Source: Mantamonas sphyraenae STR306
Taxonomy: Eukaryota; Protista; CRuMs
Assembly (NCBI GenBank): GCA_026936335.1
Contig: JAPMXV010000007.1
Location: 248,001 to 312,000, forward strand
DNA: 64,000 bases
Direction: 5' to 3'
Shown: positions 1 to 64,000 of the stretch, in pieces
How the letters are laid out: each line of letters begins with the position of its first letter
How positions within the stretch are numbered: position 1 is the stretch's first letter
Made by a program: the position numbers and the translations under genes
The notes under the pieces: model-generated
What the model was told of the DNA's origin: nothing
Seen by the model: the letters and a program-made list of their open reading frames with translations, nothing else
The model's database searches: none

Positions 1-1017
1 AAGCTTCCGCACACGTCGACGCTCCCTACGCTCGCGTCGTGCCATCTTACGCTCCAGAATTGCATTCACAGTTTCTGCTGTGGGTCGGTTTACACTCAGC
101 CGTTCCATCAGCATTTCTGTGCTCGGTACGCCCCCGCTGGCGCCGTCCATTTGTTGCAGTTCCTGCGAGGTGGTTCGCGTGTGGTGGTCCCACGTCCCGT
201 GTCAGTCCACACGTATGCACACACATGGCACATGGCACATGGGCACACGGCACCCTCTGCCTCGCCCATCATCTCTTGTGTCCTGCCATTCACACTCTCC
301 CACGCTCTCTACACGCCAAAAAAGAGGCTGACTCACCGTAAAGTCGGCCCGCTGAGTGCGTCGCCGCTTGCCCGTTCGCGGCATGACGACGGCCTCAGCT
401 GGCTTGCCTGGCAAGGATGTTGCAGACGCCACCTTGCGTTTGGGCTGCATGCGTGCGTAGGAATGGAGTACGATGTTGTCAGTGAGTGTGCGTGTGTGTG
501 GGTGTCTCGAGACGGAATGCGCGCCCAGGACGCCTTTGGCTTCCCGGCAGCAGCTCACCTCCCACTCCTCGTCATCGTTGCCTGCGTCCCACGCATCTGC
601 TTCCTCCTCCTCGTCCGTCTCCTCGCCCACAAACTCCTCTTCCTCTTCGTCGTCGTCGTCGTCTGTCCATTGGTCATCCGCATCCTCCTCGTCCTCCTCC
701 TCGTCCCACGACGTCTCCCGCCGCTTTCGCTTCCCTTTGCCCTTCTCCTTGCTTCCTGCCCTGCCGTTGGCTCCCGCGCGTGCTTCGCTCACAGTCTCCT
801 CTCGCTTTACGGCCGCACTGGGGTCTTCTGCGTCGATGTCGATCCCCTCCTCCCGCAGCTTCGCCGCCCAAGTGTCGCGGATCAGCTGCGCCGCACTCGT
901 TTCCATCCTCTCCTCCCGCTTCATCCGCTCCACCATCGCCTTGACCACGGAGCGGTAGAACGCAACCACCTGCCACTGTGCAGTCGAGTTTCGGTACGAA
1001 TCGTGGTCCAGTTTCAT
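1..1017 (-). CDS. TFIIA large (alpha/beta) subunit-like protein; spliced, runs off the left edge
   Basis: ATG at 1017. The N-terminal VVAFYRSVVKAMVERMK...LIRDTWAAKL resembles the TFIIA alpha helices, followed by an acidic tract. After a GTGAG...CAG intron (336-163) the frame continues ELQQMDGASGG, similar to the TFIIA QVDG motif. The C-terminal beta domain is not in the window. Confidence 0.5.
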
Positions 1018-1113
1018 GGAGGTGAAGGGGGAGGGGAAGGAGAAAGGCTGGCAGACGCCGCGCCGCCCCTGCCGCCACCGCAAAAACGAAACAACTTCAT
1101 AACTTCACACGCA

Positions 1114-2845
<1,732 letters not shown>

Positions 2846-2919
2846 TCCTGAAATCGGTACAATACAAATTGGGATCCTGTGTGGTGTGTTTGCCATCCCA
2901 TCCCATCAAATGGAGCCGT

Positions 2920-3770
2920 TCATTCATCGCTGCTCTTGCTCTTTTTGCTATCCCGTTCCTCCTCGGCCTCGTCTTGCGGCTCCACGGAGGTGGTGGCACT
3001 GGATTTCGATGCCGACGACGATGACTGCTCGGGCAGTTGCTTGCCCTGCTGTGCCCTGCCCTTGCGCACGGCGCTGGGCAAGATGTTGTTGAGTTGGCTT
3101 TTCAGGTCACCCGTACCCTGCAGCTGTGTGTCGCTGCTCACATTCAGGTCCACCTCTTCGCCAATCTGATCCATGTCCAGGTGGAACACGTGCATGAGCT
3201 TGCCGCTGCTGCTTGCGCCCTCACGCAGGGTCACCACAAGGCGGTCGCCGTCGCCCGTCAATGCCATGCCACACGGACACCCTGCCAGTGCCTTGGATCC
3301 GGCCAGCGTCACACTGTGGCCATGCACAGCCAGAAGCAAGACGTACTGAAGACCCTCCACAAGCACGGCCAGAGTGACGCGTGAGCCACGGGCAACCTGC
3401 GCTGTTTCCACCTCCATGGCATCGGTGAGGCTTCCTTCCAACTCCTGCCCCTCCATGCTGCTTTCATACACCTGTTCCATGCCCATGATGGCATACTCCA
3501 CCAGAGATGCATCCACAGCCTCCTCTGCACCCCGTTTGCGCTTGCTTTGCTCCCTCACAAGCTCTTGCACCGCTCCGCTGATGTCCAGCGATCCCAACTC
3601 CCTTCCCTCCAGGTAGTCCCACACCTTGACCGTGCCGTCACACGATCCACTCACCACACGCGAGTCGTCGAGCGGCCACACACAGGACACGGATCTTGAG
3701 AAATTGCAGCACCCTGCCGTCAGCATCACAACACACAATACCACACGCTTACACATCCCACAGGCACTCG

Positions 3771-3801
<31 letters not shown>

Positions 3802-4361
3802 CGGCACACCCGCACACACGTAACGCACTGTGAATGGCCCAGAAGGAAGCTTTGGACGACATAGGCGTGCGGGAACCGTGACACGCGCACCTTTTCGTCT
3901 TTGTCGGCGCTGAAGATGAACGCTGCGTCCGGAGAGAGGGCCAGGGCATTGATGGTGGACACGTGGCCCATGAGACGGTACTGAATGTTGAGGTCGGGGA
4001 AGGAGGAGACGAGCACATCGCCAAAACGGTTGGCCATGATGGCACAGACCTCGCCTTCGATGGTGGCCACGAGCATGGAGCTCATCTTCTTGCTGCTCTT
4101 TACTTCGCTCACGACCTCCAGCGTGTCGGCACGAAGGCATTGCACCTTTTTGTTGTTCAGTGCCACCAACAGGTGTGTGTCGTCGCCACTGTATGTCATG
4201 CACGCGGCCACACTCTCCAGCGTGGTGGTCGCCAACACGCGGTCGCTGCCGACGTCCACCACACTCAGCACCGCACCCGAACACACGGCAACCGCCTGCG
4301 AATCGCCGTTGCCTTGGCTGCACACCAATCCCACGGGCAACTGCTGTTGTGCTTTGGACAT
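2920..4361 (-). CDS. WDR4: tRNA m7G46 methyltransferase non-catalytic WD40 subunit (Trm82/WDR4); one intron at about 3696-3828
   Basis: ANRFGDV, MGHVSTI, SADKDEKVRVSRFPHAYVVQSFLLGH and VVSGSCDGTVKVWDY are Trm82/WDR4-type motifs. Confidence 0.88.
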
Positions 4362-4487
4362 TGGTTGGGGTGGGTCAAATCGTGGGGATGCGGGAGAGCG
4401 TGTGTATTGCTGTGTGTGATCTGCACAAACAGAGAGAGAGAGTGTGTGTGTGTGCGCGTGTGTGTGTGTGTGACACAATGGGATTTG

Positions 4488-5702
4488 CTACACCGATGTG
4501 ATTCCCAGCTGGGAAAACAGTTTCTGGACCATGATGAGATAGGCCGAGAGGATAAGAGAGAGGAGCTTGGCCACCCAGCTGTAGGTGACAGTGCTGCCAT
4601 ACACAGTGGCACCCTGTTTCTCCAAGGAAAGGCAATGGAGCAGATCCGCAACCTGAGTGCGTCGTTGGATGTCCGCGGCATCCTCGTTTCCCACTTCGAC
4701 GGAACGATGGAGGAGAGCAGCAGCGGCCACACGCACACGAGTGTGCATGTGTGTGAGGTTGGCCAGAGAGACCCATTGCCAGAGGACAGGCACGAGGTAG
4801 ATGACCAGAAGCTGGGTGGTGTTGAGGAGCAAGTTGATGGTGGTGGTGGGATCCAAGGAAAACACAAGTGTGAAGAAGGCCTGGACCAGGAGTTGCACAA
4901 CCACCAGAGATCCCATGAGGGCCAACCATCCTTGCAGGCGTCCCATCCACAGCTGTTGCAGGCCGCGGAGACGTTTGAGCTCGTTCCACAACTGTTGAGG
5001 CACCACCTGGGCCACATCCTTCTCCATGCGCAGGAGCATTTGGTGGAGTGAGGTGAAACGTGCAAACAGACTGTCGACCGTGAGCATGACCAGTGCCAGG
5101 GAGATGGAACACAGGTTCAACACGGCGAGGGTGGTGGGGATCTGCGTCAACAGGTACAACCACAGGTTGGGGACGTCCTGCATGCGACTGAGCTGCACAG
5201 TGTAGCTGAGAATGGTCATGCCAATGGGCATCAGAGGAAACAGCCAGTTGGCAAAGTGGAGACGCCGACGGAAATGGGCCCACGCAGCGTCGTCCCGCTC
5301 TCGGTACAGTGCCACAACCACACGAGGCAGCAGATTGTACTTGTACGACAGATACAGGGTGCACGTAGGCATGCACAGGAAAAACAGCAGCATGGCGCTG
5401 TAGTTGATCAGCACCAACGTCTGTACACTTCGAACAATGAGCACCCCCACAAATTCCAGGTACGACACCGTGTACAACACCAACAACAGGGAGTGGATCA
5501 CCACCCAGAGTTTGGAGCCCCACCTGCGTTGGGACCAGGGGCGTGGCACCACACAGGCGAACTCCAGCCACCATCGCAACACATTGGCCTCTTGACGCAT
5601 CACAGTGTCAAACACCTCCTCGTCCGATCCCGACGCCGTGTACTTGGAGACCACTTGTAAGGATCCCGCCACGTGCAACGGAGCATCTGCAGATGAGCTC
5701 AT
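4488..5702 (-). CDS. 7-TM ion-channel superfamily protein, gustatory-receptor-like (GRL; insect OR/GR superfamily), intronless, about 404 aa
   Basis: Seven hydrophobic segments, no signal peptide, and long helical loops after TM4 and TM6. The C-terminal GATVYGSTVTYSWVAKLLSLILSAYLIMVQKL matches the GR TM7 pattern (G..i....l..i...TYhhhhhQ). Confidence 0.7.
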   Translation of the reverse strand: MSSSADAPLHVAGSLQVVSKYTASGSDEEVFDTVMRQEANVLRWWLEFACVVPRPWSQRRWGSKLWVVIHSLLLVLYTVSYLEFVGVLIVRSVQTLVLINYSAMLLFFLCMPTCTLYLSYKYNLLPRVVVALYRERDDAAWAHFRRRLHFANWLFPLMPIGMTILSYTVQLSRMQDVPNLWLYLLTQIPTTLAVLNLCSISLALVMLTVDSLFARFTSLHQMLLRMEKDVAQVVPQQLWNELKRLRGLQQLWMGRLQGWLALMGSLVVVQLLVQAFFTLVFSLDPTTTINLLLNTTQLLVIYLVPVLWQWVSLANLTHMHTRVRVAAAALLHRSVEVGNEDAADIQRRTQVADLLHCLSLEKQGATVYGSTVTYSWVAKLLSLILSAYLIMVQKLFSQLGITSV

Positions 5703-5841
5703 TGCGTGAGGTGGGGGGGAAGGGGTGGAAAAGTTGGAGGCGGGGCCGGAAGCCACACTCCGAGAACTTCATTTGTTGCTGCAAGACTCACACACAAAGG
5801 AAGGAGGGTGGTGGATGGTGGTGATAACAGGTGTATAGGTG

Positions 5842-6673
5842 TCAAATCATTCCCGTACGCACAAGTCGACGATACTGCTGTGAGGCAAACACACGACGGA
5901 GTCGAAGGCCGACAGCGAGGAGAAGGGAGAGGCCCATGAGAGAACCGATGATGACTGCAGCGATGGTGCGTGTGCTCCACCCATCGCCATTGAATGGGTT
6001 CCACGAGTTGGGGGTTGTGCGCGGCACAATCTTGGCATTGGCACAGTTGTAGTACTTGCCCATGCTCAACACTGGTGTGCGCACGTGAGGGTGTGTGACC
6101 ATGAGGGTGAGTGTCCATGATGAATAACAAGGGAAAGGCAAAGGGGGGGCGTGGGGTGGAGGGAAGGGAATCCCATGAGCATACGTTGGATGGTGCACTT
6201 GTTGCAGAAGCGAGAGGCAGGCAGTTGCAACGCGCGTGTGTACGGCCCCTCGACGACGTTGAGGGCATTGTCGGTGAGCACGACGACGTCTGGGTTGTCT
6301 GTGGCAAAGTCGTCCTTGCCAGCGTAGTTGACAGCCACACGGAAGGGCTCTGTGTTGTCCTGGGCAAGCAGTTCCCACTGGAAAATGTACTGTGCGGGGC
6401 GGGGATTCCAACACGCGGGGGCTTGGGTCAGCCACGATCCAACGGGGAAGGGGGGGGGGAGGGAGCATCCATGCCATGTGCACATACCATGTCGCCGGCA
6501 ATGATGGTGGTGCGCACTTGTGTGGCGTCGTCCAAGGAATCGCCACAGGGACCCTGCGACGACGCACGCACCACCCTGGGCATGGGTTGCGTCATCAGCA
6601 CGTGCGCCTGCGTTGTGTGGAGGAGCAGCACACACAATGATAGCAGCAATCCAGCATGTTTGATCTGCTTCAT
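5842..6673 (-). CDS. Secreted type-I membrane LPMO-fold-like protein (3 exons: 6673-6488, 6389-6185, 6071-5842)
   Basis: Signal peptide ending TQA, then His1 (HVLMTQPMPR), GPCG, W...FRVAV, CNKCTIQL..M..YYNCA, then a C-terminal TM helix and basic tail. Confidence 0.6.
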
Positions 6674-6723
6674 TTCGTCCTGATTTTCCCCTGGTCCCCC
6701 CACCGCAGCAATGGCAGCATGAC

Positions 6724-7516
6724 TCAAATATCCACAATGACCGACACGTGTGCTGAGCCGCGTGGGTTATCCTTCAGATCCTCGGCTATTTCCATGGCTG
6801 AGTACGTGATGGCCTTGACCTCGGTGCCCTGCGGGTGTTTGCTGAGGTCAAACTCTTCGCCGTGCGACGTGGCCTCGATGCTAAACGCCTCGCGGTCAAA
6901 CTTGGTGATGACCACGCGTTTGGCACAGTGGAACTCGCCTGTGAATGTAAAGAGCAACTCGTCGAGAAAGTTGAACAGCAGCGACTTGAGATCGTGGCCC
7001 GTCACCGAGATCTCCATCTCCGCCGCCTCCTCCACGTACTCCAGCTCCGTGATGTAGTCAAACATCCCGTGCGCCGCATTCTCAAACGCCTCTTTCAACG
7101 AATCGCCCCATGCGTGGATTTTGATGTCTGCGGTGTGGTCCAGATCTGTGCCGTTCGTGGAAAAAGGGTCGAAAGGGGGTGAGTGTCAGCCACACCCACA
7201 CACCCGCACACCCGCAACCCCCTCCCCTCCATCCCTCCACACACCCACATTCATATTTCTTCCCCTCCATGCGCTTGCGTTCGCCAGCTGCCGTCACTGC
7301 GGTTTCAAAGCCTGCGTGCGACAAGACGGTTTCGATGACGGTGGCGTTCTTCTCGTTGTCGTTGTTGTCGTCGTCCTCTGCTGCTCGAGCTGCCTTTGTC
7401 GACGGCTCCTCACTTGTCATGTCCTCTGCATCCAACACGCCCTCTTGTCCCTCTTGCACGTTCCCCGGCTCCTGTCCCTCTTCCTCTGCTTCCTCGCGAC
7501 TGCGTTTCGTCGACAT
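6724..7516 (-). CDS. ZBTB8OS: Archease (RtcB tRNA-ligase cofactor) with acidic N-terminal extension; intron 7146-7248
   Basis: Splicing gives [24 protein letters not shown], followed by [12 protein letters not shown] and [15 protein letters not shown]. Confidence 0.93.
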
Positions 7517-7586
7517 GGCTGTGGTGCTGGCTGCCCCGCCGCGCCTGCCAACCCAAAAAGCCAGGAAAGAAGCAGCAATAGCAGCA

Positions 7587-9157
7587 ATGAGCAGCAGCAG
7601 TGATGACACCACATCTACAACGACGATGACCGACTCGTACGAGTACATGTCTGGGTTTGGCAACGAGTTTGAGACGGAAGCTCTGGACGGGGCACTGCCC
7701 AAGGGCCAGAATTCGCCTCAGCGATGCCCCTACGGTCTGTTTGCTGAGCAACTGTCCGGATCGGCGTTTACGGTGCCCCGGGACAGGCAGCAGCGTTCGT
7801 GGCTGTACCGTGTCTTGCCCACCGTGGCCATGACCGGGAAGTACGAACCGCTTGAGGGCTCGTATGTGCTCAAGCCCACCTTGAGCAAGGAGGTAGGTGG
7901 CATGAGCGGACCAACACGAGTGTGTTGCACCCGTGTGCGGTGTCCACGGACGCGTGCATGTTCAGTGCAGGTGGAAACACGCGTGCTTTCCAGAATGTTC
8001 GGGGTGATTTTCCCACCCTCCCCTTCCCATGCACTCACACGACAATCCCAATGCCGTGCCGTGCGCAGAACTTTACGCCCCAGCAGCTGCGTTGGTCGCC
8101 TGCGGATCTGCCGGGTGAGGAGCAGTCTGTGAACTGGTACCAGGGCCTGCAGTGCGTGTGTGGTGCGGGCGATCCCTCTCAAAAGTCGGGGCTGGCCATG
8201 TACGTGTATGCCATCAACGCCGGCATGGAGAACGAGGCATTCTACTCTGCGGACGGAGACATTCTGATTGTGCCCCAGCACGGTGCACTGGACATTACGA
8301 CGGAGATGGGCAAGCTGCTTGTGCAGCCGGGAGAGATTGCCGTCGTGCAGCGTGGCATCAAGTATGCAGTGGACGTCCCCGAGGGACCTGCACGTGGGTA
8401 TGCATTGGAAGTGTACAACGGTCACTTCCGTCTGCCCGATTTGGGGCCGATTGGGTCGAACGGGCTTGCGAATCCCCGTGATTTCCAGACGCCTGTGGCG
8501 GCGTACGAAGACCGGGACTGTGAGTTCAAGGTGGTGGGAAAGTATGCCGGGGAGTTGTACACGTACATGAGTCCCTGTTCGGTGTTCAACGTGGTGGCGT
8601 GGCATGGCAACTATGCGCCGTACAAGTACGACCTGTCGTTGTTTATGACCCACAACACAGTGAGCTTCGACCACACCGACCCGTCCATCTTTACCGTGCT
8701 CACGTGTCCCTCCAACGAGCCCGGTGTGGCAGTGGCCGACTTTGTCATCTTTCCCGAACGGTGGGTGGTGCAGGAACACAGCTTCCGGCCGCCGTACTAC
8801 CATCGCAACACCATGTCCGAGTTTATGGGCTTGATCAAGGGAGAGTATGATGCCAAGGAGCAGGGCAGTGCTGAGAATGGCTTCTTCCCCGGTGGTGCCT
8901 CGTTGCACTCGTGCATGAGCGGCCACGGGCCGGACGAGCCTGCGTTTGAAAAGGCCTCCAACGCCAAATTGGAGCCCATGAAGTATGAGAACACGCTGGC
9001 GTTTATGTTTGAGACCACATACATGTTGGCCCTGGGCGACTGTGACTACACGGCCAACAAGGAGCAGTCGCAGTATTGGGAGTGCTGGAAGGATCTCAGG
9101 AAGCGATTTGACCCGGAAAACATCAAGGGCAAGTGGGATGTGGAGTTGGAGGAGTGA
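7587..9157 (+). CDS. HGD: Homogentisate 1,2-dioxygenase (exons 7587-7892, 8069-9157; about 464 aa)
   Basis: [109 protein letters not shown]. Confidence 0.97.
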
Positions 9158-9206
9158 TGTGCATGGGATGTGCAAATGCACGCAATTGAACAATGGAAAG
9201 GGTCAT

Positions 9207-10517
9207 TCACCACACCAGCCATCCGATCACTTTGTGAAGCACCTCGTCGGGTTGGGTGACCCATCCCTGCCAGTCGTGGACCAGGGCATACTCTTGAAAG
9301 GACCCACGGGCAAACATAACGTCTCGTTGGTCGGTGTTCATGCACAGGAGCGTCTCGACAGCTTGATCCGCACATGTTGGCCACGCACAGTGCACGTGTG
9401 GACTCCACGCACGCTCCACGACAGCCATCACCATGGCGGAGCAGCGTGTGACCTCTTTCTGTCTGCGTACGTCGTCAAGGGGAGAGGATGAGGACAGCCC
9501 CGAGCGGAGGTTGGGATCTGCCCCACGACGCAGCAGTGCAGCACACATGGTTGCGTCGTCACACTCCACCGCCACACCCAACCCAGTGTTCTTCTTCCCC
9601 GAGCTGTACACGTGTCGCCACGTGTCCACATGAACGCCCTCGTCGTCGATGAGACGCGTCGCCGTGTCGACGTCGCCTGCGTCCACCGCATCGATGAACG
9701 CAACCATGTTGAGTCTGTTGCTCAACAGTGCGTTGGCAAAGGGGTCTTGCAGTGATGTGCCCACCTTCCAGCAAGATGTGTTCTTGCGTACGGCTGGTTC
9801 AAGCAGGTCAAAGTGCTTGATCAGCACCTCATGGGCCAGGCTGAAGATCTGGATGCTTGTGTTGTGTGCCAAGCCCGAGGCCAAAGCGGCCACACCCTCG
9901 TGGGTGAGTGCCTCGTCGTTGCTCAGCTCGAGGACGTGGATGCGTCTGCTGTTCGCCAACTCGACCCCAATCGCAGCAGCTGCACGATCGCCCACGGGGT
10001 TCTCTGCGAGGTTCAATATGTTGACAGTAGCCACCAACGGTGCCAACTGTTCGGCTGCGTCATCCCCGATGCTGTTGTAGCTGAGGTCCACCGCGCAAAG
10101 TGACAAGCAGCCGCGCAGTGCCTCTGCAAGTGCCATCCCGCCAACTTCACCAATGCCACAATCGCTGATGCATACTTCAGACAGCTGAACCGGCCTGCGC
10201 ATGATTTCCTGCGCCAGAGCCACCGCGCCGGCGTCCAGAATCGTCACGCTGCGCAAATCAAGCACGCGCATCGATGGGTTGTGAACTATGGAAGCCAGCG
10301 ACGTGCATGCAGTGTCTGATAGTGTGCATGAAGTGACTGTCATGTGTTCCAGGAATTTGCATTGGCACAGAGCGTGTGTGAGGGTGTGGAAGCCCGTCTC
10401 GCTCGCAGAAAGGTGCACAAGGAGACAACTGGTTGCTGTTGAGCCCCGCAGTGATTGTGCAATGTCCACACACTGTGTATCTGTGTAGTGGGAGTCCAAG
10501 AGCTTGATGGAGGTCAT
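9207..10517 (-). CDS. RI-like leucine-rich-repeat + ankyrin-repeat protein with C-terminal F-box/SOCS-like motif (paralogue 2)
   Basis: LRRs (LDLRSVTILDAGAVALA, VDLSYNSIGDDAAEQLA), ankyrin-like TGLGVAVECDDATMCAALLRRGADPN, and C-terminal WSPHVH...QPDEVLHKVIGWL. Confidence 0.8.
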   Translation of the reverse strand: MTSIKLLDSHYTDTQCVDIAQSLRGSTATSCLLVHLSASETGFHTLTHALCQCKFLEHMTVTSCTLSDTACTSLASIVHNPSMRVLDLRSVTILDAGAVALAQEIMRRPVQLSEVCISDCGIGEVGGMALAEALRGCLSLCAVDLSYNSIGDDAAEQLAPLVATVNILNLAENPVGDRAAAAIGVELANSRRIHVLELSNDEALTHEGVAALASGLAHNTSIQIFSLAHEVLIKHFDLLEPAVRKNTSCWKVGTSLQDPFANALLSNRLNMVAFIDAVDAGDVDTATRLIDDEGVHVDTWRHVYSSGKKNTGLGVAVECDDATMCAALLRRGADPNLRSGLSSSSPLDDVRRQKEVTRCSAMVMAVVERAWSPHVHCAWPTCADQAVETLLCMNTDQRDVMFARGSFQEYALVHDWQGWVTQPDEVLHKVIGWLVW

Positions 10518-10529
10518 GGGGACTGACAA

Positions 10530-12583
10530 CTATTTGTCTTGCTCTTCCTCACGCACACCCCCTCCTCTGCCAAACCGGATCGGTTTCACTGATCCACCAT
10601 CATCATTCCCACGTGGAGTTGCACGTGTGCCCCGCTTCTTGTTGCTGTTCCCTCTCGACGCCGAAAATCTCCCACCCTGCACCTTGGGTGTCGCCGTGTC
10701 TCCCGCCCAGTCCTTGGGGGGTTTGAACGACACAACCTGCACCGTTGGTTCGTTGTCTTTGTTGTCTTTGTCCTCTTTGCCCTTGCGATGCTGTCGTCTC
10801 TCCCTGTTTCTGCGTTTCCGTTGCACAGCGCGACCTGAACTCGGCTGATGGGGTTCGCTCTCGTCGGTCTTTTCACCTGTTTGTTGTTTCTCTTTGTTGC
10901 TCACCAGCTCCAGAAGCTCGTTCAGCTCCTGTTGCTTGTCCGACCGCTGTTTCGCGCTCAACCTTGTTGGCCGTCTGGGTCCCGCATCCGTTGCCATCCA
11001 CCGTAGCACCTTGTCCATCACCTCGTCCGGAAGCGTGCACCACAGGGCGCTGGGTTTGTACTCGTCCATGCCGCCAGCCTCGAACATGAGAAACCGTTCG
11101 CTCAGATTGAGCATCACCACTGTCTCCATCTCCTCATCCAGTGCCCTTCCGTACAACCAGTGCCACTCCTTGCGCCAACACGCGCCTAAAGCCACCTCTG
11201 ATGCGCATTTTGTGTCGCCATCGTGCTTCACCCATGGCTGCGCACCCATCTCTTGCAACAACGCTACCACGGCGTCGTCCTCCCGTGCCACTGCCTGGGC
11301 CAACGCAGTGCCTTTCTCCCTCCACACCGTCGTGTTTGCATTCACACCCCGTGATTTCAGCTCCTTCATCGTCTGCACATCTGATTTGCTGGCGGCTTCG
11401 ACGAAATCCCATGCGCGGTTCCAATTGGCGTTTGCTGCTTGACTGGGCACTGATTCGCAAGTCTTGTTGTGTCGTACCACTTCTCGTCTCCATGCAAAAT
11501 CACCCACGATGTTCTGTAGGGTGGTGTTGTGCATGAGGAGCGCGGACAAGGCATCGGCGCCCTCTTTGGGGATCAGGTTGAACATGAGATCCAACGTGTG
11601 CAATGTGCTGTTGTCCTCCAAGGCGATGGCCAATGCCACAGCCCCCTTTGCGCCAAAGTCGTTCGAGGAAAGATCCAACTTTTGCAGTGTCGCGTTGTCC
11701 ACGAGTCCCATGCACAGAGAGATGCACCCATCATCTCCAAGAGACGTGTAAGCCAGGCCCAACGAATGCAGCGTCTCGTTCTTCTGCAATGCGTTGGCCA
11801 GTGCTGCTGCTCCTGTGGGGCCAATGTGGTTCTCCACAAGGATGAGGGTCTGCAGTGAGGTGTTGTCCTCCAACGCAGCCGCCAGGGCCAGCATGCCCTC
11901 ACTCCCAATCATGCTATCTTCCAAATCCAAGTACTGTAGAGCCGTGTCTCCTTGCAACACAGTGGACAGAGCACATGCACCTGTGTCCGTGAGTTTGTTG
12001 AACGCGAGCTTCAACCACGACAGCGTCGTGTTTGCTCGCAGCGCGTTGGACAATGCCTCGGCACCTGCCACGCCAATGTGGTTGCTTGAAAGATCCAGTG
12101 TTTGCAGTGTCGAGTTGTGGTGCAGACCCTCGGCCAGGGCAGCGACACCGTCGTCCCCGAGGTTGTTCATGCGCAAGTTCAACCGCTGCAGGGACGCATT
12201 CACCTGCAGCAGTGTTCCCAATGCGGTCGCACCATCCTCATGTATGTCATTGCCTCCCAGGTCCAAACACGTGAGTGTTGTGTTGTTGTGCAGGGCCACA
12301 GCAAGCGCCTCGGTTCCTTCGTTTCCAATTTTGGCGTAGAAAAGGTTCAGGGTGCGCAGCGGGGTGTTGTCTCGCAACGCCAAGGAAAGAGTCACCACCA
12401 TCTCCACGCTGTCAATGTCCACGTGGTCAAAGTCGAGTGACTGCCGCTGTGTGTGAGTTTTCTTCGTATCGGGCATCACACTCTGTCCTGCCGTACCTCC
12501 CCGACCATGCGCATCGCCTCTGCTGTCCCGTCAACGTCTCCGCTGTTCAACAAATACCTCCAATTGATGTCAGCGCTGTCCAT
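10530..12583 (-). CDS. RI-like (28-aa) leucine-rich-repeat + ankyrin protein with F-box/SOCS-like motif (paralogue 1); probable short first exon 12583-12497 and 50-nt intron
   Basis: About 10 regular LRRs (N.tL..LdL..N.ig..Ga.aLa.aL), ankyrin-like GTALAQAVAREDDAVVALLQEMGA, and LPDEVMDKVLRWM. A GTACG...CACAG intron at 12496-12447 keeps the frame. Confidence 0.85.
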
Positions 12584-12807
12584 GGTGACGGACAATGGAG
12601 AAATTGGTCGCACCTGCGCTTCAGCACACCACCACGCTCTGCACAACAAACAGCAACGCATGGAATGGCTCACAGGGAAACATGGAAATCCCTCCCCTCC
12701 CCCCCCCCCACTCCCCCACATGGAAGCACACCATGCGCAATCCAACCACCACTGTGCTCCCGCTGCTGCGCGGGGGAACCCATCTTGAAACAGACACAAC
12801 GCACAAG

Positions 12808-14650
12808 ATGTTTAGCCGATCGACTCGTAGCAGCGCAGGTGTGCTTGGTTCGCTGGTGAGCGGAAGCACGACAGTGGTGGAGCAGCAGGGTGTGGTCAAT
12901 GTGTTGGCGCTGCGCATGTACGCCGCCGATTTCCAGAGGAACAAGCGCCACATCAACATCGGCACCATCGGCCACGTCGACCACGGCAAGACGACTCTCA
13001 CTGCAGCCATTACCAAGGGTACGTGGGCTGCGTGTGCGCTTGTGCGACACCGAAGCGCAAATTCCTGACAACGCCCTTTGGCCGAATCCACTCACTCCCC
13101 CCCCCTCGCCTCCATTCATGCACACATTGCACTCTCGCAACCCACAGTGCTGGGTGAGGCGGGAAACGCCGAGTTCCGCTCGTACGACCAGATCGACAAC
13201 GCCCCAGAGGAGAAGGCTCGCGGTATCACGATTGCGACGTCGCACATCGAGTATGAGGTAACGTTTGGGCTGGACATACACACACACATACACACATATG
13301 CACACGGCAGCACACTTGGACCCTGTCTTTCTCCACCCAGCCACCGCACGCTAACCCCGACACGTGTGGCGCCCCACAGACGGAAAAGACTCACTTCAGC
13401 CACGTCGATTGCCCCGGTAAGTTGTGGCAAATGCAAATCCGTCGAAGCCGCGCTTGCGTGTAGCACGGCAGCAGACGGTCTCGGCAGAGGATGTGCATGT
13501 GTGCTAGCGCCACTGGAGATGCCCACCGATGCATGTGCACAGCGTGTGGCGGTGGCCCTTTGGCGTGATGGGAGTTCGGAGGGGTGCGGGTGCTTCGGGA
13601 GATTTTCCACAGCGGACGGTGCAAACCAAACTGACGCACGGATGATTACGCCTTTTCCATCTCCCCCCAACCCCCACCTTTCACACAGGCCACGCGGACT
13701 ACGTGAAGAACATGATCACGGGTGCATCGCAGATGGATGGTGCCATCATTGTGGTGAGCGCGACGGACGGACAGATGCCGCAGACGCGCGAGCATCTGCT
13801 GCTTGCGAAGCAGGTTGGGGTCAAGGACCTGGTGGTGTTTATGAACAAGGTGGACCAGGTGGACGATGAGGACATGCTGGAGCTTGTGGAGCTGGAAATG
13901 CGCGAGGTTGTGTCGTCGTACGGGTTTGACGGCGACAACGTGCCGGTGGTGCGTGGCAGTGCGCTGGCAGCGTTGGAGGACAAGGATCCGGAGGGCATTG
14001 GCAAAGCAGCCATTCTGGAGTTGATGGCAGCCGTGGATGAGACGTTTCCGGACCCCGAGCGTGACGTGGACAAGCCGTTCCTGTGTCCCGTGGAGGATGT
14101 GCACTCCATCGGCGGCCGTGGCACGGTGGTGACCGGACGCATCGAGCGCGGTGTGATCAAGCCCGGTGACGAGGTGGAGATTGTGGGCATCAACGAGAAA
14201 CCCATCCGCACGACGGTGACGGGCCTGGAGGCCTTCCACAAGAACCTGGATCAGGGCCAGGCAGGCGACAACCTGGGCATGCTGCTGCGTGGCACCAAGC
14301 CCTACAGCAGCAAGGATCGCGACGGCGTGCGCAAGGGCCAGGTGTTGGCTGCCCCGGGCACGTGCACCGCACACAAGAAGTTCAAGGCCGAGATGTACTT
14401 CCTCACCAAGGACGAGGGAGGTCGCCACACCCCGGTGTCCTCCAACTACAAGCCCCAGTTCTTCTTCCGCACGGGCGACGTCACAGGCACCCTCAACCTG
14501 CCCGAGGGCACCCCGATTGCCGTGCCGGGTGACAACTGCCTGGTCGAGGTCGAGCTGCTCTACCCCGTTGCCATGGAGCCCGGTCTGCGTCTCACCGCAC
14601 GCGAGGGCAACCGCACCATCGGCACCGCCGTCATTTCCGAAGTGATGTGA
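12808..14650 (+). CDS. TUFM: Mitochondrial elongation factor Tu (exons about 12808-13018, 13149-13257, 13380-13416, 13689-14650)
   Basis: Presequence-like N-terminus, then [55 protein letters not shown] (assembled across a 37-nt exon), NKVD and REGNRTIG. Confidence 0.97.
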
Positions 14651-14676
14651 GCTGGTTGTTTGGTTGTGTGTGCTTG

Positions 14677-14708
14677 GGATGGGATGGGGTGGGATGGGAT
14701 GGGATGGG
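14677..14708. repeat. (GGGAT)n pentanucleotide repeat downstream of the EF-Tu stop codon
   Basis: gggat gggat ggggt gggat gggat gggat gg. Confidence 0.8.
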
Positions 14709-14885
14709 TGCGAGTGCAGTGACGCAGATCCAAAAAAAACAGAACCAATACATCTCCCCCCCCCCCCAGGGTTGAGATCGACACCTCCTGCATTACCGGG
14801 CTGTCCGGTACAGTACGTAGGGATGACTCATGGGTCTCTGTGCGCTGGAGGGAAGCCAACCAAAAGCCCCAACCCCCCAAACCCC

Positions 14886-15547
14886 ATGAGTCATCGAAAG
14901 GAACGGCAGCACATGGCTGCGGTGGCGCTGGCGTGGGTGGTGGTTATGTGTGGAGTGTGTGTGTGCAACAGTGTGGCGCTGAAGCACGACCTGGTGATTA
15001 CCGGGGACACGCGGTCGGCGTGGCACATTCAGTCGTTTGGCTTTGAGGCCGGCGGCGTCATGGACATGCGCATGCCCTACCTCGACCTGCAACCCATCCA
15101 CAAGGCCGAGTTTACACCCACCACCACGCCCATCTCGGCCGTGGAGGCGGTCAAGCTGGCCACGGGGGACGACGACGGGACGGCGGCCGCTGGGAAAGAC
15201 GGAAGCGCGGCGTCGGACTTGGACGCCTCCGTGGACGAGGAACACGTGCCGACGGGCGTCAACATGTCCTCGGGATGGAAGCAGCACCGTGTGGGATTCC
15301 TGATTAAGGAAACGCAACGGGATGCATCGTTGTTCCTGGAGCAGTACGCAGGGGCGAGCAAGTGTCTGTTTGATTACGACCAAGTCAGCACCCACGACGT
15401 GGTGCTCATGCTCAGCAATGCCAGCACAGATTGGAAGGACTGGAGCTGGCACGACGTCGTGGCCAAGAAGGACGTGGGCATGTTTAACCTCTTCTTTGTC
15501 AACTGCGAACCCAACACACAGGTCTCCTTCGAGGTAGGGCCGTGACG

Positions 15548-15579
<32 letters not shown>

Positions 15580-16615
15580 ACCCAAAGTAGGGTGTCTGTC
15601 TGATCACTCACCTTGCCTTTCCCCTTTGCTCGCCCATCTCTCCCACCGACACATTCCATTCTCCATTTTCCCTCGCGCACAGCTCAAGGTGGAACAGTAC
15701 AACCCGGGACCGAACTATTTGAGTTCGGGGGACATGCCTCTGCCGACCATGTACACGTTGTTTACGCTGGTGATGGGTGCCATGTCGATCGGATGGTTCA
15801 TGACGGTGCGGGAGAATCGTGCCAATGCCAACCGTGTGCACCACCTCATGTCGGCGCTGCTGGTGATCAAAGCATTGAGTTTGGGCACAGAGGCGTTGCG
15901 CATGCATGCCATTGCATCGACGGGCGACTCCACAGGCTGGTCCGTCCTGTTTTACATCTTTACGTTTGCCAAGGGCATGCTGCTGTTTACGATTGTGCTG
16001 CTGATCGGCACGGGCTGGTCCTTCATCAAACCGTTTCTGTCGCAGCGGGAGAAGCGCATCTTTGCCCTGGTACTGCCTCTGCAGGTGTTGGACAACATTG
16101 CGCTGATTGTGGTGCAGGAAATGGCACCGGGCAGTGTGGCGTGGCTGTCGTGGCATGACATGCTGCGTGTCCTCGACGTCGTCTGCTGCTGTGCCATTCT
16201 GTTTCCCATCATGTGGAGCATGCAGCACCTGAAACAGAGTGTGGGCTCGGGCGACAGCAAGGAGGCACACAACCTCCGCAAACTGCGTCTGTTTCAACAG
16301 TTCTACGGCGCCGTGGTGATGTACATCTACTTTACGCGCATCATTCTCTACCTCCTCAACACCACCGTCTCCTTCCGACACACGTATCTGCACCCGCTGT
16401 TTGACGAGGTTGCCGCCGTTGCCTTTTACACCTTTCTGATGGTCAAGTTTCGCCCTGTGGCCAACAACCAATACTTTGCCCTGGGCCAGGACGACGGCGA
16501 CGACATCGAACTCAACAACATCCAGGGCGCAGACGCAGGCGTGCGTGTGCGCGAAGTCCAGGCCATGGGTGTCCATGAGCGTGACGACGACGTGCACGAT
16601 GTGGAGGACGATTGA
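14886..16615 (+). CDS. GPR107/GPR108-like (lung seven-transmembrane / GOST family) protein; intron 15534-15682
   Basis: Signal peptide, FGFEAGG, NYLSSGDMPLP, VHHLMSALL, LIGTGWSFIKPFL, PLQVLDNIA, DVVCCCAILFPIMWS, KLRLFQQFY...YIYFTRI, KFRP..NNQY. Confidence 0.9.
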
Positions 16616-16751
16616 GTGAGAGGCACACAATGGACAGACAAGAGAGAGAGAGAGAGAGAGAGAGAGGGTGAGCAGCAGAGCAGAGAGAAATGAAACGACA
16701 CACGCGTGGGCAACGTGTGTGTTTGCATGGCAAAGACTGTTCGACGTTTGT

Positions 16752-18132
16752 TCATGCGTTGAGCGATCCCTGGGTCGAGTGCTGCGGGTTTTCCCGTGCA
16801 AACACACGCTCCTTGAGGCCCTTGCCAAAGTTGCGCCAGCAGCGGACGCAGCGGTAGAGTAGGAGGAGGTGGATGACGACGGCGACGCATCCAAAAACAA
16901 TAAACGGGGGCTTCCACACGTTGGGGTAGAGGGAGGGCGAGAAGAAGAACTCTTGGATCTTCCAGACGATGTACACAATATAGACGGGCCAGACGGCAAC
17001 AAACAGGTAAAGGAGGGATGACTGCTCCTCCTGCACTCCCTGCCACCCGAGGCCAGCCCAGCCAAACATGATCACCAGCGCCACAATGTCTGCATACAAC
17101 TCCCAATCCTGCAGCTTGAACAGAAACAGACCCGACATGCACACCAGCAGCGTAGCCAGTCCGCAGGTGATCTTCAGCAGGGCAAAGTAGATCTGGTAAT
17201 CTCGAAACATATCTAAACGTGCGTGTGCGTGCGTGTGCATGTGTGTGTGCATATGTGGTTGGATGGCAGATAGGAATGTCAGCCGTGTGACCTCTCGTTG
17301 GGGGGGTTCCCCATGTGTGGGAATGTCTGCAAACGTGCGTGTGTGTGTGTCAACTTGCCATGATAGCGGACATCGGCGCCGAGGGTCTTGTACACGCGCC
17401 AGCCAAACTCGTTGTAAATGCGGTAGCCAAAGACCAGGGTGATGGGAGTGAATACGGCGACAGCTGAGGGTGGGTCACGTGCGACGGGTGGGTGGCGAGA
17501 CGGCAGTGTGAGGGTGGGTGGTGGGCGCCACAGGGGCCAGGAAACACTCGCGGGGGGCGGGGGAGGAGCAATGCACACACGGGAACCGGGAAAACCCTGG
17601 AGATCGGCTCGGACGGAGCGAGAGGACGAGACGGGCGCTGGCACAAATGAAACACACCTGCGAGACGGATGGTGTAGGCGACCGAGTGGTCTTCGTAGGT
17701 AAAGTAGGTGAAGATGACGTAGAAGGCGAGAAAGAGGGAGCTGAGAAGGAAGCAAAAGTGCTCGTAAACATTCTCCTTGCGCACGCCGTCGACGGCAAAG
17801 TAGACGGTCATGACGGCGCTGAGAATGACCAGCACAGAGTTGTACTCCAGACGTACGTCGTTGGCGGCGTGGCCTTCCAAGAGGATGATGATGGTGAGGG
17901 TGACGTAGACGAGAAACTCAAAGGCCACAAAGAGCAGCAGCCGCTTGGCTTCGTCGGAAATCTCAAAGCTTGGCGTCCGTGGCTCTGGCGACCACACCAA
18001 AGGCGTGCTTTCGTCCTTGCCCCCGTGACCGCTGCTCTTGTGTGTGTGCGAGCCTGTCCCCGCGCCAGCCTGTGTTTGGGCCGACGGTCTGGCCGCCTGG
18101 GTGGAGGTGGCGCCGTACGACGAAGACGACAT
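16752..18132 (-). CDS. Multi-pass membrane protein, UPF0658-like; at least 2 introns
   Basis: AVDGVRKENVYE, YNEFGWRVYKTLGADVR and FRDYQIYFALLK resemble the EFGW.IYK.IGAD...YQ...LLK family signature; C-terminal NFGKGLKE. Confidence 0.6.
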
Positions 18133-18210
18133 TTCTTCGAGTGGATTGGTTGGCTTCGCGCAGGAATAACCAAAAGAAAGACGACGAAAGCAAGTGGCAA
18201 GTGACAACCC

Positions 18211-19662
18211 ATGGCCCTACGCGGTGCAGGCGGCGTTGTGTCGATGTGGACGGTGGTGTTGTTGGGGCTGGTGGTGGTGGCCCAGACGCTGGTGATCAGC
18301 TGGTTGATGGTCCACGGCGGCCACAGCGCAGACAATGCACCAGAGATGAAGGGAAACGGGCGGATAGGTGCAAGGGATGCGTCTGCACGTGACGTGACGA
18401 TAGAGGCGGGGCGTGGGGCGAGTGTGGGGAGCTCCACGGCGGTGGAAGAGCAGGTGGGTGATCACAGTGATCAGGACCGCAAAGCGCTATTGTATCTTTT
18501 TCACAAGTTTCGCCAGGCGGCTGCACAGGTGAAACGGATGGTGTTGCAACGGAAGCATGGAAATCGAGTGGATGTGGATGTCGGGGTGGCAGGGATGGAG
18601 GCGGTGTTGGGTCGACGGTACCTGCTTCCGGAGGCGTTGCGTGTGGCCACGTACAACATTTGGCACACCAACGCACCGTGGGAAAAGCGACTGGAGGCCA
18701 TGGGTGGAGAGCTGCGACGGGTCAAGGTGGATGTGCTGGGGTTGCAGGAGGTGCGGCAGGTGGACGGGGAGAGCCAGGCACACGTGTTGTTGAGGCGTGT
18801 GGCTGCTCACATGTTCCACGTGGTGTACACCCCGGTGATGAACCAGGGCCAAGCAGACGAGGAGGGGTTGGCCATCCTGTCACGGTTCCCATTTGTGTGG
18901 CACAAGACGGTGGAACTGGTGCCGGAGAACAAGCAGGTGGCAGGACACACCCTGGGCTTGCGCAAGGTGTTGCATGCGTTGGTGGACGTAGGAGGTGCGT
19001 TGGGCCGTGTGCATGTGCTCAACACTCACCTGGCCATCTTTGACGTGGAACAGTGTGTGAGCGTGCGGCAGCTGGCCGAGTATGTGTTCAGCTTGGGCGA
19101 CGAGCATCCCGTCGTCCTCGTGGGCGACTTTAATGCCTACTTTGACTTTGAATGGCCCATGGATTGGCTCACCGACATGCACAACCCGTTCTTTGCCACG
19201 GCGTTGAATCCCTGCCGTCAGCAAGTCCTGCGCTTTGCCCAAACGAGGCAGCAGGAAGAGAAGAATGGAACAAAGGGGGGGCAACTGCACGATGCATGGC
19301 GTTGGGTGTACCCACTGGAAGATCTGCAGACGCAGAAGGAGGGATGGTGGAGTGTGCCGCCCGCGCTGCCAGGGTACACATTCAGCAACTTTGACCGTGA
19401 GAGGATGGAGGACTCGTCGCGTCCGGACCGTGTGTTGTGGTACGACGGTCAGGAGCGGATGGTGCAGATGGATGTGGGGCTGTTTGGGCAGCAGGAGCTG
19501 GAGGGTGAGGAGAACGTGTACGCCAGCGACCATCGAGGTGTGCTGGCTGTGTTTGGGATCGATGCCACGGGGGGAAGAGGGAGGAAGAGCGACCAAGAGA
19601 GGAGACGTGTGGCGTTGGGCTGGATGGAGGTGGAGGCGAGTCGGAGAGGCGGCGCAAGGTGA
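18211..19662 (+). CDS. Endonuclease/exonuclease/phosphatase (EEP) family hydrolase with N-terminal membrane anchor
   Basis: TYNIW, GLQEV, GLAILSRFP, NTHL, GDFNA, PDRV, SDH. Intronless, 483 aa. Confidence 0.88.
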   Translation: MALRGAGGVVSMWTVVLLGLVVVAQTLVISWLMVHGGHSADNAPEMKGNGRIGARDASARDVTIEAGRGASVGSSTAVEEQVGDHSDQDRKALLYLFHKFRQAAAQVKRMVLQRKHGNRVDVDVGVAGMEAVLGRRYLLPEALRVATYNIWHTNAPWEKRLEAMGGELRRVKVDVLGLQEVRQVDGESQAHVLLRRVAAHMFHVVYTPVMNQGQADEEGLAILSRFPFVWHKTVELVPENKQVAGHTLGLRKVLHALVDVGGALGRVHVLNTHLAIFDVEQCVSVRQLAEYVFSLGDEHPVVLVGDFNAYFDFEWPMDWLTDMHNPFFATALNPCRQQVLRFAQTRQQEEKNGTKGGQLHDAWRWVYPLEDLQTQKEGWWSVPPALPGYTFSNFDRERMEDSSRPDRVLWYDGQERMVQMDVGLFGQQELEGEENVYASDHRGVLAVFGIDATGGRGRKSDQERRRVALGWMEVEASRRGGAR

Positions 19663-19737
19663 AGCAAGGCAAAAACGGGAGGGTGTCGTGCCACTACAGC
19701 CAATACAGCCCATCAGGGGACATAGAGACAGTGTGTC

Positions 19738-20280
19738 ATGAGCCTGCAGGCGGACGTCAAGGGCCAACACTGTGCGTGGGAGGGATGCAACGCGTTTGAT
19801 TTTCTTCCGTTTCCTTGTGATTCGTGTGGCGAGGTTTACTGCCAGGAGCACTTTAGATGGGAGTCGCACTCGTGCAAAGGGGGAGGGAGGAAGAAAAAGC
19901 AGGCGATTGTGTGCCCTGTGTGCAACAAGCGGGTGCGTGTGGCCAAGGGACAGAGCGAGGACGCGGTGGTGTCAGCGCATCTGGAGTCTGGGTGTGAGTT
20001 GCACCTGCACACAGCAAAGAAGGACAGAGCACACCGGTGTGGGCACTGCGGAACAAAAAGCATGATGTTGATTGAGTGTGATGCGTGTGGGAAGGAGCAT
20101 TGTGTGTCGCACAGGCTCCCAGAGACGCACGAGTGTTCCAGTGGAAGCAGTAGCAACAGTGGGCGGGGTGGGAGTGGGGGTGGTGGGAGGGGTGGGAGTG
20201 GGGGTGGGGGTGGGGGTGGTGGGGGTAGCAGTGGTGATGATGGGGATGGGAAGGGCAAGAAGAAATGTGTGATTCAATGA
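19738..20280 (+). CDS. AN1-type zinc finger protein (ZFAND2/AIRAP-like) with Gly-rich linker and CaaX box
   Basis: GQHC..EGC..FDFLPFPCDSC..VYC.EH, CPVC...HLESGC, a second AN1 finger, and a C-terminal KGKKK-CVIQ. Confidence 0.85.
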   Translation: MSLQADVKGQHCAWEGCNAFDFLPFPCDSCGEVYCQEHFRWESHSCKGGGRKKKQAIVCPVCNKRVRVAKGQSEDAVVSAHLESGCELHLHTAKKDRAHRCGHCGTKSMMLIECDACGKEHCVSHRLPETHECSSGSSSNSGRGGSGGGGRGGSGGGGGGGGGSSGDDGDGKGKKKCVIQ

Positions 20281-20349
20281 ATTGGGCAGGGGAGACCTGG
20301 GTGCCACAGTGTGCATGGTTGGAGCGCTGCCCACACTAAAAAGATGATG

Positions 20350-21609
20350 TCACGAGGTCGTGTCGATGTGAAAGAGGGCGGAGGAGGACACAATCCACAC
20401 GCCCGAGGTGTTTGCAACGGCGAGTCGTGCGTCCCATCCCTTGTCACCGAGCAGGGTGGCAGCGGCCTCGGAGGGTTGGATGGTCTGTGGAGCGAGCCAC
20501 GCGTGGGCGTTGACATCGTAGGCGTGCAGTGACAGGTCTTGCGGCAGAGAGGAATTGTCGATGCCATCCATCAGCAGGGAGAACATGGCGTCACCAGCAT
20601 CCTCAGGGGCGTTGACATCGCGAAATTTGCCGCCCGAGATGAGAATGCAACCGGTGGAAGGTTGGTATGCAGCCACGGCACATGCACGTGGAGCGGGACA
20701 ATAGGTTGTGTTGCCCTCTGGCGTTGTGGACTCTGCGCAACGTAGCCAGGACCAGGTGACGAGATCGAGGACGTTGATGTGTGCTCTCTTGTGATCTCTC
20801 GTGTCGATCATGGACATGGTGTAGTCTTGGTCGTTCTCGCCGCCAAAGAAGACGGCGATGGGGTTGTCGCCAAGGGTGTGGTCGTCTGCGGCGACTGTGG
20901 CAACAGCAGGGCCGTAGAGTGCCCTACGGCACTCTGCATCGGTGGTGCTCACATGTTGGACGTCCCACGTGTCATGCTCGTCGCCTGTGGCAGTGATGGT
21001 GGTGACGTCGATGCCTGCAGGGACGTCGTCGGCGCCGCAGAGGTACACCAGGGTGTGCTCGTCGCCAGGATGCACAAACACATGCGGGTCATGCAACACA
21101 GGGGCAGGGAGGTCCGAGGCAATCTGTGTGACGTCGCATGTGTCCAGGTTGACTGCGTGGAGGGCACAGGATTGGTCGCCGTAGGTGCCTGCACAGGTTG
21201 CCAACACCACAGCGTTGTGTGAGGGCAGGTGGCACACAGCCACCACCTCATCGTCATCCAAGGCGGAGTTTGCATCGTGGGTGACACTGTGCCAGGTGAG
21301 TTGTGCTGTGTCCAGCGTGTGTACGCGATTTGTGGGGTTGTTTGAGGAAAAGCCCACCTCGCCTGCGGCCACCAATGTGCTGTTGTCCGGCGACGTGCCA
21401 ACCCTGAGATGGTACGTGCCACTGGGTGCGTCTGTGTGCTTGCCACTGCCCAGTGACAGGTACGCGTCGGCGTGCTGCGGGTCGCCCTCGGCCTCTTTGG
21501 GAGCCTTGGCACTCATGGCCTTGGGACCCGGCGTGCGCAGCTTGTGCTCCTGAATGCGTGTCACGACGGCCTGCATGGCCACAGTGGAAGTGGATTCTTT
21601 GCGGGACAT
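20350..21609 (-). CDS. Kelch-like beta-propeller protein, function unknown
   Basis: AVFFGGEND, VLDLVTWSW, PAPRACAVAAY, ILISGGKF and AYDVNAHAW resemble Kelch repeats. The start is uncertain (21609 or 21576). Confidence 0.6.
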   Translation of the reverse strand: MSRKESTSTVAMQAVVTRIQEHKLRTPGPKAMSAKAPKEAEGDPQHADAYLSLGSGKHTDAPSGTYHLRVGTSPDNSTLVAAGEVGFSSNNPTNRVHTLDTAQLTWHSVTHDANSALDDDEVVAVCHLPSHNAVVLATCAGTYGDQSCALHAVNLDTCDVTQIASDLPAPVLHDPHVFVHPGDEHTLVYLCGADDVPAGIDVTTITATGDEHDTWDVQHVSTTDAECRRALYGPAVATVAADDHTLGDNPIAVFFGGENDQDYTMSMIDTRDHKRAHINVLDLVTWSWLRCAESTTPEGNTTYCPAPRACAVAAYQPSTGCILISGGKFRDVNAPEDAGDAMFSLLMDGIDNSSLPQDLSLHAYDVNAHAWLAPQTIQPSEAAATLLGDKGWDARLAVANTSGVWIVSSSALFHIDTTS

Positions 21610-21676
21610 GTGTGGGTTGCTTTTTGGGTGGTGGGCGATGCGCGGAGGCACGTGCAACGTAAACGCGGAGAAGAAA

Positions 21677-21958
21677 ATGAGCAACAGCAGCAGCAGAGAG
21701 ACGTGGACAGTGTACTTGATGTCGTGGAAGGGCAAATCGTACGAGTATGAAGGGTTGACGCCAACGAGCACGACTCTGGAGGATGTGTTGCAGCTGTGGC
21801 GGGACGGAGAGGGTGACTTTGACAACACCTTCCAACTGCGTGTGCACGGCGGCGAACCATTGGATCTCGGGATGACGCTGGACAAAGCTGGGTTGGGGCA
21901 TGAGCAGACACTGTTGTTGGAGTGGGTGGAGGGTGATGTCGTGCACAAAAGGGAATAG
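21677..21958 (+). CDS. Small ubiquitin-like (beta-grasp) protein without terminal diglycine, 93 aa
   Basis: TVYLMSWKGKSY...TTLEDV...QLRVHGGEPLDLGMTLDKAGL..EQTLLL follows the ubiquitin-fold pattern. Confidence 0.55.
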   Translation: MSNSSSRETWTVYLMSWKGKSYEYEGLTPTSTTLEDVLQLWRDGEGDFDNTFQLRVHGGEPLDLGMTLDKAGLGHEQTLLLEWVEGDVVHKRE

Positions 21959-22155
21959 AGAGAGAGGCGTGTTGGAGGTGTCCTTCATTGTTTGTGTGAA
22001 TCGATTTGTGGTCCCTATACAGCCTTGGCGCGTTACCTCTTTGCGGTGTGTGTGTGTGTGTGTGTCTGCGTGTGTTTGCGTGTGTGGCACAGGGAGGGAG
22101 CGGCTGGGGACGCGTTTGCGGAACCACGCGAACCGAACCGCAACAGAGAGCATAG

Positions 22156-22527
22156 ATGAGCCAGGCGGACGGAGAACAGCAGATTGTGAAAACGGTACTC
22201 AAGTTGGGTGGGAAGGGCAGCAAACCTGGCAAGGGTCAATCGTTGAAGCTGTGGGTGGAGGATGGCCAGCTGAAGTTTGAGCATCACACTTCAGCTCGTT
22301 CGGCTGGGCCCTCTGTCAGGACCACCATTGAGTATGGCACACTGGACGCAGAGAGTATGGTGGCCCATGTGAACAGGTCGCACACGACCCGATCATCGCG
22401 AAACGAGCGTGAGGAGTCGGAGGAGGAGCGAGACGAAGACCACACCTGGTCCAAGGACAACCTGGAGATCATCACTCACTACAGCACCCAACCGTACATG
22501 CTTCCAGAGGAGTTTGAATGGCCTTGA
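22156..22527 (+). CDS. Unrecognised small beta-rich protein family, copy A (123 aa, inverted, most divergent)
   Basis: YGTLDAESMVA...EDHTWSKD...ITH...PEEFEWP shares the family motifs. Confidence 0.7.
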   Translation: MSQADGEQQIVKTVLKLGGKGSKPGKGQSLKLWVEDGQLKFEHHTSARSAGPSVRTTIEYGTLDAESMVAHVNRSHTTRSSRNEREESEEERDEDHTWSKDNLEIITHYSTQPYMLPEEFEWP

Positions 22528-22848
22528 GAGGGATACGAGGGATGGGGGAGGGTGAGGACACACACACACACACACAAGAAAGGAACGCAAACGCGATGTC
22601 ACTTCACTTCCTGTTCACACAGCACTTGCACTTGCACACGCACACACACACATACACACATACACGCCCGGGTGCACTGCTCCAAAGGTGTGACCAGCAC
22701 CACTCCACGCGGTGTGGGGATGTGTGAATGCAAAGAGGGAGGGAGTGAGAAGAAGCAAGGTTTTCCGAACGTTGCGCATCACGACGACGGAGTGATGGGG
22801 AAAACAACAGATTGGGACAACGTCCACGGTTCATTCAGCGCATGTGGA

Positions 22849-23214
22849 TCACTCAAAGGGCACGGTGACATCGTCGGGGACAATAAATTCCATCTTCTCG
22901 GGATGGTGGGTGAGGAGGCCGCGGGTGTCTGCGTTCCAGGTCCAGGTGTGTTCCTCGCTGAGGTCTTTCTCCTTGTCGGACCTTGTGTTGACAAAAGAGG
23001 ACTTTTCCGTGACGGTGGCAGTCATGGAGCTGGGGTCAAACGTGCCCGTCTCGGTGTACCCGCGGCTCATTCCGTGGCCTCCGGGCATCTCCACGTAGTT
23101 GCGACGCTTCACCTTCCACGCAGTGTACGTGTCGTCCGTCCAGGTCAGTTTGAACTCATCTCGTTCAGTCAGTTGGCCTTCAGCAGGTTCCCAGGTGATT
23201 TCGGCTTGCGACAT
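22849..23214 (-). CDS. Unrecognised family, copy B (121 aa)
   Basis: TGTFDPSSMTA...EEHTWTWNADTRGLLTH. Confidence 0.8.
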   Translation of the reverse strand: MSQAEITWEPAEGQLTERDEFKLTWTDDTYTAWKVKRRNYVEMPGGHGMSRGYTETGTFDPSSMTATVTEKSSFVNTRSDKEKDLSEEHTWTWNADTRGLLTHHPEKMEFIVPDDVTVPFE

Positions 23215-23472
23215 GGTGTTTGGGTTCGTTGTTTGCGTTGCAGCGTTTGGCGCTAGAACGACGCAAACGCGTCAAAAACCTCGTCGCAACACAAACGCGT
23301 CGTGATGTGCGGCCCACACGACGCCTACACAGTGTACCGCAATGCACAATGCCATCCACACAGGAACCACAACGCATTGCGTACGACTATGTGTGCGTGG
23401 CAATGACAGGAGAAGCAGGGAAGGGCAAAAGGTCAACAATGACACAGCAAACGCTCGGATTCAATTTTGTGT

Positions 23473-23853
23473 TCATTTGTCCCAGGGCAGCTCCACACCC
23501 TCCTCCTCGGGTTGTAGGCGCTTGCCACGGTGGTGATGTGTGGTCAACTCCTTGGCTTCACTGTCCCACTCCCACGTGTACTCCTCGGTGAGCCCCTCGT
23601 GGACGTCGTGGTCGGTGGTGTTGATGTACGTGCTCTTGCGTGTGACCACAGCCACCATGGTCTCTGGGTTGAAGTCACCCTCTTCCCATGCCCCTTGCGT
23701 CACGCCGTGGCCTCGGCGTGCCACGTAGTGGCTCGTGTCGCTGCCCCACTTTGTGAATTTGTTGTTTTTGAATGTCAACGTAAAGTGGTCGCGGTCCTCC
23801 AGCACTCCTGCCACAGGGACAAGTCTGATGTTTGCGTTGTCGCTCTCGCTCAT
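23473..23853 (-). CDS. Unrecognised family, copy C (126 aa)
   Basis: EGDFNPETMVA...EEYTWEWDSEAKELTTH. Closest to copy B (shared E.RD.F.LT and GHG motifs). Confidence 0.8.
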   Translation of the reverse strand: MSESDNANIRLVPVAGVLEDRDHFTLTFKNNKFTKWGSDTSHYVARRGHGVTQGAWEEGDFNPETMVAVVTRKSTYINTTDHDVHEGLTEEYTWEWDSEAKELTTHHHRGKRLQPEEEGVELPWDK

Positions 23854-24184
23854 GGTGAAAACGGGGGGTGGGTGTGTGTGTGTGGGGGGGGGTTGTGTGT
23901 TTGTGTGGTGTTTGCGGCGGAGAGCCCGCCACACCGTTTTTTGTTCCCACAACACCCACACACCACTCTGCACCGTGAATCCAGCACAAATACATCCAAT
24001 GCGTCCTGTGGAGAGAGATTGTGTGTTTCTGGAAGATGGAGATGTGTGTTTCAACGGCACAGTGCAAACAACTCTGATTCCCACCCTGCATGCATGCCGT
24101 TGACGTGCAACAACCACAAGTGCACTGGGCACTGCGCACGAAACCGTACATTTGCCATATGACGCATCCACACCATTGCTGTGT

Positions 24185-24598
24185 TCACCAGGCCCACTGG
24201 AACCCCTGTGGAGGATGAAAGTTGCCCAGGTGTGTGCTGAGGACACGTAGGTCACCATCCCATGCCCATGTGTGCTTCTCCTGCTTCTCTTTGACATCTT
24301 GGGTGGCACCATCGGCGGCCACTTCCACCATGAGCTCCTCTGCTTCCATGGTGGTGGGGTCAAAGGTACCACGCAGCGTGGTGGTGGTTGTGGACGGCCC
24401 CACGTTTCCTGCGTCATCCACACTGCCCTGGATGCTGCTTGTGGTCGTTGTGTGCGTCCATGTGCTCAGGGCGTCGTCGTGAAAGTCCATGGTGCGTTCG
24501 TTGCCTTTGCGCATCTGTTCTTCCTGTTCCTCCGTCGCGTAGGACCACCTCTGTGCGCTCTGCTCATGCACACTCTCCATCACACTCGATGTACTCAT
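24185..24598 (-). CDS. Unrecognised family, copy D (137 aa)
   Basis: RGTFDPTTMEA...EKHTWAWDGDLRVLSTHLG..HPPQGFQWAW. Confidence 0.8.
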   Translation of the reverse strand: MSTSSVMESVHEQSAQRWSYATEEQEEQMRKGNERTMDFHDDALSTWTHTTTTSSIQGSVDDAGNVGPSTTTTTLRGTFDPTTMEAEELMVEVAADGATQDVKEKQEKHTWAWDGDLRVLSTHLGNFHPPQGFQWAW

Positions 24599-24935
24599 GC
24601 TTGTGGATGCCTCGGTTGGATGCTTGACCTCGTGCGGATGGGTATGCACAGCCACACGCCTGGGTTTTTCGTTTGGGCCGGCCGGCGACTTTTCCTTCTC
24701 GTCCCAAGTGCACGCCAGAAGGACACGGAAGAGGCATGCACACTGGGGACGGCATCCCTCGCATAAAAGGTGTGCCTGCACCACGGCAACAAGAGTGTGG
24801 GTGGCATGTGGGAAGGCAGAGGGCCGTCGTGGAAAGAGCCGTTTTGGCGCTGCCGCCGCTACGATTTCCGCCCGCAGCAACAAACACAGAGGGGTTGGAT
24901 GGATGGGTGTGTGCGCCTCCGCGTACATTTGCTAA

Positions 24936-25445
24936 TCACCACTTCCATTGGAACCCCTGCGGGGCGACGACAGTGCCGACGTGTGTCTTGAGGGCGGCTG
25001 CGTCGCCGTCCCAGGACCAGGTGTGCTCTTCGGGCTCGTCGTGCTCCTTGTCGCTGGCCACCAACCCGTTGACAGTGATCTTTGTGCGCAGGACCTTGGC
25101 TTGCATGGTTTCAGGGTTGAAGCTGCCCGTGGTTTCTGTGACCTGTGTGCTGGGTCCGCCGTCGTTGTCCCCTTCTTCTTGGGCCCCGTCCAGGGTTTGC
25201 TTGTGCTCCTGCACACTCCACGTGCTGAGTCCCTCGGTGTCATCAAAGTCAAACGTGGTGGTGTTGCCGCTGATGAGTGCACTCATGTCCTCCTCCGACT
25301 GCAGGTGCCACGAACTCTTGGTGGTGTCCTCAATGCCCGTCGACAGCATCGATGCAAACGTGTCTGCGTCAATCGAGTGTTCCTCATCGTGGCTGTGGTC
25401 GGGCGTGTCGATGTTGAAAAAGTTGGCCTCTTCCGCTTCAGACAT
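24936..25445 (-). CDS. Unrecognised family, copy E (169 aa)
   Basis: TGSFNPETMQA...EEHTWSWDGDAAALKTHVG..VAPQGFQWKW. Confidence 0.8.
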   Translation of the reverse strand: MSEAEEANFFNIDTPDHSHDEEHSIDADTFASMLSTGIEDTTKSSWHLQSEEDMSALISGNTTTFDFDDTEGLSTWSVQEHKQTLDGAQEEGDNDGGPSTQVTETTGSFNPETMQAKVLRTKITVNGLVASDKEHDEPEEHTWSWDGDAAALKTHVGTVVAPQGFQWKW

Positions 25446-25799
25446 GGTCGGTAGCGATTTCGTGGCCACCGCAGCGCGAGTCAAACAGGACACCATCCTC
25501 ACACACATCGCACCATGGTGTCCACTGTTTCTTGACCCCATGAGGATGGATGGTGGTGGTGGGGGAGACGTGTGTGTTGTGCAGCGCACCACTTCGGGGA
25601 GCGGACACCGCTGTGCTGTGCTGCTTGACCCCTCTCAAAGTGGCCACAAACAAGGAATGGATAACCTGGCAGTGCCTTGCAAATCGCTAGCTGCAGTGCT
25701 TGGTCAACGTTTTGACCCGGAAACGCGTGTACGTGCAATGTCGGGGCCGCGTGAACAAACAATCCACGCGCCTGCCAAACCACATCGAAAGAAAACGGC

Positions 25800-27140
25800 A
25801 TGAACGATCGTGTTGCTTTTGCCCTCTTGCTGCTCGCATGCGCATGCAGCGCCGCTTCTTCCTGCTCTGTTGTGACACAGAACGGACACACGCTGGACTT
25901 TTCCCCATTGGCCGGTGTGAAGCTGTCTCTGAACGACTCGCAAGACGACCAGTACATTTTCACGATGTGTGAAGACTTGCCCTCCACGCCGTATCCCACC
26001 TGCTCCAAGAATGCACAGTCTGTGCAGATCTTGGCCAACTCGTACTGTGTCGTGACAGGCACAGCTGCGCAAGCGTCGTGGAACAGCACCGGAGACTACG
26101 CCAGTGTGACGTACGGAGGCGGGCAACGTTGCGGCGACGGAACAATGCGAAATTTCCAGATCAACTTTGTCTGCGATCCAGACCATGAAGTTCAAGCTGT
26201 GGGACAAGTGCAAGAGGAACCATTGGGCTCGTGCCACTATTCTGCCACTGTCAACACGCGCTATGCATGTGTCAACACACCTCCGGCGCCCAAGGCCTGC
26301 AGCGTCCGCACCGCAAATGGCAACACCCTGGACTTTTCGCCTCTGGCTGGCACCAAGCTGTCCCTTGAGGATGCGGACGAGAACACGTACTACTTCACCC
26401 TGTGTGAGAACTTTGCCTCGGGCACGTTTGCCACGTGCACAGGCGTTGGTGAGAGCTTCCAGGTTGCCCCCCCCAGTGAGTTCTGCACCATGACCGGGGT
26501 TGCAGACCAGCAGAGCTGGAAGAGCAGTGGAGACGACGTGGCTGTCACGTATGGCGGTGGGAAGAAGTGTGGCAACACACCACGTCAGTTTTCCATCAAC
26601 CTCAAGTGTGATCCCAACCACGAGGCACAGCCCATGGGTCAGGTGCAAGAGGTGCCAGCAGGCTCGTGCCACTATGTGGCCACTGTCAACACACGACACG
26701 CGTGTGTCAACAGCCCACCCCATGCCGATTGCAACGTGAAAACGCAGAGTGGGTTTGTGCTGGACTTTGAAGCGATTGCGGACATGACACTGGCCTCATC
26801 GGACGCCAATGGGAACAAGTACACGTTTGGTGTGTGCAGCAACGCACAAGCGCCATCCACATGCAGCCAACAAGAGTCTGAGGGGTACATGGTGGCATCC
26901 AACGGGTACTGCACCACGGTGGGATCGCTCGACAAGCAGACGTGGAACAGCACGGGAGACTATGTGTCTGTCACGTACGGTGGAGGACAGGCGTGTGGCA
27001 ATGTCAACCGCTCGTTCATGATTGACTTTCTGTGCGACAAGTCGACCGAGGCACAGGTGGTGGGTCAGACCATCGAAGCCCCAGCTGGATCCTGCCAGTA
27101 TGTGCAACGTGTCAAGTCCAAGTACGCATGCACCGATTGA
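25800..27140 (+). CDS. Secreted lectin with three tandem mannose-6-phosphate receptor homology (MRH) domains and no TM segment
   Basis: Signal peptide, then three repeats of about 140 aa: G..LDF..LA, Y.F..C, VTYGGG..CG...R.F.I...CD, E.P.GSC.Y...V.T..AC. Confidence 0.85.
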   Translation: MNDRVAFALLLLACACSAASSCSVVTQNGHTLDFSPLAGVKLSLNDSQDDQYIFTMCEDLPSTPYPTCSKNAQSVQILANSYCVVTGTAAQASWNSTGDYASVTYGGGQRCGDGTMRNFQINFVCDPDHEVQAVGQVQEEPLGSCHYSATVNTRYACVNTPPAPKACSVRTANGNTLDFSPLAGTKLSLEDADENTYYFTLCENFASGTFATCTGVGESFQVAPPSEFCTMTGVADQQSWKSSGDDVAVTYGGGKKCGNTPRQFSINLKCDPNHEAQPMGQVQEVPAGSCHYVATVNTRHACVNSPPHADCNVKTQSGFVLDFEAIADMTLASSDANGNKYTFGVCSNAQAPSTCSQQESEGYMVASNGYCTTVGSLDKQTWNSTGDYVSVTYGGGQACGNVNRSFMIDFLCDKSTEAQVVGQTIEAPAGSCQYVQRVKSKYACTD

Positions 27141-27252
27141 AGGGAATGATGATGATGAGCAGGTTGAAGAGGATGGGCAGGATGGGTGGTTCATTTCTCT
27201 GCAGCCAAGGAAGAGTATTATGTTCTTAATATATGTTCTTCATCATAATCAT

Positions 27253-27483
27253 TCATGACTCCCACCGCCAGTCAAAGCCGTCTGGGGCAAGCACATTGCC
27301 ATTGTGTGTTTTCAGCGTGCGTGCGTCGCCATCCCACGTCCACGTGTGTTCCTTTGGTTCGTCAAACTCTTCGTTGCTCACTTCCTCGCCGTTTGTCACG
27401 ACCTTTTTCGACAGCTCTTTTGCCAGCCCGCTATCCGGATCAAACGACCCTTTCGTGGTCTCGGTGCGACTGGCGTTGCTCAT
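27253..27483 (-). CDS. Unrecognised family, copy F (76 aa, C-terminal half only; may be truncated or have an unseen 5' exon)
   Basis: KGSFDPDSGLA...KEHTWTWDGDARTLKTHNG..LAPDGFDWRW. Confidence 0.7.
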   Translation of the reverse strand: MSNASRTETTKGSFDPDSGLAKELSKKVVTNGEEVSNEEFDEPKEHTWTWDGDARTLKTHNGNVLAPDGFDWRWES

Positions 27484-27633
27484 TGCGCGGTGGGTTGGTG
27501 GGTGGGGTTTCCGGGCCCCCACAAACGCGGTTCTCTCCCTTCCCTCCCTCCCCAACGCATCCTCACACGCAGCGGAATTGAACCCACGCACACTTCATCA
27601 CATTGCAAGAGAAGCCATAGAAGCAACACTCGA

Positions 27634-28068
27634 TCACTCATCGGTGTTCCATTTGTCCCATTTGAACCCTTCCGGCCCCAACACGTCTCCCAAGTGCGTC
27701 CTGAGCACACCCGCATCCTCATCCCACTCCCAAACATGCTCCTCATCACATTCGGTCTCTTCCACCACCTCGCCATCCTTCTTCACCACCACACGCAACA
27801 CCTTGGCCTTCAGCGACTCCTTGTCAAACGTCCCCGACACCTCCTCCTCCTTGCCCACCAGCCCACCGTACCCTCCTGTTCCAGCGGTGTCCATGTCCAC
27901 GTTGGTCCATGACCACTGCTCCATCCCAGGCCCACTGCTCTCATCGTCCGCAAACGCAAAGATCACCCCTTTGCCGCTCACCATCGCATCCAGTTGACTT
28001 TCATGGTGAAACATGCCCTTGATGTTCTCCTCCATCGATGCCAAAAAGTTCATTACCCCCGTGGCCAT
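27634..28068 (-). CDS. Unrecognised family, copy G (144 aa)
   Basis: SGTFDKESLKA...EEHVWEWDEDAGVLRTHLG..LGPEGFKW. Confidence 0.8.
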   Translation of the reverse strand: MATGVMNFLASMEENIKGMFHHESQLDAMVSGKGVIFAFADDESSGPGMEQWSWTNVDMDTAGTGGYGGLVGKEEEVSGTFDKESLKAKVLRVVVKKDGEVVEETECDEEHVWEWDEDAGVLRTHLGDVLGPEGFKWDKWNTDE

Positions 28069-28127
28069 GGTCTCACTCACTCGCGCTCTTCTCTCGCTTT
28101 CAATGCGATGTGTTGTGCCCACCTGTG

Positions 28128-28586
28128 TCACCATTTCCACACAAAATCTTGTGGCGCGTTCACAGCACCCTCATGTGTGGTCAACACGCGTGCATGGTCA
28201 TCCCATGTCCACGTGTGCGTCTTTTCACCCTCTCCATACGTGATGGGCTCCGACGCTTCGCCATTGGTGCGTGTTTGTTGACGTCGCGTTTGTGCAATCC
28301 CCGTGCTCGGGTCAAACACTCCCGTCGTCTCCACAGTGGATGTCATCGGACCATTGCTGGTCAGGTTGCGATACGTCACTTCCACTCTCCACTTGCTCAG
28401 ACCCGTCTCATCCTCGAATTCAAACCACGTTTCGCTTCCATCCTCCCCGTACGTCTCCTGTACCTCCCACATCCCACGTGCAACCTTGTAATTGACCACC
28501 ACTACCTTCCCATCATCCTCTCCGTCCGACTCTTCTTCTTCTTTCCTATCTTGGTGGCCCCCAAACAGGCTCTTGACCCACGACAT
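28128..28586 (-). CDS. Unrecognised family, copy H (152 aa)
   Basis: TGVFDPSTGIA...KTHTWTWDDHARVLTTHEG..NAPQDFVWKW. Confidence 0.8.
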   Translation of the reverse strand: MSWVKSLFGGHQDRKEEEESDGEDDGKVVVVNYKVARGMWEVQETYGEDGSETWFEFEDETGLSKWRVEVTYRNLTSNGPMTSTVETTGVFDPSTGIAQTRRQQTRTNGEASEPITYGEGEKTHTWTWDDHARVLTTHEGAVNAPQDFVWKW

Positions 28587-28627
28587 TCTTTGCCGGCGCC
28601 GTCGCAGCCAGCCCACATCCCACCCCC

Positions 28628-29464
28628 ATGGACATCGAAACCGCCACCACCACTGCATCATCGTCATCATCATCCCCCTCGCCGTCTTCCGATGAAATGG
28701 ACGTCGTGGACATCTCGGGTCCTCTGGACACCATGGAAAAGAAGATCGAGTGGGCCCGAACCATCCGCAAGGAGTTCTGTCCCTCGGAAATGATCCATGA
28801 AGACGGCAATATCAACCAAGAGTAAGTGCAACAGCAACTGCCACCTCCCACCTCCCCTGTCCTACAATCCTCTCATCGAACCTCCATCTCCTGCGTCCAA
28901 TGGCACTGATCTCTTCCGGTTCCCGCGCTTTGATCAACCCACCCCACCCAACCCCCCCTCTCCCCCTCCCCCACACAGCTACTTCCGCCCTACCCGTGAA
29001 CAAATCATGTCCCTGCGTGCCAGGCAATGGAAACCAAAGGACGACACTCTTCTCATCAAAGGCATCGCCAAGCACGGCGTCGGCGCGTGGTCCGACATCC
29101 GCTCCGAGTTTCTCAAGCCCTGGGTATGTCCTCCCCCCCGCTTCCCCTTCCCTAAACCCTTCCCTCTGTATTGCTCACACGCACAGTCACACCTGTCACA
29201 CCTTAGGATGAGCTGGAACTGCGCCTGCGCACGAGTGAACTGCTGGGTCGACACAATCTGGACGAGTACGACGGCTGGAAGGGCAACCAGAAAGACATCC
29301 AGGACGAGTTTGCATTCAACCAAACCATTGCATTGGACAGTGGCATTGCCAACTTGTGGCAACACGGTGGCCTTGTCGATGACGAGGATGGGCTTGTCGC
29401 ACGCCTCATCGAGGTTGCCCGTCCCCAGTGGGAGGCTCTCAAGGCTGAAACAGAGAGGAATTGA
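28628..29464 (+). CDS. Myb/SANT-like domain protein (3 exons)
   Basis: WKPKDDTLLIKGIAKHGVGAWSDIRSEFLKPW, spliced to DELELRLRTSELLGRHNLDEYDGWKG via GTAAG and GTATG introns. Confidence 0.7.
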
Positions 29465-29573
29465 ACCAGAAACAAACACACAATGGTTTCCCAACCTTAT
29501 TGTATGGGCCATGACACCCTGCGCTGCAACACCCCACACAACTCCGTCCCTCCTTGCACCCCACACACACACC

Positions 29574-30001
29574 ATGTTTGGCAAGAAGAAACGCGACACC
29601 GCCATGGATCTGCTCGACCGTTATGACAAACGGGTGAAGAAGACGGGCAAGTACGATGTACGTGTGTTGTATTTCCGCCGTGTGCTTCGTGCGCCATTTC
29701 CCCCCTCATTCCCCCGCCTTGCCCTCCTCCCTTGGGTCGAACGCCTACCCACGAATGGTCCATGGCAACCCGTCCGTGTCGATGTAAACACTGACATGTG
29801 AGGTGTGGTATGTCCACCATGCGCACCTGCCGTCCTCCACAGCCCCAGTTTGAGGAGCTGGACGACAAGCTCGAGGAGGAGGACAACTGCTGCTCCACCA
29901 AGGCCAAAGTCATCACTGCCGTCTCCATCATTGTCATCCTTGGTGGCGCTGCTGCCGCCTACTTCTTTGTGCCCGAGGTGCAGGCCCTGGTGCCCATCTG
30001 A
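29574..30001 (+). CDS. Small (about 80 aa) protein with a single C-terminal TM helix (tail-anchor-like); intron 29658-29843
   Basis: MFGKKKRDTAMDLLDRYDKRVKKTGKYD spliced to PQFEELDD...CC...VITAVSIIVILGGAAAAYFFV. Confidence 0.55.
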
Positions 30002-30201
30002 GCCGGAAGGACAGCCCGCGAAATGAAGCGAATCATCTCCCCAACCCTCAACACCCCCTATCACAACCTACCCTCCCCCCAGCCCCCGCCTCCTCCTCCC
30101 CCCCCCCTCTGTCTCCACTCCCTCTCCCACCCCCTTCCCTTTTGTCGCTTCTCTCTTGTGCACTCTCTCCCCCACCCAACGAAAACCCCCTGCAGCAACC
30201 G

Positions 30202-30755
30202 ATGGCTGGAAAAGCGGTCCATTTTGACGACAAGATGCATGGCTTTACGCCACGCGATGCCAATGGCAATGTGATTGAAGACGATGAGGACGATGAGGAG
30301 ATCTACGTCGGTGACGACGAGTTGGAGCTCGAAGAGGTACGCCAGCAGCGCGCGTTGTCCGTTGAACACACAACTCTTCACCCGCATACTTACCCTGTAC
30401 CGCCACCATCGCCTGCCCCACCAGCCTGCCCGTGAGGAGAAGATCAAGGAGAAGTTTGACCTTGGTACGTTGTTGGCCGCCATCTGCATGTGTCCCACAG
30501 CCCTCCCCGGGTGTCATCATCACTTTCCGTTTCCCAGCATCATCCGCCTGACCCCGCCCACCGCTTCCCCCGCCTCCCCCAGACAAATGGGATCAAAAGA
30601 CAAAGAAGGAACACCCTCTGTACACTACGAGCAGCGCGGTCATTGGCGCACAGGCACCCACCGTCTGGGAGTTGCCTGAGAAGTACGTACCCAAGGGCTT
30701 TGCCTTTACAAACTCCTTCCCCGGCGGTTTCGATCGTCACTCTGGCCTTCGATAA
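30202..30755 (+). CDS. Pierce1/Pierce2 (C9orf116/C15orf65, DUF4490)-like ciliary microtubule inner protein, 3 exons; last exon not in the ORF track
   Basis: The last exon (30583-30755) translates KEHPLYTTSSAVIGAQAPTVWELPEKYVPKGFAFT...GL, matching the PLY.TS...YG...PT..EMP..F.P....F motif. Confidence 0.7.
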
Positions 30756-30795
30756 ACACCTCAGTTCACTCCACTGTAAACACTCCCCCCTCCCC

Positions 30796-31999
30796 TTACC
30801 CAAGTTGTTCCACCGTCTTTGCCACCAGGGTGCGCAGCTTGGTGGCCTCCATGGTGGACGGGTGTGACTCGCCAAACTCGCTCTCAAAGATGGTCACGGC
30901 ATGGTCGATGTACTCCAAACCCAGGTCGTACTCCTCCAAATAGACATGGAGCATGCCCAGGACGTGGTAGCTCTCGCCCACGGTGGGATGGGAGCCACCG
31001 AGGTGAGCCTCACGCAGTTCCAGCACGTTGCGCAGCATGTTCAGTGCTTCGATGGCACGCACGTCGTCCAACCCACCGTCGTTGAACTCTGGGTCTGTCA
31101 AGGACGTGGTCAGGTATCGATACCAGATCTCACTCACCTTACTCAGCAGCGCCAGCGCCCGTTCGCTCTTGCCCACCTGCACCAGCACGTTGGCCAGGTT
31201 GAAGTACGCCGTCGCCGTGCTGATGTGTTCCGGACCCGCACTCAGCGAACAGTAGTAAATGTCGTTGGCCAGCTCCTTCATGGATCCCTCGTAGTTGCCC
31301 TGGGCTGCATACAGCAACCCAAAGTTGCGGTGCAGCTTCGATTGGATGTCGTGACGCACCTCGCTGCTCTTCAGAATCGTCCACTTGGCCAGTCCCAGGT
31401 TGTCCTCCGCACTGTCGAACCGTCCCAACCCAATAAACGCCTCCCCCAACAACAGATACGCAGGCGCCGTGGCAATCGTCCCTTTTCCGTGCGCCGCAAC
31501 GGCTAGTTTCAACGCCTGCAACGCCGCCGGGATCGCCGCCTCAAACGAACGTGCATAGATGTACTTTAGACTCTCGTTCTGCGTCAGCTCCAACAGTTGT
31601 TGCTGTGTCCATCCACCGCGTCGTCCGCCCGTGTCAGCCGCCCGACGATTTCCCCCCCAATCCCTCGTTTTCCTGATGAGGAGATTCGCTTCCTCCTCCC
31701 ACCCTCTCACCTCCTCCCCTCCCTTCCCTGGCACTCACCCTCAACTGCCTCGACTTGTTCTCCATGCGCTCACGCCCCTCTTCGTTGCCAAAGTCTGTCT
31801 GCAGGTTCTTGAGCATGGCCAGCTTGCCACAGATCTGCTCGTGGATGCTCTCAAAGTCCAGGCGCTCGTGTTCCCTTGAACAGTAGAACGACGACCCACA
31901 CTCCTCACACTTCAAGTACGCCACCTTGCCACACAGTTCACATGTCAGCTTCACACCCTGTGCAGTCGACAGTGGATTCCCCGACCCTGACGACGACAT
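30796..31999 (-). CDS. ZMYND12: MYND zinc finger + TPR protein; intron at about 31603-31738
   Basis: NPLS..QGVKLTCELCGKVAYLKC..C...FYCSREH..LDFESIHEQIC, AIPAALQAL, PAYLLLGEA.IGLG, SKLHRNFGLLY, LANDIYY.S. Confidence 0.88.
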
Positions 32000-32124
32000 G
32001 TGTGTGTGTGTGTGGAGTTGGCTTGCTCCTGCACCCGCTTGGCCATCCAACCCACCCCTCCTACCCCTCCTACCCCTCCTACCCCTCCTCCTCCCCACCC
32101 TCCCCACCCTCCATCATCTCCACA

Positions 32125-33699
32125 ATGTTCTCCCGCCTATCCTCACCCGCAACCCACTGTGTGCACCACACACCTCGGCATCCACCTGGTCATCTCCTCA
32201 CCCTCACCACCCTCACCACCACCACCACCACGTCATCCTCCTACCGTTGCTCGGGCTGTGGTGTCACTCTGCAAACCACAGACACCACACAACTGGGGTT
32301 CACCCCAAAGACCCCCCTTACGCCGCGGACCATCTGCCAACGCTGCCACTGGCTGCGCCACGGCACCCGCACTCCACCCAGCAACACCAGCCCAGAAGAG
32401 ACAAACACAGGAGACCCATCGTCAATGATGATGACGAGGGGCCCAGGCACAGCTCCCGTGGAGCAAGTGGCGGCTGCGTTGAAACCCCTGGCCCAGCAAG
32501 AGGCGCTTCTGGTTCTGCTTGTGGACCTGTTTGACCCGTCGTCGACCATGCTACCAGACATTGCACAGTACCTGGGCAGCCGCGGTTCCCACTTTCTGCT
32601 GGTGGGCAACAAGGCAGACCTGCTGCCGGGTCGTCTGCGCCCCACCCGCGTGCAACGCTGGGTCGAACAACTGGGCCGATCCACGTGGGGCAAACCCACC
32701 ATGGATCGATGCAAGGGCATCCATCTCGTCTCTGCCCTCATGGCCCATGGCATCGATGCCCTTGTCCATGACATTGAACGCTATCGTGGCGGAAGGGACG
32801 TCTATGTCCTGGGGGCCACCAATGCAGGCAAGAGCAGTCTTGTCAATGGCATCCTCAATCGCTACCAGGTGGCATTGGACACCCAGGACCCATCCGACAC
32901 AGACGGACGCCTCCGCAGGTTGCCCTCCTCCCTGGCTGCTGCCACCCCGTGGCACACCCATGTCACCACCAGTGCATTGCCTGGCACCACCCTCAACCTC
33001 GTCAGCTTCCCCATCACCCGCTCTGCCTCTGCACACCTTCATGACACCCCCGGCATGGTCCAACCACACGCCTTTCCCATCCATGACTTCCTCACCCTCC
33101 CCGAACTCAAGATGATCCAGCCCAAGGCGCCCACCCCCGCTCAGGCTCGCAAACGCAACCCACGTCGTCGTCACCGCTCCCGCACTCGCTCTGCCCTCAC
33201 CACCCTTCCCTGGAATCCAGGCCAGTCCCTCTTCCTGGGCGGCATGGCCCGCCTCGACTACATCGACGGCCCTCCCTTGCGTGCACACGCCGTCGTTGGC
33301 CCAGGCCTTGCTCTCCATCAGACACGCACTGCAAAGGCTGACGATCTCTGGGCCCGCCATGCCTGGAAGGAGCCGGGCCTCCTGAGCCCGCCTCTTCACC
33401 GATACGACCCGCAGCGCATACGCGACATCTCTGCAGGCCTCGATCAGATCCAGGACTGGCACGTCCACCTGCCTCTCCGCGGTTCTGCCCTCGCCTCTCG
33501 CCGTCGCGTCGGTTCCCATCGTATTGTCTTCCACGAGCTCGCCTTTCCAGGCGGACTCGGATGGCTAGCCCTCTCCCTCGCCCAGCCCATCAGTGTCCGT
33601 CGCGAGCACCTCGACCTCCACCTCAAGCTGCACACCCTTCCGGGCATGGACGTCGAAGGCCACACAGGCCGAGAATGCCTCCTCGACATGGTCCTCTGA
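32125..33699 (+). CDS. NOA1: Circularly permuted GTPase, NOA1/YqeH family (mitochondrial ribosome assembly)
   Basis: Zinc finger CSGCG..LQ...GF and CQRC, then G4 NKADLLP, G5 VSA, G1 GATNAGKSS, G2 PGTT, G3 DTPG, and GQSLFLGGMARLD. Confidence 0.88.
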   Translation: MFSRLSSPATHCVHHTPRHPPGHLLTLTTLTTTTTTSSSYRCSGCGVTLQTTDTTQLGFTPKTPLTPRTICQRCHWLRHGTRTPPSNTSPEETNTGDPSSMMMTRGPGTAPVEQVAAALKPLAQQEALLVLLVDLFDPSSTMLPDIAQYLGSRGSHFLLVGNKADLLPGRLRPTRVQRWVEQLGRSTWGKPTMDRCKGIHLVSALMAHGIDALVHDIERYRGGRDVYVLGATNAGKSSLVNGILNRYQVALDTQDPSDTDGRLRRLPSSLAAATPWHTHVTTSALPGTTLNLVSFPITRSASAHLHDTPGMVQPHAFPIHDFLTLPELKMIQPKAPTPAQARKRNPRRRHRSRTRSALTTLPWNPGQSLFLGGMARLDYIDGPPLRAHAVVGPGLALHQTRTAKADDLWARHAWKEPGLLSPPLHRYDPQRIRDISAGLDQIQDWHVHLPLRGSALASRRRVGSHRIVFHELAFPGGLGWLALSLAQPISVRREHLDLHLKLHTLPGMDVEGHTGRECLLDMVL

Positions 33700-33824
33700 A
33701 AATACCCCTGTAAATTTTGATTCAAACACAAATCTATCACTCCAAACAGAATCACCCATTTGTACCTCAATCAAAAAACCAACCATTCATCGTACATCCG
33801 CATTTCATTCTCCTCTCTCCCTCT

Positions 33825-34676
33825 CTACTCCACCCCCTCCACATCCACAAACTCAAAACACGTGTACGGCAGCGATCCAAACTGGTACCGCTCCGAAATC
33901 ATCGTGCTGCCCACACTCGTGCCGGCGGCCCCGCTCGCAACCACCAGCGGAAGGAAATGCTCGTCCGTTGGGTGCGACTTGCTCGCATGCTCCTGATCCT
34001 TCCACGCCACAAGCCCTTCCTTTCGTCCTTCTGTATCCTCGCTCGTGTTCGTTTCAATCACCCACTCGTCAAATTCCCTCGCCCAATCCGTGCGCGGCTG
34101 GCTCTCCACTCCGGCTCCCCACGTGATTTCCCGCAGGTTATGCACCGTCGATCCACTGCACACAATCAGAATCCCCTCTTCACGCAGCGGCTGCAGCGCC
34201 TCTCCCAACCCGTGGTGGAATTTCGCGTCTTTGCCACGCACCAGACTCACTTCCACAATCGGCAGCTTGGCCTCTGGAAACATCAGCATTGCGGGTGAAA
34301 ACACGCCATGATCCAACTTGCGTTCCTCATTCAGCGCCACCTTCAGCCCCGCTGCCCCCAGCAACTCCTGTACCCGCTGAGCCAGCTCCGGGCTCCCTGG
34401 CGCGTCGTATTCCGCTTCATACATCTCACTTGGGAACCCGTAGTAATCGTAGAACAATCCACCATACTCCTCTGCACTCGTCGCCTGCAGGCTGCTCTCT
34501 TCAAAGTGCGCGCTCACAAAAAGCAGCGCCTTGATCTCGTCCTTCACTCCCTTCAGCCGCTTGCTCAGCGCCTTGAACTCTTTCTGGATCGGATTGCCCT
34601 TCTCATAGAACAATGTCGGTGCGCCATGGCTCACAAACCACACTGGCAGTCGCTTGCTGCTGTTGCTGCTGCTCAT
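33825..34676 (-). CDS. Class III extradiol ring-cleavage dioxygenase (LigB/YgiD/4,5-DOPA dioxygenase-like)
   Basis: FVSHGAP, SAHFE, YDYYGFP..MY...Y.APGSP, LDHGVFSP, PLREEGILIVCSGSTVHNL, HPTDEHFLPL. Confidence 0.92.
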   Translation of the reverse strand: MSSSNSSKRLPVWFVSHGAPTLFYEKGNPIQKEFKALSKRLKGVKDEIKALLFVSAHFEESSLQATSAEEYGGLFYDYYGFPSEMYEAEYDAPGSPELAQRVQELLGAAGLKVALNEERKLDHGVFSPAMLMFPEAKLPIVEVSLVRGKDAKFHHGLGEALQPLREEGILIVCSGSTVHNLREITWGAGVESQPRTDWAREFDEWVIETNTSEDTEGRKEGLVAWKDQEHASKSHPTDEHFLPLVVASGAAGTSVGSTMISERYQFGSLPYTCFEFVDVEGVE

Positions 34677-34967
34677 CCCTGTTCTCTTGCTGAGTTGTCC
34701 TGCTTCCCTCGGCGCCTCCACCGCCACTTCCTCTTCAACGTTTCCCCATTCCACCCCAGTCCCCCCCGCTCCCCTGCACTCTCCCACCACACACAACACC
34801 ATACACACACACACCCATGCCATTCCAACCCTGTATCCCGTCTGTGTCCTCCAAGCCATTGTCGGACGGAAAAGCACAACCTGCAAACTTTCCAGAACCT
34901 TTTCCTTTGGCTCCCCACTCGCTTCATGCCCTGCTCTTCATTGCATCGTGCTCTCCTCAACAACCAC

Positions 34968-37900
34968 TCACCAACTCCAGAACCCCTTCTTCTTCTCTTC
35001 CTTCTTCTCCTCCTCCTTCGCCTTACCCTTGCCCTTGCCAGCGTCGCCTGCCCCATCCTTCTCCTTGCCCTTGCCCTTCCCGCTCGAGCTGCCGCTGCCA
35101 CCTGTGCCACCACCTGCACTCGAACTCGCCCCATCCTCCTCACGGTCACTCACCCACTGGTCAATCACCGCATTCACCTTCTCCTTGATCTTCTGACACT
35201 GGCGCACATCACTGCATCGCACATCGTACTCCTCCTCCTTGCCACCCAGCCCAAACAAGCCCTTGTCCTCACGGTTCACACTGGTCACCTGCAGACCACG
35301 CTCCTTCAGACGCACACTCTTCACCTTTTCAAACGGAAGCATCCACTCGCTCGAGTACTTTTCCTTGTCGCACGTCAACACACGCTTGCTCGTCACCAGG
35401 AACACCTGCCCCTCCTCCTCGTAGTGGTACTCCCACAGGTCCGTCAACACATACTTGCCCTTGTCCACACGGAACAACACGTCCTGTCCACGCGCCTCAA
35501 ACTCGCTGTACTCGCGCAACACCCCGTCCAGATGAAAATGCCGCGGCACACGCACCCGTTCCTCGCTCAGGTCCTCAAACGTGTTCTTGATCCCCTCTCC
35601 CGTCTTTGTCGCCAGATCCAACACCCCAGCCACAGGCTTCACCGCCACTCCCATCACTCCCTTGCCCAGACCCGCCACAAACCCGCCGAATCCACCTTCC
35701 TCTGCACCCTGCATCGGTGCCGTCACAAGGCCCGTCACACCCTCAAAGATGCCCGTACCCAGATCCTGCACGCCCATCCACAGTCCCTCTGCCGCGTTGC
35801 TTGGCCTGTCAAACGCTGCCTCCCTTCGCGTGATGTACTCCTGGTCCATCGAAATCGACGCCAGGCCCTTGCCCACGCTCCCGGTGATCTTGGATGCCGT
35901 CGAGAATGCCGCCCCCACCGTACCCTTCACCAGACTCACCGTGCCCTTGCCCACACCCACTGCAAACGCCTCGGGGCTCTCCACCAGTCCCTGCGCAGGC
36001 TCGTAGAAAAAGTCCTTCACCCCCGTGCCCAGACTCGTCACCAAACCCACCGGATCGCCCAAAAAGTCAAACGACCCAAGCACCTTGTACGCCTGTGTCA
36101 ACGCCTGCATCGCATAGTGGTGCGACACCTGGTTCACAAACGCACCCTGCGTCGCAAACAGATGCTCCACCATCAGTGCGTTCAGCTCAATCGGCGCACC
36201 GTCCAGGTTGATAAACGCAATGCCCAGCGCAGACAGCAACACACGCAGAGGGTTCTTCATCTGATCCTCCTCAATCTCAGCCGTGCTGCCACGGCTGCGG
36301 AACGACAGGTTCACCTTGATCGGATTCAGCAGCATGAACGCACAGTACAGCTTGCTCAGCGACGAGTGTTCACTCGGCGTCGGAATGAACTTCACCTTGG
36401 TCAGCTGGTCCAGTGCACTCGCCTGCTCTTCGCTCGCACTCGAGTAACGCATCACTGCGTCCAGGAAGATGCTCAGGAACGTCTCTTCCAACTTCACGTC
36501 AAACTCCTGCATGCCAAACGAAAAGTAGTTCAGGAACAGCAGACTCGTGTTCAGGTTCGACTTGACCAGCGACACGTGCAGGAACGCCTTGTCGCTCTTC
36601 TTGTCCGTGCTACGCAGCACCACCGGGTACCGCGCTCCACGCAGCTGGTTGTCCAGCTGCAGACGCAACACACGCACGTCCACCTTGTCGTCTGCCTCGC
36701 AATGGCTGTATCGCACAGCCACGTCCTGCAGACTCAGGTACGCCACCTCCTTGGGTTCCCCGTCCACAAACGACACTCCCACACCCGCCAGTGCAACCTT
36801 CACCACAAGCTCCTCGTCCGTCTGTCCACTCTCCACCACTTCCACCTCTTCCAGCTCCTCCAGCGCCTCTGTCGCTGTGCTGCCACTCGTCACACTCATG
36901 CGACTGCTGCTCCCGCTCTCCCCGTCCTCCAACACACGTCCCCGACCCTCCAACTCTTCCCGTGTCACTTCCCCAGCCCTGCTCACACGCATCACCTTGG
37001 TCGGTCCGTCCGCAAGCAACTCCACACGCATCTTGTTCCCCTTGCCCGCACGCAAGCTCTTCAGCCGCCCCAGCTTGTCCATCGCATAGCTTCGCTCCCC
37101 AGAGCCCGCACGCACCACAAGCTTCATGTGCTTCTGCGGCTCCGTCCACGTGTATGGCAACACACTCGCTGCCTCCACCTCTGTCGCCGCCTCCTCGTGG
37201 CCCTCCTGCAACACGGTCAGCGTCGCACCCGTAAAGTTCTCCACACGGATCGGCGGGTGACGCATGTCTCCTCGTCGAAGGATCACATACACCATCGAGC
37301 CCACCAGACGCGTCTCCACGTCCACAAAGTAGTTGCGCTCTCCATCCCTGTCCCGCACGTTGTACCCAGGCAGCAGCAGCGCAAAGTCGCTCACCGTCTC
37401 AATGTCAAACGCCCCCGTCCAGCCCTTCTCCGCCTCCACGTCTGCGTCACGCACCTGCAACAGACGCGCTTGCTTGCGATCGCTCCATCGGTACATCGGC
37501 AAACGCTGCCCTGCATGCACATACATCTCCGTGCCATCCTCTGCTCCCGCCTGCTTGAATGCAATCGACACGTCCAGGTCGTTCTGCACCACATACCGCG
37601 GCGTAAACGTCACCATCTTGGTCACTTGGTACTTGCCAGGCGCAAGCGAGATCGAACAGCCCACCACATACGCGCTTCCGTCGCTTCCCTCTGCAGTCAC
37701 CTCGCCGTCGTAGCCCACCGTTTCCAGAGAGAACGCAGACGACCACTTGGTCAGTTCTCCCACGCGCACGTTGGCCTTGCTGCTGGCAATGTCAAACCCA
37801 CTGAACGAAAACAGGTGCGGGTCCACCTCCTCGCTCTCTCCCACACGTTCCACCCAATCCCGCTCCTCCACAATCGATTTGGATGCCGTGCTCGCCTGTC

Positions 37901-40900
37901 CACTCGACATCGTGTTCTCCAGCATGCCATCTTGGGCATACCACAGCGGCAGGCCGCTCTTGTTGATCATCCAGTACGGACAGTACACACTCACCGTGCG
38001 TGCTCCCGTGCCCGACGCAAGGTTGCGCATGCGCAGCGTCAACATCTGTCCGTTCTCGTCCGGCAGCCGCAGGTTCAGCGCAAGCTTGTCCTCGGAAAAG
38101 ATCACCTCGGGCTCACACCATTCGTACCCATCCAGGCGCACTTCCAGACGCACCGGCGACTCCAGACTCGGCTCCATCACAGGCACGCGCTGTCCGCTCT
38201 CCAGCACCCCTTCACGCAGCACCTTGCCCTCCACACGCTTTGCCTTGCCCTTGTCCATGTCCAACGGCGCATCCTCAGAAATGCGATACTCCATCGTCAG
38301 CGGCAACAGGTTCTCCAACGCAAGCGGCGCACTCACCTGCACACGCCACGACTTTTCCTTGAACGACAACTCGTTGCGCACACGCAGGTACTGCGAGTCA
38401 CTCGGACGTCCGTCCAGCATGGCACACCGCACCACAAACTGCTCCAGCTTCAGCGCATCCAGCGACACAAACAGGCTGCTAAAGTCGCATTCATGTCGCC
38501 CGTTCACAGGGCGTACAAACACGACGCCGTCCTCCACCGCATACAGCGGCACAGGCACAGAGTTGCCAGCCGCACACAGCAGGCGTTCCTCCTTGTGCGA
38601 GGAGTCGTACTTGAGCAGAAACTCCACGTCGTGTGTGCTTGCGTTGGCCAGGATCACGTTGCTTCGCACCACAATCTCCTTGGCCCCCTGGTTCAGGCGC
38701 ACCTCGCAGATCACAGGCTGCTCCATTTCGTACTGCTTCACAGCCACCGCATCAATGGGCACGCGAGCAACCGTGTTGCCGTTCAGACGCATCGTCACCG
38801 CACGGTGGCACGCAACCTTGGTAAACACACGCTGCTTCGTTTTCGCACGCACCTCCAGCATCACCACAGACCCCGCAGAGCTCAGCACATGCGACTCTTC
38901 CTTTGTCTCCAGCGAAAAGTCAAACGCATGCAGCTCTCCGTGCGTCGCAGGCACCTTTTCCCACTTCTCCTCACGCCGCAGACGGAATTGGTGTTTCGAC
39001 TCCTCCGCCACAAGCTCTTGCTTGAACTCCAGCGGCATGCCCGTCTCGTTGCGGATGTAGTATGCGCTGAACTGCTTCATGTCTTCCGCCTCGCCGGCGT
39101 CCAACACACGCGTGCGCTCCTTGGCAAAGTCCTCCGACCACGTCTGCGCAGTCGTCACAAGCGACTCGATTGCCGCCTCCGTCACGTTTACGTTCAGCAT
39201 CTTCTTCGCACTCATCGTCACCTCGGTGCGTCCCTTGTAGTCAAACGCCTCTGCGTCGTGTGCCACCTCCACGTGGAAGCCCCACCGCTCCACAATCGGC
39301 TCCCACAGCGCGATGCGGTTGTTGAACGAGTTTAGCGTCACACCCACGTCCACGTTCACACACAGCTCCTCCGACCAGTTGCTCACGTCCACGTCCAACT
39401 TCTCCACCTGGAACTGCAGCACGGGCGTCATGTGCAGTTGGCCCAGGCAATCGTTGATCACCTGCAGGTCAAATCCGTTCAGACGCACCACTGCCGTCTC
39501 CTCCACCTTGGGGATCTCCAGCTCCTCCCCACTCTCGTCGTAGATGCGCCTGTTGCGTCGCCTCTCTGCTGCCCGCTTGCGCTTAAGACGCGCCCGCTCC
39601 TTCTCAATGCGTTCCTGCCGCGCTTCCTCGCTTGCCTCCTCCTGCTCCGCTTTGCTCACCGTCCACTCCAGTTCGTTCTCCAACTCGTCGTCAGACACAT
39701 CGCCTCCCTCGCCTCCGCCGCCGCTGCTGCTCTCTGGCGGAACAAAGGACTGGGCCACCGCAATCATCAACTTGGTGTCCTCGTACGACAGCCTGGCCGT
39801 GATCGGATCCACATCCACCACCGCCTGCACGTTGTACGGCTGGCCGTGCTTCAGTGCCGCAATGTACGTCACACTCAGGTTGTGCGGCTCCACCACATAC
39901 ACCGTGTTCTCCTTGCCCGCGTGCCTGTGCTGCACACTAAACTGCTGTTCCTGTCCGCTCATCATCACCTTGACGTGTGTGCTGTTGCTCCTCACATTGG
40001 CATCAAACGACGCCGTCATCGTAAGCCGGTTGCTTTCGCTGTCCGATGCGTCCTCAATCATCACAATCTCAGGGTCCCGCACCTTGACGCGCACATTCAC
40101 CTCCTTTTCAAACTCCGTCACTGCACGCAGGCGCTGCACTTCGGCCAGCAGCCTTTGCAGCTCCACATCTTCGTCTTCTTCGTCCTCCTCGTCGATGTCT
40201 TCCACCCCGCTGCTGCTTCCGCTGCTTGCAGTGCTCTTCAGCGCGTGTGTGCGTCGCTTCGGAGCCCCTCCTCCCACCACAGCGGTGATTTCCTGTACCG
40301 GCTCCACTCCCTGTGGCTTTTCCACGGCGTACGCAATCAGACGTTGCACACTCTCCCCCACCGCCGTGATCTGCGGATGCTGCACCTCCACATGCACGTT
40401 GATCGTCTCCTGCCGCTCCTCCGGGTCACGCTTCTGCTCCATGTGCACAAACAGCAACTCGTTGCGCATGCGCCGCACGGTCTGTTCCTCGCCTTCGCTG
40501 GCTTCGCTTGCTTCGCTAGCCTCGCTGTCCTCGTCAAAGATGGGACACATCAGCGTGCGGAACTGGCTTGTGCTCTTTGCGTACGTGTCTCGCAACACGA
40601 CTTCCTGCAACTCCACAGTCACCGTCAGATGGCTCTTGCTGCTCTCGCGCACAGCCACACCCAGCCCTTGCAGTTCAAACTGGGCAATGCTCGTCGACAC
40701 TCCCTCCTCGTCCACACCCGTGCCCATCAGCATGTCCAACGTCACCTGCTTCAGTGCAACCTGCACATCGGTGACCACATACTCATCGCTGCGGAACCGT
40801 TGCAGTTCCTCCTCCAGCTTCACCTTGGCCAAGCGTCGCTGCGATTCCGCTGCACTCGACCGTGCCTGCGACACAATCAGCGCCGTCACATCGTCGCCCT

Positions 40901-43900
40901 CCTTGCCCTCCATCTGCTCCAAGGTCACCAGGCTGGTGTCCTCGTCCAGGCTCACGCTCGCACTCTGGCTCAGCGCGTTGTCCAACAGCGATGCATCCGA
41001 CGTCGCCAGCGTTGCGCTCTCGGCAAAGTTTTCCACGCCGATGCACGTGAGCAGATGCAACGTCACCTGAGACACCTGCGCCTCAACCTTGCCCACATCC
41101 AACGACATGTGCATCTGTGGGATCCTGTGCTCGTGCACGTCCACAGGACGCACCAGCTCCATGTCCACGTTCACATCCCGCACAACCTGCGACGTCTCCT
41201 CGTCTGCCAGGCTGCTGCGCAGGTGCAAACGTCGCACCGCAAGCGTCATCTTGTCCACTGTGATGTCATCGTGTGCAGGCGACGCCACAAACTCGTTGTG
41301 CAGGTCGATCACACCCAGGTTGATCACAAGCACCTCGTCCGACGTGCTCCTGCGTGGCACCACCACATACGGGTTCTCCACACGGATGTCCATCTTGGTC
41401 ATCACGTTGTCTTCCCCTGCCATCTGGTGTGCTGCCGCCGCCGCTGCCACGCTCGCCGCACTTGCCGCCGCAGCGACAAGCACCTGCATGTCCTGCATCT
41501 CCGAAAAGTACAGCGACACCTCGTCCACAAATCGGTTCAGCAGCACAAAGCGCACCGAACGCACATTCAGCTCCAGAGCCGTCTCCCATCCGGGGTACTC
41601 CAACGACCCACGCGTGAACGTGTCCACCTTGACAAACGCCACCTGCTGTCCGCTCTCTGCACAGCTCATCACTCGCGAGTACTTCTCTCCCGCAGGCGTC
41701 AGATCCACAATGCTCACGTTGTCCAGCCCTGCCGACAGGCTCACGCTTGTGTCGTCGTACAGCACAAGGTCGGTTGCAGCTCCCTCCACCGCAAACATCC
41801 CAATCGGCGTTTCCGACTCCTTGAACAGCACCACGTTCACAGCACCCAGCTTGGCCACAAGCTTCAGCTGCTGCGCACGCTTCTTCACCAGCTTCTCCCC
41901 GTCATGCCCACCGCTGCTGCTGCCTCCTGATGCTCCTTCCTCGCCTGTCGTCGTCTTCTCTTGTCCCTCCTTGCCCTTGCGTACCGCGTCACGGCGTTCC
42001 TTTCGCTGCCGTTCCTTCTCCTCCTCTTCACGCTCGATTTCGTCCTGCGTGGTGCCAATGTCCTGGATCATCGACGTGGCTGCGTTGACACGGTTGCTGC
42101 GGTTCAGCTGGTTCGCCCAGTCCAACACACCCACCAGCGTGCTGCGATTGATGCCCACACTCAGGTACGAAAAGTCCAGCTCCAACAGCTGCTCCACGCC
42201 GTTGTACTTGCTCTCAAACTCTGGCGACGTTGGATGCACCGCCACAAACGACACAGCAATCAGGTACTCCTCTTCGGGTTCGTCGATTTCCTCCACCTCC
42301 TCGTCCGAATCCACCTCACCCTGGTCCACGGCCAGTGCCAGCTGAGCCTTTTGCTCCTCTGCACGCAGGCGTTGCCACCATTCCCGGTTGACACTGCTGG
42401 CAAAGTAGGCTCCCTCACGATCGGCCAGCGAGTCGGCAATATGCAACGAGTGGATGCGCACGTCCGCCGTCAGGTCAAAGGTGCGTTGCAGAAGCGACAC
42501 CGCAATGTCCTTCAGTTCCATGTGCATCAGCTCCTGGTTGTACTCGGGTCGGCCTGGCACGTTGACCACACGCGCCAATGACACCGAGATGGAGTGCACC
42601 TTGAATTCGGCGTCCACAAGCACCCGTTTGATCATGGTTGCGCGTGCCGTCTCGTCCATGTCCTCAAACAACCGCTTCTTGCGCTCGTCTGCACTCAGCA
42701 CCGCCTGATGCGCCTTTTCCTTGCGGCTGCTGCTGCGTCCCACGCCTTTACCCCCTTCTCCGCCTTCGTCGTCGGTCACACTGTGCAGGATGCTGTCCAC
42801 GCGATGCACCCCCTCCATGTACGACGCATAGTCCACGGTTTCCCCAGGCGCACTCGTCGACGCATAGCGCTTGGTGGGACGCCGCAGCAAACTCGGGTCC
42901 TTGTCCTTGATTTCGTCAATGACAGGCGTGGCCAGCTCCTCCACAACGTCCATCAGCAGGTCAAACTTCTTTTCCGAAATGGCCAGCGAGAGCGAGGGCA
43001 ACGTGCCCTCCAGCTTCACCTGAGTGTACTCGGGATTGTTTGGCAGGATGCACTGGTGCACAGCCAGGTTGAGGGACACCGGCGCAAGCAGCGTGTGTGC
43101 CTCCACGTCAAACGACTCTGGCAGAGGCCAGGTGCTCGTCTCGCACACCAGTGCATGCACATCGGCCATGTCAAACTGAAAGTGGTCGTAGAGCGACGAC
43201 TTGGCAATCTCTGTGTCCACACCCGTGGAGCTCTCCCTGTCCTGACGGATGTCTGTGGTTGCATGCAGCGTACCCAAATCCACCACCAGCATGCGTCCGC
43301 TCTCACGCAGCACGTCCTGTGGCACCAGGATCTGCGGGGCGTCCAGCTTCACGTCCAGATCCAGCAGCACGTGGTCTCGCACCGCCTGCTCCAACGAGTC
43401 CCGTGTGCGTTCCTGCAGCTGCTCCAATTGCAGCAGCGCCGCCGTCTCGATGCTGCGCAGCCTGTCCCTCTCCTCGGGGGCAATTGTGAAAAAGTTGACC
43501 ACTGCCATGATGCAGCGGCTGCCATATACCACGTCCAGCGACTGCACGTCCAGCGACACTTTGTAGTTGGCTGCACTGTCCATGGGATTCACCACCAGAC
43601 CAAAGTCCACAAAGCTTCTGTGGCTGCCGTCTGCTTCGGCGTCGTGCACCACCTCACCAACCTCTGCCTGCGACTTTGTCTTGTGCACAGGCTTCTCCGC
43701 CTCTGCCTCGGTGCCGTGCACGTGGTTGTGTGCCACGCTCTTCTGCACCAGCACAGGGAACTGCGACGCTTCGCCACTGAGAAGATCTTCGAGCATCAGC
43801 GACTCCAGGCATCCGCTGATGTCCAACGTGTCCAGACGCTTGCTCAGGTTGACCCCAAACCCTGTGTACGACAGCTGGGCAATCGGTTGCAAGCTGCCGT

Positions 43901-44966
43901 TCGACGCGTGTCGTGTCAGACGCACGGAAAACTCGCGGAGGAGACTGGTAAACACCAGCGACGGAGGCATGTCTGCCAGCGTGCGCTTGCCCCCTTGGCC
44001 ACCTTCTTCCGATCCAGAAGAGGAGGACGAGGAAGAGGAGGACGATGCCTTCCCGTCCTTATCCATGCCTGCCACCGCCTTGGCCACATCCTTTGTGGTG
44101 CCCTCTTCCACATAGCCAATGCTCAGCAGAAACTGCTGGCGTCCCTCCTCGCCAATGCGAGTGCCCAAATCCAAATCGCTGACGGCAAATTCCTCATCGT
44201 CGTCCTCCTCCTCCACGGCCTTGCGTCCAAACGAGAACAGACTCTTCTTCTTGACGGGCTTCTTCAGCTTGGCCATCTCCTTGTCGTGCTGCATGATGCG
44301 ATACTTGGCTTCGGCCATGGCACGGTAGCGTACGAGGTCGTCAAAGTCCAACTTGTGTTCCAGACGCTCCTTGGTGGCCTTGTCCTCCTCGCTCAGGGGC
44401 TTCTTTGTGTTCAGCGAACGACGCCACACCTTGATGTACTCCTTGCGGTCGTCCCTGCGCTCCTGAAAGTACTCCCACGTCCAATGGCGTCTCTCTTCAC
44501 GCACATCCTTCAGCACGCGTGTGTATGCGTATTGCCACCACTGCTCCGGCGCCTCCATGGGCTCCGCATCGGGACGCATGGCAGCCACCTCTTCGTCGGC
44601 GACCAACGCAGACATGTATGCTGCCACGGACAGCACGTCTGTCATCTGATCGTCACGCAGCTCCAGACCCACCCTTTCCAGGGTCACACCAAGTACGTTG
44701 CGTGGAGCAGAAGCTGCCAACGCCTCGTCTTTCAACTGGTCCAGTGTCATGTCCACACTCAACGGCGCAAGGATGTACTGCAGCTCCCCACTTTCCTCCT
44801 TGCTGTGCACCAAGTCTCGCATCAGATCTGCAATCTGCTTGGCATCCGTCACTGATGACACCGACAACTGGTTGTCAGGGTTCCAGTACACGCTGAGGCC
44901 ATCCAGATCCAGACGCTGTGTGCAGTGGGTGGATGGATGGATGGCATGTCAGGGTCAGGTACCACA

Positions 44967-45006
<40 letters not shown>

Positions 45007-45964
45007 CACTCCATCTCGTTCTGTGCACGTTCTCTGCTCTACAGCGTGCTGCGTACCTTGTGCAGGATCTCGTCCGAGCTGCCTACAAACACCTGCTCGC
45101 CCAGTTGGTTGACAGAGCGCACATGCAACCCCTGCAGGGTTAGGCCAGCAGCCATGGCGTGTCCTGGGCGTGACACGTTGTCCTCGTAGCGAATGTGCAC
45201 GTTCTTGACGGCAATCACCAGATTGTTCACAATGGTCTCCACCAAGGTGTTGCGCACCTCCTCATTGTTTGCTACACTCTCGGCCTCGTCTGCACTCCAC
45301 ATACGCCCCGCAACAGCCCCATGTGTGAGTTGTCCACGCCTTTGTGCCCACTCTTTGTGGCTGACTCCCTTTGCCATTCCGCATTGTTTTTTCCGCCCCA
45401 TCGCTTCGCCCTCCCACAACTCACCTGAACTTTTGCGCAGCGCATCGTACGCCTGCAGCCGGTCCATCTTCAGCTTGTACTCGCGCTCCTCGATCTCCTC
45501 CTTTGTCGGCTGTGCATGTGTGTTCGCAGCCAGGCAAGTGCATGTGTGTGTCGTGCGTATGCCCGCCGTGGAACTCGGTGTCAGCACACGCAGCCCATTC
45601 ATGTCGCCGAGTTTTCGACCCACACACGAAAAAAAAGCCTCCGATGAGCATCTCATGCAAACACGGCACCTACCTTTTCATCCATGGAGCGCGGCTTGGC
45701 CACCAGAAAGACGTCGGCCACCTCCACGTGTGTGCTCTCTTTCTTGAGAGCTCGCCAGGGCACCTTGAGGGTGATTTGGCCCACCGAACCCGAGGTGATG
45801 TTGATCGGCAGGTTGAGCTCGTCCAGGGCGCTCTGTGACAGCTGAAGATCCTTCAGCACCACATCGCCCTTCCAAATCCCAATCGAGAGCTTCTTGGGAT
45901 CAAAGTTGGTCACGTACCGATTCAGGTACGTGGATAGAATGTCAGACACAAGCTGTTCAAACAT
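34968..45964 (-). CDS. VPS13: VPS13 lipid-transport protein (about 3,450 aa; several short 5' introns and a terminal exon of about 9.9 kb)
   Basis: Chorein-N (MFEQLVSDILSTYL..YV...LSIGIWKGDVVL.DL, GQITLKVPW, VKNVHIRYED), VYCPYWMINKSGLPL, VTFTPRYVVQN, and C-terminal KVLGSFDFLGDPVGL, GVGKGTVSL, AVKPVAGVLD, RVRVPR. Confidence 0.95.
44974..45008. repeat. (CA)n intronic microsatellite, representative of many (e.g. about 3773-3800, 15548-15571, 55990-56008, 56076-56101)
   Basis: Directly visible dinucleotide runs, mostly in introns and spacers. Confidence 0.9.
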
Positions 45965-46108
45965 TGCTTGCTCAGCTCTGCAACAAACACACACGTAGAG
46001 TTAGCAAGGACGACATTCACACACACACACACACACACAAGGTCTGGGAATGGGAGGGTCGCACACGCCATTGCACGCACAGTAAAAAGGGAAAATTGAT
46101 TGGCTTCG

Positions 46109-46546
46109 ATGGCGTCGTCGTCCAGCTCCAGCTCCAGCTCCAGCCGAGTTGGCTTTCCGCCGCGTGTGTTTGACGACTTGGACGGTGAGGACGCAAAGAG
46201 CCCACCCACGCGTGTTACACACACCATCAAGATCAGTCGCAGTGCGGGCACATGTTCGGACGACGGTATGGAGCTGCAGGAGGAGGGAAACGCCGAGGTG
46301 GAGGAGGAGGAGGAGGAAGAAGAGGACGACGAACTGCTGCAGGACCTGAAACAGCTGGAACACATGTACTGGGTGTCTCGGGCACAGTATACACGCATGT
46401 TGGAAGAGGATCCAGAGGACACACGGGTGCAGGAAAGGCTGGCAGCACTGCACACCTCGTACGAGCGTGATCGCAACGCGGTTCTGGAGCAACTGGACGC
46501 ACAACACGGAGCAAACGCAAGCAAAAGGCAGCGCAGTGGGCATTAG
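46109..46546 (+). CDS. Hypothetical acidic/coiled protein
   Basis: Open frame between VPS13 and the CatSper-like gene, with G-rich codon usage and an acidic then helical sequence. No family recognised. Confidence 0.5.
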   Translation: MASSSSSSSSSSRVGFPPRVFDDLDGEDAKSPPTRVTHTIKISRSAGTCSDDGMELQEEGNAEVEEEEEEEEDDELLQDLKQLEHMYWVSRAQYTRMLEEDPEDTRVQERLAALHTSYERDRNAVLEQLDAQHGANASKRQRSGH

Positions 46547-46627
46547 CTATTCTGGTCTCCCGTTCTCTCCATTCCATTCCATCAACCCGGCCCTTTCTCT
46601 CTCAAGAGTCTCGGGATCCCTCCTGAA

Positions 46628-49600
46628 TCAATCCTCCTTGCTGGCGTCAAAGGAGATGTACCGCCTGCGATACAGATAGTAGCTGATGGCCAACGAGATA
46701 AGGATGACCACAAGGGTGCCGACAATGGCCAGGGTGCTGACAAGCTCGCTGAGGGGGCCACCAAAGACCTCGACGGCAAACTCGAGTTCGAGCTCGCAGT
46801 AGCTGACATCGGGGGCCACCACCTTGACACGAAAGACAAAGAGACCATCGCGACCTGTGAAACGCAGTGCACTGAAACCTGTGCCATTGAGGATGGGGTA
46901 CGGGGTGTCTGCCAAGCGACGTTGCCTCTCGTCCTGGGTCAGGGAGGCCTCGTCGCCTGTGGGTGGAGCAAAGCAATGTTGGTAGCTCTGACGGGACCAA
47001 GCATTGGCTGGCTGGTTGTTGGCAGCCTTGAGCTGGGTGTCCCACACCTGGGGCATTCGTTTACACCCCACAGACTGGGCAGTGGCATTGTACGAATAGT
47101 CGAAGCGACCGTTGACGTCGTAGATGACATAGTCTGCGTTGAGGGTGCCCACGCGTGTGTCGCCGTCGTAAATGTCAAAGGCAGGCAGATAGGCAGACGC
47201 GCCGTGAAAGACGCGTGCAGGACAGCCCAGGCGAGCGTAGTCGTAGGTGAGACCCGTGCGGTCGGTGCCCACAGGAGTGCCCGAGTAGTCGGGATTGCTG
47301 ACACTGCCTGGCACAGAGTAGGTGTGGCTGGCGCCGCCTGGTTTGTATGCATCGCAATTGGCACGCTGGTTGGCCCGCAGCACCAGGCGACGGTTGGGTG
47401 GGCATCCCACACGGACGCGTGCCACATGTTGAGGGGCATCACAGGCCAGAGAGGTGGATGCTGGGACCACACGCACGTCTGTTTCGCCCTGGGCCTGTTG
47501 ACGCTGGGCAAACGAGGTGGAGAAGCGTCCGCGTTCGACCACGTCAACCTGTGTCTGCTTGCGTGTGACCGAGGTGGTGGCAGTGACAAACACGGGTGTG
47601 CGTGTGGTGGCCACAGACTGAAAGGCAATAAAGGTGAGGTCGGAGGTGGAGACACTCATGTCGTTGCTGAATCCAGGTTTGGGTGTCAGCGAGGTCTCCA
47701 GACGCAGACGTTCGCCCAGATCCAGGTAGGACACAGAAGGCAGGTTGTCGCTGCGATCAAAGTATGTACAGGACAGCGGTGGATTGGAGGCCACAGGCAC
47801 GCGTGTGGCACTCAATTCGTTGTCCAGAGGCACCGCACGTGTGTGCACCCAGCCATTGCCACCCGCCTGGTTGTTGTTGTTGTTGTTGCTGCTGCTGTTG
47901 CTGATGTCCACACTCAGCACCTGCAGCGTGGAGGCCAGGGAAAAGGAAAGGCTGGCCGAGGCCTGGTTGCGACCGATGCCACTCTGCAGCTCCACGGTGT
48001 CCGCCACCCCAGACTTGCCCACAAACACACGCTTCCAATTGGTCAACACGGCATAGTTGCCATTCAAGGCGGTGGCCACCTGTTCCACGTGTTCTGTGGC
48101 TGCCAGTCCCTTGGCAGGGCGTGCGGGATCCCTCGAGGTCAATTGCGAGGGGACAAAGGTCACACCGCCATCGACACTGTACAACACAGCGTCACCGTAG
48201 ACCAGCAGCTCACCCGAACCACTGGCAAAGGTGGTCATGGCAGGCACACTTGCAGAGCGGCCTGTGACACTGAGATCACCCGTGAGCGATGCCAGCTGCG
48301 ACCACACTTGTGGCACCAGGCCATAGCGCAGCAAGATGTTCACGCCTGCCTTGCGTGCCAACACCAGATGGGCATTGGCACTGGCCAAGTGTTCGGCCTG
48401 GTACACGACATCGCCATTGGCCAGGCCATGCCCTGTGGGCAGGGTGGAGAAGGAGCGACCGGCGTCGGTGGACATCCACAGTGCTGTGGTTGTGCCTGTG
48501 CCGACGTTGGTGCGCCAGGCAAAGAGGATGCTGTTGGAGGGTGCACTGGCACCGGATTGGGTGCGCAGTGGGTTGCAGTAGGGCAGTTGACTGAGGTGGG
48601 TCAGATCAAAGGAGGAGGAAGGATAGGAGGAGGGAAAGGAGGCAGACACAAAGGTGAGCGAATCGGAGGTGCTGACCACACCCGTGTTTGTGAGCAACAC
48701 CAGACGACCCGAAAGCAACGCCACGTCACGCAGGGTGTTGCTTCCCGATGGCAACACGGACGATGCCACAGCCAGCCATTCCGTGTCACTTCCCTGCCAT
48801 TGGGTTTGACTGAACAGCAGTGCAGTGCTACTGGACAACGAACCAGCCGTCAGCGTTGGCAACGCCGCCACCACGTTGCCCGCACAGGCATCGACACGTG
48901 CACGCAACGCACCAAACACGGCATTGGAGGAGGGTGTGGCACGCGTGTACGCGGCATTGGAGGAGGAGGAGGAGGAGGAGGAGGAGGAGGAGGAGGAGGA
49001 GCTCAAGGCGGATGGGCTGGCTGGCACATGGCCGGTCAGCGAAAGGACGGCGGCACGGTCTTCCACCAGGCAGTTGAGGACACTGATGGCATTGCTGGAG
49101 AGGACAAAAGGCAACGAGGATGGAATGGGAGCATCGGCATTGACACGCAGAGTCATGGTCCACACAGCCAGGGCTGAATCAAAGGCAAGGGCACTCGCCT
49201 GCACGGTGATCCTCTGTAGATGGGCAGGCAGCGAGGGGAATGTCACCTCTGGACTGCTGCCCAGTCGTTGGTACATTCGGCTCAGTTGTGCCGACACTGC
49301 TGATGGGCTGGTGGCTGTGCCGTTTGTTTCGTCGGCCGCGGCCCGGCTGGCATCCAGCACCCACACACGCGCCGTAAACTGAGCGCCTGCGCCTGTGCGC
49401 CCCACAGGCAACTGAAGCCTCGTAAAAGCAGACGATGGGATGGCGGAGGTGTCTGATGCAGACACAATGGCCATGTACCATTGGTAGCACGGCGCAGACT
49501 GCTCCAGGTTGAGGAAGAAGGAATCGCGCTGGCCGTTGGTCTCGACGGCGAAACGGTGTTGGCCACGCGTGGTGCAGAAGACCTGCACAGAGGTCACATT

Positions 49601-49915
49601 GGCAACCTGTGTGTACGCACCACTGCTGTGTGTGCTCACCCAGCCTGAAGATTGGCTGGGTTGCACCACCGAACAGGCTGTGGGCACGCGCCAACGCAGG
49701 TCGCTGCCCTGAACCGAACTCCCGTTGGCCAGCGACACAAACGTCAGCTCGATGGTCTCTTTGGTGCGCAACACCGAGCTGTCCATGCCCAAACTGCGGT
49801 AGTGGACTCGGAAGTGGCCGAATTCGTCGTCGGATGCTGCTGCCCATGTGCAGGTGGCACCCAGCAGCAGCAGCGTGCAAACGACAACACAAGCCAACAG
49901 CACGCCCTTGGACAT
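46628..49915 (-). CDS. CatSper auxiliary subunit epsilon/delta-like type-I membrane protein (about 1,095 aa, intronless)
   Basis: Signal peptide and large ectodomain. The C-terminal VGCPP, YDYARLGCP, ADYVIYDVNGRFDYSYN, GC...PQVW, W....YQHCF, PYPILN, G.FVFRVKVV.P..SYCEL...FAVEVFG and single TM helix match the CATSPERE/D C-terminal pattern. Confidence 0.8.
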   Translation of the reverse strand: MSKGVLLACVVVCTLLLLGATCTWAAASDDEFGHFRVHYRSLGMDSSVLRTKETIELTFVSLANGSSVQGSDLRWRVPTACSVVQPSQSSGWVSTHSSGAYTQVANVTSVQVFCTTRGQHRFAVETNGQRDSFFLNLEQSAPCYQWYMAIVSASDTSAIPSSAFTRLQLPVGRTGAGAQFTARVWVLDASRAAADETNGTATSPSAVSAQLSRMYQRLGSSPEVTFPSLPAHLQRITVQASALAFDSALAVWTMTLRVNADAPIPSSLPFVLSSNAISVLNCLVEDRAAVLSLTGHVPASPSALSSSSSSSSSSSSSSSNAAYTRATPSSNAVFGALRARVDACAGNVVAALPTLTAGSLSSSTALLFSQTQWQGSDTEWLAVASSVLPSGSNTLRDVALLSGRLVLLTNTGVVSTSDSLTFVSASFPSSYPSSSFDLTHLSQLPYCNPLRTQSGASAPSNSILFAWRTNVGTGTTTALWMSTDAGRSFSTLPTGHGLANGDVVYQAEHLASANAHLVLARKAGVNILLRYGLVPQVWSQLASLTGDLSVTGRSASVPAMTTFASGSGELLVYGDAVLYSVDGGVTFVPSQLTSRDPARPAKGLAATEHVEQVATALNGNYAVLTNWKRVFVGKSGVADTVELQSGIGRNQASASLSFSLASTLQVLSVDISNSSSNNNNNNQAGGNGWVHTRAVPLDNELSATRVPVASNPPLSCTYFDRSDNLPSVSYLDLGERLRLETSLTPKPGFSNDMSVSTSDLTFIAFQSVATTRTPVFVTATTSVTRKQTQVDVVERGRFSTSFAQRQQAQGETDVRVVPASTSLACDAPQHVARVRVGCPPNRRLVLRANQRANCDAYKPGGASHTYSVPGSVSNPDYSGTPVGTDRTGLTYDYARLGCPARVFHGASAYLPAFDIYDGDTRVGTLNADYVIYDVNGRFDYSYNATAQSVGCKRMPQVWDTQLKAANNQPANAWSRQSYQHCFAPPTGDEASLTQDERQRRLADTPYPILNGTGFSALRFTGRDGLFVFRVKVVAPDVSYCELELEFAVEVFGGPLSELVSTLAIVGTLVVILISLAISYYLYRRRYISFDASKED
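48959..49001. repeat. (GGA)n trinucleotide repeat encoding poly-Ser in the CatSper-like gene
   Basis: About 14 GGA units. Confidence 0.9.
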
Positions 49916-50042
49916 CTCTCTTGGGTTGGCCACACAAGCGCACATGACACCAAACAAGAGCCCATGGACACACACACACACACACTCCCTCTCTCTCTCT
50001 CTCTCTGTGGAACACACACTCACAATGTGGACTTCATTTCGC

Positions 50043-53000
50043 TCAGGATGAGGAAGAGGAGGAGGACGACGAGGCACCAGCTTCGTCTTCGCCCTGCGTA
50101 CCCTTGCCACTGGCTTCCTCATCCTCACCACTGTTGTCCATGGGCACGGATCGAATGTTGCATGTGCTGATGGGTCCCACGCCATTGTCGTAGTCGCGCC
50201 GTTCGTAAAAGAGCAAATAGGCCGAGTTGCTCTTGATGTTGTCGCCTGCCTTGCGACAGGATGTGTCGTTGAACGAGTACCATTGGCCGTTGTAGTGGTT
50301 CTTGGCATATGCTGTGTAGTGGCCAAAGCCCATGCCACCGCTGTGGTTGCTCACTCCGTACAGGTCATACACCGCCTTTTCGCCGTTGGGTCCACACACA
50401 AACTGCGACAAATCCAGCCCCTCGATGGGAAAGTCCACAAAGGTGGTCAGCTTGTTGGCTGTGTAGCGTCCTCGGAAGCGTTTGAGGTGGATGACCAGCA
50501 CCTGGGGCATGGACCACAGGTCAAACTTCTTCGTGGCCCTTTGGTGCTCCCTGCACGAGCTGCAGTACCACATGTCGTTCTCACCCAGCGTCTCCTGCGC
50601 CAGATATTTGCGCATGCAGTCTTCCAGACCAATGCCAGCTTGCTTCTTGCCCCCCTTCTCCTTCATCGCCCTCACCGATGCGTGAAGCGACACCATGTTC
50701 AGGTTCTTTTCGGCCAGGTTGTCCAGGTTGGTCCACAGGATCTGCATGTGCACCACCCTGTCCTTCACTGCCACGGGCTGGTCGTTCTCCTCCACGTCTG
50801 TGTACGAACGCTTGTGGATCAAACGCAGCGTGAAGCTGTCGTCACCCTTGAGCTGGTCCACAAGCACGTCGCCATCGCCATCCCCTGTCTCCTGTTGCTC
50901 CTCCTGCTCCTCCCCCTGTGTTTCTTGTGTATCACCCTCTGTAGCTCCTGCTCCACCCTCCTCTTGTGTCTGGGAGGCACCGGCAGACGAAGAGGAGCCA
51001 GCCTCCTCCTCGCTACCGGCGTTGCCACCATTGCTGCTGCTGCTGCTGCTACTGCCGCCGTCGGTGGTCTCTGGGTGCTCCTGTTCGTACAGGGGCTTGA
51101 GATAGTAGCGTATCTGTTGGCGCACAAGGCGGTACAGGTCTGCGTTGGTTGTGTTTTCACTGTCAAACGACACCATGGTGGGAAAGCCAAAGATGGCCTC
51201 CTTAAACTCGGGCTGCTTGTTGAACAGCGTCTTGCTGTACTTGGGATTCTTGACCAGCTTTGCGTGTTGCAGAGTGCACACCACGGTGCGCATGCGCGTG
51301 CGCAGGGCCTCCTTCTGCTCCTCGCTCATCGTCTTGCTCTTGATCTTCTTGTTGCCCAGGCTCAAGTAGGTCTTTGAGGAGTAGGGCATGGCAGCGGTGG
51401 GTTCCAGCTTCTCCATGGTCTCAAAGGCAAAGGTGACGTCGTTGGACTTGATGTCTCGCATGGTGCGGTAGTCCGGCAGCAGGTTGTACACCTTGTTTTG
51501 GTAGACGTCGCCCAGGGTCAGCCGTGCAGCTGGGATGCCCACCATGTCCGAGATGGTTTGACGCATGTCACCAATGCTGGCTGTGCTGGAAATGGCAAAG
51601 GAGATCTTGAGAGGAGGTTTGCTGGAGGGGCGGTTGCTTGCGCCTGCACGCACCACGTACACCTCCACGTTGCGGTCGTTTTGCACTGGCAGCGGCAGGC
51701 TCAGGTACATAAAGGGATCAAAGGTGACGCTGACCTTGGCGCATTTGGGACACTCGATGCGCGACTTGAGCTGGCCCTGGAAGAGATCGACCACGTAGCT
51801 TCGGTTGCGCAGCAGATGCTGATCCCACGCCTCTGCCGCTGCCGTCACGTCGTCCTTGTCACCGGCCTCCTCCTTTTCTGTGTTGGGCTTGTCATACACC
51901 AGGTTCAAATCCTCATGCAGACCGTCCAGCAGAAAGGCCACCAGCTCCTGCGAGTCCTGCTGCGCAAAGCCACTAAACTGCGGCGCAAACTTGCCGATGG
52001 TGCGCTTGAACGCAGACGGGGTCACCACACTGCTGTTGGTTGTCCACATGGTCTTGATGAGCTTGGCGTACGAGGTGACCACCTGTCCACCGCTGCCCAG
52101 CACGTTGTCCTTGTTCACGTGTGGCTTGTACTGGTCCAGCAGGAAGTAGCGTGTCAACAGCTCCGTGTTGCTCAGACACTGCAGTGCCGAGTTCATGAAA
52201 CACGTGTTGCCCAGGTTCGACAGGCCCACCTTGCCGTTCAACCGTTGGATGTCCAACTCCCCATACTGGTCGTGCAGATCCACATCCACCAACGACGACT
52301 CTAGCTCCTGTGCTCTCTTCTTGGCACGTGCTGCGTGGTGAGGAAGGAGGGGGGGGGGGGGGGGGGGGCAGTGTGAGTGCTCTCTGTGTCTCTGTCTCTC
52401 TGCCTCTCCCTCTCTCTCTTTGGATGTTGCTGCGTACCTGTGCGTTCCCGAGGCCACACCGAGCCGCGACGCAGCTCGCACAAGAGGGTGTCATCCATGT
52501 CCAAGCCCACATCCTCCAGATACACCATGTCACTGGTCACCAGTTCGGGCTCAGTGCCCGCACGCTCCACCCAAAAGCGTGCGTTTTCCGTCTTGGACTT
52601 GAACCGCTTGGCGATGGCCTTGAGACACGGCGTTACTTTCTGCCGCCGCGACTGTACCAGCTGCACCCTGTCCTTGGGATTGGCCGACTTGTTGCCCGTG
52701 GTGATATCGCACTTGACGACGTAGAGACGCAACCAGTGCACCTCTACAAGCAGGTCGTTGCCCTGCTTGATCACCGAGCGCCGGAACTTGTGTGTGAATC
52801 CATACCTGCAGGGCGTGTGTGCGTGTGTTCAGTGTCCACACCAGTCATCCATGGGTCGCACAGATGTGTGTACAGGCGTAGCATGCACAAGTGTTTGCAC
52901 AAGGTGTGTGAGTGGGCGTGTGGGGACAGCGTGGGGTGTGAGCAATTCGCGTTTGTGTCCGCTGAGGGAGGGTTCCGGCGACTGGGAACACGTGGCCGGC

Positions 53001-53539
53001 GGCAGGCGCAGGGATGGCATCACAGAGACACGGGAGACACACACATACCATCCCACCAGCTGTTCCCACACATTGGCACGCAACAGCACATAGTCAATGC
53101 TCTCGCGCACGTCAAGGCGCAGTTTGTACAACTTGATTTCTGTGTTTTCCACAAGCTCGCTGTTGTCCACGACCCCTGGCGACTCGTTCAGCGCCCCATC
53201 GTCGCCATCGTCGCCATCGTCGCCATCTGCCTCGCCAGTGTCTTCTGTGTCTGCATTCTCGTCCTCTTCGCCCTCCTGGGTATCCTCTACATCCTCCTCC
53301 TCGCCTCCAGCCGCTGCGGCAACCGCCGCATCGTCCGCTGCCTCCTTGGCTTCTTGCTCGCTCAGCGGAAAGTCGACGTAGCGGCGCCAGGCAGCCCACC
53401 ACTTGGCCGAGGTGACAAAGTACACGTCCCCCTCCTTATCTTGGCCCTGCTGTTCCTCCTCCCACTGCTTGTCCAACGCAAGGATGGCCTCCCGCTGGGC
53501 TGACGCGCTCGGCAGCTCCTCGACAGTGGGTTCGGCCAT
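50043..53539 (-). CDS. USP4/11/15-type deubiquitinase (DUSP-UBL-USP); 2 introns
   Basis: DUSP (YFVTSAKWWAAWRRYV, PGVVDNSEL), GLSNLGNTCFMNSALQCL, QQDSQE, DGLHEDLN, FDPFMYLSLP, WYC..C..H..ATKK, HLKRF, YDLYGVSNHSGGMGFGHYTAY. Confidence 0.93.
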
Positions 53540-53639
53540 CTGAATCGGTGGTCCAGCTCGCGCACGACGACGACACCACCCAGGACCCAGGACAAGGGGA
53601 GCAACATGAGGAAGTGGATGGTATGTGTGTGTACTGCGA

Positions 53640-56626
53640 TCATCCGTCAAAGCCAATGTCGATGCTGGAGAGGGTGTTGCGGATCTTGAGGATGGCCTCC
53701 TGGATGTCGGAGTACACACCCAGGTTGACACTGGACATGGGTCGCAGGGCCTGTGTGGCTTCTTCCAACACCATCGACACCTCGGCTGGGGTCAGACTCT
53801 GCTCAGACACTGCCTGCAACTTGAGCAACAACGACACACACCGGGTCACCATGTCCATCACCTCCTGGCTGGTCGGTGTCGGTGTCGTCGATGTCGTCGT
53901 CGTGCTTGTGCTTGTGTTTGTCACCACTTCTTCCTCCATACCCTGGTTCAGTGGCTCCTCCCCTGTGCCCTCGTTGGCCAGTTCGTACTGCACGTTCATC
54001 TCGCCCAGCTTGCCTCGGATCGACTCCACCAGACTCTTGGCTGTCTCTGCACACGAGTGAGACACATCCAACACAACGCTCTGTCGCACGTCACTCGGTG
54101 TCCCTGCTCCCTGCCGCTCGTGTGGACTGGTGTTGCTGCTACCGGCAGTTGTGGTGGTTGTGGTCGTCGTCGTCGTCGTCGTCGTCGTCCCTGTGCCACT
54201 TCCACTTCCACTCACATCCATGTCGTCCCTGAACAGAGTCTTTGCACGCATGGCTGCGTGGCTGTTGACCATGCCGTCTCCATGCTGCTGCATGCCCATG
54301 GTGCCTGGTGCGCTTGGGCTTGTCAACCCTCCTGTGGTGGCTCCTCCTCCTCCTCCTCCTCCTCCTCCCGACGGTGTGCCAAGTGTGGATGTGCCACTGG
54401 CCCCTCGTCCAGGCGTCCTCGGACTTGTCTTTGGCCTTGCACGCAGCTTCAGCAGAGGCAGCTTCAGCGTGGCATTGCACTTTTCCAGTTCCATCAGACA
54501 CAACGCGTACAGCTTCTTGAACTTCTCGTCGAATCGGAACCTGGCCCGTGTGCCATCGCCTGTGGCACCCTCCTCCTTCATCATATCCTCGTCATCATCA
54601 TGTCCAGCTGCGCTTGCTGTAGCACTCTCCTTCAGCTGTGCGCCCATCTTGTTCAACTCGTGGATCTTGGCCAACAAGCCTTCCTTGCGCTTCAGCGTGC
54701 GTATCACCACAGCCACCAGACGCACGTCCATGTTGGGTGAATACTCTCCCGTGGCTGCTGCACTGCTGCTCAGCGCCGATCCAGGGGTCATCACACCCTG
54801 CACGCCCACGGGGGAAAACGCAAACGCATCCCTCTCTGTGTTGACACGCATGCGCTTGGAATCCCCCCCTTGCTCCGTCCCTTCGCCTGACGCAGTGCCA
54901 CTTTCCCCGTCGCCACTCTCCCCTACGCCTCCTCCCTGTGTCCGAGCAATGGCCCCCCGTTGCTGTTGCTGCTGCTCGGCGTCGTGTGTGCCCACTCCAC
55001 CTGCGTCCGCACCCATCACCAACTCCCGTTTGCGTTTGGCAGACGCTGCCGAGGCTGACGACGGGGTGTTTCGCTGTCGCCACTCGCTGTACGTCTGCTC
55101 CATGTGCCTGGGCATGACAAGGGTGTCCTGCACCAACACATCGTGTTCATCCATGCCCTCCTTGGCCTGCGCGTGGATTTTGTACATGTACGTCTCCCTG
55201 TCGTACGACAACACAATGCCCTTGCACATTTCGTAGCTTTCCGGGTGCACAAAGCTCACCTGGCTGCCATTGGCAATGAGGGAGGGCACCTGTCGCGGCA
55301 GGCCGTTCTCGTCCAACATCCGGTCTTCAATCACCTCCGATCCCAGTTGGATGGTGCGCACATCCTCCCTGTTCTGTTGCAACTTGTCCAACTCCTCCTG
55401 CACAAATGCACGCGAGAAGCGTCGCGGTTTGCCCATGGCCATGCGCACCTGGGTCCACTCACGACGTGTCAGCCGCGTCACCCTTCCCAGGCCCATGTCG
55501 TTCAGACAGTCCTGAAACTCGTTGTGGCCCAGGTAGCTGCTGTCAATGGGTGAGTTGAACCATTCATGGATGCACCATCGGCGTGTCTTTGCATGCAGTC
55601 CGTTGCGAAGACGGTTTCGGTTGTCCATGGACACTTCGTCCAGCAACGGGGACACCCCACCACCACCACCACCCATGCTCCCACCCAACAGTCCTGCTGC
55701 CGTTCCTCCTCCTCCTCCTCCTCTTCCCTTGGTCCCACTGCCATTGCCAAGGTGTGCTTTGCGCCGCAGCTTGGCTGGCAGCACCTGCTCACGCGTCACC
55801 GTTTCCAGTGCACCAACGCCCCCATCCAGAGGCGATTTCGCACGCAATGATCGTCCTCCGCGTGTCTCTTCCCCCTGTGTCTGTGTCCCTTCTGTCGTTG
55901 CCTCTCTCTTGTCCTCTTCCGCTGCTCCTCCACCCGTCGTCGTCTGTGCCCTCTCGTTCTCCACCCACGTCGCAACTGTGTGGAGTGTATGTGTGTGTGT
56001 GTGTGTGTGACACAGAAGCACATGGGTTGGTCATGGGTCAGTGTGTGGCTCATACAATGCCAGTTGCTGATTGAATGTGTGTGTGTGTGTGTGTGTGTGT
56101 GGGTTGCAACGCGTGCGTTTGAAATTGCACCGCCTGCCGTTTGACGTGTGCTCCCTTTCCTACGCCTGTTGGCCTTGTTGCTGTGCCACAGTCTGCTTCT
56201 CACTCCCGTCAACTGACCTGTATCCGGCACGTCGGGATAGGCAAGTGTGTTGTAAAAGGCCTGTGTTGCAGTGTGCAGGTGTTGGGCGTCCAGGCCGATG
56301 CCTCCAGCTCGGGCCTGCTCCGCATCGCTGCCCCAGGCGGCCAACACCGCGTCCAGATACGATTGGTGGAGTTGTACAAAGGCACGCACACGAGCAGCAT
56401 TGCATCCTCGGATCTTGCGTGCAATCTTGCCGTACTGTGGGCCCACCTCACGGTATGCGGCCACAAACTTGGCCACGTCGTCTTGGCTCCACGGTTTGCC
56501 CAAGGCCAGCAGCAGATCCAACACAGCGCCGTCCGTTTCCTCGTTCACTGCCTCACTCAACTCCTGCGCCTTTGCCACACGCGTGTCCTCTCCCGAACTG
56601 GTTTTGCGTGACGAGCGCCGTGCCAT
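53640..56626 (-). CDS. LIN9: LIN9/ALWAYS EARLY (DREAM/MuvB subunit) with N-terminal SANT-like and DIRP domains; one intron
   Basis: LGKPWSQDDVAKFVAAYRE.G (ALY-type SANT); DIRP RWCIHEWFNSPIDSSYL..NEF..CL...RLTRREW..VR.AMGKPRRFSRAFVQEE; Tudor-like segment. Confidence 0.9.
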
Positions 56627-56715
56627 GCGTGATTGAGTGTGTGTGTGGGTGGATGTGTGTGTGTGTGGGTGCGGGGGGTTTGCCTTGGCGCCGCAAACGC
56701 AAAACACCCTTTCCC

Positions 56716-59219
56716 ATGAGCCAATCCCAAGACACGGGGCTTGGTGAGGGTGGTGGTGCACGTGACACCCCACCAGGGTTCCGTCGCAAGGCAGTGTCCA
56801 ATGGCGGTGTGGGTACCCCTCGCTTGACCCCCAAACTGGGCGATTCGGTCTTTCTGCGTGGCTTTGATCATGTCTCCCGCGCAGCCACTCCCTCCAGTGA
56901 CCATGAGCAAGGATCATCGTCAAGGAACAATGACACAGACAGTGGCTTGCTTGGGGGCGCAGAGGACGAGGGACAAGGCGTGGGCCATGCCCAGTTGCTA
57001 CTGGACGACCAGGACCGACCGAGACCCTTGACACGACACGCCTCGTCCACTCGCCTGGTGGCTGAACCTGTGACCAGCAGCAGCAGCAGCGGCAGCGGTG
57101 GCCATGGCACAGACAAAGACACCCATGGAAGCAGTGGCAACAGTGGAAAGGCACAGGAGCAGCGAATCCATGGGCCTGTGTGCACACGTGGGGGCATTGT
57201 CATCCCGCCACTCACCGTCCTCATCCTCAAACTCAACCCAAAGGAGGGCGAGGAGTCTTTGTACTACGCCTACCCTCGCCAGGCTGCACACAAGGACAGT
57301 CCAGAGAGCAAGGTGCACGACAACCCTGTCGACGCCCTTGCCAACGTCATTGTGGCCATGAGCGGCTGCCTCGATGCCTTTTGTGGTCAACAGGTGAGCG
57401 AATCGAGCCAAGCGGCTTTGGCGCCAAAAAGGCAACACACATCCGCCACACCGCCCAGCAGGCACCCCACTCACACACGTGTACGCCACACCCATGACCA
57501 ATGCACACACGCCCGCTCCCACACACAAAACAAGGCTCGCTGTGGCAAGCTGCGTGTCCAGGAAGACGTGTCTGTGCAACTGAAATGGGCCGCCCGCGTG
57601 GTTGGCCCCTGGCTGGTCACGCTTGTGGTTGCCCAGGGTGCCATGCATCTCAGCGACGTCGTCCTCGTCTCTGCCGTTGACCAGTTTGTGGGCCATCTGT
57701 TTTTCCTCTTTGCTTCCATCGAAGGCGCCATGTATGGCCCTTCTGTACAGAGCGCCGCCGTGGCAGGCGCCGCCGCAGACGCCTCGGACACCTTGGCCGG
57801 CTCCTCATCCGCCGACGTGCTTAGTTCCTTGTCCCAATCATTGGCAGCCCTGGATGAAGAGGGCAATGTGATGGAGGGCGGGACCACGGAGGAAGCGGAG
57901 GAACGCGAGTTTGGACCCTGTGGCCTCGGGGCTGACCTCGACTGGAACTTGTATGACGAAATCGACCCAGTGTGTGCCTTTTACCAGCTCATTCTGTGTT
58001 CAGACATGGTTCGCAAGCACCAATTCCTCCTCACCATTCCCGATGTACGTTTCCTGTGGTTGCACACATACACCGATGGCACACACTCACTCACTCACTC
58101 ACTCACTCACTCACTCACTCACTCACTCACTCACTCACTCACTCACTCACCCACTCACCACCCCATCCACAGACTGTACAATTCTTCCCTGCGACACAGG
58201 GCATCCAGGCGGTGCTGGGCCGTCATCTCACTCAACTGGAGTCGAAGATTGACCACCAGGACAGCCAAAACATGCTCACCCACTTTGTCGTCTCCTCCTG
58301 CATATTCTACCAGGGCGTCCTCGTCCATTCCCAGATGAGCGCCTCCGATGTCACCGAGGTCACCCTCCATTGCATGCAGCGACGCGTCTTTGACCTTGCC
58401 TCCTCCTCCATTGTCGATCGCGTGTTTTCCCTCACCAGCACCTGTGCCCAACCCGAGGAACGCTTCGACACTGCATTTCGCGAGGCTCGCCATCTGCTCA
58501 TCGAGTCACAGAACGGCCTAACTGTCGCTGTGCTCTTTGTCCTGCCCTCGTCACGCAGCAGCACATCCACCTCGGCATCGCAAACACACAAGATCAATCC
58601 CCAGTTTGTGCAGGAGGTCAAGAGTCTGATTGCCGCTGTCGTGTCTGCTGGCATTGTCGATCACCTCCACGACCAGATGGTGGACAATCCCTCCGTGCAG
58701 GTGGTTAAACCCGAATCCGTCATCCGCGTGTCGGGCTTCTTCAAACGCACTGTCCGCAAGAAACTCAGCGAACAGATGGGTGCCTACCGCCTCACGGTGG
58801 GCAACCAAAACTGCCTTTTCCATTATTGCGGCTACAACGACCTCAACGGCGTCGTCGTTTCGCCCATCATCGGCTTCTCCTTCAACCTCCAGCAGTCCTT
58901 CTTCAAGGCCGCCGCCAAGATCCGCGCCAACCTCCTGCGCTTCCGCAAGCACGGCTTCCTCAACTCAAACCACTCTGCACGTGACGCACACTTTATGAAC
59001 AAGCCCTCCCTCAACAGCATGCACAGCGTCCACGAGTATGCCGTCCGCTTCCGTCACACCGAGGACGACCTTATCGACACGGCCAATTCGGTCGAGTACA
59101 CCTTTTGGGTGGTCGGCAGGGTCCTCCACAACGGCGAGTTTTACGTCTGCTTCCACGACGTAGTCCCACAGAGTGTCGTCGAGATGGCCTTCAAGAGCAT
59201 GTTTGGTGTCGGGTTGTGA
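56716..59219 (+). CDS. INTU: Inturned-like tri-longin CPLANE protein; 2 introns
   Basis: LTVGNQNCLFHY, HEYAVRF, and a C-terminal FWVVGR....EFYVCFHDVVPQSVVEMAFKSMFG matching the INTU third longin domain. Confidence 0.78.
58085..58150. repeat. (TCAC)n tetranucleotide microsatellite in an INTU intron
   Basis: About 16 perfect TCAC units, read directly. Confidence 0.95.
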
Positions 59220-59233
59220 ATGAATGATGCAAA

Positions 59234-62200
59234 TCAGTTCATAATCTTCAGCGCTTGCTCATGCGTGCGTGTGCGCGTCTGCCTAGGCTGCACCTCGGGC
59301 AAACTGTCGTCATCTGCACCCTCTCCCTTCACTCGTCCTCTCGAGTCACGTTGGATGCGTGCGTCGTCCCAGCACACAAATGTTTTGTGATCCAGCGGCC
59401 ATTGCTTCAGCGGACGCGAGCTGCTGGTACTCTGTGGCTCCCCGTCCGCCTCCGCCTCCGCCTCCGCCTCCGCCTGCTTCTCCTCTCCATCCTCCGCCTT
59501 TGTCTTTTCCCCATCTGCTCCACTGTCCACCCCGTCGGCCGTGTTTCCGTCATCTGCACTCTTGGCCGCCGTAGAGGATGGTGCTGCCTCCTTCATCACT
59601 CGCATAAAGTCCTTACGGATGGGAATGCTCGGCGAGGAGTAGCTGAGCGTCAGATGCTCAGCAGGCACGCCTACCATCCCCGATACAAGCTCCTTGAGGT
59701 CGCTCAGCGTGCTGGTGCGCGGTACGAGCATCAGATTCACGGGACCATGGTCCAGCACACGCTGGCCATACAAGTTGTTGTCCCAGGCCAGGAACTGCAC
59801 GAGCTGAAGCAGGTACGTGGGGCTACCGATAGCCTTGGGGTTCAGCTCAGCTGGCACACAGTCCACACGAAGCACATCATTGTACGCAAGCTGGGATCGG
59901 ATCAGCGACAAGTCGTCATCCATGAACAGACGGTAGTACCGCTCGCAGTACCACTCGGTTAGCATCTGCTCCTCCGGCGCAATGCCTGTCTCCTCCTGCA
60001 ATCGCAGGCGCAGTTGGCCAAACGAGGCGAAGCGGTCCATCGTCACCTCCAGGTCGTGTGTCTGCTCTCCCTGTGCGTTGTACGCACGCACATGCACCAT
60101 CTTGTCCTCCGCCGAAAAGTACTCGGGCTCTTCGCGCACCAACAGCGTCAGTTGCTTGCCTGTGCGTCCACCCGGGGCGTTCAACACCTTGCTAAGCAGC
60201 TGCTCGTCGCCCTGCAGCAAACGCGGTCCGCCAAACGAGTCTCCCTGCTCCAGCAGCAGACGAATGCATCCGTACTCGATGCCACACTGCTGGGCAATCG
60301 CATCCTTCAGTGCCTTGAGCGAGAACAGCAAGTTCGTTTCGATGCTCAACACCACGCGCCTGTTGCGCCACTCTTGGTTCGTCAGCTCCTTCACAGACCC
60401 CTCTTCCTCTGCTTCTTCTGCAGCTGCTGCCACTGCTGCCGCTGCCTCTGCCTCTGTCTCTGTCTCTGCCCCCTCCTCCTTTGCTTCCTGCGCCTCTTCT
60501 CCCTCCGGTGCGGCGTCATCCCCATCGTCGTCGTCCGTGTCGCCTACGATGGCGCGCAGCAGATTGATACGCTCCCTGCGCGCTGCCCCCGGGTTGCGGT
60601 TGGAAAAGCTGCTCTGGTCCTCCATCACCGACAGCGTCACTGCGTTGCGCTCCATGTCGTACAGGTTTTCCACAAACGACTGTACCAGCTCACCCTCCTC
60701 GTCCAGATGAAACTCGCTCACCAGAGGCTCCACGTACAAAAAGTCGCCTGTGATCAGGCCGTACTCATTCAGCGTGTCGCCGTCGTCGCCCATCAGATTC
60801 ACCAGTGAGGGTTCCTCCTCTTCCACAACCACCATCTCCTCCACACTCAGGTCCGTGATCCACCCTTCTTCCACAAGCTTCTGCTTGAGTTCCCCCAGCG
60901 TCATGGTACCCGGAACAATCATGTCCGTCACGCTGCAGATGTTCTGCTCCTCCGCATCCCAGCGTCGGATTGTCAGGAAGATGTGCGACTTGTCCTTCAC
61001 CCCCATGCCCTCCGGCACCACAGGCTTCGGCTCACCCTCAAAGTCCTGCTCCAGATAGATGAACGGCTTGATGTCCAGCTTCAGATCCTCCAGAGTGGCA
61101 TCCGTGACGTCCTCCTCGTCAAACAGAAAGTACGGCCTTCGCGTCTGATTCTTGCGTCGTGCCAGCTTGCGAAAGCGATAGTTTGGCGACGGTCCCATCG
61201 GCTCCTCACGCTGTGTCACCACTGCCAACACCTCCAGCATCAGGTCTTCCAACGTGCGATGTTTGTCAATCGTCACCGTGATTGGTTCCAGCCACAGTCG
61301 GTTGCGCACCACCTCAATTTGCACCTCATTCATCGTCTGCATCTGCTCTTCGATCCGTCGCTGCCTGTCCTCTTGCTCCTGGCGAACGCGCTCCCGGATG
61401 TTGCCCGGGATTTCTTCGTCGTCCACAGGGTGTGCCTTGTACGGATATACAGCCAGCCTGTACCGCTGTAGCGCCGTCTTGAACGGTACATACTCGTCCG
61501 CTTCGTCCTCTTCTTCCGGTTCCTCATCCTCCTCGTCTTCCTCGTCTTCCTCGTCTTCCTCGCCCTCACCCTTTTGCTCCACCTCCACCTTTGCTTCCTC
61601 TTCCTCTTCTTCTTCATCCTCCTCCTCGTACTCGTCCAGCAGCTCACTCTCTGTGCGCCGGTACACAAGCATGTACGGATTGGTGGACGATTCGTACGCG
61701 CGCATGCCGCTGGTGGCCGTGGATGCCTCTGCAGCAGCCTCGCAGATCTCCAGGATGTCCTTCTCCGACACTTCGTCGACGTAGGTGTCGTTGAACTTGA
61801 ACCACTTGCCATTGCTGAAATTCTTGATGTAAGCGTAGTAGTGGCCAAACGACGCGCTGCCGCTGTGGATTAGGATGGCATACAGCTCGTACACGGGACC
61901 TGGCACGCCCACCATCATGTGTGCCGCCTTTTCCATGGATGTGGTGCGATCCAACAACGCTTGTGCTGCAGCTGCGTCGTCCACGTCACCTGCATCAGCC
62001 GCTGCGCCACCGCTGCTGGCTCCGGCCTCGTCCACCGTGGGTGGCTCGACCATAAAGTCGGACAACTGCAGGTGCAGTGGAAAGGCAATGGGCTGGTCGA
62101 TTTTGACACGGTCCAGAGTCTGCATGTCGATTTCAAAGCGGGAGAGGACGACATGCAGAACGGGGGGAAGGGTCTTGAGCTTGACGCCGCGCTCGCTGTC

Positions 62201-63355
62201 CTGGTTGCTTCCACAGTGTTCGCAAAACACGGCGTTGTCGCCAGCCATCTGTTCCACAGCCGTGTACTCGGCCAGCGAGTCGACAATGTTGCGCTTTCCC
62301 TTGACCACAATCTGCAGGTCGTAAAAGTTTTCGTCGCGCGTGCGTACGTTGCCGCAGTTCAGGCACTTCATCATGTTGGACAGTTCGCCTCGGTACAAAG
62401 CCTCCACACTGTGTTCCGCATCCATCTCCTTGGCGCGCATCTTGCCTTCGATGTTGTCGATGAGCACACGTGCAAGCTCCTGCACATCGTGTTGCACAAA
62501 CGTCTGCTCGTCGTCCCAGCCAAAGCTGCACGTCAGTCCAGACGTGCTCAGCGACGACACATCTGCACACTGCAGCCGTGCAAACAGCAGCTGGATCTGG
62601 TACATGATGTCTGTGCGGTGTGGATCCTGCTGCACCGTGGCCTCTGCTGAATCGTCCTCCTCATCACTGTCCATGCCGCCCGCAGACTTGCCTCCTGCAA
62701 CGCCCGTTTCAGTGTCCTCTTCACTGTCGTCTTCTTTCTTCTGGGCCTTGCTCTTGCTGCCAACCTCCTCGGTCGGGTAGTGGTAGATCAACCGTCGAAA
62801 CTCGGGTGTCATGTACAGCAGCTGCACGAGTGAGTTGAGGTAGCAGGTGGCACCTTGGTTCTTGAGTCCCACCAGGTCGTTGTCTGGACGTGTTTGTGCC
62901 AACGAGTCGTCGTCGTCGTCGAGCGAGTCGTCGCTGTCGTAGTTGAATCGCGACGGCATGGTTTGCTGGATCCAGTTCATGGTGGCCGATGCAGCCTCAT
63001 TGTTGCTGAAAGCGGTGTGTGAGTGTGTATGGTGTGTGTGTGAGTGTGCGGATGATGGGAAGAGGGGAAATGGAGGGAGAAGGGGGCAAGCGGCCGTCAC
63101 GTACACACTCATCGACGTGTTCTCCATGACAAAGTCCTCAAACATGTCTGGGGTGGTGAGACCGTAGCCGCGCAGGGTCTTTGCGTCTTCGTTGCAGGTA
63201 ATGCCCGAGACGGTGATTCGCTGTTCGCTGGGCAGCGTGCCTGTGCTCTCGAACAGGCGCTCCTTTAGATCACCAATCGTGGTCTCCTCCGTCACGTCCA
63301 CCTGGCAGTACTGCACAATGGTGCCAGCCTCCTTGTAACCAATAAAGATGGACAT
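59234..63355 (-). CDS. USP47/USP40/USP7-like deubiquitinase with N-terminal UBL and multiple C-terminal UBL-like domains; one in-frame intron at about 63008-63103
   Basis: GLKNQGATCYLNSLVQ, SFGW....FVQHDVQEL.RVL, YELYAILIHSGSASFGHYYAYIK, WFKFND, YMLVYR, and C-terminal EQALKIMN. Confidence 0.9.
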   Translation of the reverse strand: MSIFIGYKEAGTIVQYCQVDVTEETTIGDLKERLFESTGTLPSEQRITVSGITCNEDAKTLRGYGLTTPDMFEDFVMENTSMSVYVTAACPLLPPFPLFPSSAHSHTHHTHSHTAFSNNEAASATMNWIQQTMPSRFNYDSDDSLDDDDDSLAQTRPDNDLVGLKNQGATCYLNSLVQLLYMTPEFRRLIYHYPTEEVGSKSKAQKKEDDSEEDTETGVAGGKSAGGMDSDEEDDSAEATVQQDPHRTDIMYQIQLLFARLQCADVSSLSTSGLTCSFGWDDEQTFVQHDVQELARVLIDNIEGKMRAKEMDAEHSVEALYRGELSNMMKCLNCGNVRTRDENFYDLQIVVKGKRNIVDSLAEYTAVEQMAGDNAVFCEHCGSNQDSERGVKLKTLPPVLHVVLSRFEIDMQTLDRVKIDQPIAFPLHLQLSDFMVEPPTVDEAGASSGGAAADAGDVDDAAAAQALLDRTTSMEKAAHMMVGVPGPVYELYAILIHSGSASFGHYYAYIKNFSNGKWFKFNDTYVDEVSEKDILEICEAAAEASTATSGMRAYESSTNPYMLVYRRTESELLDEYEEEDEEEEEEEAKVEVEQKGEGEEDEEDEEDEEDEEPEEEDEADEYVPFKTALQRYRLAVYPYKAHPVDDEEIPGNIRERVRQEQEDRQRRIEEQMQTMNEVQIEVVRNRLWLEPITVTIDKHRTLEDLMLEVLAVVTQREEPMGPSPNYRFRKLARRKNQTRRPYFLFDEEDVTDATLEDLKLDIKPFIYLEQDFEGEPKPVVPEGMGVKDKSHIFLTIRRWDAEEQNICSVTDMIVPGTMTLGELKQKLVEEGWITDLSVEEMVVVEEEEPSLVNLMGDDGDTLNEYGLITGDFLYVEPLVSEFHLDEEGELVQSFVENLYDMERNAVTLSVMEDQSSFSNRNPGAARRERINLLRAIVGDTDDDDGDDAAPEGEEAQEAKEEGAETETEAEAAAAVAAAAEEAEEEGSVKELTNQEWRNRRVVLSIETNLLFSLKALKDAIAQQCGIEYGCIRLLLEQGDSFGGPRLLQGDEQLLSKVLNAPGGRTGKQLTLLVREEPEYFSAEDKMVHVRAYNAQGEQTHDLEVTMDRFASFGQLRLRLQEETGIAPEEQMLTEWYCERYYRLFMDDDLSLIRSQLAYNDVLRVDCVPAELNPKAIGSPTYLLQLVQFLAWDNNLYGQRVLDHGPVNLMLVPRTSTLSDLKELVSGMVGVPAEHLTLSYSSPSIPIRKDFMRVMKEAAPSSTAAKSADDGNTADGVDSGADGEKTKAEDGEEKQAEAEAEAEADGEPQSTSSSRPLKQWPLDHKTFVCWDDARIQRDSRGRVKGEGADDDSLPEVQPRQTRTRTHEQALKIMN

Positions 63356-63567
63356 GGAGCCACTGTACAAAGAATGGCGCACACGTGCGCAGGCATGGTG
63401 TCAGCTGCGGCCGGAGAGGGAAAACGGGAATTCGACCCAAACCAAGCACGAACGGCGACTCACAACGAGCCGCTTCCGATGACGCACACGATGAGGACAC
63501 ACAAGGAGACACGGAAAGAGGCCACGGCAAGGGACGCATGATGCGTGCAGGCGAGTCTGTGTCGCAC

Positions 63568-64000
63568 TTACTCTTCGTTTCGTTCGTTGTCGTAGCCGCC
63601 AAAGGGCAGCTGGTTGGGCTCCAAGCGCACGCCTTCCACGGCCAAGCTCTGCTCAAACAGCTCCCCCGGCGTCATGAAGCGTCCGTCAGCGCCCCACTGG
63701 TTGATCTGCGAAAACATGTCTTCGCTGTCGCCAGCTACAAAGTCGCCGTCGTCGAAATCATCCTGTGTGTGGCGCACACGTGTGTCAGCAGTGAGAAGAT
63801 CGCCTCTCGTCGTCGCACAAAAACTCACTTCGCGGTCCGACCACACAGCAGGCGTGTCGCTGTCACCATCAGAGCTCTGTGTATGTATATGCATTGGGTG
63901 TGTGAGTGTACATGTGTGTCTGTGTGTGTGTGTGTGTGTCGTACCATTCTTCAAAGGGGATGGCAAGGGCGACGAGTTTGGGTGTGTCCCGCTGGGCGGT
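63568..64000 (-). CDS. 3' end of an unidentified spliced gene entering from the right edge
   Basis: Acidic terminal exon(s) DDFDDGDFVAGDSEDMFSQINQW...NEE-stop, preceded by a CA-rich intron. Confidence 0.45.
   Translation of the reverse strand, partial: PPSGTHPNSSPLPSPLKNGTTHTHTHRHTCTLTHPMHIHTQSSDGDSDTPAVWSDREVSFCATTRGDLLTADTRVRHTQDDFDDGDFVAGDSEDMFSQINQWGADGRFMTPGELFEQSLAVEGVRLEPNQLPFGGYDNERNEE

Follow-up and report, generated by a model that had tools for sequence, protein, structure and literature searches.

The window analysed, 64,000 nucleotides of contig JAPMXV010000007.1 of Mantamonas sphyraenae, holds a tandem array of eight open reading frames (ORFs), here called genes A to H, that encode proteins of 76-169 amino acids; the ORF listing of the window contains all eight at the coordinates and lengths originally predicted (Table 1). 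The published assembly comprises 25.06 Mb in 78 contigs, and the GC content of the sequence is 59 %. Kelch-like, MRH lectin and Myb/HTH-like genes flank the array, and a triple-MRH lectin gene with a signal peptide sits inside it. Long anti-sense ORFs within the array had no Pfam match. We found no long DNA repeats there and therefore rejected an origin of the array by transposition or segmental repeats; at the DNA level, nothing repeats except the codons for the E-H-T-W-x-W-D and G-F-x-W motifs, and (TG)n microsatellites.

Table 1 Genes of the array and upstream elements, with positions counted from the first nucleotide of the window
Feature	Position	Strand	Description
Gene A	22156-22527	+	123 aa; most diverged in the array and its sole member on this strand; motifs degenerate; leave-one-out HMM E 1.2e-10
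Gene B	22849-23214	-	121 aa; most compact full-length member; BLASTP against C 1e-19
Gene C	23473-23853	-	126 aa; sister of B; identified by ORF, BLASTP and leave-one-out HMM
Gene D	24185-24598	-	137 aa; identified by ORF, BLASTP and leave-one-out HMM
Gene E	24936-25445	-	169 aa; long acidic N-terminal extension; leave-one-out HMM E 6.6e-29
Gene F	27253-27483	-	76 aa; carries the C-terminal half of the domain only
Gene G	27634-28068	-	144 aa; identified by ORF, BLASTP and leave-one-out HMM
Gene H	28128-28586	-	152 aa; identified by ORF, BLASTP and leave-one-out HMM
GACGCGTTTGCG 12-mer	22109-22120	+	precedes the ATG of A by 36 nt
GACGCGTTTGCG 12-mer	23262-23273	-	upstream of B
Second element copy, variant GACGCGTTTGTG	23290-23301	-	upstream of B

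Alignment of the eight proteins recovered the motifs of the predicted signature in the predicted order, but with lower uniformity than had been claimed: gene A departs with GTLDA and DHTWSKD, gene G with GTFDK and gene C with EYTW, and the C-terminal P-x-G-F-x-W-x-W is clean in D-H only, being degenerate in A-C. The T-H pair, said to be invariant, is indeed found in eight of eight, as are one Gly, one Ala, one Trp and one Pro. N-terminal strands, loops and acidic tails differ from copy to copy. An internal duplication, which would pair F-x-F-x-D-D..L-S-x-W in the N-terminal half with H-T-W-x-W-D..L-x-T-H in the C-terminal half, was unsupported (hhalign P 0.21 over 12 columns).

As originally described, acidity (pI 4.2-5.3) and a high Trp content (2.4-5.3 %) mark all eight proteins; Cys occurs in G only, the other seven being Cys-free, and the family is very hydrophilic (GRAVY -0.5 to -1.2). 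Signal peptides and transmembrane segments, reported absent, were found in none of the eight, and no 19-residue Kyte-Doolittle mean in any of them exceeds 0.51; the neighbouring MRH protein, for comparison, reaches 2.09.

Judged by their sequences, the eight ORFs resemble one another far beyond chance: leave-one-out hidden Markov models (HMMs) recovered each member at E 1e-10 to 7e-29, and pairwise BLASTP gave 5e-7 to 3e-23 within D-H, 2e-4 to 5e-7 for B against D, E and F, and weak values for gene A (best 0.003). The proposed subgroups reappeared in the tree, with supports of 99/97 for B+C and 83/79 for D-H and with A set apart on a long branch. We also found a ninth member that the original prediction did not include, an unlinked and diverged paralogue of 139 aa on contig 17 that lacks T-H (HMM E 2e-7); the ORFs of all nine are intact.

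Between paralogues, synonymous sites are saturated (pS 0.60-0.81) and pN is lower (0.33-0.60). Identity at codon positions 1, 2 and 3 is 0.46, 0.50 and 0.36, the third position being the least conserved, and the invariant G, A, T, H and P are encoded by differing synonymous codons. That amino-acid motifs are kept while synonymous sites are saturated, together with these codon differences at invariant residues and the third-position divergence, argues that the ORFs are coding. Further signs of coding are a GC3 (0.61-0.78) above GC2 (0.37-0.48) and start contexts of the ACCATG type at B, C, E and G. Synonymous saturation and long terminal branches (about 0.4-2 changes per site) also indicate that the expansion is old, as had been suggested. 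Substitution patterns and profile matches together show that the eight array ORFs and the ninth form a genuine protein-coding family, old and under purifying selection. This extends to the half-size gene F, which is 59 % identical to E across 68 residues (BLASTP; pN 0.33, pS 0.80); because the gap from the stop of G to the ATG of F measures just 150 nt, there is no space for a lost N-terminal half.

A, B and the unlinked ninth gene are each preceded at a distance of 36-70 nt by the 12-mer GACGCGTTTGCG and account for three of its 26 exact sites in the whole 25 Mb genome; its presence at all three argues for shared regulation. We rejected a wider regulon: the other 23 sites lie mostly inside unrelated genes (including those for NAD synthase, PRPP synthetase, exportin-5 and a filamin-repeat protein) or beside no convincing gene, and offer no functional hint.

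The proteins had been thought to belong to no recognisable family, and Pfam, PDB sequence, protein and ESM Atlas searches bore this out. Pfam hmmscan of the eight at E up to 1 returned noise only, with no match of any of them to the lipocalin, FABP or avidin models; the PDB sequence profile search gave a best E of 0.45 or worse; homologue searches started from E and from the C-half alignment gave nothing; and the ESM Atlas, searched with H and B, gave no usable match. Against 1.84 billion protein representatives the family HMM had three matches, all judged spurious, in bacterial repeat proteins (a T9SS/PKD giant, a Calx-beta protein and an astacin with propeller-like repeats) whose short hairpin motif was matched repeatedly. 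Metagenome and viral contigs searched with D, E, F and H likewise yielded spurious matches only, one to part of a bacterial permease-like gene in the wrong frame and one of 11 residues.

In an exact look-up none of the nine proteins was present in the collection (0/9), the searched libraries being without M. sphyraenae and perhaps without its close relatives, and the best library match of a conserved USP47-like neighbour is just 31 % identical. For that reason "orphan" means no more than that the searches found no relatives outside mantamonads, and it carries no information on other mantamonads; as far as searchable data show, it appears confined to the Mantamonas lineage.

AlphaFold2 models of B (pLDDT 87.9, pTM 0.78, nine strands) and D (pLDDT 79.5, above 90 in the C-terminal half), which belong to different subgroups, have the same long-stranded all-beta meander of 8-9 strands. 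In structural searches with VIA, whose stated noise ceiling is Z 7-8, family matches at Z 7-9 stand at or just above that ceiling: model B was matched best by VtrC with bile salt (5kew_B; Z 9.1, rmsd 3.6 A, 105 of 121 residues; Z 8.0 in another structural search), with ToxS, avidins, RBP and nitrophorins next, and model D by streptavidin-like 4jgl (Z 7.2), BcnB (7.1), YceI (6.7) and VtrC (6.6). Foldseek, which had been proposed as a check together with AlphaFold, gave nothing significant against PDB and BFVD (best E 0.16-0.26). Z-scores of 7-9 at 2-10 % identity point to common topology, not to homology or function, and topology is likewise what match lists that mix soluble calycins with OmpA-type membrane barrels support. 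At the level of prediction, the guess of a calycin/FABP-like or streptavidin-like beta-barrel or meander gains support, since both models match eight-stranded up-and-down barrels. The calycin signature is an N-terminal G-x-W whose Trp packs against a conserved basic residue; in the eight-protein alignment G-x-W is not a conserved column and occurs only in H (G-M-W), and most family members have an aromatic residue in the first strand. Gene F has about five strands only, so its product could not form a barrel alone.

How far do known barrels inform the family? VtrC is an open eight-stranded calycin barrel that binds ligand in a hydrophobic chamber, and VtrA completes this barrel with a partner strand in an obligate heterodimer (PMC4933562). 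The Vibrio periplasmic sensor domains VtrC and ToxS (5kew_B, 5kev_B, 8alo_B) share with the family models similar size, long strands and the eight-stranded up-and-down barrel that is predicted for the family; at an identity of only 2-3 % and without sequence signal, the likeness to VtrC is one of fold analogy, not membership. VtrC is bacterial, membrane-anchored and periplasmic and needs VtrA, whereas the Mantamonas proteins are eukaryotic and have neither transmembrane segment nor signal peptide; no ToxR/VtrA-type partner gene occurs among the array neighbours (paralogues, Kelch-like, MRH lectin and HTH/Myb-like genes).

Avidin- and streptavidin-like proteins (4jgl BACEGG_01519, rhizavidin, shwanavidin and hoefavidin) resemble the family in small size and in the eight-stranded meander and Trp-rich interior predicted for it; the family models score Z 7.2-7.3 against 4jgl and about 5 against avidins. 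Avidins, however, are secretory proteins, mostly oligomers, that contact biotin through defined residues, and the family has no Pfam avidin match. The lipocalin-like YceI, BcnA and BcnB, which bind polyisoprenoids or antibiotics, were matched at Z 6.1-7.3 over about 100 residues and are elongated eight-stranded barrels for hydrophobic ligands, but they are bacterial, secreted or periplasmic and without sequence similarity to the family, and YceI is larger (about 170 aa).

FABPs are small, cytosolic, signal-less beta-barrel binders that form multi-paralogue repertoires with differing ligand preferences, and from this established knowledge they are the closest functional analogy. They have ten strands and a helix-turn-helix lid, unlike the eight strands predicted here, and were absent from the top structural matches of models B and D as well as from the Pfam matches. 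OmpA, OprF, PagP and PagL resemble the models in strand number, strand length and meander topology (Z 6.8-7.7), but OmpA-type barrels are embedded in membranes and hydrophobic on the outside; the family, hydrophilic and without targeting signal, has neither their signal peptide nor their lipid-facing exterior (GRAVY and Kyte-Doolittle values above), and the resemblance is purely geometric.

On balance we favour a lineage-restricted family of cytosolic calycin-type barrels, most likely binders of hydrophobic small molecules or peptides. The full-length proteins are small, acidic, soluble, nearly without Cys and presumably cytosolic, and the fold predicted for them is an antiparallel up-and-down beta-barrel with eight strands, of the calycin type (akin to lipocalins, FABPs, avidins or VtrC). 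In this reading the conserved G-x-F-D-P, E-H-T-W-x-W-D, L-x-T-H-x-G and G-F-x-W-x-W sit on long C-terminal hairpins, where their alternating aromatics would lie on one side, most simply the barrel interior, as an inward-facing ladder. By analogy with calycins, a hydrophobic small molecule or peptide segment may be held inside the barrel or at its mouth, and the anciently diverged copies may serve different ligands or conditions. The positions presumed to face inward are the conserved ones, and a packed core filled by Trp and His would explain this no less well than the proposed pocket tuned by variable strands.

The original description as an undescribed system was overstated, this being an orphan gene family and not a demonstrated multi-part system. 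More tentatively, the family could represent an unseen calycin-like branch, independently evolved or diverged beyond recognition, that forms an intracellular repertoire of binding modules, some of them partial barrels that a second subunit would have to complete (as with the half-size F), with part of the family under its own cis-element GACGCGTTTGCG.

We think it somewhat unlikely that the proteins are instead protein-protein interaction or assembly modules, that is, open or partial barrels completed by partner strands, with F as a complementing subunit and with variable surfaces and acidic tails picking the partners. Such modules would resemble the best structural analogue, VtrC, an obligate heterodimer with a barrel closed by a partner strand; they would also accommodate purifying selection on a gene that keeps only the C-terminal half, and core-like aromatic positions that are conserved while surfaces, loops and tails vary. 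The peptide-binding barrels of GID4/Gid10 are among the structural matches, but at Z 5.3-6.4 they score no better than many unrelated barrels; in the N-degron receptors GID4/Vid24, helices are inserted into the barrel and a cleft binds the peptide, and the family, compared with them, has no Pfam Vid24 match.

Less probable again are condition-induced hydrophilic protective or storage proteins (in stress, encystment or starvation), valued for abundance and physical properties and not for specific binding. Small size, multiple copies, acidity and strong hydrophilicity suit this role, and the family-specific upstream element on linked and unlinked members suggests co-induction, but an ordered, confidently predicted beta structure (pLDDT up to 87.9) and strict aromatic motifs are atypical of hydrophilin-type protectants. 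The alternatives named originally, a part in toxin immunity or in the build of a secretory or extrusive organelle, seem very improbable: the diversified tandem array and the embedded triple-MRH lectin gene are all that suggest them, whereas the family proteins lack signal peptides, the flanking genes include none that is recognisably toxin-like and the anti-sense ORFs are without Pfam match. Chance ORFs or decaying pseudogenes, conceivable because a GC-rich sequence has long ORFs in all frames, are effectively refuted by the pN/pS, codon-position and HMM results, with frame-specific conservation at saturated synonymous sites, nine of nine frames intact, HMM E-values down to 7e-29 and confident fold predictions.

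Mantamonas is a deep-branching flagellate in CRuMs, a supergroup that stands close to the base of Amorphea and has been sampled sparsely. The genome of M. sphyraenae is the first of near-chromosome scale for its group (PMC10492846). Nine intact copies, strong motifs and a confidently predicted fold make the family a tractable entry into lineage-specific biology, and the 121-residue protein B should pose few problems in expression and structure determination. Were it neither a ligand-binding barrel nor a partial one, this would be an ordinary orphan family, of which many are expected in comparable genomes. If the barrel binds ligands, FABP-type repertoires would gain a counterpart that is cytosolic but does not come from animals; a partial barrel dependent on a partner would offer a eukaryotic parallel to VtrA/VtrC.

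We found the eight tandem paralogues (A on the forward strand and B–H on the reverse strand, at 22156–28586 of the window) at the coordinates, on the strands and with the lengths of the original prediction. The ordered motifs that it described are present in the multiple alignment, although its consensus was somewhat idealised with respect to A, C and G: A reads G-T-L-D-A and D-H-T-W-S-K-D, Tyr replaces the His of H-T-W in C, Lys replaces the Pro of G-x-F-D-P in G, and the terminal P-x-G-F-x-W-x-W is clean in D–H only. Six columns are invariant: the Gly of G-x-F-D-P, an Ala 4–9 residues after it, the Trp of H-T-W, a Pro preceding the C-terminal aromatic motif and, as had been claimed, both residues of T-H. 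With E values scaled to a proteome-sized database, pairwise BLASTP gave 5e-7 to 3e-23 within D–H, 1e-19 between B and C, and 2e-4 to 5e-7 between B and D, E or F; A was marginal (best 0.003), and an HMM of the other seven recovers it at 1.2e-10. All eight passed this leave-one-out test (1e-10 to 7e-29), and their kinship, as judged from these comparisons, is not a matter of chance. A family-profile search of the whole assembly returned exactly A–H and one further intact gene, on contig 17. This ninth member, found at 2e-7 by an HMM built without it, keeps G-T-L-D-P and P-D-G-W-N-W and lacks T-H.

This sequence, at 59 % GC, has long ORFs in all six frames, so ORF length alone is uninformative for A–H; it is frame-specific conservation that argues decisively for their being genuine genes. 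Across paralogues, codon positions 1, 2 and 3 show identities of 0.46, 0.50 and 0.36 (chance expectation at position 3, 0.30), and copies differ in which synonymous codons they use for the invariant Gly, Ala, Thr, His and Pro. GC3 (0.61–0.78) exceeds GC2 (0.37–0.48) in the family genes, several of which have an ACCATG start context; the long anti-sense ORFs in the array had no Pfam match. Paralogue comparisons gave pS of 0.60–0.81, meaning saturated synonymous sites, and pN of 0.33–0.60. The maximum-likelihood tree recovered the predicted subgroups B+C (support 99/97) and D–H (83/79), placed A and the ninth copy on long branches, and had terminal branches of ~0.4–2 changes per site. DNA-level repeats of the array region are limited to conserved-motif codons and (TG)n microsatellites, which rules out a transposon cluster or a recent duplication. 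The expansion is thus old, as originally proposed, and the saturated synonymous sites, frame-specific conservation and branch lengths together indicate that the copies have been retained by purifying selection.

Searches for relatives agreed with the earlier failure to recognise a family. There was no match to A–H in Pfam, and no relative in PDB sequences, in the ESM Atlas or in a word-indexed search of 5.8 billion protein clusters queried with E and a C-half alignment. When 1.84 billion representatives were scanned in full with HMMER, three matches emerged, all bacterial repeat proteins in which a short hairpin motif was matched repeatedly, and metagenome and viral contigs yielded only two spurious candidates, one spanning 11 residues and one in a bacterial permease-like gene read out of frame. 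Exact look-up found none of the nine family proteins in the searched protein collection, where the closest match to the conserved USP47-like neighbour has 31 % identity; with this organism's own proteins absent, and possibly those of very near genomes too, the outcome is best read as no relative outside mantamonads. Given the age of the duplications, the family is likely to be present in M. vickermani or M. plastica.

To describe the fold, we built two AlphaFold2 models from a nine-row family alignment, of D (mean pLDDT 79.5; C-terminal half >90) and of B from the other subgroup (pLDDT 87.9, pTM 0.78). Each is an all-beta meander whose strands are long (10–13 residues), and helix is absent except for one short turn in D. 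Foldseek against PDB and BFVD found nothing significant for the models; an exhaustive VIA-align search gave both the same class of match, eight-stranded up-and-down barrels. For D these were streptavidin-like 4jgl (Z 7.2), BcnB (7.1), YceI (6.7) and VtrC (6.6), with PagP, OmpA and OprF at about 7; for B they were VtrC (8.0), OprF (7.7), PagL (7.4), 4jgl (7.3) and BcnB (7.3). When Foldseek's top 1000 chains were re-aligned to B, bile-salt-bound VtrC (5kew_B) ranked first (Z 9.1, rmsd 3.6 A over 105/121 residues), followed by ToxS, several avidins, retinol-binding protein and nitrophorins. In the literature, VtrC is described as an open eight-stranded calycin-superfamily barrel whose hydrophobic chamber binds bile salt and to which VtrA contributes the closing strand (PMC4933562). 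By the tool's own statement, a best Z of 7–8 is typical of models without a true relative, so the scores point to common topology rather than homology. The guess of a calycin- or streptavidin-like barrel stands to that extent: because the two models agree and calycin-type barrels dominate the soluble matches, an eight-stranded calycin-like barrel is the best description of the predicted fold.

The membrane-barrel matches (OmpA, OprF, PagP and PagL) are a geometric likeness only, since the family proteins are strongly hydrophilic (GRAVY -0.5 to -1.2; pI 4.2–5.3) and lack a hydrophobic segment. Their maximum 19-residue hydropathy is <=0.51 (2.09 in the signal peptide of the neighbouring lectin-like MRH protein), in keeping with the predicted lack of signal peptides and transmembrane segments. 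The idea that one half of the domain is an internal duplicate of the other found no support (hhalign P 0.21).

The conserved positions cluster in the five C-terminal strands, and the copies differ mainly in N-terminal strands, loops and acidic tails. In the modelled strands, H, W and W of E-H-T-W-x-W would share one face, as would L and T of L-x-T-H and F, W and W of G-F-x-W-x-W; these alternating conserved residues are most simply read as an aromatic ladder that points into the barrel. The hairpin register would then put the invariant His of T-H on the opposite face, beside the Thr that is conserved in H-T-W. Two readings fit the distribution of conservation and variation: a calycin-like binder whose core is conserved and whose mouth varies, and an interaction module whose surfaces vary. 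By analogy, we rank small-ligand or peptide binding first, because the well-understood soluble proteins of this topology in the match lists all work in that way.

F consists of the C-terminal half of the domain only, and alone cannot close a barrel. Its ATG and the G stop codon are only 150 nt apart, too little to conceal what might be left of an N-terminal half; F is 59 % identical to E and is under purifying selection. The H stop codon lies only 59 nt from the ATG of G, and with the G-to-F spacing of 150 nt, either H, G and F are co-transcribed or promoters lie inside the upstream gene.

Upstream of some array genes is a 12-mer, GACGCGTTTGCG (pattern GACGCGTTTG(C/T)G). The A ATG is preceded at 36 nt by an exact or one-mismatch copy, and B has two such copies upstream; the ninth gene has an exact copy ~60 nt upstream and F a partial match, and C, D, E, G and H have no suitably placed copy within two mismatches. 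The exact 12-mer occurs at 26 sites genome-wide, not above a control word at 30, and 3 of the 26 fall upstream of the nine family genes, in oriented sequence totalling ~900 nt, where ~5e-4 would be expected by chance. Because synonymous sites are saturated among the paralogues that carry it, the element owes its conservation to selection and not to recent copying. Most of the other sites fall within unrelated genes, and together they define no regulon. At two of them, L019 and L029, the 12-mer is followed 36 nt on by apparently identical NAD synthase / CN hydrolase ORFs, with identical first 70 residues and equal length to the locus end, which suggests a segmental duplication.

The published FALCON assembly of M. 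sphyraenae comprises 25.06 Mb in 78 contigs at 59.19 % GC (PMC10492846), a paper that also names the RNA-seq run SRR21818794 and the transcriptome assembly GKKZ00000000 of this species; window GC is 56–61 %. The window also encodes VPS13, CatSper delta/epsilon-like, DIRP/LIN9 and USP47-like genes, a content that fits a flagellated free-living eukaryote. The CATSPERD/E match is to an auxiliary subunit of CatSper, the sperm channel, here in a unicellular flagellate, and the VPS13 ORF probably misses an upstream exon or an earlier start. The MRH gene (Pfam CIMR 1.1e-20, PRKCSH_1 3.9e-6) splits the array between E and F in opposite orientation; we found no link between it and the family. Inverted microsatellites 484 nt apart flank A, the single member in inverted orientation, and could mark the breakpoints of its inversion.

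Features of the window and of related loci elsewhere in the genome (G000; C, contig; L, locus)
Feature	Location	Strand	Remarks
(TG)n microsatellite	window:22040-22073		upstream of A
(CA)n microsatellite	window:22558-22591		downstream of A
MRH protein, 446 aa	window:25800-27140	+	hydrophobic N-terminal signal-like segment; three tandem mannose-6-phosphate-receptor-homology repeats
H stop to G ATG	window:28068-28128		
VPS13 ORF, 3307 aa	window:34968-44891	-	Pfam N-terminal model aligned only from position 218
CATSPERD/E C-terminal domain ORF, 1236 aa	window:46628-50338	-	8e-36, plus CATSPERE NTD2
Ninth family member, 139 aa	G000:C17:100404-100820 (= L009:1468-1884)	-	unlinked; intact; family-profile match
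L019	G000:C17:154418-157429		12-mer and ORF
L029	G000:C41:145552-148563		12-mer and ORF

The family shows none of the sequence features that define lipocalins, FABPs, avidins, VtrC/ToxS, GID4 or OmpA-type barrels, and has only the predicted topology in common with them. We assign it to no named family and do not regard it as a new kind of system; what had been put forward as an undescribed system is a family only, which we class as a new one of a known structural kind, the small calycin-like beta-barrels. When a deep-branching supergroup yields its first genome, orphan families are to be expected, so this one is moderately surprising. It stands above the average orphan for its clean motifs, its nine ancient copies, all intact, its confident model, its half-size member and its family-specific upstream element.
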